This document shows, piece after piece, positions 1 to 48,910 of a stretch of DNA of 48,910 nt. The position numbers and the translations under genes are program-made. Below the pieces are notes generated by a model. It saw only the letters and a program-made list of their open reading frames with translations. It was not told the origin of the DNA and made no database searches. Source of the stretch: a bacterium (GTDB taxonomy: Bacteria; Patescibacteriota; Microgenomatia; Levybacterales; UBA12049); NCBI GenBank assembly GCA_021785915.1, contig JAJYEF010000001.1:1-48910 (forward strand), written 5' to 3'. Within the stretch, counting starts at the first letter, position 1, and every line of letters begins with the position of its first letter.

Positions 1-47
1 GGGACGAAATAATTTTTCAGCGAAAACTCTTCCTGTTTTTTCATAAG

Positions 48-1820
48 TTATTTGATTACAAATTGTACATTTCCGTTTTGCGCCTCAATTTCTATTTTTT
101 TATTGCTTGAAAAAATTGTTTCTATAAAATTTACCGTTGGACTATTGTAATAAAGTCTTGCTTTTTGTAAGTCCTGGTTAGCGCTTTTATTATTGCCCTG
201 CATGTAATCCAAAAGCGCAAGGTCAAACCATATCGGGCCGTCTTTGGGAAACTTTCGCAGCGAAACGTTTTTAATAAAATCAATATTTTCGTCCCTGTTG
301 CCGTAAACAAGTGCAAGTGATGCGAGGTTTTCGTAAGGCAAGCTGTCCTGCCCGTACCTGAGGGCGCTAAGGTAAGCTTTTTTTGCCGCCGCGTAATCTC
401 CGAGTTTACTTTCAATCGCCCCTAAATTTGTATAATTTGTTATGTAAGGGAAAAGCGCTATTGATTTTAAGGCGTGTTCTTTTGCAAGCTGAAGTTTATT
501 TTGCGAATAATAGACCCTACTTATTATGTATTCTGCGTTGTATGAATCTTTGGAAACATTCGCGTCATGTGTTGCAAGCGTAAAATCGTTTCTGTAATCA
601 AAACTTCTTACAAATGTCCTAAGTGATAAAAGCGATACCAAAACTACAGAGATTATGACAACCCATTTACTGTTTTGTTTTAGTTTTAAAGTTGAAACAG
701 CAACGCCAATCATCCCCAAAACTCCGACTACCGGAAAATAAAACCAGCGGTCCGCGGCAGTCTGGTCCAAAGGATAAATTTGCAAGTGGAACATAACTCC
801 GATAATAAACCAGACAGCAAAAAACGTAAAAAGCCGGAGGTGCTTTTTCGGAAATTTTTTATATAAATAATACACGCTGGCAAATATTCCCCCAAGAATC
901 AATACGTCTATCAATAACGGAAGATAAAAATTATAAAATGTGATATTTGTATACGCCCACTGCCACGAGCCCGCTATATTAAGGGGGAATATAAAAGTCT
1001 TAACGTAAAAAAGAAAAATCGACGGAGCATTTATTAACCTGTGTGCTAGGTCAAGCCTTTCAATCGGCGCGTTGATAACAGTTTTAGGCGTCAGTCCTGT
1101 CGCATGTATTCTTAATATAATATATATCAAAAATGAAACAATTGATGTTCCAAGAAAGGGAAGAAATATTTTTCTTTTGTAAAGAAAAATATAAATTAAT
1201 GAAATAGCGAAAAAAAGTATCCCCGTTTCTTTAGAGAAAAGCGAAAGCAACAAAAGTGCCGATGCAAAAATTATTGCTTTAGGCGACTCACGTTTTAAAA
1301 GTATAAGAAAAGAACTTGCCCCGAAGAAGAAAAACAAGACCTCCTGCACATCTGCTATATAAAAAGCGGATTCTGCGTTTATTGGGTGCACGAGGAATAT
1401 CAGGGATAATATAAATGAAAGCCGCAAGTTAAAAAATTGCTTCAGTATGAAAAATAAAAGAATTGAGTTTGCGATAAATAACAGAAGCTGAACAAAGTGG
1501 AATAAAAAGGGTGTCGCGCCCGATATAGAATAAATAATAGTATAGGTTGTATCAAGCATGGGCTTGTAGTAAAGCCCGCCGAGCCTTGTCTTTCCCCCTA
1601 TATCAAGACGGTTACTGAAGAAAAAGGAGGGCACGTTTGAAAGTGATTGAATCGACGGGTTGTCTACTATTTGCGTATTGTCGTCGCCGACAAAATTGTT
1701 AAAAAGCCCAAAGAAAAAAATTATAAAACCTATTATTACCAAGAACGCGACTGCTTTTTTTGCCGTAAAAGGTACGAAGTAATGTTTAAAGTAGAGTTCT
1801 TCATCTTCCTGCGCACGCAT
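48..1820 (-). CDS. Polytopic GT-C-type (TMTC/PMT-like) glycosyltransferase with C-terminal TPR repeats
   Basis: 590-aa ORF with many hydrophobic segments. First-loop acidic motif FVGDDNTQIVDN resembles the DD motif of TMTC/PMT-type GT-C enzymes. DRWFYFP motif present. C-terminal ~170 aa has TPR-like repeats (LGDYAAAKKAYLSAL, PIWFDLALLDYMQGN). Confidence 0.6.
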   Translation of the reverse strand: MRAQEDEELYFKHYFVPFTAKKAVAFLVIIGFIIFFFGLFNNFVGDDNTQIVDNPSIQSLSNVPSFFFSNRLDIGGKTRLGGLYYKPMLDTTYTIIYSISGATPFLFHFVQLLLFIANSILLFFILKQFFNLRLSFILSLIFLVHPINAESAFYIADVQEVLFFFFGASSFLILLKRESPKAIIFASALLLLSLFSKETGILFFAISLIYIFLYKRKIFLPFLGTSIVSFLIYIILRIHATGLTPKTVINAPIERLDLAHRLINAPSIFLFYVKTFIFPLNIAGSWQWAYTNITFYNFYLPLLIDVLILGGIFASVYYLYKKFPKKHLRLFTFFAVWFIIGVMFHLQIYPLDQTAADRWFYFPVVGVLGMIGVAVSTLKLKQNSKWVVIISVVLVSLLSLRTFVRSFDYRNDFTLATHDANVSKDSYNAEYIISRVYYSQNKLQLAKEHALKSIALFPYITNYTNLGAIESKLGDYAAAKKAYLSALRYGQDSLPYENLASLALVYGNRDENIDFIKNVSLRKFPKDGPIWFDLALLDYMQGNNKSANQDLQKARLYYNSPTVNFIETIFSSNKKIEIEAQNGNVQFVIK

Positions 1821-1910
1821 AAGCGAATACTAACATTAGGCTTTTTAAGTTTCAATAATTAAACTTTATTTCGGGATGAAAACGGCAAAATTTATGCTAA
1901 TATTAGAAAA

Positions 1911-3650
1911 ATGAATAATGAAGATAGTTCCTTTAAGAATTTATTCCTTCCGTTTACTTCAAAAAAGGCCGTATTCTGGATAATTTTACTTGGGTTTCTG
2001 GTTTTCTTTAACTCCCTTTTCGGACTACCCATATGGGACGATAATGTATATATTTTTTCCAACCAAAGCTTAAGTAATTTTAATTTCTTTTATCTTTTCG
2101 GTCAAAATGTCTATAACGTAGGCCAGTATTACCGCCCGCTGACTGCCGCTTACTTTTCCTTTCTTTTGAATTTATTCGGAAACACTTATTTTTTCTACCA
2201 TTTGATACAACTTTTGATGCACATAGCGAATACCGTTTTGGTATTTATATTCCTTAAAAAATTGCTCAAAAAGGAATTTGCTTTTTTTGCCGCACTTCTT
2301 TTTCTTGTACACCCTTTTCAGGTCGAATCTGTAGCCTGGATTTCCGGAAGCATCGTCCCGTTTTCCTTTTTATTTGGAATTTCCGGGCTTTTATTACTAA
2401 CAAGAAAAAAGCTTACTTACAAAGCCCTTTCCTTAAGTGCGTTTTTATTTCTTTTGTCAATCCTTTCCCGCGAAACGGGAATATTTTTTGTAGCCCTTGC
2501 TGTATGTTACATACTGCTTTTTAGAAAAGACGGTACTTTAAGAGTTTTTATTTACGGCGTGGTTTTATCTGTTGTATATTTGTTGATAAGACTTTCATTC
2601 CATATTACCTCATTAAGCGCAAACTACCCTTACCCTATTGATAGACTCGATTTTGCCCAAAGGCTTATTAACATCCCGCTTATTACTTTGTATTATGTCA
2701 GAAATCTTTTTATTCCCGACGCGCTTGCTACAGACCAGCAATGGGTGGTCAGATCAATCAACCTTCCTTACTTTTTTATTCCCCTTATTTTTGATTTCGT
2801 ATTCTTTGCTCTAATAGCTGCTGCCGGATTTTTTATATATAGAAAGGCGGAAGAAAATATAAAAAAATATTTTTTCTTTCTTATTTGGTTTTTACTCGGT
2901 TTTGGCATTTTATTCCAGATAGTTCCCCTTGATATGACGGTTGCGGACAGATGGATGTATTTCCCGCTCGTGGGGCTTTTGGGAATTTTGGGACTATTTG
3001 CGCAAACTTTTTCAAATAAATTTAAATTGCACGAAAACAAGGTTTTCCTTATTTTTATTCTTATGGCAGTCTTTTTTTCTGTTTTTACACTCGTAAGAAA
3101 CTCGCAGTGGAATAACTCCATTACGCTTTTTTCAAACGATATAAAAATAAACAATAATTTCGACGTCGAAAACCAGCTGGGCGCGGAGCTTGCGATACAA
3201 GGCAGGTACAAAGAGGCTCTGCCTATTCTGCTTGATTCGCACAAAAAAAACCTTGAAGACTCAAATATTTTCGATATAGCCGGATGCTATAAACAATTGG
3301 GTGATATAAAACTTGCGGAAAAGTATTACGAGGAAATTATAAATAACAAAGACAATATTAAAATACGCCCGGTTGTCAAACAAAACACATATAACGAAAT
3401 GGCAAAGCTTTTAATATTACACGAAGACCCCGAGGTAAATGCGGTATTTTTAAAAAGGGCCGTAAAGGAATATACCGCCAACTCTACGTTTTGGGCCTTC
3501 TACGCAATAACCGAGTATAATCTCGGGAACAAACCTGAAGCTTTGGCTTTTGCCAAAAATGCCTACGGTCTTAATCCCAACAACTCAACTAATCAACTTC
3601 TCCAAAATATAAAAGCAAACAAAGCGGCTCAATTAAAGCTCTTAAATTAG
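1911..3650 (+). CDS. Paralogous TMTC/PMT-like GT-C glycosyltransferase with C-terminal TPR repeats
   Basis: 579-aa ORF, collinear with the 48-1820 product: FLPFTSKKAV, PIWDDNVYIFSN, YYRPL, VESVAWISG, DRWMYFPLVG. TPR-like tail (LGDIKLAEKYYEEI). Transcribed divergently from its paralog. Confidence 0.6.
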   Translation: MNNEDSSFKNLFLPFTSKKAVFWIILLGFLVFFNSLFGLPIWDDNVYIFSNQSLSNFNFFYLFGQNVYNVGQYYRPLTAAYFSFLLNLFGNTYFFYHLIQLLMHIANTVLVFIFLKKLLKKEFAFFAALLFLVHPFQVESVAWISGSIVPFSFLFGISGLLLLTRKKLTYKALSLSAFLFLLSILSRETGIFFVALAVCYILLFRKDGTLRVFIYGVVLSVVYLLIRLSFHITSLSANYPYPIDRLDFAQRLINIPLITLYYVRNLFIPDALATDQQWVVRSINLPYFFIPLIFDFVFFALIAAAGFFIYRKAEENIKKYFFFLIWFLLGFGILFQIVPLDMTVADRWMYFPLVGLLGILGLFAQTFSNKFKLHENKVFLIFILMAVFFSVFTLVRNSQWNNSITLFSNDIKINNNFDVENQLGAELAIQGRYKEALPILLDSHKKNLEDSNIFDIAGCYKQLGDIKLAEKYYEEIINNKDNIKIRPVVKQNTYNEMAKLLILHEDPEVNAVFLKRAVKEYTANSTFWAFYAITEYNLGNKPEALAFAKNAYGLNPNNSTNQLLQNIKANKAAQLKLLN

Positions 3651-3702
3651 GCAGTAAACTTTATTGCCTAATAAAAGATAATCTACTATTATTGATAAAA
3701 TT

Positions 3703-5499
3703 ATGGCAGGCAAAAACAAAAATATTTTAGAGTTTATATACATCAAACTTAAACCCTACCGCCACTTAACACAGTACATCCCGTTTGTTTTCCTCTTATT
3801 TTTCGTATTTTCTTTTCTTTACAAAAGCGACTTTTCGTTTAACCAGGACCTTGGATTGCACCTTAAGCTCGGACAAATAATTTTTACGACCGGCATCGTC
3901 CCGAAAATAAACCTTTTTTCTTATACAAACCCCTCATTTACTTTTGTTAATCACCACTGGCTTTTTGAAGTTTTTGCCTACGTCTCAAGCATTAGCGTAG
4001 GCCTGCAAGCATTACTGATATTAAAGATTTTGATAATTTTATTTTGCGCGGCGGTAATATTGATGCTTTCCAAAAGAACCAAATCCGCATTTTTTGTTCC
4101 GGGTGCTTTTATATTTTTCCACCTTTTGCGCGAGCGAACGGATTTTCGACCCGAAATTTTCAGTTTTTTATTCACAGTCTTGACAATTTACATATTAGAA
4201 GACTTTGAAAGAAAAAACTCTAAGCTTATCTATTTTTTGCCTATTGTTATGCTTGTATGGACGAATACCCATATTTATTTTCCGGTCGGAATATTTATAA
4301 TATTTGTATTTTGGGCGGATTTATTATTTCGCAAGTTTTATTTAAAACAGCCTGAAGTCTTAGATAAACTCAAAAAACTGTCCATAGTTGCAGGCGCAAG
4401 CGTATTGGTAACACTTATAAACCCGAATTTCATAACCGGAGCTTTGTATCCTTTTGCGGTTTTTAACAATTACGGTGTTACGATTACCGAAAACCAGACA
4501 ATCTTTACGCTTCAAAATATACATTTTGTAAACCCGGACTTTTTGTTTTTCTATATTTCCGCGATTATTGTTATTGCTTCAATCTATATAAGTTTTTTCA
4601 GGAAAGGTTTTTCCATAAAAAATACTTTACTTTGTTTGCTGGGGCTAGGTCTTGCCTTCCAAAGCATAAGGGGCTTCCCTTACTTGGTCTTGATATCCCT
4701 TCCCTACGTTTTGCTGAATTTTAACTATACTGTTTCAAACATTTGGATAAAAGCCGTAAACGTGATAGTTGTAATACTCATAGTATTTGAGGCTTATTTT
4801 TACTTGAGTGGAATTTATTACGGTCTTACGTATGAACCTTATCTTCCAACACTGAATCTGGTTCAGGACGAAAAACAAGCGACGGATTTTGTTCTTGAAC
4901 ATAATCTTCCCCAGCCAATCTTTAATAATTTCGATACGGGAAGCTATTTTATTTATAGGAGCTTTCCCAAATACCGCGTTTTTGTAGACGAGCGTCCCGA
5001 GGCATACCCTGCATCATTTTTTACCAATGTTTATAATCCCATGCAAGAAAATTATTCTGATTTTAAAAAGGTTGAGAAACGTTACGGATTTAAAACGATA
5101 TTTTTTACTATTACCGACCAGAATCCGCGGGCTTTAAAGTTTTTAAACGCTGTAACAAAAGACCCAAGTTGGAAAATAGTTTATCTTGACCAGTATATGA
5201 TGGTTATGGTTAAAAGTAACTTACAAAAGTCTATGAACCTTAAAACCGTTGACCTTACAAAACTTAAAATCAGTGATTTTAAATATTCAAAAGTTACCGC
5301 TTATACAAATTTAAGCACTTTCCTTTTTAACCTGCACTATTATAAAGAGGCAAAAATCTTTAATGAAAAAGCCTTAGCGATAAATCCCGGAAACCCCGCG
5401 GCAAACAAGGCAATGGCGTATATTTTGTTTGCCCTAGATCCTTCTGATTCCCGCATAACAGGCTATCTATCTAAATCACAAAACTGGGTATTCTGGTAA
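3703..5499 (+). CDS. Large polytopic membrane protein with extracytoplasmic domain and C-terminal TPR (GT-C-like, family unresolved)
   Basis: 598-aa ORF with about 10 or more hydrophobic helices. Acidic/His first loop NQDLGLHLKLG. Soluble domain FNNFDTGSYFIYRSFPKYRVFVDERPEAYP. TPR-like end (YYKEAKIFNEKALAINPGNPAANKAMAYI). Confidence 0.45.
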   Translation: MAGKNKNILEFIYIKLKPYRHLTQYIPFVFLLFFVFSFLYKSDFSFNQDLGLHLKLGQIIFTTGIVPKINLFSYTNPSFTFVNHHWLFEVFAYVSSISVGLQALLILKILIILFCAAVILMLSKRTKSAFFVPGAFIFFHLLRERTDFRPEIFSFLFTVLTIYILEDFERKNSKLIYFLPIVMLVWTNTHIYFPVGIFIIFVFWADLLFRKFYLKQPEVLDKLKKLSIVAGASVLVTLINPNFITGALYPFAVFNNYGVTITENQTIFTLQNIHFVNPDFLFFYISAIIVIASIYISFFRKGFSIKNTLLCLLGLGLAFQSIRGFPYLVLISLPYVLLNFNYTVSNIWIKAVNVIVVILIVFEAYFYLSGIYYGLTYEPYLPTLNLVQDEKQATDFVLEHNLPQPIFNNFDTGSYFIYRSFPKYRVFVDERPEAYPASFFTNVYNPMQENYSDFKKVEKRYGFKTIFFTITDQNPRALKFLNAVTKDPSWKIVYLDQYMMVMVKSNLQKSMNLKTVDLTKLKISDFKYSKVTAYTNLSTFLFNLHYYKEAKIFNEKALAINPGNPAANKAMAYILFALDPSDSRITGYLSKSQNWVFW

Positions 5500-5547
5500 G
5501 CTTAATTTTGACTTTTATAATATACGTCTATAAAATTTTAATATATT

Positions 5548-5739
5548 GTGAAATATCTATTATTTGAAGCAATTGGTGTAATAATTTTTGTCATCCTGCT
5601 TTTCATATCAAGGTCTATAACTAATTTAATTTCCGGCAATCAGAACATTTCCCTGATCACGACATTCCTTTTTATGGTAAATGGCTTTGTGATTTTAATA
5701 GTAATTCCCGCTATGATAAATACTCTCCATAATGGATAA
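5548..5739 (+). CDS. Small hypothetical membrane protein (GTG start)
   Basis: 63-aa ORF with two hydrophobic segments. Only ORF in this gap on the operon strand. No recognisable family. Confidence 0.3.
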   Translation: MKYLLFEAIGVIIFVILLFISRSITNLISGNQNISLITTFLFMVNGFVILIVIPAMINTLHNG

Positions 5740-6043
5740 AACGCCTGCTAAAAATATGTTAAAAAACAATAACTATCCAAAAAATTTAGATTATAAATAC
5801 AAGACGCAGTCACGTATTGCAATGTTTTTAACTTGGGTATCTTTTTATTTGTACCTTAACTACAAGAATGTTTATTTTCTTTATATAATTGTTGCTGTAA
5901 CCTTTATACATTTTCTTTTCAATCTGAGAAAGCCGGACCACAGCCTAAAAGCACTTTTAGTATTTTGGGGGTTAATTGCAATTGGTTTTATTGTAATTTT
6001 ACTGCTTTTCCAGGTACTCCTCTTAATACCTCTCTATATATAA
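5732..6043 (+). CDS. Small hypothetical membrane protein
   Basis: 103-aa ORF overlapping the previous ORF by 8 nt, with three hydrophobic segments. No recognisable family. Confidence 0.35.
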   Translation: MDKTPAKNMLKNNNYPKNLDYKYKTQSRIAMFLTWVSFYLYLNYKNVYFLYIIVAVTFIHFLFNLRKPDHSLKALLVFWGLIAIGFIVILLLFQVLLLIPLYI

Positions 6044-6060
6044 ATACTTAGGTCAGTGAA

Positions 6061-8823
6061 TCAACTGGGAAGCTGAGGATAATGGCATCTCTTCCACTTT
6101 TTCCCGCTGCCGCACCAGCATGGGTCGTTTCTTCCAAGTTTTTTCTTGGGAGAACCTGGACCATTAGAACTGGTTGAAGTAGTTGATGCTCCTGAACTTG
6201 TTGAGGAGGAACTTGTTGACATCCCGCCCGGGGATTTTTCTTCACTCACCTCGGATGCAACGTTTGATCCCGCCGCCTGTTGTGTTACGTGCGCGTGCTG
6301 TGCGTGCGCGCTAGCGTCGGGAGGCTCCTGCACCTGGATTTTGTAAATCCTGTGGACGATTTCATCGTCAATCCCGTTAATTAATTTTTCAAACATTATA
6401 AATCCTTCGTTTTTGTATTCAACAAGCGGGTCCTTCTGCCCATATCCCCGAAGGCCGATACCCTGTCTTAGATTTTCTATCGCATCCAGATGGTCAACCC
6501 ACATATTATCCATAACCGAAAGCGCAACAAACTTTTCAATCTGTCTTGCCAGATCCGGTCCTACCTGTTTTTCGCGTGTTTCGTAAATATCGTCTGCAAC
6601 TTTAGTTAAAAATTCTATCCTTTGGTCGGTCTGCTTAATCTGATCAATCTGCGCCTTTATTTGAGCGATAGAATTTTCGTCAAACGGCACGATTGTTGCA
6701 AACTCTTCGGCAATTTTTTCGGAAGGAGAATTTTCAAGGTAATTTTCCGAATTAATTGTCACGCTTGCGGCAATAGCAGCGTGTATTTTTTCGACTATGT
6801 CTTTTTTCAACTCCTCGGGTTTTTCACCGGATTTTAAAATAGCCTGTCTTCTATCATAGATTATTTCGCGCTGTTTGTTCAAAACATCGTCATAATCAAC
6901 TAAGTGCTTGCGGATATCAAAATTATAACCTTCAACCTTGATTTGCGCCTGTTCTATCGCTTTGGTAACCAAAGGGTGAGAAAGCGGCACGTCCTCGGGC
7001 ATATTAAATCTTGTCATTAGTCCCGAGATTGCGTCTCCTCCGAAAAGTCTCATTATGTCGTCGTCAAGTGCTACAAAAAACTGTGTTTTTCCGGGATCCC
7101 CCTGACGACCGGAACGGCCTCTTAGCTGATTGTCTATTCTTCTTGACTCGTGCCTTTCTGTTCCGATTACATATAAACCTCCCAGCTCCAGAACATCTCT
7201 GTGCCGTTTTTCCCATGCGTCCCATTCTTTGGTTCCTTTTTTATCGGTACCGTCTTCGTTCTTAGGCGTATCTCCGCCGAGGATTATATCAACTCCCCGC
7301 CCTGCCATGTTGGTCGCAACGGTTACCGCACCTTTTTCACCGGCTTTGGCAATAATTTCCGCTTCACGAAGATGGTTTTTTGCGTTTAAGACTTCGTGTT
7401 TTATCCCTTTTCGCCTTAGAAGTTCCGAAATAATTTCGTTTTTTTCAATCGACGTGGTTCCTACTAAAACAGGTTGCCCCTTTTTATGCGCCTCTTCTAT
7501 CGACACTGCTACGGCGGTGTATTTTGCTCTTCCGGTTTTGTAAATCGCATCCGACAAGTCCTTTCTTATTAGCTCCTTGTTGGTAGGAATAACAACAACG
7601 TCCAGTTTATAGATTTTATGGAATTCTTCGGCTTCTGTTACCGCAGTTCCCGTCATTCCGGCTAAAACTTCGTACATCCTGAAGTAATTCTGCAAAGATA
7701 CCGTCGCAAGAGTTTTTGACTCCTTCTGGATTGCCACTCCTTCTTTTGCCTCAATTGCCTGGTGCAATCCTTCCGAAAGTCTTCTTCCGACCATTAATCT
7801 TCCTGTAAATTCATCAACAAGGATTACTTCACCTTCTTTTACTATATAATCCTTTTCTCTATGGAAAAGCGTGCGCGCTTTAAGCGCTGCCTCAAGGTGA
7901 TAAACGGTATCAAAATCTTTTTCGTAAATGTTTTCAATCCCGTAAATTTTTTCTATCTTTCCGATTCCGTGTTCGGTTAAATGCGCAGTTCTTAATTTTT
8001 CGTCTATTTTAAAATCGATTTCGGGAGTTAATTTTTCGACAAGCTTTGCGTATTCATAATATTTTTGAGTGGGTGCTTCGTCGGGAGCAGAAATTATATG
8101 CGGAGTCCTAGCTTCATCTATTAAAACCGAGTCGACCTCATCAACTATCGCATAATAAAAACCGCGCTGAACTAAAAGACTTTGATCCTGCGCCATATTG
8201 TCCCGAAGGTAGTCAAAACCGAACTCAGAGTTTATTCCGTAAACGACATCTTTTTCGTATGCCTCTTTTCTTGTAATAGGTCTGAGATGCAAAAGCCTGT
8301 AATCGTTGATGTTTGTGTTTTTCTGTTTGGGGTCGTACACGAAAGACTCCTCGCTGATTATTGATGCGACGCTCATTCCCAAAAAATCAAAGATAGGGCC
8401 CATCCAGCCGGCGTCCCTTCTTGCGAGATAATCATTAACGGTAACAAGGTGTACGTTTTTTCCGGTCAGCGCGTGCAGGTACAAAGCGGGGGCTGCTGAA
8501 AGCGTTTTTCCTTCTCCGGTTTTTTGCTCTGCGATCTTTCCCTGCGCCAGAACAATTGCGGCAATAAGCTGGACGTCGTAATGTCGTTGCCCAATCGTTC
8601 TCTTGGCCGCTTCTCTAACCAAGGCAAACGCCTCAGGCATAATAGAATCCAAAGGTTCACCCTCTTCTATTCTTTCTTTAAATTCTTTGGTTTTTTTTGG
8701 AAAGTCGGATGCTTTTAACTTTTTAACGTCTTTTTCCAAATCATTTATCTGTTTAACAATCGGAAGAATTTTATTTAATTCCTTTTCGTTGGAGTCGAAA
8801 AACTTGCCTAAAACATTTAACAT
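6061..8823 (-). CDS. secA: Preprotein translocase ATPase SecA
   Basis: 920 aa. Walker A KTGEGKTL, DEAD-like VDEVDSVLIDEARTP, GRSGRQGDPG, and C-terminal zinc-binding tail CWCGSGKKWKRCH. Confidence 0.97.
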   Translation of the reverse strand: MLNVLGKFFDSNEKELNKILPIVKQINDLEKDVKKLKASDFPKKTKEFKERIEEGEPLDSIMPEAFALVREAAKRTIGQRHYDVQLIAAIVLAQGKIAEQKTGEGKTLSAAPALYLHALTGKNVHLVTVNDYLARRDAGWMGPIFDFLGMSVASIISEESFVYDPKQKNTNINDYRLLHLRPITRKEAYEKDVVYGINSEFGFDYLRDNMAQDQSLLVQRGFYYAIVDEVDSVLIDEARTPHIISAPDEAPTQKYYEYAKLVEKLTPEIDFKIDEKLRTAHLTEHGIGKIEKIYGIENIYEKDFDTVYHLEAALKARTLFHREKDYIVKEGEVILVDEFTGRLMVGRRLSEGLHQAIEAKEGVAIQKESKTLATVSLQNYFRMYEVLAGMTGTAVTEAEEFHKIYKLDVVVIPTNKELIRKDLSDAIYKTGRAKYTAVAVSIEEAHKKGQPVLVGTTSIEKNEIISELLRRKGIKHEVLNAKNHLREAEIIAKAGEKGAVTVATNMAGRGVDIILGGDTPKNEDGTDKKGTKEWDAWEKRHRDVLELGGLYVIGTERHESRRIDNQLRGRSGRQGDPGKTQFFVALDDDIMRLFGGDAISGLMTRFNMPEDVPLSHPLVTKAIEQAQIKVEGYNFDIRKHLVDYDDVLNKQREIIYDRRQAILKSGEKPEELKKDIVEKIHAAIAASVTINSENYLENSPSEKIAEEFATIVPFDENSIAQIKAQIDQIKQTDQRIEFLTKVADDIYETREKQVGPDLARQIEKFVALSVMDNMWVDHLDAIENLRQGIGLRGYGQKDPLVEYKNEGFIMFEKLINGIDDEIVHRIYKIQVQEPPDASAHAQHAHVTQQAAGSNVASEVSEEKSPGGMSTSSSSTSSGASTTSTSSNGPGSPKKKLGRNDPCWCGSGKKWKRCHYPQLPS

Positions 8824-8864
8824 AAGTTCAATTTATACCATATAATTTTACCACATCTAAGCCT

Positions 8865-8894
8865 AAAAAAACCCCTCACAATGAATGTGAGGGG
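8865..8894 (-). terminator. Rho-independent terminator (minus strand)
   Basis: On the minus strand, CCCCUCACA-UUCAU-UGUGAGGGG followed by U7. Perfect 9-bp GC-rich stem at 8872-8880 / 8886-8894. Confidence 0.65.
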
Positions 8895-8944
8895 ACCAAT
8901 TGATCAATTGGTAATAATTGGTAATGCTCCAAATTGCTTACCAA

Positions 8945-8974
8945 CTATTTCTTCTTCTTCTTTTTCTTTGCCAT
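8945..8974 (-). CDS. Candidate 9-codon poly-lysine mini-ORF (MAKKKKKKK)
   Basis: ATG at 8972-8974 is preceded by GGGAGGTGA (8982-8990) with a 7-nt spacer. Reads ATG GCA AAG AAA AAG AAG AAG AAG AAA TAG. Lies between serS and the terminator upstream of secA. Confidence 0.25.
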   Translation of the reverse strand: MAKKKKKKK

Positions 8975-9125
8975 GTATTAATCACCTCCCTTTTTATTAC
9001 GTAAAATTGAAATAAAATGTCAAGCAATTAACTTAATCATGTAGCATTTTATTTTTCTTGTCAAGATATTTTCCTAGCTTCAAAATTGGACGTTTATATT
9101 GATTTGACGGCAAAAAAAATAGAGG

Positions 9126-10382
9126 CTAATTTTGCTTTTTTATGACGCTTTTCCCCATATATTTTTGCAAAACCTTCGGAATATTTACACTCCCGTTGCT
9201 GTTTTGGTAATTTTCCAAAATCGCAATTATTGTCCTTCCTATCGCAAAACCGGTACCGTTTAAAATGTTAACGTATTTTTTTTCACCTTCGGCTTGATAT
9301 TTAATGTTAAGCCGCCTGGACTGGTAATCGGTTACGGTTGAAACGCTTGTTACCTCCCGGTATTTATTTTGTCCGGGAAGCCAAGCTTCAAGATCATATT
9401 TTCTCGCCGCAGGAAAACCAAGGTCGCCGGTGCACATTTTTACGACCTGATACGGAATTTCCAAAGCGTCAAACAGTTTTTTCTCCAACGACAAAAGGTA
9501 TTCATGCTCCTTGTCGTCCTCGCCTTCCTTAACCAAGGAAACCATCTCAACTTTATCGAACTGATGGACCCTTAAAATTCCCCTCGTATCCTTTCCATAA
9601 CTTCCCGCTTCGCGCCTGAACGCTGTCGAAAAACCCACGTATCTTTTGGGTAAATCTTTAGCGTTAAAAAACTCGTCTTTATGCATTGCAACCAAAGCGT
9701 GTTCGGCGGTCCCTATCAGGACGAAATCGTCTTTCGGGAGTTGGAACATATCTTCGTCGCCACCGTTTTCCATATATCCCAAGCCCTTCATAACTCCTGT
9801 CTTAATTAAAACCGGCGGGATAACCGGTATAAAACCTTCCTTCATCAACGTCTCTAAGGCAAAATTTACAAGAGCAAATTCCAAAAGTACGGCGTCGCCC
9901 CGAAGGTAGGTAAACCTCGCACCCGAGACTTTGGATGCGCTCTGCATATCGATAATCCCTAAGCTTTGTCCGAGCTCAAGATGGTCTTTTGGAGTAAAAT
10001 CAAACCTGTGAGGTTTTCCGACAGTTTCTATTACGTCATTTTCGGTATCATTTTTGCCAATTTTAACATCGTTCTTGGCAGGATTTGGGATTTGGAATAA
10101 AAGATTTGTAAGCTCTTCCGACACTGCTAAAAGAGCTTTCTCTTCCTTTTCGAGATTTTCTTTAACTTTCCTGCCTTTTTCAATCTGTTCTTTTGTCGGT
10201 TTACCTTTAATGCCGCTTGCCAATGAATTCCTTTCTTCCCTAAGCTTTTGGACTATCGATTCAAGTCCCCTGACTTTACTGTCTATTTCCAAGATGCGCT
10301 CTAGATTAACTTCCACACCTTTATCCTTTGCGGCTTTTTGGATTTTTTCGGGATTTTGTCTAATTAACTTGATATCGAGCAT
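9126..10382 (-). CDS. serS: Seryl-tRNA synthetase
   Basis: 418 aa. N-terminal coiled-coil arm and class II core (FSTAFRREAGSYGKDTRGILRVHQFDKVE, GTGFAIGRTI). Confidence 0.95.
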   Translation of the reverse strand: MLDIKLIRQNPEKIQKAAKDKGVEVNLERILEIDSKVRGLESIVQKLREERNSLASGIKGKPTKEQIEKGRKVKENLEKEEKALLAVSEELTNLLFQIPNPAKNDVKIGKNDTENDVIETVGKPHRFDFTPKDHLELGQSLGIIDMQSASKVSGARFTYLRGDAVLLEFALVNFALETLMKEGFIPVIPPVLIKTGVMKGLGYMENGGDEDMFQLPKDDFVLIGTAEHALVAMHKDEFFNAKDLPKRYVGFSTAFRREAGSYGKDTRGILRVHQFDKVEMVSLVKEGEDDKEHEYLLSLEKKLFDALEIPYQVVKMCTGDLGFPAARKYDLEAWLPGQNKYREVTSVSTVTDYQSRRLNIKYQAEGEKKYVNILNGTGFAIGRTIIAILENYQNSNGSVNIPKVLQKYMGKSVIKKQN

Positions 10383-10389
10383 AAGGCGA

Positions 10390-10950
10390 TTATAGCATTT
10401 TTTTATTTTTGCTTTCCAAAAACTCCTTTAATTTATCAAGCGCCTTTCTTCTGTGAGATACTCCGTTTTTTTCATGCGGTCTCATTTCTCCGAACGTTCT
10501 CTTATCGCCATGAGGAATTATAATCGGATCAAAACCCCAACCGTTCTTTCCTTTCTCTTTATATGCTAATTTTCCTTCGGCGATCCCTACAAACGTATGA
10601 ACTTTTTTTCCGTCATGGTAGGAAACGGCACTTTTAACAATTACTTTCCTGTTTTTTTCCTTTTCCAAAAGCTTTAAAATATTTTTATTGCCCAGCGTCT
10701 CTAAAATATATTTTGCAAAAGGCCCGGGGAAACCGTTCCACGCATCAATAAAGACTCCTACGTCATCCGTTATTACCGGTTTTTTGAGGATTTTGAATGC
10801 TTCTTCCGTTTTTCTTTTTGATACATACGAAATATCCATGCTTTGCACTTCATCAAGTTCCAGTTCCACAAAGTCCAGGGGGGTTTTTAGTATATCCGAC
10901 ATTTCCTGTTTTTTCCCGATATTTGTAGTTGCAACTAGAATTTTTTTCAT
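10390..10950 (-). CDS. Non-canonical purine NTP pyrophosphatase (HAM1/RdgB family)
   Basis: MKKILVATTNIGKKQE..., FPGPFAKY, SHRRKAL. Start moved to the internal ATG at 10948-10950 (MKKIL). Confidence 0.85.
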   Translation of the reverse strand: MKKILVATTNIGKKQEMSDILKTPLDFVELELDEVQSMDISYVSKRKTEEAFKILKKPVITDDVGVFIDAWNGFPGPFAKYILETLGNKNILKLLEKEKNRKVIVKSAVSYHDGKKVHTFVGIAEGKLAYKEKGKNGWGFDPIIIPHGDKRTFGEMRPHEKNGVSHRRKALDKLKEFLESKNKKML

Positions 10951-11182
10951 TCCCAAAAAGTATACCACTTGTAAATTAGCATTGCTTATATATAATAGTA
11001 TGATCCTATGGCAGGACCCGAGTTAAAACCATCGGCTAAAGGCATTTTTGAACAACTAGGTCAAAGTCCTGATGTTCCCCGTATTATTGATACCGGTTCG
11101 AATAATCCACAAGATTATGAGGGGAGAAACAATAAACCACCATTTATAGACGTCCGAAGAAGACGAAACAGAATGTCAATTT

Positions 11183-12703
11183 CTAAGCTTTTGAAGCATC
11201 GCTAAACCTTTGTACCACGAATTTTTTGTCTAATGATAAAATAAGCCAGGCGGCTTTAGGTCCGTGGTCTTTTCCTAAAAGCGAAATATAAATTGCGGCA
11301 AAAGTCTCTTTTCCGCCCAGGCCCAGCTCTTTACCTAATTCATATATTCTAGTTTGAAGATCTTCGCCCGTCCAAGTTTCCCCGAGTTCCTTCAAAATTT
11401 TTTCAAGCAAATGCCTTTGTATACTGGATAGTTTTTTTACTTCTGAGGGTAACTCTTGTTGGATCGTAAATTTATCCTCTTCCGACGCAAATCTATCAAC
11501 CCAAACTTTTGCGTATTCTGCCCAAGTCCCTAGTCCCTCTTTTTTTATCTCCTCCTCCATATCGGGCATTTGGACCCATTGTGCAAGGACCGAAAATCTA
11601 ACTTTGGGCGGCTTTTCGATTTTTCCAACCTGCGAAAGCTCGAAACTTCTTGCCAAATCCTTGTCGCCATCTTCAAAATATGCATCCGCTGCTTTTTGAT
11701 AATCGTCAAAAAGAACAGGTATTGCATTTGTTCCCTCCGGATCAAAATTTGTCTGCGACTTAATTCCGTTTCTTGCAAATAGATACCGTCCGACACTTGG
11801 AGGCAAAATCGAAACCAAATCATGGGCTTTCAAACCAAGACCTTTGGATGAGGACATTTTCTTTCCGCCAATTAGTACAAATTCATAAGGAAGTTTAAAG
11901 GGAGGGTCATAATTGAATATTTCTTTGCAGATAGTCATCGCAATATCGTACGACCCTCCGGCAGACGCGTGGTCTTTGCCGGCACCTTCAACGGTTACGC
12001 CGATTACTTTCCAGTGCGCCGCCCAATCAACTTTCCATGGCAGTTTGCCGGTTCCGCCGAATGGAGAAATTTTTCCCTCATGTCCGCAGCCTTTTGCCCA
12101 TGTCACAAGGCTTGGTTCACACTTATAGGAGACCTTTTCTCCGTCCCAGGCAAAAACTTTGGTAGTCCCGAGTTTTCCGCATTTTTCGCAGATCACCTGA
12201 AACGGAAGCCAGCCGGCCTCCTTTTTTCTACTCCCGGAAACTCTTTGATATATATCCTGAATCTTCTCGGCGCCGTCCAGAGCCTGTCTTATGACTTCGT
12301 CAAATTTACCCTTATGGTAAAGTTCCCACGAGGATAGAATTTCTGCTTCTACCCCTAGATTTTTTATGGCGTTTACGAAATCGCTCCCGAACAAATCTGC
12401 CATACTTTTAAATTTAGGGTCCGGGGATTTTGCCAGTTTTAAAGGTTTTCCCAATTCGCTTTCGAAACTGCCGCGTATTTCGGGCAGTAAATCGTCCGCG
12501 GGATCAAAATCGTTTATAACAAAAGTGTAATTTGCCTTCTGGCCTGAGTCTTTCAGGCTTCTGTAGATCATGCTGTGGATTACCGGCCCCATCAACGAGC
12601 CTACATGAGAAAAACCGGAAGGAGTTTTCATATCGTCAACCCAGTAGGGTTTGTATTTTTTGGAATTTATTATGTCGCTTGCTACTTTATCGGCCCAAAA
12701 CAT
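11183..12703 (-). CDS. lysS: Lysyl-tRNA synthetase, class I type
   Basis: 506 aa. HVGSLMG (HIGH-like) and KMSSSKG (KMSKS-like) motifs. Zinc-type Cys cluster VICEKCGK...YKCEP...GCGHEG typical of class I LysRS. Confidence 0.88.
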   Translation of the reverse strand: MFWADKVASDIINSKKYKPYWVDDMKTPSGFSHVGSLMGPVIHSMIYRSLKDSGQKANYTFVINDFDPADDLLPEIRGSFESELGKPLKLAKSPDPKFKSMADLFGSDFVNAIKNLGVEAEILSSWELYHKGKFDEVIRQALDGAEKIQDIYQRVSGSRKKEAGWLPFQVICEKCGKLGTTKVFAWDGEKVSYKCEPSLVTWAKGCGHEGKISPFGGTGKLPWKVDWAAHWKVIGVTVEGAGKDHASAGGSYDIAMTICKEIFNYDPPFKLPYEFVLIGGKKMSSSKGLGLKAHDLVSILPPSVGRYLFARNGIKSQTNFDPEGTNAIPVLFDDYQKAADAYFEDGDKDLARSFELSQVGKIEKPPKVRFSVLAQWVQMPDMEEEIKKEGLGTWAEYAKVWVDRFASEEDKFTIQQELPSEVKKLSSIQRHLLEKILKELGETWTGEDLQTRIYELGKELGLGGKETFAAIYISLLGKDHGPKAAWLILSLDKKFVVQRFSDASKA

Positions 12704-12741
12704 ATGCTAATTATACAGTTTTTAGGATAAAATTGAAGAAG

Positions 12742-13941
12742 CTACTTGATTACGCCCAACTGCCTGCCGATTTTTTCGAATGCTTTTATTCCCACATCCA
12801 GATCTTTCCTGCTTTGTGAAGCCGAGGGAATAACCCTTATTCTTGCCGCTCCTTTTGCAACCATCGGAAAAACAATCGGCGTTGCAAAAACTCCTTCGTC
12901 AAAAAGTCTGGTGCTGAACTCCTTGGCCACTTCGTCACTTCCGAGCATTACGGGAGTAATTGGCGTCTGCGAATTTCCCGTGTCAAATCCAAGTTTTTTG
13001 AATTCATTCCTTACATAGTTGACGTTTTCCCAAAGTTTTTTTACAGCCGCATCGGACTTCTGTAAAATTCTAATCGCCTCCAAAGACGCTGCCGTATCGG
13101 GAATTGTAGGGGCGATAGAAAAAAGCCTTTGCCTTGCCTTTAAATTATAGTATCCGATCAAAGTCCTATTTCCCGCAATGAATCCGCCTATAACCGAAAA
13201 TGCCTTGGAAAGACTACCTATTTCTATATCGATTTTCCCGACCAAACCGTAATGGTCGACAACTCCCCTTCCGCCTTTTCCCAAAACCCCTTCACCGTGC
13301 GCATCATCAACCATCGTAAGGGCTTTATATTTCTCCGCAAGCCTTACAATCCCGGGAAGAGGAGCCAAATCCCCGTCCATCGAAAAAACCCCATCCGTAA
13401 CTATCAAAATAAGCGGTTCCTCGCCGTCCGATTTCGGAGCTTTTTGGACCTTTTGGGCTTCTTTTAATTTTTCTTCCAAATCACTTGTGTCGGCGTGCTT
13501 ATATATAAACTTATTTTTGACACCCGAGAGTCTTACCGCGTCAATTATTGAAGCATGGTTTAATTCGTCCGAAATGACGATATCTTCCTTTCCGATAATT
13601 GTCTGTATTGCGGCAGCGTTTGCCATATAAGCGCTTGAGAATACAACAGACGCCTCCGTTCCCTTAAATTTGGCTATTGCTTCTTCAAGTTCGAGGTGAA
13701 GAGTGTGTGTGCCCGCCAAAGTCCTGTAGCCTGTTCCTACTCCGTACTTTTCTACCGCCTTTTTAACCGCCGTCTTAAGTCTCTGGTCTTCCGCAAAACC
13801 CAGGTAGTGGCTTGAACAAAAATTAAGTTTTTTCTTGCCATTTATAGTAAGATAAGCTCCCTGCCCGGATTCTATTACATAAGGGGCTTTCCCCGTTCTT
13901 ACGACATCTTCCAGCTTTTTATAAAAATCGTTTTTACTCAT
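12742..13941 (-). CDS. kbl: 2-amino-3-ketobutyrate CoA ligase (glycine C-acetyltransferase)
   Basis: Alpha-oxoamine synthase family: DDAHGEGVLG and PLP lysine motif GSLSKAF. The ATG at 13939-13941 overlaps the tdh stop (TAATG). Confidence 0.85.
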   Translation of the reverse strand: MSKNDFYKKLEDVVRTGKAPYVIESGQGAYLTINGKKKLNFCSSHYLGFAEDQRLKTAVKKAVEKYGVGTGYRTLAGTHTLHLELEEAIAKFKGTEASVVFSSAYMANAAAIQTIIGKEDIVISDELNHASIIDAVRLSGVKNKFIYKHADTSDLEEKLKEAQKVQKAPKSDGEEPLILIVTDGVFSMDGDLAPLPGIVRLAEKYKALTMVDDAHGEGVLGKGGRGVVDHYGLVGKIDIEIGSLSKAFSVIGGFIAGNRTLIGYYNLKARQRLFSIAPTIPDTAASLEAIRILQKSDAAVKKLWENVNYVRNEFKKLGFDTGNSQTPITPVMLGSDEVAKEFSTRLFDEGVFATPIVFPMVAKGAARIRVIPSASQSRKDLDVGIKAFEKIGRQLGVIK

Positions 13942-14978
13942 TATGGAACTAATAATACCTTGCCGCATTCTCCAGATTTCATAACTTCCATTGCTTTTTC
14001 AAAATCCTTCATTGCAAATCTATGGGTTATGATTTTGGTAAGATCGACTTTTCCCGATTTTAGCAAATCCGAAACGGTAATCCAAGTGTCCCAGATTCTT
14101 CTTCCGAAAACCCCTTTCACGGTCAATTCCTTGTCGATAAAATACTTCCCGAAGTTAAGAGTTATATCATCCTTAGGAATGCCGAAAATTATGACAGTTG
14201 CCGATATTCTGGCCGCTTCAAAACCGATTTGGATCGCTGTTTCGTTGCCCGACATTTCAAGCACTACGTCCATCTTGTCAAAATATTTCTGAGGAAGTTT
14301 GTCATATACTTCATCGGCACCCATAATCTTACCCAAATTTCTTCTGTACGCGCCCCTGTTTACGGCAATTACTTTTTTGGCACCTAACGCTTTAGCAGCG
14401 GCTACAGCACAAAGCCCGGTAGGGCCCAAGCCCATAACCAGAACTTCCTTATCTTTAACCCCTGCCGTTGTAACTACGTGGACCGCGTTACCAAGTGGTT
14501 CCTGCGAACTCATCGCCTCAATGGGGATTGCTTTGTCGTTTTTCCAGGAAGTCCTTATGGGGATTGTCGCATACTCGGCAAATCCGCCGTTTCTGCCGAT
14601 TCCAAAAAGCTCTACATTTTCACAGATATGTTTATTGCCGATTTTACACTGATAACAATGCCCGCAAAAAATGTGGGTTTCGGACGAAACCAAATCTCCC
14701 GGTTTTAAATTTTGAGGATTATCGCCGTTTATCTTAATAACTTCTCCCACAACTTCGTGGCCGATTACAATCGGGGGTTTTATATGGCTTTCTGCCCATG
14801 AGTTCCAGTTATAAATATTTATATCAGTTCCGCAGATGGAAGCAAGTTTAACTTTTACCAATAATTCGCCTTTTTTAGGGGTCGGGACAGGGATTTCTTT
14901 TATAGAAACTCCTTCGTTGGGAGAATCCTTAACAACGGCAAGCATTGACTTTGACATAAGCTGGGATTTTATACTCAA
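13941..14978 (-). CDS. tdh: L-threonine 3-dehydrogenase (Zn-dependent MDR family)
   Basis: 345 aa. CGTD, GHEVVGEV, structural-Zn Cys cluster CGHCYQCKIGNKHIC, Rossmann motif GLGPTG. Translationally coupled to kbl. Confidence 0.82.
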   Translation of the reverse strand: MSIKSQLMSKSMLAVVKDSPNEGVSIKEIPVPTPKKGELLVKVKLASICGTDINIYNWNSWAESHIKPPIVIGHEVVGEVIKINGDNPQNLKPGDLVSSETHIFCGHCYQCKIGNKHICENVELFGIGRNGGFAEYATIPIRTSWKNDKAIPIEAMSSQEPLGNAVHVVTTAGVKDKEVLVMGLGPTGLCAVAAAKALGAKKVIAVNRGAYRRNLGKIMGADEVYDKLPQKYFDKMDVVLEMSGNETAIQIGFEAARISATVIIFGIPKDDITLNFGKYFIDKELTVKGVFGRRIWDTWITVSDLLKSGKVDLTKIITHRFAMKDFEKAMEVMKSGECGKVLLVP

Positions 14979-14986
14979 GCACTATT

Positions 14987-15457
14987 TTAGCTTACGGAAG
15001 CGATTGTGTAAACAACTATTCCTGCGGGGGCTTCGACCTCTACTTTTTCTCCGACTTTTTTGCCGATCAATGCTTTACCAAGAGGAGATTCATGGGATAT
15101 TTTTTTCTCTCCCGGATCTGCTTCCCATTCCCCGACCACGGTGAAGACTTCTTTCTTCCCTTTTATATTTACAGTCACCGTCGAACCCAGTTTTACCGTT
15201 TGGCTTGATTTGCTGCGGCTTTCCTGGATTAATACCGCCTGTTTTATCAATTCTTCAAGCTCATCGATCCTGCCGTCTATAAAAGACAACTCTTCTCTGG
15301 CTGCGACATACTCGGCGTTCTCGGACAAATCGCCCATAGACCTTGCCTGAGAAACCCTTTCGAGTACGTCAGGCCTTTTGATTTTGCTGAGCTCTTCATA
15401 TTCTTTTTTAAGCTCCCCTAAGCCGTCTTTTGTCAAATAAATTGTTTTTGAATCCAT
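14987..15457 (-). CDS. greA: Transcription elongation factor GreA
   Basis: GDLSENAEYVAAREE coiled-coil tip motif and C-terminal FKBP-like domain. Start placed at the ATG at 15455-15457 (MDSKT); the track ORF begins at an upstream GTG. Confidence 0.9.
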   Translation of the reverse strand: MDSKTIYLTKDGLGELKKEYEELSKIKRPDVLERVSQARSMGDLSENAEYVAAREELSFIDGRIDELEELIKQAVLIQESRSKSSQTVKLGSTVTVNIKGKKEVFTVVGEWEADPGEKKISHESPLGKALIGKKVGEKVEVEAPAGIVVYTIASVS

Positions 15458-15535
15458 AAACTTATACCTATTTAAAACAAAATCCCTCACAGCTTCGGAC
15501 TAGAGGGAATAATGTAATAACTTCTTAGTTAAAGC

Positions 15536-15564
15536 ATGATATAGTAAACATAGGCTTTTGTCAA
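15536..15564 (-). promoter_or_regulatory. Putative sigma70-type promoter for greA
   Basis: On the minus strand: TTGACA (15559-15564), 17-nt spacer, TATCAT (15536-15541). Confidence 0.35.
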
Positions 15565-15629
15565 TGACCTCTAGTATACTTTTTGAGGCTAAAATTTGTT
15601 AAAAAAGACGATTTTAGCCAATACTGTCC

Positions 15630-17180
15630 TCACTTGGAAACCTGTTGCAAAATAGGAGAAACTGCTTCAATAAACGTTTGCGTCGCGTCGGGTGCAGTGC
15701 CTTGGGTCAAAATCGTGTTTATAGCGGTTCCGAGATAACCGTCCAACTGCTGATTAATCCCGTTATCGTCGGTCGAGCTCACGAAATAGGATGATTGTGC
15801 ATACGGAGCCTGGGCAACAAAAGTATAGGCGTTGGGATTTGACTTCAGATTGTCTGCCAAATCAACCCTTGCGTATGGTTCTCCGAAATCCCTTATTTTT
15901 GCCTCATCCTGGTAAAGTTCTACTTGCGTTTCCTTTTGCGCCAAAAACTTCATAAACATTAAGGCTTCTTTTTGATATTTGCTTTTTTGCGAAACACCCT
16001 CTACCCAATAACTTGCCAAGGTGACATTTTCGCCCGGAAGCTGTGGAACCGGGACAACCTGGAAAGAAAGATTGGGATTATACTGTTTTATAGTGTAATA
16101 ATCCTGCGAATAGCCAAAATACATACCAAGTTTTCCTTTGGAGAACGCCAGAGTCGAAGGATCCAAAGTTCCGTCCCATATGCTAGTTTTAGGGTCCGAA
16201 GTAAACGAAGTATAAAAATTAAAAGCATCCTGCACCTGACTGGAGTATGCCTGAATGTTACTAAAATCCACCCCGCTCTGAAGCATAAGTAAAGATAAAA
16301 TATCGGCCGCATGGTCTACATTGTCATAAGTTCCCATCGCCGCTCCGGCAGTTAAAATTTTTCCGTTCTGATCTTTTACGGTCATTGCAGTTGCGTCATT
16401 TCTAAACTGGTCCCATGTTACAGGAGTTTGCAACCCAGCCGCCTGGAAAAGTGTATTATTTATAAAAAGCGATAACGTGTCTACTTCAAGCGGAATGCCG
16501 TAAATCGCACCGTTATTAATCAAATCTTTCTGCATAACCGGATAATAAATCAGTTTAAATTCATCCGGCGTAATAACATCGCTTGGAAGAGGTAGTAACT
16601 CCGACGAAAGCATAGGATACCAAGTGTTATGGAATCTGAATATGTCTGGTCCCGTACCGTTGTCAATCCTCGTAACCAGCCTTTCTCTATATTGATTTAT
16701 ATCCTGTTTAACGTAATTAATTTTTATGCCGGGGTTTTGTTTTTCAAACTGGTTGATTATTCCCTGCATGGTGCTGCTTTCTTCAAAAAGCCCCCAATAT
16801 GTTAATGTAACTGCCCCACCCGAAGAATTCGAGCTATTGCCGGAACTATTGCTCAATACGAAAATTGCTCCAAGAGCCAATATTAAAATAAAAGCTACTA
16901 CTATAAAAACGGACAAAAAAATACTGACTATCTTTTTTCCAGAAGAACCGCCACCTTTTTTTTGCTTAGGCTGGGGGTAAAAATCCGTCAGAGGAGAATT
17001 TTGGTAAACTTGCTGACCGCTTGGAGGCGGATAATTGCCCTGTTGTTGTGGTTGCGCCTGAAAAAGAGGGGCGGTTCTTTCTTCCTGAGGCTGATTTGCA
17101 ACTGAGTAAAGCGGGTCTTCAACCTTTTGGGCAGGTTGGGGAGGGACTTGCGGATTTTGAAAGATTGTTTTATTTTCCAT
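15630..17180 (-). CDS. Membrane-anchored extracellular solute-binding protein (ABC sugar-type SBP family 1)
   Basis: 516 aa. P/Q-rich N-terminal ~85 aa, one TM helix (IVSIFLSVFIVVAFILILALGAIFVL), S/N/G linker, then an SBP-like domain (LTYWGLFE...INYV...DIFRFHNTW). Confidence 0.65.
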   Translation of the reverse strand: MENKTIFQNPQVPPQPAQKVEDPLYSVANQPQEERTAPLFQAQPQQQGNYPPPSGQQVYQNSPLTDFYPQPKQKKGGGSSGKKIVSIFLSVFIVVAFILILALGAIFVLSNSSGNSSNSSGGAVTLTYWGLFEESSTMQGIINQFEKQNPGIKINYVKQDINQYRERLVTRIDNGTGPDIFRFHNTWYPMLSSELLPLPSDVITPDEFKLIYYPVMQKDLINNGAIYGIPLEVDTLSLFINNTLFQAAGLQTPVTWDQFRNDATAMTVKDQNGKILTAGAAMGTYDNVDHAADILSLLMLQSGVDFSNIQAYSSQVQDAFNFYTSFTSDPKTSIWDGTLDPSTLAFSKGKLGMYFGYSQDYYTIKQYNPNLSFQVVPVPQLPGENVTLASYWVEGVSQKSKYQKEALMFMKFLAQKETQVELYQDEAKIRDFGEPYARVDLADNLKSNPNAYTFVAQAPYAQSSYFVSSTDDNGINQQLDGYLGTAINTILTQGTAPDATQTFIEAVSPILQQVSK

Positions 17181-17221
17181 GGGTCAGTTTATAGTATAAT
17201 ACGAATTATAAAGCATATTCA

Positions 17222-18661
17222 ATGAAGGAGCGTTTTCCTAAAATTAGCTTTAAGCTAAATCCCAAACAAAAAAAACAACTGCTCAGTGCCTCAAAAACAA
17301 TCTTCTGGTTTTTAACGGGTGCTTTTCTCACGTTGCTTTTTATAATAAGCATCGGCTTTCTTCTGTACAAAACCTATTATAGTAATAAAGTATATTTAGG
17401 TGTTTATGTCAATAATATCGACTTCGGAGGAAAAACAAAACAATTCGTTGACAATTATTTTGCAAATAAGAATGGCCAGATCGGGAACACGGAAATCACT
17501 CTAAAAAGCGATTACGGCATTGCAACATTCTCGGCGAAAGACATTAATTTTGGCTTTGATAAACACCTATCTTCCGAACAAGCATATGTAATAGGAAGGT
17601 CCGGGAATTTCTTGTCAGACCTCAGCATAATACTCCAGGCATATCTTGTGGGCATAAAACTTCCGGTATCTTACACTTTGGACCAGCAAGAGCTGTCTTC
17701 GGAGCTTAACGCTGTTTCACAAAAGTTAGATAAGCAGCCGGTAGACGCATTATTTAAATTCAACAACAACAGGGTTACCGCATTCAAACCATCTGAGAAC
17801 GGACAAGCGATTGACTACGATGCTCTAACTAACATGCTTTTGTCTAAAGCTCTTTCAATTACCGCGCAGAAAACAGGCAATTTGACTATAAATATTCCTA
17901 TAAAAATATTGGAGCCGGAGATAACAACGGCAAGCGTAAATAATATGGGCATTAAAGAGTTGATAGGACAAGGGCACTCGCTTTTTTACGGGTCGGCAGC
18001 TTCAAGGGTTTATAACATAAACTTGGCCGCAACAAGGTTAAACGGAATACTTGTTAAACCCGGGGAAACTTTCTCTTTTGACAACGCTTTAGGAGACGTG
18101 TCATCCTTTACGGGATATCAGCAAGCTTATATCATACAAAACGGAAGGACGGTTTTAGGCGACGGAGGTGGAGTATGTCAGGTATCGACTACCTTCTTCC
18201 GTGCGATACTTAATGCCGGGCTTCCCGTTGTCGAGAGGCATGCTCACGCATATAGAGTCGGATACTATGAAGAGGATTCCCCTCCGGGAATCGACGCGAC
18301 AATTTATGTTCCGACCGTTGACTTAAAATTTAAAAATGATACAGGACACTACATCCTGATAGAAAGTGAGGTCGATCTTAACAATGATTCTCTTGCATTT
18401 TATCTTTATGGGACAAGCGACGGACGCGAAGTTACTATGACTAAGCCCGTCGTCTCAGACCTAACCCCTCCTCCACCTCCACTTTATCAAGACGACCCTA
18501 CTCTTCCAAAAGGCGTAGTAAAACAAACAGATTTTGCCGCATGGGGGGCACACGTATATTTTACGAGAACAGTTACAAGAAACGGAAAAACCATAATTTC
18601 GGATAAATTCGTTTCTAATTATCAACCCTGGCAAGCAGTATATATGGTAGGTACAAAATAA
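17222..18661 (+). CDS. VanW family protein
   Basis: 479 aa. N-terminal TM anchor and VanW core GGGVCQVSTTFFRAILNAGLPVVERHAHAYRVGYY. Confidence 0.8.
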   Translation: MKERFPKISFKLNPKQKKQLLSASKTIFWFLTGAFLTLLFIISIGFLLYKTYYSNKVYLGVYVNNIDFGGKTKQFVDNYFANKNGQIGNTEITLKSDYGIATFSAKDINFGFDKHLSSEQAYVIGRSGNFLSDLSIILQAYLVGIKLPVSYTLDQQELSSELNAVSQKLDKQPVDALFKFNNNRVTAFKPSENGQAIDYDALTNMLLSKALSITAQKTGNLTINIPIKILEPEITTASVNNMGIKELIGQGHSLFYGSAASRVYNINLAATRLNGILVKPGETFSFDNALGDVSSFTGYQQAYIIQNGRTVLGDGGGVCQVSTTFFRAILNAGLPVVERHAHAYRVGYYEEDSPPGIDATIYVPTVDLKFKNDTGHYILIESEVDLNNDSLAFYLYGTSDGREVTMTKPVVSDLTPPPPPLYQDDPTLPKGVVKQTDFAAWGAHVYFTRTVTRNGKTIISDKFVSNYQPWQAVYMVGTK

Positions 18662-18675
18662 TAATTGATAAAAGT

Positions 18676-19161
18676 ATGAATAAAATTCTTTCGAGCAATT
18701 CGGCAGAAAGCATAATTAAAAAGCTTAAGCAACAAAATAAAAAGATTGTAATTTGCGGGGGATGCTTTGATATCCTCCATATTGGACATATAAAATTTTT
18801 GCAAAAAGCAAAACAAAAAGGAGACATTTTAATTCTTTTTTTGGAAAGTGATGAGGCTGTAAAGAAACTCAAGGGCCCAAACAGACCGATAAACTCCCAA
18901 AACGACAGGGCGCAGATCCTTTCTTCAATTATTTTTGTAGATTATATAATTAACCTTGAAGGAATTTTAACAAATGCCGATTACGACAATTTGATTTTAA
19001 AAATTAAGCCTGATGTAATCGCGGCGACCAAGGAAGAGTTGCAAAACTTTCATATTAAAAGACAGGCAAAACTTTCCGGCGCAAAAGTTTCATACGTAAT
19101 AGGAAGATTCAGTGATAGGTCGACTTCCAATCTTGCAAAGCAAATAGCAAAGGACTTTTAA
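18676..19161 (+). CDS. Cytidylyltransferase-fold nucleotidyltransferase (RfaE/HldE domain II-like)
   Basis: 161 aa. CGGCFDILHIGHIKFL...LESDEAVKKLKGPNRPIN matches the HxGH nucleotidyltransferase signature of heptose-1-phosphate adenylyltransferase-type enzymes. Confidence 0.7.
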   Translation: MNKILSSNSAESIIKKLKQQNKKIVICGGCFDILHIGHIKFLQKAKQKGDILILFLESDEAVKKLKGPNRPINSQNDRAQILSSIIFVDYIINLEGILTNADYDNLILKIKPDVIAATKEELQNFHIKRQAKLSGAKVSYVIGRFSDRSTSNLAKQIAKDF

Positions 19162-19163
19162 CA

Positions 19164-19613
19164 ATGAAATTCTTAATAACTTCCCTTTTAACAGTTATTA
19201 TAATAATTTTGGTTATAGTCGTTTTAAATATCGAGAGAAATCCGTCTAATGCGTATGTAAAAATAGACGGAAAAACTTTTTACGTGGATGTGGCCAAAAC
19301 TCCTAAACAACAAGAATTGGGACTTGATATCTATAACAAGTTGCCCCAGGACCGTGGAATGATTTTCCCGTTTTCTTATCCTGATTACTATGCATTCTGG
19401 ATGCATGGAATGAAGTTTCCGATAGACATAATATATATAAATAACGATAAAATAGTAGACATTTTCCCAAATTTGCCGTATCCCAAAAATATCAACGAGC
19501 AACCCGTGACAGTAACCCCTTCGGAAAAAGCAAACTATGTTCTGGAAATTAATGCCGGGCTTTCTCAAAAATATCATTTTAAAAAAGGAGACGTTGTTGA
19601 AATAAGCTTATGA
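19164..19613 (+). CDS. DUF192 domain protein
   Basis: 149 aa. N-terminal TM/signal segment. GMIFPF...FWMHGMKFPIDIIYIN pattern typical of DUF192. Confidence 0.65.
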   Translation: MKFLITSLLTVIIIILVIVVLNIERNPSNAYVKIDGKTFYVDVAKTPKQQELGLDIYNKLPQDRGMIFPFSYPDYYAFWMHGMKFPIDIIYINNDKIVDIFPNLPYPKNINEQPVTVTPSEKANYVLEINAGLSQKYHFKKGDVVEISL

Positions 19614-20641
19614 TAATCTTGGGAATTGAAACAAGCTGCGATGAAACCTCTGCAAGCCTAGTAAGAGCGGAAAAAAAAGATCAAAAAGTCGAACTTATTA
19701 CAAACGTAGTTTCGTCCTCCCTCGCGCTTCATGCTAAAACCGGTGGGATAATCCCTGAAATCGCCGCAAGAGAACAGGTTAAATATATAATTCCGGTAAT
19801 TAAAAAGTCTATAGAGGGATTAAAAAATCCAAGAGAAGAAATTGATGCAATTGCCGTAACAACCGGTCCGGGGCTTATTGGCTCCCTTCTTGTCGGAGTT
19901 GAAACGGCAAAAACAATTTCGTACATCTGGGACAAACCGATAGTCCCCGTAAATCATCTTTTCGGACATATTTACGCAAACTGGATCGAAAACGGAAACT
20001 CGGAAAAAATAAATTTTCCCGTAACAGCCCTTATCGTTTCGGGTGGCCATACGGATCTGGTTTTAATAAAAAACCATAGAGAAATAGTATGGCTCGGAGG
20101 AACGCGCGACGATGCAGCGGGCGAAGCTTTTGATAAAACCGGAAGAATTCTAGGACTATCTTATCCTGCGGGTCCGCAAATTGAAAAATTGGCATCAGGC
20201 ATCAAAAAGGACGTGTTTAATTTTCCTAGGCCGCTTATTGATTCCGGAGAATTCGATTTTTCCTTCTCGGGCCTAAAGACAGCAGTTGTCAGAAAGGCGG
20301 AAGAAATCGGAGCAAAAAATCTAAACGAAGATGTTTTAAAAAATATTTCCTTTTCCATACAGGAAGCGATATTTGAAGTCCTGATCAAAAAAACTATTAC
20401 TGCTGCTGTAAAAACGCATTCCAGATCTATAGTTTTGGGCGGCGGAGTTGCGGCCAACCAAACTCTAAGAAATAAGTTTGAATTTAAAATTGAAAATTTG
20501 AAGTTGAAAATTCCGCTTTTCGTTCCCGAAAAGCGGCTATGCACCGATAATGCGGCAATGATTGCGGCTGCCTCTTTCTTTAATTATAAACAAGAGCCTT
20601 GGAAAAATTTAACGGCTGATCCGGAAGCTTATTTTGACTGA
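19610..20641 (+). CDS. tsaD: tRNA N6-adenosine threonylcarbamoyltransferase TsaD
   Basis: MIILGIETSCDETSASLV, VNHLFGHIY (HxxxH), GGGVAAN. The ATG overlaps the upstream TGA stop (ATGA). Confidence 0.93.
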   Translation: MIILGIETSCDETSASLVRAEKKDQKVELITNVVSSSLALHAKTGGIIPEIAAREQVKYIIPVIKKSIEGLKNPREEIDAIAVTTGPGLIGSLLVGVETAKTISYIWDKPIVPVNHLFGHIYANWIENGNSEKINFPVTALIVSGGHTDLVLIKNHREIVWLGGTRDDAAGEAFDKTGRILGLSYPAGPQIEKLASGIKKDVFNFPRPLIDSGEFDFSFSGLKTAVVRKAEEIGAKNLNEDVLKNISFSIQEAIFEVLIKKTITAAVKTHSRSIVLGGGVAANQTLRNKFEFKIENLKLKIPLFVPEKRLCTDNAAMIAAASFFNYKQEPWKNLTADPEAYFD

Positions 20642-20659
20642 AAATGGTAAAATAAATCC

Positions 20660-21637
20660 ATGCCATACGATGTCCTCCTGATAATTCTGATTCTGGTAGC
20701 CGGTTTTTTGCTCCTTTGGTACTTGATCAATAAAAAGTTATCCGACATCTCCAAACCCAAAACAGACGAGGCGCTTATTGAATGGCTGAAAACCATGCAA
20801 ACGACAATAAATAGCTCGTCCTCCCAAACAGTCAAAACGCTTCAGGAAAATACAAAACAGTTAAACGAGCGCCTGGATAAGGCTGCCGTCGTGATACAAG
20901 ACGTAGAAAAAGAAATCGGCGAGATGTCCGAAATAGGAAGAAATATGCGCGAACTCCAGGAATTTCTAAAAAGCCCGAAGCTTCGCGGCAATATAGGCGA
21001 ACAGGTGCTTAAAGACTTAATATCTCAGATGTTTCCAAAATCTAGTTTCTATCTTCAATATGAATTTAAATCAGGAGATAAGGTTGATGCAGCGATAAAA
21101 ACCGACGCCGGAATTCTCCCCATAGATTCAAAATTTCCCATGGAAAACTTTCAGAAAATGGCAAAAGCGGAAAAAGCCGAGGAAAAAAGAATTTTTGAAA
21201 AGGAATTTATAAAGGACGTAAAAAAACATATCGAAGACATATCGAAAAAATACATTTTGCCCGCCGAAGGGACAATGGACTTTGCTCTTATGTATATTCC
21301 AAGCGAATCAGTTTATTATGAAATCGTGAATCAAGCGGAAATTTTGGATTTTGCTAGAAAATTAAGAGTCTATATGGTATCTCCATCTACCCTTTATGCA
21401 CACCTCCAGACGATACTTTTGGCGTTTGAAGGTAAGAAGATTGAGAGTAAATCAAAAGAGATGTTTGCAATAATCAGGAACATCCAACTGGACTACGAAA
21501 AGCTTACCGACAACCTCTCGGTACTGGGGAAACATATTAACAACGCTTATTCGCAATATGGAAACGTCTCATCAAACCTTTCCTCTTTGGGACAGAAAAT
21601 AAACTCAACTAAACAATTGCATGAAACAAATAAATAA
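20660..21637 (+). CDS. rmuC: DNA recombination protein RmuC (short form)
   Basis: 325 aa. N-terminal TM helix, coiled coil, and RmuC core (RGNIGEQVLKDLI, DSKFPMENF, ALMYIPSESVYYE, VSPSTLYA). Confidence 0.8.
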   Translation: MPYDVLLIILILVAGFLLLWYLINKKLSDISKPKTDEALIEWLKTMQTTINSSSSQTVKTLQENTKQLNERLDKAAVVIQDVEKEIGEMSEIGRNMRELQEFLKSPKLRGNIGEQVLKDLISQMFPKSSFYLQYEFKSGDKVDAAIKTDAGILPIDSKFPMENFQKMAKAEKAEEKRIFEKEFIKDVKKHIEDISKKYILPAEGTMDFALMYIPSESVYYEIVNQAEILDFARKLRVYMVSPSTLYAHLQTILLAFEGKKIESKSKEMFAIIRNIQLDYEKLTDNLSVLGKHINNAYSQYGNVSSNLSSLGQKINSTKQLHETNK

Positions 21638-21697
21638 TAATTGCAAAGAATAAAAAATAATGCTACTCTTTAATTAGTTTGTTTACAGGAATGAGTT

Positions 21698-22147
21698 ATG
21701 ATTAGGAATAAGAATAACAAAATCTTAGTTTTAGTCTCTGTTGCCGTTGTAGTTATTTTAGTAATAGCAGTAGCCGCAACGCTTCTTTTGGGAAACAATG
21801 CAAATACAAATGGTCAAAATAGCGCAAAAAATACTAACCAAGAGGCTCAAAAGCAAGCCGTACAACAAATCATAAACACAACTAAAAATATAAGTCTTAC
21901 TTCTTCCGGGTTTAATCCACAGACAGTAACAATTAATGCCGGTCAAAGAGTTGTATGGCAAAACATTAGCGGTACACAGGGAACGGTAAATTCCGATAAT
22001 TTCCCAAACAATTCTTTATGGCCCTTCCTGAATTTAGGACTTTTTGCAAACGGTTCGAGTGTCGGTGTTACTTTTGACAAACCCGGGACTTACACTTACC
22101 ACAACCAACTGAATCCTTCGGAAAAAGGAACTGTAATCGTAAAATAA
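21698..22147 (+). CDS. Secreted or anchored cupredoxin-fold protein lacking copper ligands
   Basis: 149 aa. TM/signal segment, N/Q-rich linker, then a plastocyanin-like beta-sandwich pattern (FNPQTVTINAGQRVVWQN...GTYTYHNQLNPSEKGTVIV). Confidence 0.5.
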   Translation: MIRNKNNKILVLVSVAVVVILVIAVAATLLLGNNANTNGQNSAKNTNQEAQKQAVQQIINTTKNISLTSSGFNPQTVTINAGQRVVWQNISGTQGTVNSDNFPNNSLWPFLNLGLFANGSSVGVTFDKPGTYTYHNQLNPSEKGTVIVK

Positions 22148-22155
22148 ACCGTCCC

Positions 22156-22227
22156 GCGCTTCGCACTGCAAGTTAAAACTCCTGACTGCGCTTCGCTTGC
22201 ACATAACAGCACTGCGCTTAGCTTGCA
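22156..22227. repeat. Three GC-rich direct repeats (GCGCTTCGC..TGCA core) upstream of the helicase-nuclease gene
   Basis: GCGCTTCGCACTGCA at 22156-22170. ACTGCGCTTCGCTTGCA at 22185-22201. ACTGCGCTTAGCTTGCA at 22211-22227. The last two match at 16 of 17 positions and lie 26 bp apart. Confidence 0.7.
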
Positions 22228-22245
22228 TATGCTAAAATAAGCTTC

Positions 22246-25113
22246 ATGAATAAAGGCATCGGTCTTGACAAAAACCAGCTTAGAGCAGTTAAGCACGAAA
22301 ATGGACCGCTTTTAATAATAGCCGGAGCGGGAACGGGGAAAACTACGGTAATTACCCAAAGGTTAAGACATCTGGTAGTCGACAAAAAGATTCCGCCGCA
22401 GCGAATATTAGCGCTTACGTTTACAGAAAAAGCTGCCTTTGAAATGCAGGAGCGTTTGGATATTCTTCTTCCCTACGGATATACGAATTTATGGGTCCAT
22501 ACTTTCCATTCTTTCTGTGACAAAATTCTGCGCGACGAAGCTTATACAATAGGCCTTGACCCCAATTATAAACTTATGACAGAGAGTGAATCGGTACTTT
22601 TGCTTCGCAAACACCTTTTCGACCTGGGACTAAAAATATATAAACCTTTAGGAAATCCCACGAAATTTTTGGATGCCTTACTGACCCACTTTTCAAGACT
22701 AAAAGATGAGGATGTTACATGGCAGGAATATTTAAAGTGGGCAATGAGTCTTAAAAAAAGAGAGGAAAGGAAGGAATATTTGGAGCTTGCAAACGCTTAC
22801 AAGAAATACGAAGAAATAAAAATTCGGGAGTCCGTAATGGATTTTTCCGACTTAATAGCAAACACGCTTTTAATATTTAGGCTTCGCAAAAATATCCTTA
22901 AAAAATACCAGAATCAATTTAAATTTATAATGGTGGATGAATTTCAGGATACAAACTATGCCCAAAATGAACTCGCGATGCTCCTTGCAGGCCAAGGAGA
23001 TAAAAATATTGCCGTTGTCGCAGACGACGACCAGTCTATTTACCGCTTTCGCGGAGCTGCGGTCTCAAACGTCCTACAATTCAGAGACAACTTTAAAAAC
23101 GCCAAAATCATAGTTTTAAATAACAATTACAGGTCAATCCAGACAATTTTAGACAGCGCTTATAAACTTATTCAAAATAATAACCCCAACAGGCTTGAGG
23201 TAGCGGAAAAAATAAACAAAAAATTAAAAAGCCACTCAAACGAAAAAGAAGCTCCAATTAATTTAATTCATACAACTAGACCGGAAGACGAAGCAGAAGA
23301 AATTGCAAAAGAAATAAAGTCTTTAAGCAAAAAATATAACTATAAAGATATCGCCGTTCTCGTTAGGGCAAACAATCATTCCCAGACTATAACCCAGGCT
23401 TTGCAAAGAAATAGAATCCCCTATCAATTTTTGGGGACCGGCTATCTTTTTCAACAGGAGGAAGTAAAAGATCTAGTCTCATATTTAACCTTTCTCACAA
23501 ACCTATTTGATTCCGTGTCTTTATTCAGAGTTTTATCCATGGATATTTTCAAACTTCCCGTAATTGAAATAAACTATCTTCTCAATTTTGCCAAGAAAAA
23601 GAATATTTCTCTTTTTGAGGCGATGCAGGAAGAAAATCTTGGTTTTTTGAAAAACAGTACAAAACAAAAACTAAAAGATTTTGTAAAAATGGTGACAAAA
23701 CATTTGGAAAAGGCAAAAAAAGAAAGTGCAGGACAAATTTTATATTATTTTGTCTCTGATTCGGGACTTTTAAAATCGTTCCAAGAAATAGACTCCATAA
23801 GCAAAGAGCGTAAAGTACAAAACGTCGCAAAACTCTTCGACAGGATCAAATCTTTTGAATCTGAACGAGCCAACAGCAATATATATATAATTGTTGAATG
23901 GTTTGATTTAATGCTTGAATTAGGCGACAGCCCGACTGCGGCAGACATGGATATAAAAGACAGGAATGCGGTAAATATATTGACCGCGCATTCAAGCAAA
24001 GGCCTGGAATTTAAAATCGTGTTTATGGTAAACCTTGTTTCCGACAGATTTCCTTCCAGAGAAAGATCGGAAAAAATACCTCTTCCACAGGGCATAATAA
24101 AAGAAAAGCTTCCCGCAGAAGCCGATTTCCATCTTGAAGAGGAAAGAAGACTTTTTTATGTAGGAATGACAAGAGCTAGGGAGCGTTTGTATTTTGCCGC
24201 TTCAGATTATTATGGTACCGGGAAAAGAATCAAAAGGCTCTCTCAGTTTATCTATGAAAGCCTCCCGGACATAAAAACTGAAAAATCTGATATGTCTTCT
24301 AACAAGCACGATTCTTTAATTAAAACGTTGTCTTTATACGAAGAAAAAGGAAACATCGAGGAAAAAGTAAAACCAATTAAAATAAAACACATTACCTATT
24401 CAAATCTTCAAATGTTTGACATTTGCCCGCTTCATTATAAAGCGAAGGTTATTTTTAATATTCCGACACCAAAATCCTTTGTCCAAAGTTTCGGAATTTC
24501 GCTTCATAGCACTTTATATTATTACTATAAATCTGTCCAAGAAGGTAAATCTCTTAATTTAAAAGACATGCTTCAAATACTTCAGCGAGAATGGGTCAAT
24601 GAAGGCTATGATAATCAACAACATGAAAAGGAAAGCTATCAACGGGCAATTAAAGCACTTAAAAAGTATTATAAAAGCGAATGTAACCCGCCCGCAAAGC
24701 CCTTGGCGCTCGAGCTACCTTTTTCATTTAATTTGAAAAACGGAATAAAAGTCTCCGGCAAAATAGACAGAATCGACAATAACGGTCAGAACGGAATAGA
24801 GATTATCGATTATAAAACCGGTGAAGATAATCCTAAGGCCGCCGAGTCACATGAACTGCAGCTTGCGATTTATGCCCTAGCCGCAACAAAAATTAATGAT
24901 GAACTTCTAAACAGAAAACCGGAAGCTATTACCTTAACCCTGCACTTCATTGAAGCGGGGACTAAAAAATCAATGCATTTTACAAAACAGGACCTAAAAA
25001 GATACGAAAACGAATTGCTCGAGAAAATTAAAGAAATCGAACGCAGCGACTTTAAATGCAGCAAAAACATCCTCTGCAAAAAATGCGAGTATAAAATCCT
25101 TTGTAATGCATAG
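22246..25113 (+). CDS. UvrD/PcrA-type SF1 helicase fused to a C-terminal PD-(D/E)XK (Cas4/AddB-like) Fe-S nuclease domain
   Basis: 955 aa. Walker A AGAGTGKT, motif II VDEFQDTN, YRS, and GLEF motifs. C-terminal ICPLHYK, IDRID, EIIDYKTG, QLAIYA, and Cys cluster C-x5-C-x2-C-x5-C at the end. Confidence 0.85.
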   Translation: MNKGIGLDKNQLRAVKHENGPLLIIAGAGTGKTTVITQRLRHLVVDKKIPPQRILALTFTEKAAFEMQERLDILLPYGYTNLWVHTFHSFCDKILRDEAYTIGLDPNYKLMTESESVLLLRKHLFDLGLKIYKPLGNPTKFLDALLTHFSRLKDEDVTWQEYLKWAMSLKKREERKEYLELANAYKKYEEIKIRESVMDFSDLIANTLLIFRLRKNILKKYQNQFKFIMVDEFQDTNYAQNELAMLLAGQGDKNIAVVADDDQSIYRFRGAAVSNVLQFRDNFKNAKIIVLNNNYRSIQTILDSAYKLIQNNNPNRLEVAEKINKKLKSHSNEKEAPINLIHTTRPEDEAEEIAKEIKSLSKKYNYKDIAVLVRANNHSQTITQALQRNRIPYQFLGTGYLFQQEEVKDLVSYLTFLTNLFDSVSLFRVLSMDIFKLPVIEINYLLNFAKKKNISLFEAMQEENLGFLKNSTKQKLKDFVKMVTKHLEKAKKESAGQILYYFVSDSGLLKSFQEIDSISKERKVQNVAKLFDRIKSFESERANSNIYIIVEWFDLMLELGDSPTAADMDIKDRNAVNILTAHSSKGLEFKIVFMVNLVSDRFPSRERSEKIPLPQGIIKEKLPAEADFHLEEERRLFYVGMTRARERLYFAASDYYGTGKRIKRLSQFIYESLPDIKTEKSDMSSNKHDSLIKTLSLYEEKGNIEEKVKPIKIKHITYSNLQMFDICPLHYKAKVIFNIPTPKSFVQSFGISLHSTLYYYYKSVQEGKSLNLKDMLQILQREWVNEGYDNQQHEKESYQRAIKALKKYYKSECNPPAKPLALELPFSFNLKNGIKVSGKIDRIDNNGQNGIEIIDYKTGEDNPKAAESHELQLAIYALAATKINDELLNRKPEAITLTLHFIEAGTKKSMHFTKQDLKRYENELLEKIKEIERSDFKCSKNILCKKCEYKILCNA

Positions 25114-25179
25114 ATAGCTTGCTGTACCTTAGATATTAAAATTCTATGCGATGCATAAAATGAATTGGAGTCTCTTAAT

Positions 25180-25208
25180 TCGACAAAAAACAGGTTTTTT
25201 GCTAAAAT
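25180..25208 (+). promoter_or_regulatory. Putative promoter of rnpB
   Basis: TCGACA (25180-25185), 17-nt spacer, TAAAAT (25203-25208). The first P1 nucleotide of rnpB (25215) lies 7 nt downstream of the -10 element. Confidence 0.45.
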
Positions 25209-25214
25209 ACGCTT

Positions 25215-25608
25215 GAACTTTCGGAAGGAGAGTTGCTACTCCTTGTATTTTAGAATGTGAGGAGAGGAAAGTCCAGACAGGTCTAAGGCCGGGGACGGAA
25301 CACAAGTTCCGACTAGCAATAGCTGGTGCCCAAATTTTTTACCTACATTTAAGATTTGGGACAGATTTTGAATCAACAAAATCTGAGAGTAACAGAGACG
25401 AGTAGGAGTGAAACGGACAATCCCACCTGCTGCAACCTCCGAAGAATGCGTTAAAACCTTGCTTTAGGGGAGCATTAAAGATTGAGGGCATCCCTAAAAG
25501 GGGATAAAGTGACCAAATATCACTATTAAGATAGATTGCAACTTATAGCCCTAAGATTTTTTCGAATGGCTAGAAACAGAATCTGGCTTACTACCTTCCG
25601 AAAGTTCC
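25215..25608 (+). ncRNA. rnpB: RNase P RNA (bacterial type)
   Basis: Universal GAGGAAAGUCC at 25264-25274. ACAGAA at 25576-25581. P4 pairing AAG[U]CCAGA (25269-25277) with UCUGGCUU (25582-25589) leaves the conserved bulged U. Perfect 14-bp P1 between 25215-25228 and 25594-25607. Internal GGUGCC, AACAGAGA and GUGAAA elements lie in the expected order. Confidence 0.85.
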
Positions 25609-26642
25609 AATGTTTCCTCATCGTGATTGTTAAGCTTATCCATAGAAAACTCAACTATTACTCTTAAAGTTCCCGCAATCGGCACTGCCAAAACTAGTCC
25701 TAAAATTCCTGCAATATGCTCTCCGGCGATAACTGAAAAAAGGATTATTAACGGGTGGAGTTTTGTAATTTTACCCATAACATAGGGATTTACAAAATAA
25801 TCCTGGAATTGCCTGACAATAAAATAAACTGCGATAACTATTAAAGCAAGCTGGATTGACGATATGTTAAAATTGGCGCTTCCTCCCAAGAAAGCCACAA
25901 TTGCGGCGATAGCTGTTGCTACTATCGGGCCTATAATCGGTACTATTTCGGCAAAACCCGAAAAAACCGCCAAGATAAAAGAAAACCTCACTCCTAGAAT
26001 CGTAAGTAAAATAAAGAGTAACGAAGAAACGAAAAATACGAGAAAAATCTGTCCCCTTAAATACCCCACTAACACCGAATTTATTTTTCTTAAAAGTATT
26101 TCCATTTCAATTCTGTAGTGGCGTGGAAGAAAATTTAACATTCTGTCAACCATATTTCCACCTTCCTTAAGAAAATAGAATGCGGAAAAAAAGAAAATTA
26201 TAAAACTGATTACTCGTGAAAAAACTTGGGGGAAAAACGAAAAAATAGATGGATAGGAAATATTAGTAGAACTTTCTACGGTATATAAGGTATCATTAAT
26301 CGTCGGTCTTAACCAGTTTGGTATATTGTTGATTTGCGTTCTGGTAATCTTAGTAAGGGCATATACCTCCTGCCTTAATTCATAAGACTCCTCAACTGCC
26401 CTTTGGGAAAATACGATTCCCGCCAGTCCCAACAGAGCAATAATTAATGCATAGATAACTACAACTGATAATGTTCTTGGAAATTTAAACTTATCGGAGA
26501 AAAAATTAACGACAGGGTTAAATATATACGCGAATATTCCGGCAATTATGAAAGGGGTTAAGATTGCCCTTTCTATATACAAAAACCATACAAGCAAAAG
26601 ACCTGTTGCTATTAAAAAGATGGACTTCAGTCTTAATGTCAT
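25551..26642 (-). CDS. AI-2E family transporter (PerM/UPF0118)
   Basis: 363 aa with about 8 TM segments. Conserved FAEIVPIIGPIVA loop typical of AI-2E family permeases. Confidence 0.78.
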   Translation of the reverse strand: MTLRLKSIFLIATGLLLVWFLYIERAILTPFIIAGIFAYIFNPVVNFFSDKFKFPRTLSVVVIYALIIALLGLAGIVFSQRAVEESYELRQEVYALTKITRTQINNIPNWLRPTINDTLYTVESSTNISYPSIFSFFPQVFSRVISFIIFFFSAFYFLKEGGNMVDRMLNFLPRHYRIEMEILLRKINSVLVGYLRGQIFLVFFVSSLLFILLTILGVRFSFILAVFSGFAEIVPIIGPIVATAIAAIVAFLGGSANFNISSIQLALIVIAVYFIVRQFQDYFVNPYVMGKITKLHPLIILFSVIAGEHIAGILGLVLAVPIAGTLRVIVEFSMDKLNNHDEETLELSEGSKPDSVSSHSKKS

Positions 26643-26687
26643 AGACTAATTATAACAAATCCCAAATTCCAATTCTTATTTTGCAAT

Positions 26688-26969
26688 TTATCTAACAGCT
26701 TTCTTAAGCGTCTTACCTGGAGTAAAACCCGGAGCTTTTCTTGCTTGGATAGTAATTTTTTCTCCCGTCTTTGGATTTCGGCCCGGTCTTGTTGCTCTCT
26801 TTCTCACAGAAAACGTCCCAAAACCAGTAATTACTACCTTTTCCCCACTTTTTAGCGAATCTCTTATCCCATTAAGAAATGCGGTAACAGCCTCTCGTGA
26901 AGCTTTATTGGTAAGATTTGACTTTTTTGCTACTAATTCAATGAGATCCTTTTTTGTCATTTTATTCAC
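26688..26969 (-). CDS. hup: DNA-binding protein HU
   Basis: 93 aa. GFGTFSVRKRATRPGRNPKTGEKITI arm motif. Confidence 0.92.
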   Translation of the reverse strand: MNKMTKKDLIELVAKKSNLTNKASREAVTAFLNGIRDSLKSGEKVVITGFGTFSVRKRATRPGRNPKTGEKITIQARKAPGFTPGKTLKKAVR

Positions 26970-27062
26970 CTCCTTAGTTTAAGCGTTTAGCATTCAGAGA
27001 CTAACGATTAGATTACCAAAAACTAGTAGCCGACTGCTAACTGCTTATTATGATTAGCTTAA

Positions 27063-27090
27063 CAATACAATCTAAACCCTAATTTGTCAA
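27063..27090 (-). promoter_or_regulatory. Putative promoter of hup
   Basis: On the minus strand: TTGACA (27085-27090), 16-nt spacer, TATTGT (27063-27068). Confidence 0.35.
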
Positions 27091-27119
27091 TATAACAAAA
27101 GATGTCAAATTATAAAATT

Positions 27120-28406
27120 TTATGAAGAAAACTCCGAAGATACCGCCCTAAACTCTCTAATGGCCGTTACTTTTATTTCTCCGGGTACGGCCTGAGACTT
27201 TGATACTTCATCTCTTATTTTTGCAGCAAGCACAGTTGTCTGTGCATCGTCGAGTATTCCGGGGTCAATAATCACCCTTAACTCCCTTCCGGCTTCAAAG
27301 GCGTATGCGTCTTCTACGCCATCGTATTTTTTCGCAATCTCTTCCATTTCGGTTATCCTTTTCCCGTATTCTTCGACGTCCTCGTATCTAGCTCCGGGCC
27401 TTGCCCCTGAAATCTGATCTGCGATATGGACAATCACCGACTCTACCGAGGAAAATGGCTTATCTTCATGATGTTCCCAGACACAATTTACTATAGGTTC
27501 TGGAATATTGAACTTCTTTAACAAATCTACCCCCAGCTTTACGTGGCTGCCCTCCCCTTCCAAAACTTTGCCTATATCATGAAATAAAGCGCCAAGCCTC
27601 ACGACATTGGCATCCGCGCCTATTTCCTGAGCTATATGGACACCTATTTTTACATCCTCCAAGGTGTGGACCACCAAGTTTTGTCCGTATGAAGTTCTAA
27701 ACTTGAATCTCCCAAGAATTGAAATTAACTCTTTTGGAAGGTTATATACACCGACTTCGTGGGTCAATCTTTCGCCCTCTTCAAACATTATCCTTTCTAC
27801 TTCCTGTTTTGTCTGTTCAACCAATTCTTCTATTCTAAACGGTTGGATTCTTGTATCCTTTACGAGTTTTTCAAGCGACCTTCTTGCAATTTCCCTTCTT
27901 ACCTGGTCAAACGACGAAAGCCTTATTACTCCCTCTTCATCCAGATCGACGTCAACACCTGTTGCCTGCTCAAAAGCCCTGATATTCCTTCCTTCTTTGC
28001 CGATAATTCTTCCCTTAATTTCTTCATCTGCAATTTTAACTATAGAAACCGTAAATTCGGCAATATAATTGGTGGCTCCGTGGCGCATTGAATCGACTAA
28101 AATTTCCTGCGCCTTGCGGTCGGCAGTCAGCTTAGCATCTTCCTCTCTTTCCTTAATAAGCTTTGCAACTGTTTTAGTCTCATGTTGCTCAACTTCCGAA
28201 AGGAATTCTTTTTTTGCCTCTTCGCGCGTAAGTGAAGATGATCTTTCAAGTTTTTCTTCGTATTTCTCCTGAAGCTCCCTTATTTTTTCTTTTTCTTTTT
28301 CTAATTTTTTTTGCTCTGCTTCAAGTTTTTCCTCTTTTTCGAGAAGTTTTTTTTCGAGTGAGATTAAATCCTGGTTAGTTTGTGCCATATTCAAAATTGA
28401 AGACAA
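27120..28406 (-). CDS. rny: Ribonuclease Y (no N-terminal membrane anchor)
   Basis: 428 aa. E/K-rich coiled coil, KH domain GRIIGKEGRNIRAFE, HD domain LFHDIGK...HH. No hydrophobic N-terminus. Confidence 0.88.
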   Translation of the reverse strand: MSSILNMAQTNQDLISLEKKLLEKEEKLEAEQKKLEKEKEKIRELQEKYEEKLERSSSLTREEAKKEFLSEVEQHETKTVAKLIKEREEDAKLTADRKAQEILVDSMRHGATNYIAEFTVSIVKIADEEIKGRIIGKEGRNIRAFEQATGVDVDLDEEGVIRLSSFDQVRREIARRSLEKLVKDTRIQPFRIEELVEQTKQEVERIMFEEGERLTHEVGVYNLPKELISILGRFKFRTSYGQNLVVHTLEDVKIGVHIAQEIGADANVVRLGALFHDIGKVLEGEGSHVKLGVDLLKKFNIPEPIVNCVWEHHEDKPFSSVESVIVHIADQISGARPGARYEDVEEYGKRITEMEEIAKKYDGVEDAYAFEAGRELRVIIDPGILDDAQTTVLAAKIRDEVSKSQAVPGEIKVTAIREFRAVSSEFSS

Positions 28407-28488
28407 AAAGAGGTCCCAAACTTAATGGGCTGCAAGCAAAGAAAATGATATTATCTTTATACTTTTCATAATACCTTCTTTTTATCTT

Positions 28489-28968
28489 TTATGTATTATA
28501 CCTTTTTGTTAAAACCCGGTCAACAACATCTTTTATTGTTTCGTAGTTAAAACCTCTGGAAGAAAGATATCTTAGCAATTTTTCCCGTTTTTTTTGTGGA
28601 ATTTCGTTTTTTAGCCTTTCTACCCTTTTTTCTGCAAGCTTCAGAGCTGAATCAAAATCCACAGAGTCAGAAGATTGGAAAGCTGAAATTGCCGAATCAA
28701 CTGTTTCTTCGGATATTCCCTTTTTTCTTAACTCGAGTTTTATAACTCTTAAGGCCCTGGGATTTATCAACGTCCTTTGCTCAATCCACCACTTTGCGAA
28801 TTCTTCATCGTCCAGAAACTTACTTTTCTTAAGCGAATTGATGATTTTTTCCAGGTGTTCGCTGTCGGCCTTATTTTTCTTTAAATAATCCCTTACTTCC
28901 TTCTCGCTGCGCGGCCTGAACGATAAAAAATGGAGGCTTTTTTTGTAAAGTTTTTCAAAATTGTCCAC
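28489..28968 (-). CDS. recX: Recombination regulator RecX
   Basis: 159 aa of helical repeats (LSFRPRSEKEVRDYLKK, LDDEEFAKWW). Lies immediately downstream of recA. Confidence 0.82.
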   Translation of the reverse strand: MDNFEKLYKKSLHFLSFRPRSEKEVRDYLKKNKADSEHLEKIINSLKKSKFLDDEEFAKWWIEQRTLINPRALRVIKLELRKKGISEETVDSAISAFQSSDSVDFDSALKLAEKRVERLKNEIPQKKREKLLRYLSSRGFNYETIKDVVDRVLTKRYNT

Positions 28969-28974
28969 TAAAGT

Positions 28975-30066
28975 CTAATCTTTACTTGCAGTTTCTACCC
29001 CAACCTCAACGGGCGTCCCCGAAGTTTTACTTTTGTTAAGAATTTGCTCAACTATTTTTTTAGCTGTATCAGGTTTTTTCTGCAAGAAAAGTATTGCTGC
29101 CTGTTTTCCCTGACCAAGCATAAGATCGCCAAACTTGAAGAAGGCGCCGGACTTTTGGATTATTCCCATATCAACCCCAACGTCCATTATGCCCCCTTCC
29201 CTTGAAATACCCGTATCTCCATAAACATCAAATTCCGCAATCCTGAAGGGCGATGAAACTTTGTTTTTTACGATTTTCGCCCTGTGCCTTGATCCAATTA
29301 CCTTATCTGCCTCTTTAAGACTTTCAATTTTTCTTATGTCAATCCTTACGGATGAATAGAACTTTAATGCAAGACCGCCAGTTGTTGTTTCCGGGTTTCC
29401 AAACATTACTCCGATTTTTTGCCTCAGCTGATTTGTAAAAATAACTACGGTTTTAGATTTTGAAATAACAGCAGTTAATTTTCTCAGCGCCTGCGACATA
29501 AGCCTTGCTTGCAGACCCATTACCGCGTCTCCCATATCTCCTTCGATTTCGGCTCTCGGGACCAATGCTGCAACCGAGTCTATTACCAAAACGTCTATCC
29601 CGCCGCTTCTAATAAGGCTTTCGGCAATCTCCAATGCCTGTTCGCCGGTATCTGGCTGAGAAATCAAAAGATCGTCAAGCTTAACGCCAATTCTTTCCGC
29701 CCAAAGCGGATCAAGCGCGTGTTCGGCGTCTATGAAAGCCGCAACTCCTCCATGTTTTTGAGCCTGGGCGATGATTGAAAGACAAACCGTGGTTTTTCCG
29801 GAAGCTTCCGGGCCGTATATTTCGATTATCCTTCCTCTTGGCACTCCTCCTACTCCGAGCGCTAAATCTAAAGGAAGACAGCCTGTGGAAATGACAGAAA
29901 TATCAAGCTTTTCACCTATCTCGCCAAAACGCATGATGGAACCGCGTCCGTACTGTTTTTCGATTTGTTCCATCGCAAGCTTTACAGCTTCAAGCTTTTG
30001 AGAGTCTTTTGCTTGTCCATTGGGCAGTGGTTTTTCTTGCTTTTGAGACGAAGGGGTTCTTCCCAT
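28975..30066 (-). CDS. recA: Recombinase RecA
   Basis: 363 aa. Walker [28 protein letters not shown]2 loop [10 protein letters not shown]. Confidence 0.98.
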
Positions 30067-30117
30067 TTGTGCTTTTTATTGTAACAAGTTTTTTACCGTT
30101 TGCAAGTGGTAAATGTT

Positions 30118-30164
30118 TGGGCGGGGTGCCGAGAATTGACTTCGATCCACACACAACCTCGAAG
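30118..30164 (-). other. tRNA-like 3' half (degenerate T arm, acceptor 3' strand, discriminator, encoded CCA)
   Basis: The minus strand reads ...UCGAA-GUCAAUU-CUCGG-CACCCCG-C-CCA. It aligns column by column with the T arm and acceptor of the adjacent tRNA-Pro. CACCCCG is complementary to UGGGGUG at 30314-30320. Confidence 0.3.
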
Positions 30165-30266
30165 ATTCTGCAAAATTTCAGTCGGGGAACAGGGAATTGA
30201 ACCCAGACCGCACGCACCCCATGCGCGTATTCTACCGTTAAACTATTCCCCGAAATTTTGCAGAAT
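30165..30266. repeat. Perfect 15-bp inverted repeat bracketing tRNA-Pro
   Basis: attctgcaaaatttc at 30165-30179 is the exact reverse complement of gaaattttgcagaat at 30252-30266. Confidence 0.9.
30182..30252 (-). tRNA. tRNA-Pro (anticodon GGG), CCA not encoded
   Basis: Reverse complement: CGGGGAA-UA-GUUU-AACGGUA-GAAU-A-CGCGC-AUGGGGU-GCGUG-CGGU-CUGGG-UUCAAUU-CCCUG-UUCCCCG-A. 7-bp acceptor stem, U33, G37, GG in the D loop, UUCAAUU T loop, one U-U mismatch in the T stem. Confidence 0.85.
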
Positions 30267-30320
30267 TATGCGCATCACGCTTTAGGTGACTATCGCATTC
30301 CGCCGATAAACTACACCCCA
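30267..30320 (-). other. tRNA-like 5' half (acceptor 5' strand and D arm) followed by an irregular hairpin
   Basis: The minus strand reads UGGGGUG-UA-GUUU-AUCGGCG-GAAU-G, parallel to the tRNA-Pro 5' part. It is followed by AUGCG-AUA-GUCAC-CUAAAGC-GUGAU-G-CGCAU. TATAAT lies about 20 nt upstream. Confidence 0.3.
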
Positions 30321-30391
30321 AAAATTACTTATATATTATATAACATCGAGGCTTTATTTTTAAACTCAAAATGATACAATAGAAAATTGTT

Positions 30392-31456
30392 ATGTATAGC
30401 TTAAAAGAATTTAAGGAAGTTTTTGACCCGGTCCTGGAAAAATTCCTAGCTGACAGAATAGAAGAATACCTTACGCAGACTTCCGACCCCTTTATCAAAG
30501 AGTTTGTCCAATATTCTAAACGCTTGACTCTTTCGGGCGGAAAAAGAATAAGGCCTTATATAGCCTACGTTATGTATGTTGCTATGGGCGGCAAAGATAT
30601 CGAGAACGCGATTAAACTTTTTATTTCCCTTGAAATAGTTCATATGTTTGCTCTTATTCACGACGACGTTATGGATAAAGGAAATACCAGGCACGGAGTT
30701 CCCACCATACACCATTTTGTTTCTAAAAAATTAAAGGACGCAAAAAGGTCGGGGGACACCGAAAATAATTCAGAAGCACAGGCTATACTCGTCGGCGACC
30801 TGTTTTTTTCCTGGGCTATGGAAATATTCTTAGACAACAGAAATTTTCCGATAGAAAATATTACGCTTGCCCATGATTATTTCTATAAAATGGTCGACGA
30901 AGTAATACTTGGACAAATGCTGGATATCGATATAACAACCAGAGAAAAAGCCGAAGAAGAGTTGATAACCGAGAAAACAAGGCTTAAAACTTCAAGATAC
31001 ACTTTCGTACGGCCCATGGAAATAGGCGCCTCACTCGCAAATACAACCCATAACATGGATGATTTCTGCGAGAGTTTAGGTACAAAACTTGGGATTGCCT
31101 TCCAGATGCAGGACGATTTACTTGATATTATCGGAGATCCAAAAGTTTTAGAAAAGGCAGTCCTGAGAGATATCGCAGACCATCAACACACATTCTTTAC
31201 AAATTTTATCCTAGAAAGGGGCACCCTAGAACAAAAAGATACCCTTTTGCAATACTTGGGTAAAGAACTGAATGAAAATCAACAACAGGAAGTAATCAAA
31301 ATTTTTTCAGACTCAGGAGCAATAGAAAATGGGAAAAAAATGATTCTGCAAAATCTGGAAGATGCAAAGGTAATAATATCCAGAAGCAGCCTTGGCGATG
31401 AATACAAACAAATTTGTTACGATTTAATAAAGGTTATGCAGGCACGACAGAGTTAG
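30392..31456 (+). CDS. Polyprenyl diphosphate synthase (trans-IPPS, GGPP/FPP synthase family)
   Basis: 354 aa. First Asp-rich motif LIHDDVMD and second motif FQMQDDLLD. Confidence 0.85.
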   Translation: MYSLKEFKEVFDPVLEKFLADRIEEYLTQTSDPFIKEFVQYSKRLTLSGGKRIRPYIAYVMYVAMGGKDIENAIKLFISLEIVHMFALIHDDVMDKGNTRHGVPTIHHFVSKKLKDAKRSGDTENNSEAQAILVGDLFFSWAMEIFLDNRNFPIENITLAHDYFYKMVDEVILGQMLDIDITTREKAEEELITEKTRLKTSRYTFVRPMEIGASLANTTHNMDDFCESLGTKLGIAFQMQDDLLDIIGDPKVLEKAVLRDIADHQHTFFTNFILERGTLEQKDTLLQYLGKELNENQQQEVIKIFSDSGAIENGKKMILQNLEDAKVIISRSSLGDEYKQICYDLIKVMQARQS

Positions 31457-31481
31457 CAATTATAAGTACTACTTGATATAA

Positions 31482-32531
31482 TTGGGGTCCTCAAATATGA
31501 ACCCTGAAGTTTATAGACCAAAACCTGAAACTAAGCTTACTCCTTTTACTGTAAAGGAGGTATTGGTGGCGGGAAACAGAGGTCCATGCGGCGGTGTCAA
31601 TATGGCGATAGAAGCAGCCAACCAGGTTCTTGACATTGTCGACGGCAGAGAACCGGTGTACTCTAACTGGGATATTGTTAACAATAACCCTGTGATGAAT
31701 AGGCTTAATTCAAGAGGCTTGGTAAGCGTAAGAAACAACTGGGATTTAGTTCCGGATAATTCGATAGTATTTTTTTCCGCACACGGAGTTCCTCCCGATT
31801 ATCATAAAATTGCAGCCGAAAAGGGATTTTTAACCATAGATGTAACATGTCAACTTGTGACGGTTGTTCATACACGCGTAAAAAATACGCAGGCTCAGGG
31901 AAAACATATTGTTTACATAGGAAAAGATGGTCATCCTGAAACAGTTGGGGTCTTGGGTGAACTTGATGAAAAAAATAGGACATTTATTGAGCCCGATACA
32001 GATATTAACACTCTAGTTCTACCCCGTGATAAAGAGATCGTCGTCTATTCCCAGACTACCCTTGCAACAGATGAGGTAAAAGATACTCAACAAAAGCTTC
32101 AAGACAAATTTCCCGGAATAATAATTCCAAACAGAAACGATATTTGTTATGCAACCGACAACAGACAACTTGCGGCAGAAGATTTATTAGACAATCACAC
32201 TGTAGATTTTTTACTTGTTGCCGGCTCTTCTCACAGCCATAACTCGGAAGAGCTTAGAAAAAAAGCGGAGAAAAAAGGAATCCCGTCAGCTTTGGTGGAC
32301 AAACCCGAGGACGTACAAAGGGAATGGTTTACAAAAGGAGTAGAAAAAGTCGGAGCAACAGCCGGAGCATCGGAATTGGAAGAAGATTTCCAAAAGATTC
32401 TGGACATTTTTAGAAACGAAGGGATAGATCCGGTTGTATATCTTCCACAGATAGTGCCAGAAAAAGATATGACGTTTAAATTGCCGCAAGGGGATATAAT
32501 AGCGCTAAAGGAAAGATATAAAACACTATGA
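31482..32531 (+). CDS. ispH: 4-hydroxy-3-methylbut-2-enyl diphosphate reductase (IspH/LytB)
   Basis: 349 aa. Three cluster cysteines in the expected context (GPCGGV, DVTCQLV, NDICYATDNRQ), FSAHGV, GHPE, SQTT, GSSHSHNS. Confidence 0.82.
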   Translation: MGSSNMNPEVYRPKPETKLTPFTVKEVLVAGNRGPCGGVNMAIEAANQVLDIVDGREPVYSNWDIVNNNPVMNRLNSRGLVSVRNNWDLVPDNSIVFFSAHGVPPDYHKIAAEKGFLTIDVTCQLVTVVHTRVKNTQAQGKHIVYIGKDGHPETVGVLGELDEKNRTFIEPDTDINTLVLPRDKEIVVYSQTTLATDEVKDTQQKLQDKFPGIIIPNRNDICYATDNRQLAAEDLLDNHTVDFLLVAGSSHSHNSEELRKKAEKKGIPSALVDKPEDVQREWFTKGVEKVGATAGASELEEDFQKILDIFRNEGIDPVVYLPQIVPEKDMTFKLPQGDIIALKERYKTL

Positions 32532-33076
32532 ACAAAAACTCATATTACGACCAAAAACAGATAATCGCCGGTGTTGATAAAAAAAATGACATAACCGGAA
32601 GAATTGAAAAATGGGAAGCGCATAAAAAGGGAATTTTGCACAAAGGCTTTACATTAATATTGAAATATAAAAACTATTATATTATTCAGCACAGAAAACA
32701 TCCGGCGTTTGACGGGACCTACGACCTTTCTTTTTCCTCGCATCAGGAATTTAAAAAAGGGAAATTGCAGGATATAAACGAAGCGATTTACCAGGCCTTA
32801 AAAAGGGAATGGAAGATAGACAAAAATGATCTTTTGTCAAAACCTGTCAGTCTTGGAATTGTCTATTACAAAGAAAAGGATCCAAACAGCATTTATACCG
32901 AACACGAAATGGACGAAATACTGGAAATAAAAATTAAGAAACTTCCCGTACCCCACCATAATTTTGCTTACGGATATTCGATTCTTTCCAAAAACGAATT
33001 ATTGAATAAAAAAAGCAGGATTTATCCTCTCCTTGCTCCCTGGGCAAAAAAAATCATTGAAAAAAAATTAATCTAA
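32528..33076 (+). CDS. Nudix-fold isopentenyl-diphosphate isomerase type 1-like protein
   Basis: 182 aa. AH..GILHKGF, SFSSH and TEHEMDE line up with the His/His/His/Glu/Glu metal ligands of E. coli Idi as recalled from memory. ATGA overlap with ispH. Confidence 0.55.
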   Translation: MNKNSYYDQKQIIAGVDKKNDITGRIEKWEAHKKGILHKGFTLILKYKNYYIIQHRKHPAFDGTYDLSFSSHQEFKKGKLQDINEAIYQALKREWKIDKNDLLSKPVSLGIVYYKEKDPNSIYTEHEMDEILEIKIKKLPVPHHNFAYGYSILSKNELLNKKSRIYPLLAPWAKKIIEKKLI

Positions 33077-33092
33077 CTGTATATTTTAATCT

Positions 33093-33428
33093 ATGATGCT
33101 TATTAAAAGGATTTATGAAAAACCCTCGGTAAATGACGGAGTAAGAATTCTTGTTGATAGACTCTGGCCGAGAGGTATTTCAAAAGCTCAGGCAAAAATT
33201 GATTTATGGATCAAAGATGTTGCTCCCTCAAATGAACTTCGCAAGTGGTTTAATCACGAAGATAACAAATGGGATGAATTCAAAAAAAGGTATTTTGAGG
33301 AACTAAAAGATAAAGAACAACTACTTAATAAAATTAAAAAACAAAAAGGTACTGTAACTCTTTTGTTCGGAGCTAAAAATATTGAGCACAACAATGCCGT
33401 TGCAATAAAAGAATTTATTGAAGAATAA
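33093..33428 (+). CDS. DUF488 family protein
   Basis: 111 aa. KRIYE...DGVRILVDRLWPRGISK...W.KDVAPSNELRKWF is the typical DUF488 N-terminal signature. Confidence 0.75.
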   Translation: MMLIKRIYEKPSVNDGVRILVDRLWPRGISKAQAKIDLWIKDVAPSNELRKWFNHEDNKWDEFKKRYFEELKDKEQLLNKIKKQKGTVTLLFGAKNIEHNNAVAIKEFIEE

Positions 33429-33429
33429 A

Positions 33430-33870
33430 TTACCTCTTTGGAGATTGTTTCTTTCTTCTTGATTTTCCACCCATTCCAACTTTTCTTCTCTGCCTTACCC
33501 TTGCATCTCTTGTAAGAAAGCCTTTTTTCTTTAATATCTGCTTATTTTTCTCTTCGATTGTTGAAAGTGCTCGTGCCACTCCGTGTATGAATGCATCCAA
33601 TTGACTTTTTTTACCTCCGCCTTCCACCTTTACAGTCAATGTATACTTACCTAAATTATTGGTAATTTTAAAAGGCTCCTCATAATAAGCTTTCGAAACT
33701 AAGCCGCTAAAATAATTGTCAATTAATTCTCCGTTTACGAAAATTTCCCCTTTTTTAACGGTTTTTCCGTTTATGGAAAGAGGTTCTCTTAACTCCTTAT
33801 AGAGTCGTACTCTAGCTACCGCTTCTTTTCTTTTCCCTTTTGCAAAAATAAATTTCTTATTATCGCTCAT
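33430..33870 (-). CDS. rpsI: 30S ribosomal protein S9 (uS9)
   Basis: 146 aa. GKRKEAVARV, GGGKKSQ, basic C-terminal tail ending SPKR. Follows rplM. Confidence 0.95.
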   Translation of the reverse strand: MSDNKKFIFAKGKRKEAVARVRLYKELREPLSINGKTVKKGEIFVNGELIDNYFSGLVSKAYYEEPFKITNNLGKYTLTVKVEGGGKKSQLDAFIHGVARALSTIEEKNKQILKKKGFLTRDARVRQRRKVGMGGKSRRKKQSPKR

Positions 33871-33872
33871 AG

Positions 33873-34289
33873 TTATTTGAATTTATCTTCGTAATTATGC
33901 TCTTTTCCTTCGAAAACGTAAAGCCTTTTTAGCATTTGTTTTTTTAGTCTATTCTGGGGAAGCATTCCCGAAACCGCATGTACAACAATTTGTGTCGGTC
34001 TTCTTCTCCTAAGCTCTGCTAAAGTTTCCGATTTGAAACCTCCCGGATAACCCGAGTGCCTGTAATATTTTTTATTTATCTCCTTGTTCCCGGAAACTTC
34101 AACGAACTTGGCATTTATAACAACTACATAATCCCCCATGTCCAGATTCCTTACAAAGTTCGGCTTAGCTTTTCCCATAAGAAGTGAAGCAATATTAGTC
34201 GTAAGCCTTCCCAAAACCTTATCATTAGCGTCAATTAAATGCCACTCTCTTTTTATTTCTTTTAACTTTGTAGGTTTTGTCTGTTTCAT
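33873..34289 (-). CDS. rplM: 50S ribosomal protein L13 (uL13)
   Basis: 138 aa. REWHLIDA..KVLGRL, KYYRHSGYPGG. Confidence 0.95.
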   Translation of the reverse strand: MKQTKPTKLKEIKREWHLIDANDKVLGRLTTNIASLLMGKAKPNFVRNLDMGDYVVVINAKFVEVSGNKEINKKYYRHSGYPGGFKSETLAELRRRRPTQIVVHAVSGMLPQNRLKKQMLKRLYVFEGKEHNYEDKFK

Positions 34290-34765
34290 TATTTTTTGGT
34301 TTTTGATTTTGATGGCGTTTTCTTCTTGACCGCTTTCTCCTTTGTTTTATTTTCAACTTTTTCTGCCTTTTTATTGGGTTTCTTTGCTTCTTTTTCGACT
34401 GGCTGAGAAACTGCAATTTCAACCCACTCCAATTGCACTAGAGGAGAATTATCTCCAAACCTTTGTCCGAGCCTGACAATTCTGGTGTACCCACCATGCC
34501 TTCCTTCAAATCTTGGTCCTATTTCATTTACTATTTTGTCAAATGCTTGTTTAGAAAGACTCTTTTCCAAGACCTGCATCGCTCCTTTTTCTTTTTTCTT
34601 TGCCTTTGTAACCAATTTCTCAATTTCAGGCTTTATTGCTTTTGCTTTTGCCTCCGATGTTTTAATTTTCTCCCTTAAAACCAACGAAGACATAAGGCTC
34701 TTAAATAAAGCTTTCCTTTCGTTTTTGTCCCTCTTAAGCTTTCTTCCGAATACATTTTTTCTCAT
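34289..34765 (-). CDS. rplQ: 50S ribosomal protein L17 (bL17) with Lys-rich C-terminal extension
   Basis: 158 aa. GRKLKRDKNERKALFKSL, GGYTRIVRLG. Extra K/E-rich tail of about 40 aa. Confidence 0.93.
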   Translation of the reverse strand: MRKNVFGRKLKRDKNERKALFKSLMSSLVLREKIKTSEAKAKAIKPEIEKLVTKAKKKEKGAMQVLEKSLSKQAFDKIVNEIGPRFEGRHGGYTRIVRLGQRFGDNSPLVQLEWVEIAVSQPVEKEAKKPNKKAEKVENKTKEKAVKKKTPSKSKTKK

Positions 34766-34866
34766 AATCCCGCTTCGCCAATTACTAAAAAATCTTAAAT
34801 CCCAAAATTAATTCAAAAAGTTTCCTTTTAAGAATTTGAGATCTAAGATTTTGAGATATAGTAAAT

Positions 34867-35790
34867 TTAAACTTGAAGACTTATTCCTTTTTCTTTTAAC
34901 TTTTCTTCAATAATATCAAGAGATTTGCCACCCATATTTCTCATCGAAATCAGATCTTTTCTCGGAACTTCAAGAAGCTGACCAATCGTTTCCACTCCGC
35001 CGTTTCTTAACGTATTGTATATTCTCGTGGGTAAATCCAGTTCGTCTACCGTCATCCTTAATGTTGCCTCAGCCAAACCGTTATATGCCGTACTCTGCTC
35101 TTCGGGAGCCGAATCTTTCGGCTGATAAACCTGCCTAAAATACGCTGAAAGTATTTTGGCTGCCTCATCCAGGGCTTCTCTGGGCTTGACTACACCGTTT
35201 GTCCAAATCTGAAGAGTAAGTTTATCCAAATTTGTTTGCCTACCCACCCTGGTTGCGGAAACATCGTAATTTACTCTTCGTATGGGAGTAAATATGGCAT
35301 CTGTTGCCAAAACACCTAACGTCGATATCTTGCGATCTTCTGCAAGCGAGTAACCCATTCCTTTTTCAACAGTCAGTTCCAAATCAAGTTTTGCATTCTT
35401 GTCACTCAATGATCCCAAATAGTGGTCGGAATTTACTATCTCTACGTCTTCCGGAAGTTCAAAATCTTTTGCGGTTATTTCCTTGGGTCCTTTTACTGAT
35501 AACTTAACGGTCGATGATTCTTTTGAGTCTAATAATCTTAGATTCAGACCTTTTATGTTCAACAGGAAATCTACCAGATTTTCTTTAAGTCCCGGGATTG
35601 TAGAAAATTTATGTTTAGCTCCCGATATTTTAACCGACGTTACGGCTGCTCCGGGAATAGACACCAAAAGAACTCTTCTTAATGCATTACCTAAAGTATG
35701 ACCAAATCCGGGCTCCAGAGGCTCAATTATGAACTCTCCGTATTCCTCTGTAACTTTTTCTTCTTTAATTTTAAACGTAGGTTCAACCAT
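34867..35790 (-). CDS. rpoA: DNA-directed RNA polymerase subunit alpha
   Basis: 307 aa. GHTLGNALRRVLL near the N-terminus and C-terminal domain ELDLPTRIYNTLRNGGVETIGQL. Confidence 0.96.
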   Translation of the reverse strand: MVEPTFKIKEEKVTEEYGEFIIEPLEPGFGHTLGNALRRVLLVSIPGAAVTSVKISGAKHKFSTIPGLKENLVDFLLNIKGLNLRLLDSKESSTVKLSVKGPKEITAKDFELPEDVEIVNSDHYLGSLSDKNAKLDLELTVEKGMGYSLAEDRKISTLGVLATDAIFTPIRRVNYDVSATRVGRQTNLDKLTLQIWTNGVVKPREALDEAAKILSAYFRQVYQPKDSAPEEQSTAYNGLAEATLRMTVDELDLPTRIYNTLRNGGVETIGQLLEVPRKDLISMRNMGGKSLDIIEEKLKEKGISLQV

Positions 35791-35807
35791 AGCTTACTAT
35801 TTTATCA

Positions 35808-36410
35808 TTACCTCGAATAATATTCAATAATCAATTGAAGATCGAAAGGTACCTGCATATCATCGTTTTTAGGCATCCTTACAAGCTTTCCGGAAAATGC
35901 TTTCTTTTGCAAAAACGGTAGAGTTTCAATCTCTTCTTTTGTTAGTTCCAGTACCTGAGGATTTGCCTGCATCTTCGGCGAAAGAGTTATTACGTCATCA
36001 ACCTTTACCTGATACGAAGGTATAGATAGTTTTTTACCGTTTACTAAAACGTGGCCGTGTGAAACAAGCTGTCTTGCCATAAATCTGCTATTTGCAAAAC
36101 CCAGCCTGTAAACAACATTATCAAGCCTTGTTTCAAGAAGTGAAATTATTAATTCTTTTGTATCACCCTTTTTCTTCTGGACTCTTAAAACAAGGTTCTT
36201 AAATTGCTTTTCCAGAAGACCGTAGGTTGCTTTTGCTTTTTGTTTTTCTCTAAGCTGCAAACCGTACTCGGAAAGCCTCTTTTTTCTTTTTTTACCATGG
36301 ATTCCGGGAGGAATATTCAATCTTCTGAGCAAACTTTGAGAAGACTTATCTAATACGTTTATTCCTTCTCTTCTAGCAAGCCTATGTTTTGGTCCTGTAT
36401 ATCGTGCCAT
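35808..36410 (-). CDS. rpsD: 30S ribosomal protein S4 (uS4)
   Basis: MARYTGPKHRLARREG start and an S4 RNA-binding domain. Confidence 0.96.
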   Translation of the reverse strand: MARYTGPKHRLARREGINVLDKSSQSLLRRLNIPPGIHGKKRKKRLSEYGLQLREKQKAKATYGLLEKQFKNLVLRVQKKKGDTKELIISLLETRLDNVVYRLGFANSRFMARQLVSHGHVLVNGKKLSIPSYQVKVDDVITLSPKMQANPQVLELTKEEIETLPFLQKKAFSGKLVRMPKNDDMQVPFDLQLIIEYYSR

Positions 36411-36412
36411 AA

Positions 36413-36814
36413 TTAAATCCTTCTCCTCTTCTCGGGTCTTGGTCCGTTATGCGGGATGGGTGTTACATCGGCTATAAGAGATATTGAAAGCCCCGCAGAC
36501 TTAATAGCCCTCAGCGCAGCGTCTCTTCCCGCCCCCGGTCCTTTTATATATACCTCTACTGTTTTAATGCCTTTCTCCATTGCTCTTTGAGCGGTCTTTT
36601 CCACGGCTGTGGTTGCAGCAAAAGGGGTCGATTTTCTTGTTCCCTTAAAACCTGCAGCCCCTGCCGAGCTCCAAGCTACAGTGTCTCCATTTTCATTAGT
36701 GATGGTCACCAAAGTGTTATTGAAAGTTGCGGACACATAAACTTTTCCCTTATCGGTAATTTTAAGATTTGATTTTTTAGCTTTTGTTTTTACTGTTTCT
36801 GCTTTTTTTGCCAT
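36413..36814 (-). CDS. rpsK: 30S ribosomal protein S11 (uS11)
   Basis: [34 protein letters not shown]. Confidence 0.96.
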
Positions 36815-36821
36815 ATGATTT

Positions 36822-37217
36822 TTATTCTGTCGTTAATCCCATTTTAGCCGCTACCTCTTTCTTGATAGCGCCGATTGTGACTCTTTTACCCCTCTTGGTT
36901 CTAGCATTAGATTTTGTTCTCTGCCCTCTTACCGGAAGATTTCGCGAATGCCTGTTGCCTCTATAACTGCTTATTTCCTTAAGCCTTTTTATATTCCCCT
37001 GAATCTCTACCCTTAAGTCTCCCTCAATTTTATAGGTTTCCAAAACTTTCTGGATTCTTTTCTGTTCGTCTTCACTTAAAGCCTTTATTCTTTTTGAAGA
37101 ATCTACTTCAGCCTTCTTTAAAATATCGTAGACGTTTTTCCTTCCCACGCCAAAGAGGTAGGAAAGTCCTATATCGACCCTTTTTTCATCCGGTAAATTT
37201 ATTCCTGAAATTCTCAT
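36822..37217 (-). CDS. rpsM: 30S ribosomal protein S13 (uS13)
   Basis: MRISGINLP start, YRGNRH, and a basic tail. Confidence 0.96.
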
Positions 37218-37270
37218 GATTCTTATTTACTCATTATTATGACCCTAAGAGTAAGCGCAGGGTATATAAA

Positions 37271-37384
37271 TTAGCCCTGTCTCTGGTTGTGTCTCGGATT
37301 ATCACAAACAACCCTCAAAACTCCGCGTCTTTTTATAACTTTACATTTTACGCATCTTGGTTTAACGCTTGCCTGTACTTTCAT
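37271..37384 (-). CDS. rpmJ: 50S ribosomal protein L36 (bL36), zinc-binding form
   Basis: Hand-translated 37-aa ORF missing from the track: [37 protein letters not shown], with a CxxC..C....H motif. Lies between infA and rpsM. Confidence 0.9.
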
Positions 37385-37385
37385 A

Positions 37386-37604
37386 TTATTTCCCCCTGTA
37401 AACAATCCTTCCTTTGGTCTTATCATAGGGTGTTACTTCAACCCTTACTTTATCCCCGGGAAGGATTTTTATAAAATTCATCCTCATCTTGCCCGATAAA
37501 TGGCAAAGTATGATTTGGCCATTTTCAAGCTCGACCCTAAATAATGTGTTAGGTAGAGATTCCTTAACAACTCCGTCTAACTCTATTGATCCCTGGTGAG
37601 CCAT
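37386..37604 (-). CDS. infA: Translation initiation factor IF-1
   Basis: 72 aa with an S1-like fold: [25 protein letters not shown]...ILPGDKV. Confidence 0.96.
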
Positions 37605-37709
37605 AATTTACTTAAAATTCCCGCAAACTCTTATTAACGGTGAGCCTACGGAACCATAAAATATAAATCCTAATCCATAGCTTCCGCTTGAATTAGAATT
37701 CTTGCTTTG

Positions 37710-37738
37710 ATTATACCAAACAATACCAAAAAGAGCAA
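37710..37738 (-). promoter_or_regulatory. Putative internal promoter ahead of infA-rpmJ-rpsM
   Basis: On the minus strand: TTGCTC (37733-37738), 17-nt spacer, TGgTATAAT extended -10 (TATAAT at 37710-37715). Sits in a 154-nt gap. Confidence 0.35.
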
Positions 37739-37758
37739 ACCAATAAGCTTCAAAACGT

Positions 37759-38529
37759 CTAAGGAGTCAAAATAAAATGACCGCTTTCCGTGATTGCCAA
37801 TGATCTTTCAAAAAGGCCGGAAAGAGTACCGTCTTTTGTCCTCAGGGTCCATCCGTCGTCATCAAGCGTCAGGTCCGGGCCGCCCATATTGTAAATTACC
37901 TCAATTGCAATTGTCATTCCCGGCTTTAAATCGGGCGACTTTTCTATACTTCCGTATACGTATCCCGGCACCTCCGGATCTTCATGAAGCTCTCTGCCTA
38001 CACCGTGCCCGACCAGAGACCGTACAACCGAGTATCCGTTTTGTTTTTCAACAATATCCTGTATTGCTCTTGATATGTCTCCGACGTGGTTTCCGGGTTT
38101 TGCCTGGGAAATTCCCGCCTCCAGCGCAATTTTACCGACTTTAAGAAACTTGTCCACATCATCAAACTTTTGACTTTGGATATTTGACGTTTGAACTCTT
38201 ACCGTTTCCGACATATCCGTATGAAAACCATTGTAGTAAACACCGCAGTCGATCCCTACAATATCCCCGGCTTTAAATTTATAGTTTGTCGGGATTCCGT
38301 GAACTACAACGTCGTTGGTAGATACGCAGATTGTATTCTTATATCCGTCGACCAACATAAATCCCGGCTCTCCGCCTTTTTCTCTAATTAATTTTTCCGC
38401 CAGTGAATCAATTTCGATTTCCGAAGTACCGGGCTGTAGGCTTTTTAAAACCTCCCACATTGTCTCGGAAAGCATTTTCCCGCTTTTCTTCATTATTTCT
38501 ATTTCTTTTTCAGATTTAATCCGTATCAT
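37759..38529 (-). CDS. map: Methionine aminopeptidase type I
   Basis: MIRIKSEKEIEIMKKSG..., VVHGIP, GDIVGIDCG, GHGVGRELHE, EVIYN. Start moved to the ATG at 38527-38529. Confidence 0.92.
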   Translation of the reverse strand: MIRIKSEKEIEIMKKSGKMLSETMWEVLKSLQPGTSEIEIDSLAEKLIREKGGEPGFMLVDGYKNTICVSTNDVVVHGIPTNYKFKAGDIVGIDCGVYYNGFHTDMSETVRVQTSNIQSQKFDDVDKFLKVGKIALEAGISQAKPGNHVGDISRAIQDIVEKQNGYSVVRSLVGHGVGRELHEDPEVPGYVYGSIEKSPDLKPGMTIAIEVIYNMGGPDLTLDDDGWTLRTKDGTLSGLFERSLAITESGHFILTP

Positions 38530-39082
38530 TAAAATTGTACTCCTTGTAAAATTTTTCCAACTCCGCGTACAAATATTCCCTAGTTGTCTCATTTTTTATC
38601 AGATAGTCAGAAATTGCAATAGGTCCCCCCTTATTTGCCTTTTCGATCTCATCGATATCTCTTTCTCTTGCTTGGGTAGTATTAAACTTTCTTTCTTTTC
38701 TTGCGGCAAGCCTTTCATAGCGGATTCTTGGATTTGCGTAAATGCAAAGCAAGATTAAGTTTGGGATTTTTTGCATAAGATAAATATATTCCTCCCATGA
38801 ATACAGGCCGTCTAAAATTATTTTTTCATTTTTTATAAGTACATCTTCAATTTTCGGCAGCATTTTTATAGCTACCGCAGCCATTCCTAACTCTTGCCTG
38901 ATTTTTTCCCTGTAATATATATTGTTATCGGGAGTCCAGGGAAGACCTTCTTCTTTTATGCCCTCATCAACTACGGCCCCAAATCTTAGGACCGAAAAGC
39001 CTTTTTTTTCAAAAAAGCTTGCGGCTTCCGTTTTCCCGGCCCCTGCCATTCCCACGATTGCGATTATAAACCTTTTTTTCAT
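38516..39082 (-). CDS. P-loop nucleotide kinase-fold protein (dephospho-CoA kinase-like / archaeal UPF0200-like)
   Basis: 188 aa. Walker A GMAGAGKT, then a layout recalled from archaeal UPF0200/CoaE-like proteins (ILDGLYSWEEY...RYERLAARKER...RERD..E...GGPIAISDYLIKNE). Confidence 0.6.
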   Translation of the reverse strand: MKKRFIIAIVGMAGAGKTEAASFFEKKGFSVLRFGAVVDEGIKEEGLPWTPDNNIYYREKIRQELGMAAVAIKMLPKIEDVLIKNEKIILDGLYSWEEYIYLMQKIPNLILLCIYANPRIRYERLAARKERKFNTTQARERDIDEIEKANKGGPIAISDYLIKNETTREYLYAELEKFYKEYNFNDTD

Positions 39083-39314
39083 ACTTGTATTACAGTAAAA
39101 ACTCTATCGAATGCCTCATCCAAACCTTTAGATGCGTCGATTTTATAAAATTGTAACGTTTTCTTGCAATATCCATTCTCTCATTAAAAGCTTAAGATTC
39201 AGATACTAGTTTTATTTAATCATTTTCCGATCCTTCCGGCCCAACAAAAACAATCACTTTTCTTCCCATGGGATCTTTTTCCTTGTGTCTGCCTAAAGTT
39301 TGCTCAACCGACAT
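39079..39314 (-). pseudogene. Relic of a nucleoside-monophosphate (adenylate-type) kinase gene
   Basis: One frame gives MSVEQTLGRHKEKDPMGRKVIVFVGPEGSEND-stop, a broken P-loop. Another frame gives ENGYCKKTLQFYKIDASKGLDEAFDRVFTVIQV-stop, an Adk-like C-terminus whose TGA overlaps the next ATG. The middle of the gene is missing. Confidence 0.4.
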
Positions 39315-39315
39315 T

Positions 39316-39849
39316 TTAACGAAGAATAGCCAAGATTTCTTTATGTATTTCCTCTATAGATTCTTCCCCGTCCATTTCGACCAGAAGTTTTCTTTTTCTG
39401 TAATAATACAAAACCGGTGTGGTTACCTCGTGGAATAGCTCTATTCTTTTCCTGATTGCCTTTAAAGTCTCGTCATCTCTTTCGTCGCTTCTTCCGGAAA
39501 TCCTCCATAGAGCCTCCTTATCTGAAACCTTTAAATAAAATACATAATCTATATTTTCCTTAAAATCTTCCGCCTGCTTAACGGTTCTTGGGAATCCGTC
39601 CAGGATATAGCCGTTTGCATACTCGGGTTTTGACAAATAACCGGTGACTATTTGAAAAGCCTGTCCGTCCGGGATAAGAAATCCCGCATTTATAGTTTCT
39701 TTTATATACCTTCCTTCCGAAGTTTTTTCTTTTGCAAGTTCTCTGAATATGTGGCCTGTTGAAAGGTATGGGATCTCAAGACTTGTGGATAAAAGGTTTC
39801 CCTGAGTTGATTTTCCTGCTCCCTGGATGCCTATTAATATTATTTTCAT
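39316..39849 (-). CDS. adk: Adenylate kinase (short form without zinc lid)
   Basis: 177 aa. GIQGAGKSTQ P-loop, GFLIPD, ILDGFPRT. Confidence 0.93.
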   Translation of the reverse strand: MKIILIGIQGAGKSTQGNLLSTSLEIPYLSTGHIFRELAKEKTSEGRYIKETINAGFLIPDGQAFQIVTGYLSKPEYANGYILDGFPRTVKQAEDFKENIDYVFYLKVSDKEALWRISGRSDERDDETLKAIRKRIELFHEVTTPVLYYYRKRKLLVEMDGEESIEEIHKEILAILR

Positions 39850-39872
39850 GAATTAATTCTTAGTTTGATATT

Positions 39873-41159
39873 TTACCTTGTAAATCCTTCGTAATTCCTC
39901 ATTACAAGCTGTGCTTCAATAGCTTTTATAGTTTCCAAAACTACGGAAACGACGATAAGTATTCCCGTTCCTCCAAGAATAAGATTCTGGACGTTTGTGA
40001 AAAATCTCGCAATTGTAGGAAAAATAGCAATAATTCCCAAAAATATTGCACCGGCAAGTGTAATTCTGGTAAGTATGTAATTTAAATAATTTGCCGTGGG
40101 GGTCCCCGGTCTTATTCCGGGTACAAAACCTCCATATTTTTGTATCTCCTCCGCGATTTTTTTAGGATTAAAGACGACTGCAGTATAAAAATATGTGAAA
40201 GCTACAACTAGGAAAAAATATACAGCGTTGTATAAAAATCCGTTGGGGTTAAACCATAATGTAATGCTCGCGCCGACGTTGTGGAGTATCGGATTTTTTG
40301 CAACAGTAAGGTAGTTTGCCACAAGCGAGGGAAGCAAAACCAATGAAACTGCAAATATGATAGGAATAACTCCCGCTTGGTTAAGTCTTAACGGTAAGTG
40401 TGTCGATTGTCCACCGTACATCTTGTTTCCCCTTACCTGTTTCGCATAATAAACTGTTATTTGTCTGGTCGCCTCGTTGATAATTACGATTGAAGTTACT
40501 ACCATAAGCCCCATTACGGCAAATACTAAAATATTGAAAAAGTTCTGCGCGTTAACGGTAGTGGCTGTCTGACCGAATGCTACAGGAAGCCTTGCCACAA
40601 TGCCCGCAAAGATAAGGAGTGATATTCCGTTGCCGACTCCTCTGTCCGAGATTAATTCTCCAAGCCACACTAAAAGCATGGTACCGGCAGTCATTGTAAT
40701 TACCAAGGAGATAAGGCTTAGGATATTAAGATTTGATATTATACCCTGGTTACGAAGCAGTGCGTACATTCCTATTGCCTGAAGAGCAGCCAAAGGCACA
40801 GTGATAATCCTTGTGTATTGATTGATTTTTTGTTGTCCCGCTTCGCCTTCTTTTTGCAATTCTTCAAGTTTTGGAAAAACCATTGTTAAAAGCTGGAGAA
40901 TGATCGAGGCATTGATATAAGGATTAAGACCTAAGGCCATGATGGAAAAGTTAGCAAGAGTTCCCCCGGAAAAAACGTCAAGAAGTGATAAAAACTGGTT
41001 TTGTGCAAATAGGGCCTGCAGCTGAGCTAAATTTACCCCCGGAACCGGGATATGGGCAAAAATTCTAGCAACTACAAAAATTATAGCAGTAAATATTAGT
41101 TTTCTTCTGACATCCGGCGATTTAATGCTGTTACGAAAGATTGCTAGAATTCTATCCAT
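39873..41159 (-). CDS. secY: Preprotein translocase subunit SecY
   Basis: 428 aa with 10 TM segments. [21 protein letters not shown]. Expected position after rplO. Confidence 0.97.
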
Positions 41160-41163
41160 TTAA

Positions 41164-41604
41164 TTAATTTTCTATTTTACCGCCTGCTTTTTCTATTTTT
41201 TTTGCGGCACCTTTTGAAATAGGCAGTTTTATGGTAAGTGCCTTTTTAATTTCCCCGTCTCCTAATATTTTTATTCCGTATGTGAGTGCATCCTGCTCTT
41301 CAACTATATTGTTGCTTATTAAGGACTTTAAATCAACTACCGCATTTGCCTTTAATAAATTAAGTACCTTAACATTTACGATAATGGGTTTTTTCTTAAA
41401 GACTTTATTTCTTCCTTTACCCCTTCTAAAGGGAAGCCTTTTTGTTAAAGGAAGGGCTCCTCCTTCAAAGGACAACGGCCTTTTGCTTCTTGCATTTTGG
41501 CCCTTGGTTCCTCTTCCTGAAGTCTTTACGCGACCCGATCCATGACCCTGGCCGAGTCTTCTTTTGGACTTATTTTTGATTGTTTGCAATTTGTTAAGCT
41601 CCAC
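41164..41604 (-). CDS. rplO: 50S ribosomal protein L15 (uL15)
   Basis: RRLGQGHGSGRVKTSGRGTKGQ. The GTG start overlaps the rpsE stop (TAGTG). Confidence 0.95.
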   Translation of the reverse strand: MELNKLQTIKNKSKRRLGQGHGSGRVKTSGRGTKGQNARSKRPLSFEGGALPLTKRLPFRRGKGRNKVFKKKPIIVNVKVLNLLKANAVVDLKSLISNNIVEEQDALTYGIKILGDGEIKKALTIKLPISKGAAKKIEKAGGKIEN

Positions 41605-42107
41605 TACTTAGTCTCCTTTCTTTTTATTTCCCTTTTGTGCCTTTCGGACAGCCTTTTCAAAGCCTCGATCGTTGCGTATACATTGCTTGCCTGGTTATCG
41701 GTCCCCAGCACTTTAGAAGAAATGTTTTCGATACCTGCCAGCGAAACAACACTTCTTACTGCCCCTCCCGCTATAACTCCCGAACCTTTCGGCGCCGGTT
41801 TTAAAAGTACTTTTGCCGCTCCGAGTTTTATATAAAATTCAAAAGGAATAGTTCCGCTTATGATAGGGACATCAACCGCATGTTTTTTAGCAAGAGATAC
41901 TCCCTTTCTAATAGCAGCAGATACGTCTCCCGCCTTACCAAGTCCCACTCCAACCTTACCGCTCTTATTTCCAACTACCATAAGTACGGAAAATCCGATT
42001 TTATTACCTCCTTTTGTTTTTTTGGAAACCCTGTTTACCTGCACTATCTTTTCTTCAAATCCGTCCTGCGCTTTTTGGCGCCCCATTTGCTCCATTTTTT
42101 TATCCAT
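41604..42107 (-). CDS. rpsE: 30S ribosomal protein S5 (uS5)
   Basis: VNRVSKKTKGGNKIGFSVLMVVGN, GSGVIAGG. Confidence 0.96.
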   Translation of the reverse strand: MDKKMEQMGRQKAQDGFEEKIVQVNRVSKKTKGGNKIGFSVLMVVGNKSGKVGVGLGKAGDVSAAIRKGVSLAKKHAVDVPIISGTIPFEFYIKLGAAKVLLKPAPKGSGVIAGGAVRSVVSLAGIENISSKVLGTDNQASNVYATIEALKRLSERHKREIKRKETK

Positions 42108-42445
42108 TAGAATTTAAGACCTCCTTCCCTTGCCCCCTCTGCCAGAGCTTTAACCCTTCCATGATATTGATAGGAACCTCTGTCAAAAACCACTTCATTT
42201 ATTTTTTTCTGAGCTGCCTTTTTTGCAACAAGCAATCCCAAGTTTTTTGAATTTTCCGTTTTGGTATTTTTCTCTTTTATTTCTCTTTCGGAAACTCCCA
42301 AGATGGTTTTTCCTTTTTCATCATCAATAATTTGAGCGTATATGAATTTGTTTGACCTAAACACGGAAAGCCTTGGCCTTTGTGATGTACCTTTTATTTT
42401 CGACCTGACCCTCGTCCTTCGTAAAATTTTTCCTGTTTTTCTCAT
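42107..42445 (-). CDS. rplR: 50S ribosomal protein L18 (uL18)
   Basis: [44 protein letters not shown]. Confidence 0.96.
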
Positions 42446-42448
42446 AAA

Positions 42449-43012
42449 TTATTTTGCTCCTCCTGCTCCCCCAACAGCCTTAGCAGCTTTTCCTGCTTTT
42501 CTTCTTATTCTTTCTCCTACATATTTAATCCCTTTTCCTTTGTAGGGTTCGGGTGGTCTTATCGCTCGTATTTTTGCGGCGGTGTCTCCTATCAAAACTT
42601 TATCAATTCCAGAAATAGTTATTACATTCTCTTCGACGCTAAAATTAATGCCTGCCCCCCCATTCACAACAACCGGATGAGAGAATCCCAAAGAAAGCGT
42701 AAGAGTACTGCCCGAAGCCTGGGCTCTGTATCCAACGCCCGTTAACTCGAGCTTTTTTTCAAAACCTTCTGTAACACCTTTAACAAGATTGGCAAGGGTT
42801 GCCCTTGTCAGCCCAAACAAAGGTCTTGTTAGCTCATCGTTTTTCTTTGCTTGGGTAACAATAAGCTCTTTATCTATAACTTCCGCTTTTATTCCTCTAG
42901 GCACATCAAAATAAAGACTTCCCTTAGGACCCGTAACCGTAACTCTTGGTCCAACATTGGAAATTGTGACCTGTTCTTGTAATGCTATTGGTTTTACTGC
43001 AATTTTTGACAT
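42449..43012 (-). CDS. rplF: 50S ribosomal protein L6 (uL6)
   Basis: MSKIAVKPI, GVGYRA, PEPYKGKGIKY. Confidence 0.96.
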   Translation of the reverse strand: MSKIAVKPIALQEQVTISNVGPRVTVTGPKGSLYFDVPRGIKAEVIDKELIVTQAKKNDELTRPLFGLTRATLANLVKGVTEGFEKKLELTGVGYRAQASGSTLTLSLGFSHPVVVNGGAGINFSVEENVITISGIDKVLIGDTAAKIRAIRPPEPYKGKGIKYVGERIRRKAGKAAKAVGGAGGAK

Positions 43013-43022
43013 ATTATTTTGA

Positions 43023-43415
43023 CTACCAGACAGAAAAAAGAATTTCTCCCCCTAATCCCTTTTTTTGGGCTTCGGCCGAAGTCATTACACCCTGACTGGT
43101 TGAAACAATTAGTTTTCTTTTTCCTCTTTTTGCAATATCGGATAACCTTTTGCTGGAGGAATAAACCCTTAGGGAGGGTTTTGAAATAACGATAACATTT
43201 GTTAGTACAGGAATCCTATTCTCGTATTTTATAACTCCCCTAAGCTCCTTTTTCCCGGCATTTGTTTCTTCTTTTATGCTTTCCAAAAATCCCTCTTTGA
43301 CCAAGACTCTTCCTATTTCTTTGTTAATTTTAGAAAATGGTAAAATAACCTCTCTCCTTTTGGAAAGCGCGCCATTTTTTATCCTTATCACGAAATCAGA
43401 AACTAAGTGATTCAT
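43023..43415 (-). CDS. rpsH: 30S ribosomal protein S8 (uS8)
   Basis: D..IRIKNG start pattern and TSQGVMTS...GLGGEILF..W end. Confidence 0.95.
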   Translation of the reverse strand: MNHLVSDFVIRIKNGALSKRREVILPFSKINKEIGRVLVKEGFLESIKEETNAGKKELRGVIKYENRIPVLTNVIVISKPSLRVYSSSKRLSDIAKRGKRKLIVSTSQGVMTSAEAQKKGLGGEILFSVW

Positions 43416-43426
43416 AAAATATTAAT

Positions 43427-43612
43427 TTACCAGGTTGATTTAACTACTCCCGGAAGTTCTCCTTTCTGCGCAAGCTCTCTGAAGCAAATCCTGCAGACTC
43501 CGAACCTTCTCATATAGCCACGTGCCCTGCCGCAGATGCTACATCTGTTAACATTCCTTACAGAATATTTCTGTTTTTTATTAAATTTAACTATGTTTGA
43601 TTTTTTTGCCAT
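43427..43612 (-). CDS. rpsN: 30S ribosomal protein S14 type Z (zinc-binding)
   Basis: 61 aa. [23 protein letters not shown] contains two CxxC pairs. Confidence 0.95.
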
Positions 43613-43616
43613 ATCT

Positions 43617-44165
43617 TTATTTTCTAAAAGGCATCCCCAACGCCTTTAATAATGCAAAGCCCTGATCGTTATCTTCCGCACTTGTTACTATTGAGACTTC
43701 AAACCCCTGAACTGTGTCAATTCTACTGGGATCTATTTCCGGAAACACGGTGGCTTCGGAAAATCCCAAAGTATAATTCCCGTGTCCGTCGAAACTCTCC
43801 TTCTTTACACCGTGAAAATCCCTAAACCTTGGAAAAACTATATTTGTAAGCTTTTGATAGAAATCATACATCCTTTTTCCTCTTAATGTAACCATTAGGG
43901 CAATTTCTTCTCCTTCTCTTAATTTAAAAGAGGATATTGACTGTTTTGCTTTCATTACCTTAGGCTTCTGTCCGGCGATAAGCGACAAAACTTCCGCGCC
44001 CTTCTCCATTTTTTTCTTGTCGGAAATTGCATCTTTTACACCCATATTTATTACTATTTTTGAAAGCCTCGGTACAGCATTAGGATTTTTTATACCCAGC
44101 TCTTGTCTTAAGTTTTTTGATATCTCTTTATTGTACTTTTCCTGTAATTGGTTTTGTGTTTTCAT
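43617..44165 (-). CDS. rplE: 50S ribosomal protein L5 (uL5)
   Basis: [35 protein letters not shown]. Confidence 0.96.
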
Positions 44166-44479
44166 ATTTCGGATTTACACTTTCGACAAATTCTAGATTT
44201 TACTCCTTTTTGTATTTTAAATCCAATCCTCGTTGCTTTGTGACATTTAGGGCAAACAAGAACCACGTTTTCCTGCGCCATAGGTTTAGTAAGTGTAATT
44301 ATTTCAGACGGCTCGGTATCGGATCTTGCCTTAAGATGTCTTTTGTAAAGATTTACATTGGCTATTAAAACTTTCCCTTCCTTAGGGAAAACTTTTTCAA
44401 GCTTTCCTTCCTTTCCTTTGTCTTTCCCTATTATTACTTTCACGCTGTCTCCTTTTTTAAATTTCATAATTTTATACAA
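44162..44479 (-). CDS. rplX: 50S ribosomal protein L24 (uL24) with a four-Cys motif
   Basis: KOW motif [23 protein letters not shown] at residues 76-79 and CRKC at residues 98-101. Confidence 0.94.
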
Positions 44480-44846
44480 CCTCTATGGCCATACTGGCAA
44501 TTTTTGTAAATCCACTGTCTCTCACTTCCCTGGCGATCGGTCCAAATATTCTGGTGCCTCTGGGATTTTTATCTTTTATTGTGTCTATCACAACTCCTGC
44601 ATTATCGGAAAATCTTATGTACGAACCGTCCGGTCTTTTATGCTCTTTTTTTGTCCTGACTAAAATCACTTTTACTATCTCCCCTTCCTTTACCTGTCCT
44701 GTCGGGATAGCCTCTTTTACTACACAATTTAAGATGTCTCCCAGGTAACCGAATTTTCTCTTAGATCCTCCGAAAATATGAATTACCTGCAGTACTCTTG
44801 CTCCCGAATTATCCGCAACTTTTAGCATTGTTCTATGTTGTACCAT
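44472..44846 (-). CDS. rplN: 50S ribosomal protein L14 (uL14)
   Basis: [16 protein letters not shown] start and IRFSDNAGV. Confidence 0.97.
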
Positions 44847-45079
44847 TATTTAATTACCTCCGTAATCTTGAAAAATTTACTTTTGGAAATAGGTTTTGTT
44901 TCCGCAATCCTAACATTCTGACCAAGAATTAGATCAAGGCCATTTGTATCCGCTTTAATCCTTTTTGTTTTCTTAAGCAGTTTTTTATAAAGCGGGTGCG
45001 GGGTGCGTCTTGTAATTTCTATAACCGCACTTTTATTCATTTTTAAAGAAACAATCTTCCCTTCAAGTGTCTTTACCAT
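44846..45079 (-). CDS. rpsQ: 30S ribosomal protein S17 (uS17)
   Basis: 77 aa. G.IVS.KM.K...V...R...HPLY.K, in the expected operon position. Confidence 0.93.
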
Positions 45080-45297
45080 TATTTCCCTTCTCCTTTCGCT
45101 GCCAATTCCTTTTCTTTTAAGGCAGTTAAAATTAACGCTATTTCCTTTTTCTTCCAGAAAATTTGCCTTGTGTTTTTAAGCTTTCTTTGTGAAAGTTCAA
45201 CTTCCAACTTAAATAAATCGTCTTTAGCTTCCGACAATGATTTTTTTAGTTCTTTCTCCGGTTTTTCAAATATTTGTTTTCTGTCTTTTAATTTCAT
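45079..45297 (-). CDS. rpmC: 50S ribosomal protein L29 (uL29)
   Basis: 72-aa helical K/E-rich protein between rplP and rpsQ. Confidence 0.9.
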   Translation of the reverse strand: MKLKDRKQIFEKPEKELKKSLSEAKDDLFKLEVELSQRKLKNTRQIFWKKKEIALILTALKEKELAAKGEGK

Positions 45298-45326
45298 AGT
45301 TATTTTGTATTCGGCTCACCGAAATA

Positions 45327-45737
45327 TTAATTTTCCTTTGTTATAATTCTTGATTTAACGCCGAGTTTATGAGCAGCGAGCGTTAATGCCGAACGTGCAA
45401 TATCTTCGGTCACTCCTCCCATTTCAAACATAATTCTTCCGGGGGTAACCGGTGCGACAAACTCAAAGACGTCTCCCTTTCCGGACCCCATCCTCGTTTC
45501 CGCTGGTTTTTTGGTTATCGGCTTATCCGGGAAAATTCTTATCCATACCCTTCCTCCCCTTTGCGTATAATGGGTAATTGCCCTTCTTGCCGCCTCAATC
45601 TGTCTTGCCGAAATCCAAGCAGTACCTTCGGACTGTAAACCGAAATCTCCAAAAGCGATGTCTGTTCCCCTATAGGAATTTCCTTTCATTACTCCCCTCA
45701 TTTGTTTCCTGTATTTTGCTCTTTTTGGAACTAACAT
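45327..45737 (-). CDS. rplP: 50S ribosomal protein L16 (uL16)
   Basis: [30 protein letters not shown]. Confidence 0.97.
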
Positions 45738-45739
45738 AA

Positions 45740-46387
45740 TTATTTCTCCTCCGATTTATGAATCCACACTTTTACGCCTATGTATCCTTTTTTTGTCAAT
45801 GCCGGATAACTTGCGTAGCTTATGTTCTCTCTGATTGTCGAAAGCGGGACAGTACCAACCTGCAACTTTTCCCGTCTTCCTATCTCCGCTCCACCTATCC
45901 TTCCGGATAATACAACCCTTACTCCCAAAGCTCCTGCACCCATAACTCTTTCTACGGTTGATGACATCACTCTTTTTGCCGGTAATCTTTTTATAAGCTG
46001 TTCCGAAATATTTTTTGCAACAAGGTATGCATCCAGGTTTGGATCCTTTATAGGTTCTACTTTAATATCGAGTTTATACTGTACTTTTGAATTTACCTTT
46101 TTAATGAACTCTTTCTGCAGAAAATTTTTAAGGTCTTCGAGTCCCGTTCCGCCTCTTCCTATAACCATGCCGGGTTTGGAAACATAAGCGGTTATTCTAA
46201 GGCTATTTATCGATCTTTCGATTTCTATTTCGGAAACTCCGGCATGCTTTAATCTTTCCATTAAAGCCTTTCTTATTTTAAAGTCTTCAAGCAAAAGTTT
46301 TTTGTAATTCTTGTCATCAAACCACCTGCTGCTCCAGGTGCTGAAAGAACCTAATCTTAATACTCTTGGATTAACTTTTTGTCCCAT
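45740..46387 (-). CDS. rpsC: 30S ribosomal protein S3 (uS3)
   Basis: [15 protein letters not shown] domain [17 protein letters not shown]. Confidence 0.97.
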
Positions 46388-46408
46388 AAATTGATTTTAA
46401 ATCCTAAA

Positions 46409-46810
46409 CTAGGACTTCTTCTCCTCCTTTTTATTAACTTTTTCTAAAACTTTTTGCAATTTTTCGTTTTTTGCCTCGCTCTGCCCGTTTGTCAAAACTA
46501 TCTCAATGTGACTTCCTCTTCTTTTATACGTGTGTACTCTTCCCCTCGTCGACGGGTGATACCTTTTATAAGAAGGCGCTTCTAAAACGTTTATAGATTT
46601 TATCTTCAAGGTATTTCTTTCCAGCTTATTGTTGTTAACGGCGTTTGCTGCAGCGCTTTCTAATGTCTTTCCCAGTGAAACTGCGCCCCTGTTTTTAATT
46701 ACAGAAAGACTATTTAAAGCATCATCCAAAGAAAGACTTCTGACCGAATCTGCTACTAGCCTTATCTTCCTTGGCGCCACCCTTACTGTTGATTTTGCAA
46801 TTATATCCAT
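46409..46810 (-). CDS. rplV: 50S ribosomal protein L22 (uL22)
   Basis: 133 aa. VRVAPRKIRLVADSVR, and position between rpsS and rpsC. Confidence 0.93.
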   Translation of the reverse strand: MDIIAKSTVRVAPRKIRLVADSVRSLSLDDALNSLSVIKNRGAVSLGKTLESAAANAVNNNKLERNTLKIKSINVLEAPSYKRYHPSTRGRVHTYKRRGSHIEIVLTNGQSEAKNEKLQKVLEKVNKKEEKKS

Positions 46811-46814
46811 ATTT

Positions 46815-47099
46815 TTAAGTCTTACTAATCTCCCTTGCCACCACTCTTCCGTGACTTCTAAACGTCCTGGTCGGAGAAAACTCCCCCAAACGATGTCCTA
46901 CCATCGCTTCCAGAACAAACACATTTATAAATGTTTTCCCGTTATAAACGGCGAGAGTATGCCCGACAAATTCGGGAGGAATTTGACAACTTCTGCTCCA
47001 TGTTTTAATGGGCGCTTTATCTCCTGTCTGTTTTTGTGCTAAAACTTTTTTTAATACTCTCGGGTCAACGTATGGACCTTTTTTTGCGCTTCTGCTCAT
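46815..47099 (-). CDS. rpsS: 30S ribosomal protein S19 (uS19)
   Basis: [34 protein letters not shown]. Confidence 0.97.
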
Positions 47100-47101
47100 A
47101 A

Positions 47102-47854
47102 TTAACTGTGCTTTCCTTTCTTTCTGTGTTGTAATATCAATTTGTTCGAAAATTTCTTTGGACTTCTTGTTTTTCCTACCGCCTTACGGCCGGCAAAAGT
47201 TTTTGGAAGAGTCATTCCGATTCCCGACCTTCCTTCGCCACCTCCGTGAGGGTGGCTTCTCGGATTCTGCGCAACTCCTCTGACCGTCGGCCTTATTCCC
47301 ATATGTCTTTTTGTTCCGGCTTTTTTGAAGACCTTGTTTTTCCAATCGGCATTACCAAGACTTCCGACAGTCGCGTATCCTTTAATCAAGACTTTCCTTA
47401 CTTCTCCGGAAGGAAGCCTTAAATGTGCATAATTTCCTTCTTTTGCAGCAACTATTGCTCCCGTTCCCGAACTTCTTGCCATCTGTCCGCCTCTTCCCGG
47501 AACGATTTCTATATTATGCACCACTGTTCCTATTGGCATGGAAGATAAAGGCAACGAGTTGCCTACCCTGATGTCTACGCCCTCACCCGCTGCTACAATG
47601 TCGTTAAGCTTTAATCCTTCGGGTGCAAGTATGTACCTTTTCTCTCCGTCGCTGTACTGAACAAGAGCGATACCGGTTGTCCTATTGGGATCGTATTCCA
47701 AAGACATAACGCGCCCCTCTATATTTCTTTTATCTCGTTTAAAGTCGATAATCCTGAAATATCTTTTGTGTTCTCCTCCCTGATGTCGTACCGAAACTTG
47801 GCCTGATGCGTCTCTTCCCGAATTTTTCTTTTTTATAAGTTTAAGATTATCCAT
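47102..47854 (-). CDS. rplB: 50S ribosomal protein L2 (uL2), N-terminally short
   Basis: 250 aa. [46 protein letters not shown]. An in-frame TAA lies two codons upstream of the ATG. Confidence 0.95.
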
Positions 47855-47861
47855 AAATTAT

Positions 47862-48152
47862 TTACTCCTTTGCTCCCGCGTCAAATATTGATATTTTTTG
47901 GCCTTCTTTTACCAGAACTACGGCTTTTTTAAACGGGCTTTGAGAAAATTCAAGCATTCTTTGCCCAACTTTTACAGACCTTCCTTTAATTCTTATTGTA
48001 GAAACTTTCAAAACGTTTACTTTAAACCTTTTTTCAACCTCTTTCTTAATTCCCTCTTTGGTTGCCTTATTAGAAACCTTAAAGGTGTATCTACCCCTAG
48101 CTGCTTCGTTCATGGACTTTTCGCTTATAACCGGTCCTATCAAATTATTCAT
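47862..48152 (-). CDS. rplW: 50S ribosomal protein L23 (uL23)
   Basis: 96 aa. ISEKS...YTFKV...KVN pattern between rplD and rplB. Confidence 0.93.
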   Translation of the reverse strand: MNNLIGPVISEKSMNEAARGRYTFKVSNKATKEGIKKEVEKRFKVNVLKVSTIRIKGRSVKVGQRMLEFSQSPFKKAVVLVKEGQKISIFDAGAKE

Positions 48153-48153
48153 A

Positions 48154-48780
48154 TTAGTCTTTTAGAAAATTCTCCTTTAAAGAGTCTATTGAGTTTTTCA
48201 TAAAGAGTATCCTTCTGTTTGCCAAAATCTCATAAGTATTCAAGAGGTTTGACGGAAGAATGCTTACCCCTTCAATATTTTTTGCCATTCTTGATATATT
48301 TCTTAACTCCTCATTATGCTTAACTTCCGGCTCTGTTCGTTTTGAAGCGGGGGTTTTTTTAGAATCACTTCTTTCCGCGCCGCTTAGGGCAAAAGACGGA
48401 GTTACTAAAAGAATCCTTTTATTTTTTTCGTTTAAGCTCAATTTATTGATTACGTCTGCCATATTTTTTGTTTTAGGCTCTAGTTTTTCAAGACCGGATA
48501 CAACAATTATTGCGCCGTCTTTTAATTTTGCCGAGAGTGCGCTAAAAAGAGCTGCTCTTTTTGCTTTTTGAGGCAACTTTAAAGAATAATCTCTCGGCTT
48601 AGGACCAAATGCTATTCCTCCTCCGACGAATATAGGAGCAGAAGCGGCGCCGTGTCTCGCGCGTCCGGTCCCTTTTTGTCTGTATATCTTTTTAGTAGAT
48701 ATTTTGACTTCACCTCTGGATTTAGTTCTTACTGTCCCTCCCCTCTGATTCGCAAGGTATACCCTTACAGCCTGTGCCAT
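48154..48780 (-). CDS. rplD: 50S ribosomal protein L4 (uL4); true start probably upstream of the track ATG
   Basis: LANQRGGT...RQKGTGRARHG. The same frame stays open to the window edge and encodes the usual uL4 N-terminus (KLSVYGTSGRSAETISLPKEIFEAKINSDL) upstream of 48780. Confidence 0.9.
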   Translation of the reverse strand: MAQAVRVYLANQRGGTVRTKSRGEVKISTKKIYRQKGTGRARHGAASAPIFVGGGIAFGPKPRDYSLKLPQKAKRAALFSALSAKLKDGAIIVVSGLEKLEPKTKNMADVINKLSLNEKNKRILLVTPSFALSGAERSDSKKTPASKRTEPEVKHNEELRNISRMAKNIEGVSILPSNLLNTYEILANRRILFMKNSIDSLKENFLKD

Positions 48781-48910
48781 TAAATCGCTGTTTATCTTTG
48801 CTTCAAAAATTTCTTTGGGAAGGCTTATTGTCTCGGCTGAACGTCCACTAGTACCGTAAACGCTTAACTTAAGCCCGGTTTGCTTGGGAAGTTCTCGTAC
48901 TGAACTTGCT

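Follow-up and report, generated by a model that had tools for sequence, protein, structure and literature searches.

A 'Russian-doll' tRNA-Pro(GGG) locus beside recA in a CPR bacterium, read as a resident gene perhaps interrupted by a palindrome-ended replacement cassette

The stretch of DNA considered here (the window, all 48,910 nucleotides of it) comes from a Levybacteria-like member of the CPR, the ultrasmall bacteria or Patescibacteria. On its minus strand, with a polyprenyl synthase and recA as neighbors, a complete tRNA-Pro(GGG) gene lies between the arms of an inverted repeat, and the arms lie in turn between two fragments of tRNA-Pro. A preliminary description had read this nest as a five-part layout, and all five parts match when the coordinates are read again. 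The features, in the direction of transcription, are these:

30372 to 30386, minus strand: TTTTCTATTGTATCA, a 13/15 inverted repeat of 30073-30086 (TGTTACAATAAAAA), from self-comparison
30364-30359, minus strand: -35-like TTTAAA of the outer tRNA-Pro promoter (promoter scan)
30335 to 30340, minus strand: TATAAT, -10 box of the promoter of the original, outer tRNA-Pro (promoter scan, 10/12 match); the upstream DNA here aligns with that ahead of the plain tRNA-Pro of relative L169
30294 to 30320, minus strand: outer 5' relic, UGGGGUG-UA-GUUU-AUCGGCG-GAAU-GCG, tRNA-Pro(GGG) positions 1-28 (acceptor 5' strand, D arm, start of the anticodon stem)
30268 to 30298, minus strand: irregular hairpin AUGCG-AUA-GUCAC-CUAAAGC-GUGAU-G-CGCAU, from the sequence, the minimum-free-energy fold and comparison with the L177 junction
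30293-30271, minus strand: window-specific insertion of about 23 nt between the direct repeats GA(A)UGCG, absent in L177
30252 to 30266, minus strand: left arm, ATTCTGCAAAATTTC, of a 15-bp inverted repeat without mismatch; forms the 5' leader of the inner tRNA, whose position 1 is the final C of the arm
30182 to 30252, minus strand: inner intact tRNA-Pro(GGG) (ARAGORN; Rfam RF00005), CCA not encoded, T-stem mismatch U50·U64
30165 to 30179, minus strand: right arm of the inverted repeat, GAAATTTTGCAGAAT, exact reverse complement of the left arm, beginning 2 nt past the ARAGORN tRNA end at 30181
30118 to 30158, minus strand: outer 3' relic, 31/37 aligned to the L169 tRNA-Pro, 23/28 over T arm and acceptor, profile positions 40-70
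within the outer 3' relic, minus strand: anticodon-loop remnant and stem 3' strand GGUUGUGUG, then the variable loop UGGA
30145-30129, minus strand: degenerate T arm UCGAA-GUCAAUU-CUCGG
30128-30122, minus strand: acceptor 3' strand CACCCCG, then C, then CCA at 30120-30118
30105-30078, minus strand: recA promoter-like TTGCAA-16-TACAAT (promoter scan)
28975 to 30066, minus strand: recA, the syntenic anchor for finding orthologous loci

ARAGORN calls the inner gene Pro(GGG) at 30181-30252, and for 30182-30252 Rfam RF00005 gives 52.9 bits, where its gathering score is 29 (E = 1e-10), in support of the earlier reading of a tRNA-Pro(GGG) without an encoded CCA. As judged from sequence, it is shown to be the only intact, functional-looking tRNA at the locus. 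A phage origin was considered for it and rejected; viral contigs gave no match. Nor does the region upstream of it appear to be a duplicated outer promoter: TAAAGCGTGATG and TAAAGCCTCGATG reach a local score of only 7.5, and this idea was dropped because alignment to GAAUGCGCGCAUGG of the nearest relative, L177, fits that region better.

The two arms (30266-30252 and 30179-30165) are exactly complementary, as had been claimed of them. Within the 48.9-kb window the 15-mer occurs once per strand and has no further copy, and no target-site duplication is seen at the window's junctions. The helix that leader and trailer had been expected to form is predicted at 15 bp and -16.6 kcal/mol (z = -3.6), and the minimum-free-energy structure of the locus closes both this helix and the outer acceptor stem (-72.5 kcal/mol, z = -2.67). 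RNase III-type processing stems span at least about 11-20 bp between flanks, a range into which the 15 bp fall. Among recA-linked loci, the leader/trailer duplexes of three nests (the window, L177 and L172) have energies of -28.6, -21.5 and -16.6 kcal/mol, the last being the window's, while every such duplex in the un-nested tRNA-Pro genes of relatives comes to -9.8 kcal/mol or weaker.

The outer halves are called neither by ARAGORN nor by Rfam, and the tRNA-Pro profile finds them singly at E values of only 6.5 and 0.75. They are therefore identified by their collinear alignment with the plain tRNA-Pro gene and promoter of L169: 96 columns cover the promoter and 5' part, and 31/37 positions agree in the 3' part. 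The 5' relic, which matches profile positions 2-26, is identical to the tRNA-Pro of L169 and of L177 at 24 of 27 positions. By this alignment the outer halves are shown to be homologous to the plain tRNA-Pro gene of relatives. The "second tRNA-like molecule" of the preliminary description is thus tRNA-derived, as proposed, but it belongs to no other tRNA: it is tRNA-Pro(GGG) once more, in a decayed copy. The TATAAT box reported upstream of it was located at 30340-30335.

The outer copy carries A53·C61, G54, U1·G72 and a C as discriminator, and its anticodon stem is gone; T arm and discriminator are mutated where the tRNA-Pro genes of relatives are conserved. The degenerate T arm with its G54 and the want of a canonical anticodon arm had both been remarked upon, correctly; the 23-nt insertion breaks up the anticodon stem in its 5' strand. 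It is not detectable as a functional tRNA, has neither G53-C61 nor T54 nor a 5-bp anticodon stem, and under ARAGORN yields no tRNA after any in-silico excision within the tested ranges. The old 5' half ends with GCGCAUAA (30273-30266), the counterpart of GCGCGCAUGG in L177; a -10-like CATAAT box from the promoter scan (30270-30265) pairs with TAGTCA at 30292-30287. The CUAAAGC hairpin was tried as an anticodon arm (Phe AAA) and rejected: it sits inside the 5' strand of the old anticodon stem, and L177 lacks it, its GAAUGCGCGCAUGG leading directly into the repeat.

Close relatives were gathered by exact-protein look-ups. About 30 recA-linked relatives have one plain, uninterrupted tRNA-Pro(GGG) each; among the recA-linked loci, collinear partial tRNA-Pro matches flank an intact tRNA-Pro only in the window, L177 and L172. 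In L180, an HNH_repeat open reading frame was examined as a possible homing endonuclease inside tRNA-Pro and rejected; the tRNA there is whole, if odd in its T loop, and the frame simply comes after it.

The most informative relative is L177, the window's nearest, a sister lineage whose RecA is 92% identical and which is its mutual nearest neighbor. Its nest has the same outer and inner tRNA types, with inner tRNAs identical at 69 of 71 positions, and all of its outer arms are intact. Here, the insert starts after AUGG, is bounded by a perfect 11-bp repeat of different sequence from the window's, and is closed by the outer anticodon stem GCGCGCAU/AUGCGUGC. When the two repeats are aligned, 5 of 11 pairs have changed in both arms and every pair is preserved. 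It does look as though the repeat helix is being maintained, since it is kept in other sequence in L177 and since a G·U-containing helix surrounds the inner tRNA of L172. The proposal that a tRNA gene had been split by a tRNA-Pro cassette bounded by inverted repeats fits the plain relatives, the L169 alignment and the L177 nest alike.

The recA genes of the window and L177 differ at 58% of four-fold sites. Against the plain L169 gene, the outer halves show 0/27 and 2/28 differences in L177, and 8/55 in the window. Neutral DNA, by this yardstick, would have diverged far more than the outer halves have. This, in turn, calls either for a recent or horizontal spread of the cassette, or for some residual function of the outer tRNA.

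The locus has a history of its own. recA starts at 30066, on the same strand and 51 nt beyond the nest (50 nt in the preliminary description). In most relatives compared at this locus the tRNA is on the opposite strand; the orientation of the tRNA block relative to recA is flipped in the window, L001, L175, L178 and L092. TTTTCTATTGTATCA and TGTTACAATAAAAA are the divergent promoter regions on either side of the block, and they are candidates for the ends of an inversion that turned it toward recA.

Nests are not confined to this locus. A pattern scan of 185,579 species genomes, made with a CPR-type motif that is biased toward CPR D arms, gave 84 loci, mostly labelled as CPR lineages, of which 30 have the full nest. 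A 5' partial copy lies just upstream of 74 tRNAs, in 68 of 80 analysed loci. The 5' relics run from tRNA position 1 to 25-37 and the detected 3' relics mostly begin at 33-46, so that the breakpoints fall in the anticodon-/T-loop region. The nested tRNAs include Pro, Gly, Thr, His, Ile and Val, and some nests are three levels deep, as in L184, where all three tRNAs have perfect arms. The inner tRNA reads the same amino acid in the nests examined, usually with the same anticodon; the levels differ in L191 and L234. Complementary arms bracket 51% of the inner tRNAs in the CPR set. A control scan with a universal D-arm motif, across phyla, found among the matches listed that 5' tRNA fragments lie upstream of intact tRNAs in all phyla, with flanking repeats in 5.9% (the background, against the 51%). 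Thirty-eight surveyed loci have strong arms, beside the terminal inverted repeats of 15 bp in the window and 11 bp in L177. The preliminary description had held that background scores for the outer halves under covariance models, or plain tRNA-Pro genes in relatives, would count against it. Both hold in part: the halves do score at background and most relatives do have a plain gene, yet the nest recurs in other lineages.

In 20 of 36 loci the outer acceptor stem has all its pairs (7/7), and between inner and outer acceptor stems there are 32 compensated pairs, spread over 17 of the 36; the inner gene is therefore usually a different allele, while in L203, L212, L214, L245 and L256 outer and inner tRNAs are the same. 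Excision of the insert in silico restores 43 of 73 outer copies (26 of them with the inner tRNA's anticodon) and leaves 30 that cannot be restored. Because ARAGORN is permissive and accepts many boundary pairs, only this restorable/not-restorable outcome was used. The range looks like a spread of ages. Mismatches in the helices are G·U in 26 cases and A·C in 13 (p = 0.053, only suggestive), a lean that hints at constraint on an RNA and not purely on a DNA repeat.

Cargo-less hairpins with similar termini occur in outer T loops or variable regions, as in L227 (CTTG|CCCCCACACCAAAATTTTTGGTGTGGGGG|CTTG). Arms of like motif turn up in distant CPR classes and with different tRNA identities. Some families show a 4-nt CAAG or CTTG repeat, and the window's junctions have no duplication; junctions vary among lineages, and neither a target-site duplication nor a unique end consensus could be defined across the survey. 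Within 3 kb of 67 nests, no recombinase, transposase, integrase or homing endonuclease recurs. The commonest neighbor of the nests is a CCA-adding-enzyme-like gene. Inserts measure about 100-230 nt; that between the window's halves is about 135 nt and mostly tRNA. A group I intron in the anticodon loop was looked for as well, and rejected: no covariance match appeared up to E = 10, and such introns need at least about 200 nt.

On balance, these observations lean toward a palindrome-ended cassette that brought a replacement tRNA into the resident tRNA-Pro(GGG) and left a decaying "Russian-doll" gene. Here, the anticodon loop of the resident gene would have been broken past nucleotide 35 or so by an insert in which two repeat arms, left and right, enclose a complete tRNA-Pro(GGG) of another allele. 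Such a cassette would belong to a family of palindrome-ended insertion elements, with arms that typically would start C-rich and end G-rich (CCCCGCACCAAA...UUUGGUGCGGGG or CCUGCCCGCC...GGCAGGCGGG), and that would enter exposed loops of tRNA genes: the anticodon loop, the variable-region boundary and the T loop. Insertion would, of course, kill the target gene. It would survive only with replacement cargo of the same anticodon, or in an outer copy already dead, a rule that would explain the matching anticodons, the multi-level nests and the cargo-less hairpins in outer copies. The window's cassette would have been tolerated because it carries a replacement tRNA.

Expression may be pictured in similar terms. 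A precursor would be transcribed from the old TATAAT promoter, and possibly also from the internal CATAAT; in it, the inner acceptor stem would be extended by the stacked 15-bp leader/trailer helix. Release of the tRNA-Pro would then take RNase P, 3' trimming and a nuclease specific for double strands, and the outer halves would be by-products. The machinery of mobility is purely a postulate, since no transposase, integrase or homing endonuclease was found beside the window's nest and none recurs near the 67 nests. The want of a target-site duplication, of a common end consensus and of a second arm copy in the window also tells against this reading, as do the conservation of the outer halves and the lean toward G·U.

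A different outcome for the outer halves deserves weight, although it is an unlikely one. The nested precursor might be a protein-spliced tRNA intron in a bacterium, from which an endonuclease excises arm, tRNA and arm, and in which a ligase such as RtcB joins the halves. Both tRNAs would then mature, the repeat helix and the outer anticodon stem would form the substrate, and the window would since have lost its outer tRNA. L177 speaks for this, for its outer tRNA keeps every arm, the insert-closing anticodon stem included, and its halves are conserved like a functional tRNA despite the divergence of about 58% at recA four-fold sites. So do the 26 outer copies restorable precisely to the same anticodon, the perfect arms throughout the triple nest of L184, and the excess of G·U over A·C; the layout, moreover, formally resembles archaeal split or intron-containing tRNAs. 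However, an inner tRNA for the same amino acid, usually with the same anticodon, would be needless were the intron spliced, and 30 of the 73 outer copies, the window's included, cannot give a tRNA. No 3-4-3 bulge-helix-bulge can be drawn at the junctions of the window, L177, L184 or L212, by folds and manual inspection; the insertion site is about 35/36 where the canonical one is 37/38; junction sequences vary; and the T loop and variable loop of outer copies pick up additional hairpins. The literature searched gave no splicing endonuclease or ligase in the CPR, and we know of none.

Less probable still is a scar of integration, in which a larger element with its own tRNA-Pro entered the anticodon loop and was later deleted down to a tRNA between palindromic att arms. 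The anticodon loop of a tRNA is the classic attB position, and the breakpoints do lie within it. In L184 the joined ends would form an att-like palindrome, GGTGCGGGG-CAAG-CCCCGCACC, whose 4-nt core is shared with the target loop, and in other phyla 5' and 3' tRNA fragments are common beside intact tRNAs. But an integrase island has an integrase and an element body between attL and attR, and only a tRNA lies between the window's halves; in roughly 70 nests, no integrase or element genes lie between the halves, whose inserts are short. Classical integration regenerates the tRNA and leaves one relic, not both halves around a complete gene, and independent reduction to one minimal layout in dozens of lineages would be surprising.

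It is just as improbable that the locus arose without any mobile element, by template switching or duplication at cloverleaf-forming tDNA. Here, a tRNA gene would have been copied into itself, making the inverted leader/trailer copy, and the halves would be duplication debris. The five loci with identical outer and inner tRNAs would suit such a history, as would a tRNA block that is prone to rearrangement in this clade, given its flips relative to recA. The compensated acceptor-stem changes argue against it, however, as do the 7 of 27 positions at which the window's inner and outer 5' parts differ, the likeness of arm motifs across distant classes and tRNA identities, and the leaders and trailers of plain tRNAs, which are not complementary.

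That a metagenome assembly merged two strain alleles of tRNA-Pro is scarcely credible: the window comes from a metagenome-assembled genome, but ten contigs have an identical recA and similar neighbors, the architecture occurs in independent assemblies that include the complete genome CP011213.1 and the chromosome-level OZ244961.1, and a perfect inverted repeat with ordered halves is not typical of de Bruijn graph error.

The replacement cassette thus remains the favored reading. Nests of this kind are invisible in current annotation because tRNA finders report the inner gene only, and the literature searched gave no description of nested, split or intron-containing tRNAs in the CPR. The nests are a mark of frequent tRNA-gene turnover in bacteria whose genomes are minimal. 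A bolder statement can be offered tentatively, as a possibility on the doubtful side: that the CPR have a hitherto unrecognized system, acting on RNA or on DNA, that places a complete tRNA in the anticodon loop of another and matures both from one precursor (the inner excised, the outer halves religated), or else new selfish "replacement" elements that spread at the cost of the resident tRNA gene, destroying it and putting their own in its place. Should the cassettes prove mobile, they would represent a new tRNA-targeting element that survives by replacing the gene it destroys, and a ready marker of horizontal exchange among the CPR. Splicing of outer copies, if it occurs, would be the first case in Bacteria of tRNA splicing that depends on protein, the intron itself being a tRNA, and would bear on the origin of split and intron-containing tRNAs.

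Known systems share parts of this architecture. MITE-like and REPIN-like elements are short and non-autonomous and have terminal inverted repeats. The nest cassettes are likewise short and end in inverted repeats, and cargo-less forms occur (L227); unlike those elements, they strongly prefer the loops of tRNA genes, carry tRNA cargo, and show neither a consistent target-site duplication nor a cognate transposase.

Tyrosine integrases show sublocation preference, and islands use anticodon-loop or T-loop sequences of tRNA genes as attB. With such integrative elements the nests have in common the tRNA-gene target, breakpoints in the anticodon loop (sometimes the T loop), relic fragments and the keeping of a working tRNA. 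They differ in an insert of about 100-230 nt without integrase, in carrying a complete tRNA rather than its 3' part, in having both target halves flank the insert, and in the mutual complementarity of the insert's two ends.

Archaeal tRNA introns and split or permuted tRNA genes are bulge-helix-bulge substrates of the splicing endonuclease (PMC4090602, PMC3978253). There, as here, the tRNA is broken at or close to the anticodon loop, the inner ends of the two halves adjoin sequences complementary to one another, extra insertions occupy the non-canonical T loop or variable region, and related inserts occur in different tRNAs. The nests, in contrast, have a bacterial host, a site at about 35/36 instead of 37/38, no drawable 3-4-3 bulge-helix-bulge, a full tRNA for the same amino acid as the "intron," and many outer copies that are clearly dead.

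The intervening sequences of rRNA genes are short stem-loop insertions that RNase III excises without ligation in bacteria and the CPR; in the CPR they are very frequent, if sporadic, and the account makes no mention of tRNA (PMC11270868). These, too, are short, non-coding, helix-forming insertions at loops of structural RNA genes. Fragmented rRNA works, however; a cut in the anticodon loop leaves a tRNA unable to decode, and the nest insert carries a replacement gene.

In rRNA operons, leader/trailer stems with RNase III sites bracket 16S and 23S. To our knowledge, such processing stems are not known for single bacterial tRNAs, and unlike the nests, the plain tRNA-Pro genes of relatives have no leader/trailer stem. 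The leader/trailer helices of the nests suggest an rRNA-like processing route for a tRNA and a link to the abundant, unexplained insertions in CPR rRNA genes; like the rRNA stems, they are long helices between the immediate 5' and 3' flanks of a mature RNA.

On the minus strand, the nest has exactly the five-part layout that the preliminary description gave it. The parts, with two -10-like boxes, are as follows.

30340-30335: TATAAT, the -10 box ahead of the outer 5' part
30320-30294, minus strand: outer 5' part, UGGGGUG-UA-GUUU-AUCGGCG-GAAU-GCG
30298-30268, minus strand: irregular hairpin
30270-30265: CATAAT, a second -10-like box, immediately 5' of the inner tRNA
30266-30252, minus strand: left repeat arm, ATTCTGCAAAATTTC
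30252-30182, minus strand: inner tRNA-Pro(GGG), by ARAGORN and Rfam
30179-30165, minus strand: right repeat arm, exact reverse complement of the left arm
30145-30118, minus strand: outer 3' part, a stretch with terminal UCGAA-GUCAAUU-CUCGG-CACCCCG-C-CCA

Each strand of the 48.9-kb window has a single copy of the arm 15-mer. The minimum free energy structure of the locus, at -72.5 kcal/mol (z = -2.67), contains both the repeat helix and a closed outer acceptor stem. As had been described, recA lies downstream, its start 51 nt away, and the TATAAT box lies upstream of the outer 5' part. ARAGORN and Rfam call the inner tRNA (52.9 bits against an Rfam threshold of 29) but leave the outer halves uncalled. 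In the T stem of the inner tRNA (30182-30252), CUGGG/CCCUG, U50·U64 is a mismatch.

By alignment, the outer halves are what is left of the tRNA-Pro(GGG) gene resident at this site. The plain tRNA of L169, a relative (RecA 90%), is CGGGGTGTAGTTTATCGGTAGAATGCGCGCATGGGGTGCGTGTGGGCCGAGTTCAATTCTCGGCACCCCGA; the outer 5' part matches it at 24 of 27 positions and the outer 3' part at 31 of 37, and the sequence ahead of the outer 5' part, TATAAT included, can be aligned with the upstream flank of the L169 tRNA. These alignments are the grounds for the identification, and they mean that the promoter of the old gene and both its halves are still present. The copy is damaged: it carries U1·G72, A53·C61, G54 and a discriminator C, and it has lost its anticodon stem. 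The irregular hairpin is an extra 23 nt set between direct repeats GA(A)UGCG, and the related nest L177 lacks it. The second tRNA-like molecule first reported here is indeed tRNA-derived, but it is a dying tRNA-Pro gene, not a functional second tRNA.

By RecA protein, the window belongs to Candidatus Levybacteria (CPR/Patescibacteria). In about 30 relatives (RecA 70-92% identical), one plain tRNA-Pro(GGG) adjoins recA, mostly on the opposite strand and directly upstream of a polyprenyl synthase gene; neither the flanking repeat nor the halves are found at these loci. A search with a tRNA-Pro profile built from 33 relatives' tRNAs returned collinear partial matches on both sides of an intact tRNA only in the window, L177 and L172, the last from another Levybacteria branch. 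The window's tRNA-Pro and the old promoter are inverted relative to recA when compared with most relatives, and two divergent promoter regions (30386-30372 and 30086-30073) form a 13/15 inverted repeat around the tRNA block. Strand variation among relatives, together with this flanking repeat, suggests that the tRNA gene has undergone small inversions more than once. The orientation is also switched in L001, L175, L178 and L092. In locus L180, a tRNA-Pro(GGG) (1070-1150, minus strand) has an aberrant T loop, GGCGGAA, and no ARAGORN call; an ORF with HNH_repeat domains (225-1109, minus strand) directly follows it, at the site held in relatives by a prenyl or polyprenyl synthesis gene.

The window and L177 are mutual nearest neighbours by RecA (92%), and L177 is a fresher version of the window's nest. 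It runs from the outer 5' half through TCCCGCACTAA, the inner tRNA and TTAGTGCGGGA to the 3' side of the outer anticodon stem. Its 5' half, ending in AUGG, is identical to positions 1-35 of L169; its outer T arm is perfect, as is the 3' strand of the outer acceptor, and its inner tRNA, with a fully paired T stem (CUGGG/CCCAG), is identical to the window's at 69 of 71 positions. The variable region of the outer copy holds a hairpin of ~75 nt. In our own, modestly supported alignment, anchored at the outer ends, the two repeat helices have 6 of 11 pairs in common; the remaining 5 are changed on both strands and none is broken. The helix flanking the inner tRNA of L172 has G·U pairs and a bulge. 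The leader/trailer duplex amounts to -28.6 kcal/mol in L172, -21.5 kcal/mol in L177 and -16.6 kcal/mol in the window, against -9.8 kcal/mol or weaker at every plain tRNA locus, and this sets the three nests apart.

A scan of 185,579 species, one genome each, for pairs of CPR-type D-arm motifs separated by 25-55 nt (a spacing impossible for tandem genes) gave 84 loci, most labelled as CPR lineages, including Saccharibacteria, Parcubacteria/Paceibacterota, and Yonath-, Falkow-, Nomura-, Wolfe-, Uhr-, Berkel-, Morani-, Kaiser-, Woese- and Roizmanbacteria. There, a 5' fragment of the same tRNA (positions 1 to 25-37) precedes intact tRNAs for Pro (GGG, UGG, CGG), Gly (CCC, UCC), Thr, His, Trp, Ile, Gln, Val and Ala, and behind many of the intact tRNAs comes a 3' fragment that begins at position 33-46. 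In 20 of the 36 loci whose 3' ends can be aligned, the outer acceptor stem pairs along its full length, and 17 of those 36 hold 32 compensated pairs between outer and inner stems; the two copies are therefore usually different alleles. Strong complementary arms occur at 38 loci. Arms are commonly C-rich at the start and G-rich at the end, and similar ones turn up in different classes and with different tRNA identities. One nest, L201, is located in a T loop. Eight genome bins (L002, L004, L172, L176, L183, L231, L360, L383) have Levybacteria-like recA or CPR-type tRNAs, so their labels ("TPA_asm uncultured Gammaproteobacteria", "Pseudomonadales", "Bdellovibrionales") look unreliable. Within ±3 kb of 67 nests, the commonest neighbouring ORF family looks by eye like a CCA-adding enzyme/poly(A) polymerase (10 loci), and a YraN-like small endonuclease family occurs at 5 loci.

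As a control, the universal D-arm motif TAGCTCAG..GG.AGAGC gave at least 120 loci from all phyla (L265-L384). Among the control matches listed, 5' fragments upstream of intact tRNAs are common, and 5.9% of such tRNAs have flanking repeats, which is background, versus 51% in the CPR set. At least four full nests are present: L266, L269 (CPR), L383 (unreliable TPA_asm label) and L356 (Anaerotruncus, weak score). In this survey, the architecture is almost confined to CPR genomes. Non-CPR 5' fragments, 25-55 nt upstream of the intact copy and with neither inverted repeats nor 3' halves (for example Clostridia tRNA-Phe in L272, L278, L363 and L365; Acidobacteria tRNA-Thr in L314 and L320), may be integration or gene-replacement scars.

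Nests can also be nested. In L184 (VMTK01000019.1, Falkowbacteria; minus strand of an 8-kb locus, the nest starting ~125 nt from the reverse-strand start), three distinct tRNA-Gly(CCC), all arms intact, form a clean nest with three levels. The joints at each level read UUCCCAAG|CCCCGCACCAAAU...AUUUGGUGCGGGG|CAAGG, near-identical junctions of the form CAAG|CCCCGCACCAAAU...AUUUGGUGCGGGG|CAAG. In L255 (JBDRCJ010000109.1, ~2731-3100, plus strand), two 5' relics precede an innermost tRNA-Pro(GGG) that has two cargo-less hairpins, one in its variable region and one in its T loop, and no ARAGORN call; either this isoacceptor is dispensable there or the RNA loses both inserts. In L234, L251, L227 and L177 (425-560), outer copies also contain cargo-less palindromes, in the T loop or the variable region, with termini matching the arms that bracket inner tRNAs elsewhere. 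In L234 (JAUSES010000029.1), 3' of the inner tRNA, one reads GAGTTC|CCTGCCCGCC...GGCAGGCGGG|GATTC, and L227 has a free-standing copy downstream, CTTG|CCCCCACACCAAAATTTTTGGTGTGGGGG|CTTG. In L192 (CAYGDO010000001.1, minus strand, ~2148 of the reversed locus), a long insert, a candidate group I intron by the look of its sequence, comes after a tRNA-Phe-like 5' half (…CTGAA|TC…).

Are nests relics, or do they function? In those examined, the inner tRNA has the same amino acid as the outer and mostly the same anticodon; of 73 outer copies, 30 (including that of the window) are beyond restoration by any excision tried, while 43 are restorable, 26 of them with the inner anticodon; further insertions accumulate in outer copies; and no bulge-helix-bulge motif is evident in the nests. 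All this is evidence for a relic. Conversely, the window, L177, L169 and L178 diverge by 55-63% at four-fold sites of recA, while the outer halves depart from the plain gene at only 2 of 55 positions in L177 and 8 of 55 in the window, and helix mismatches are more often G·U (26) than A·C (13; p = 0.053). This, in turn, is evidence for function, or at least youth. On the simplest reconciliation, cassettes would have entered intact resident genes by recent horizontal spread, and those genes would then have decayed; the window would be an older case than L177. Of two candidate mechanisms, a mobile replacement cassette and true nested splicing, the first is preferred. The original suggestion of a tRNA gene split by a cassette of tRNA-Pro bounded by inverted repeats was essentially right. 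The nests, compared within 3 kb on either side at 67 loci, show no associated recombinase, transposase or endonuclease.

Full-text searches of a library with few subscription journals turned up no account of tRNA genes nested in this way in CPR. The architecture is apparently undescribed as well as recurrent, the window being one decayed instance. rRNA intervening sequences are frequent in CPR, in an account that does not mention tRNA (PMC11270868). Nests have features in common with these intervening sequences, with integrase targeting of tRNA anticodon loops, with archaeal introns and split tRNAs, and with MITE-like palindromic elements, but each comparison fails on a defining test.
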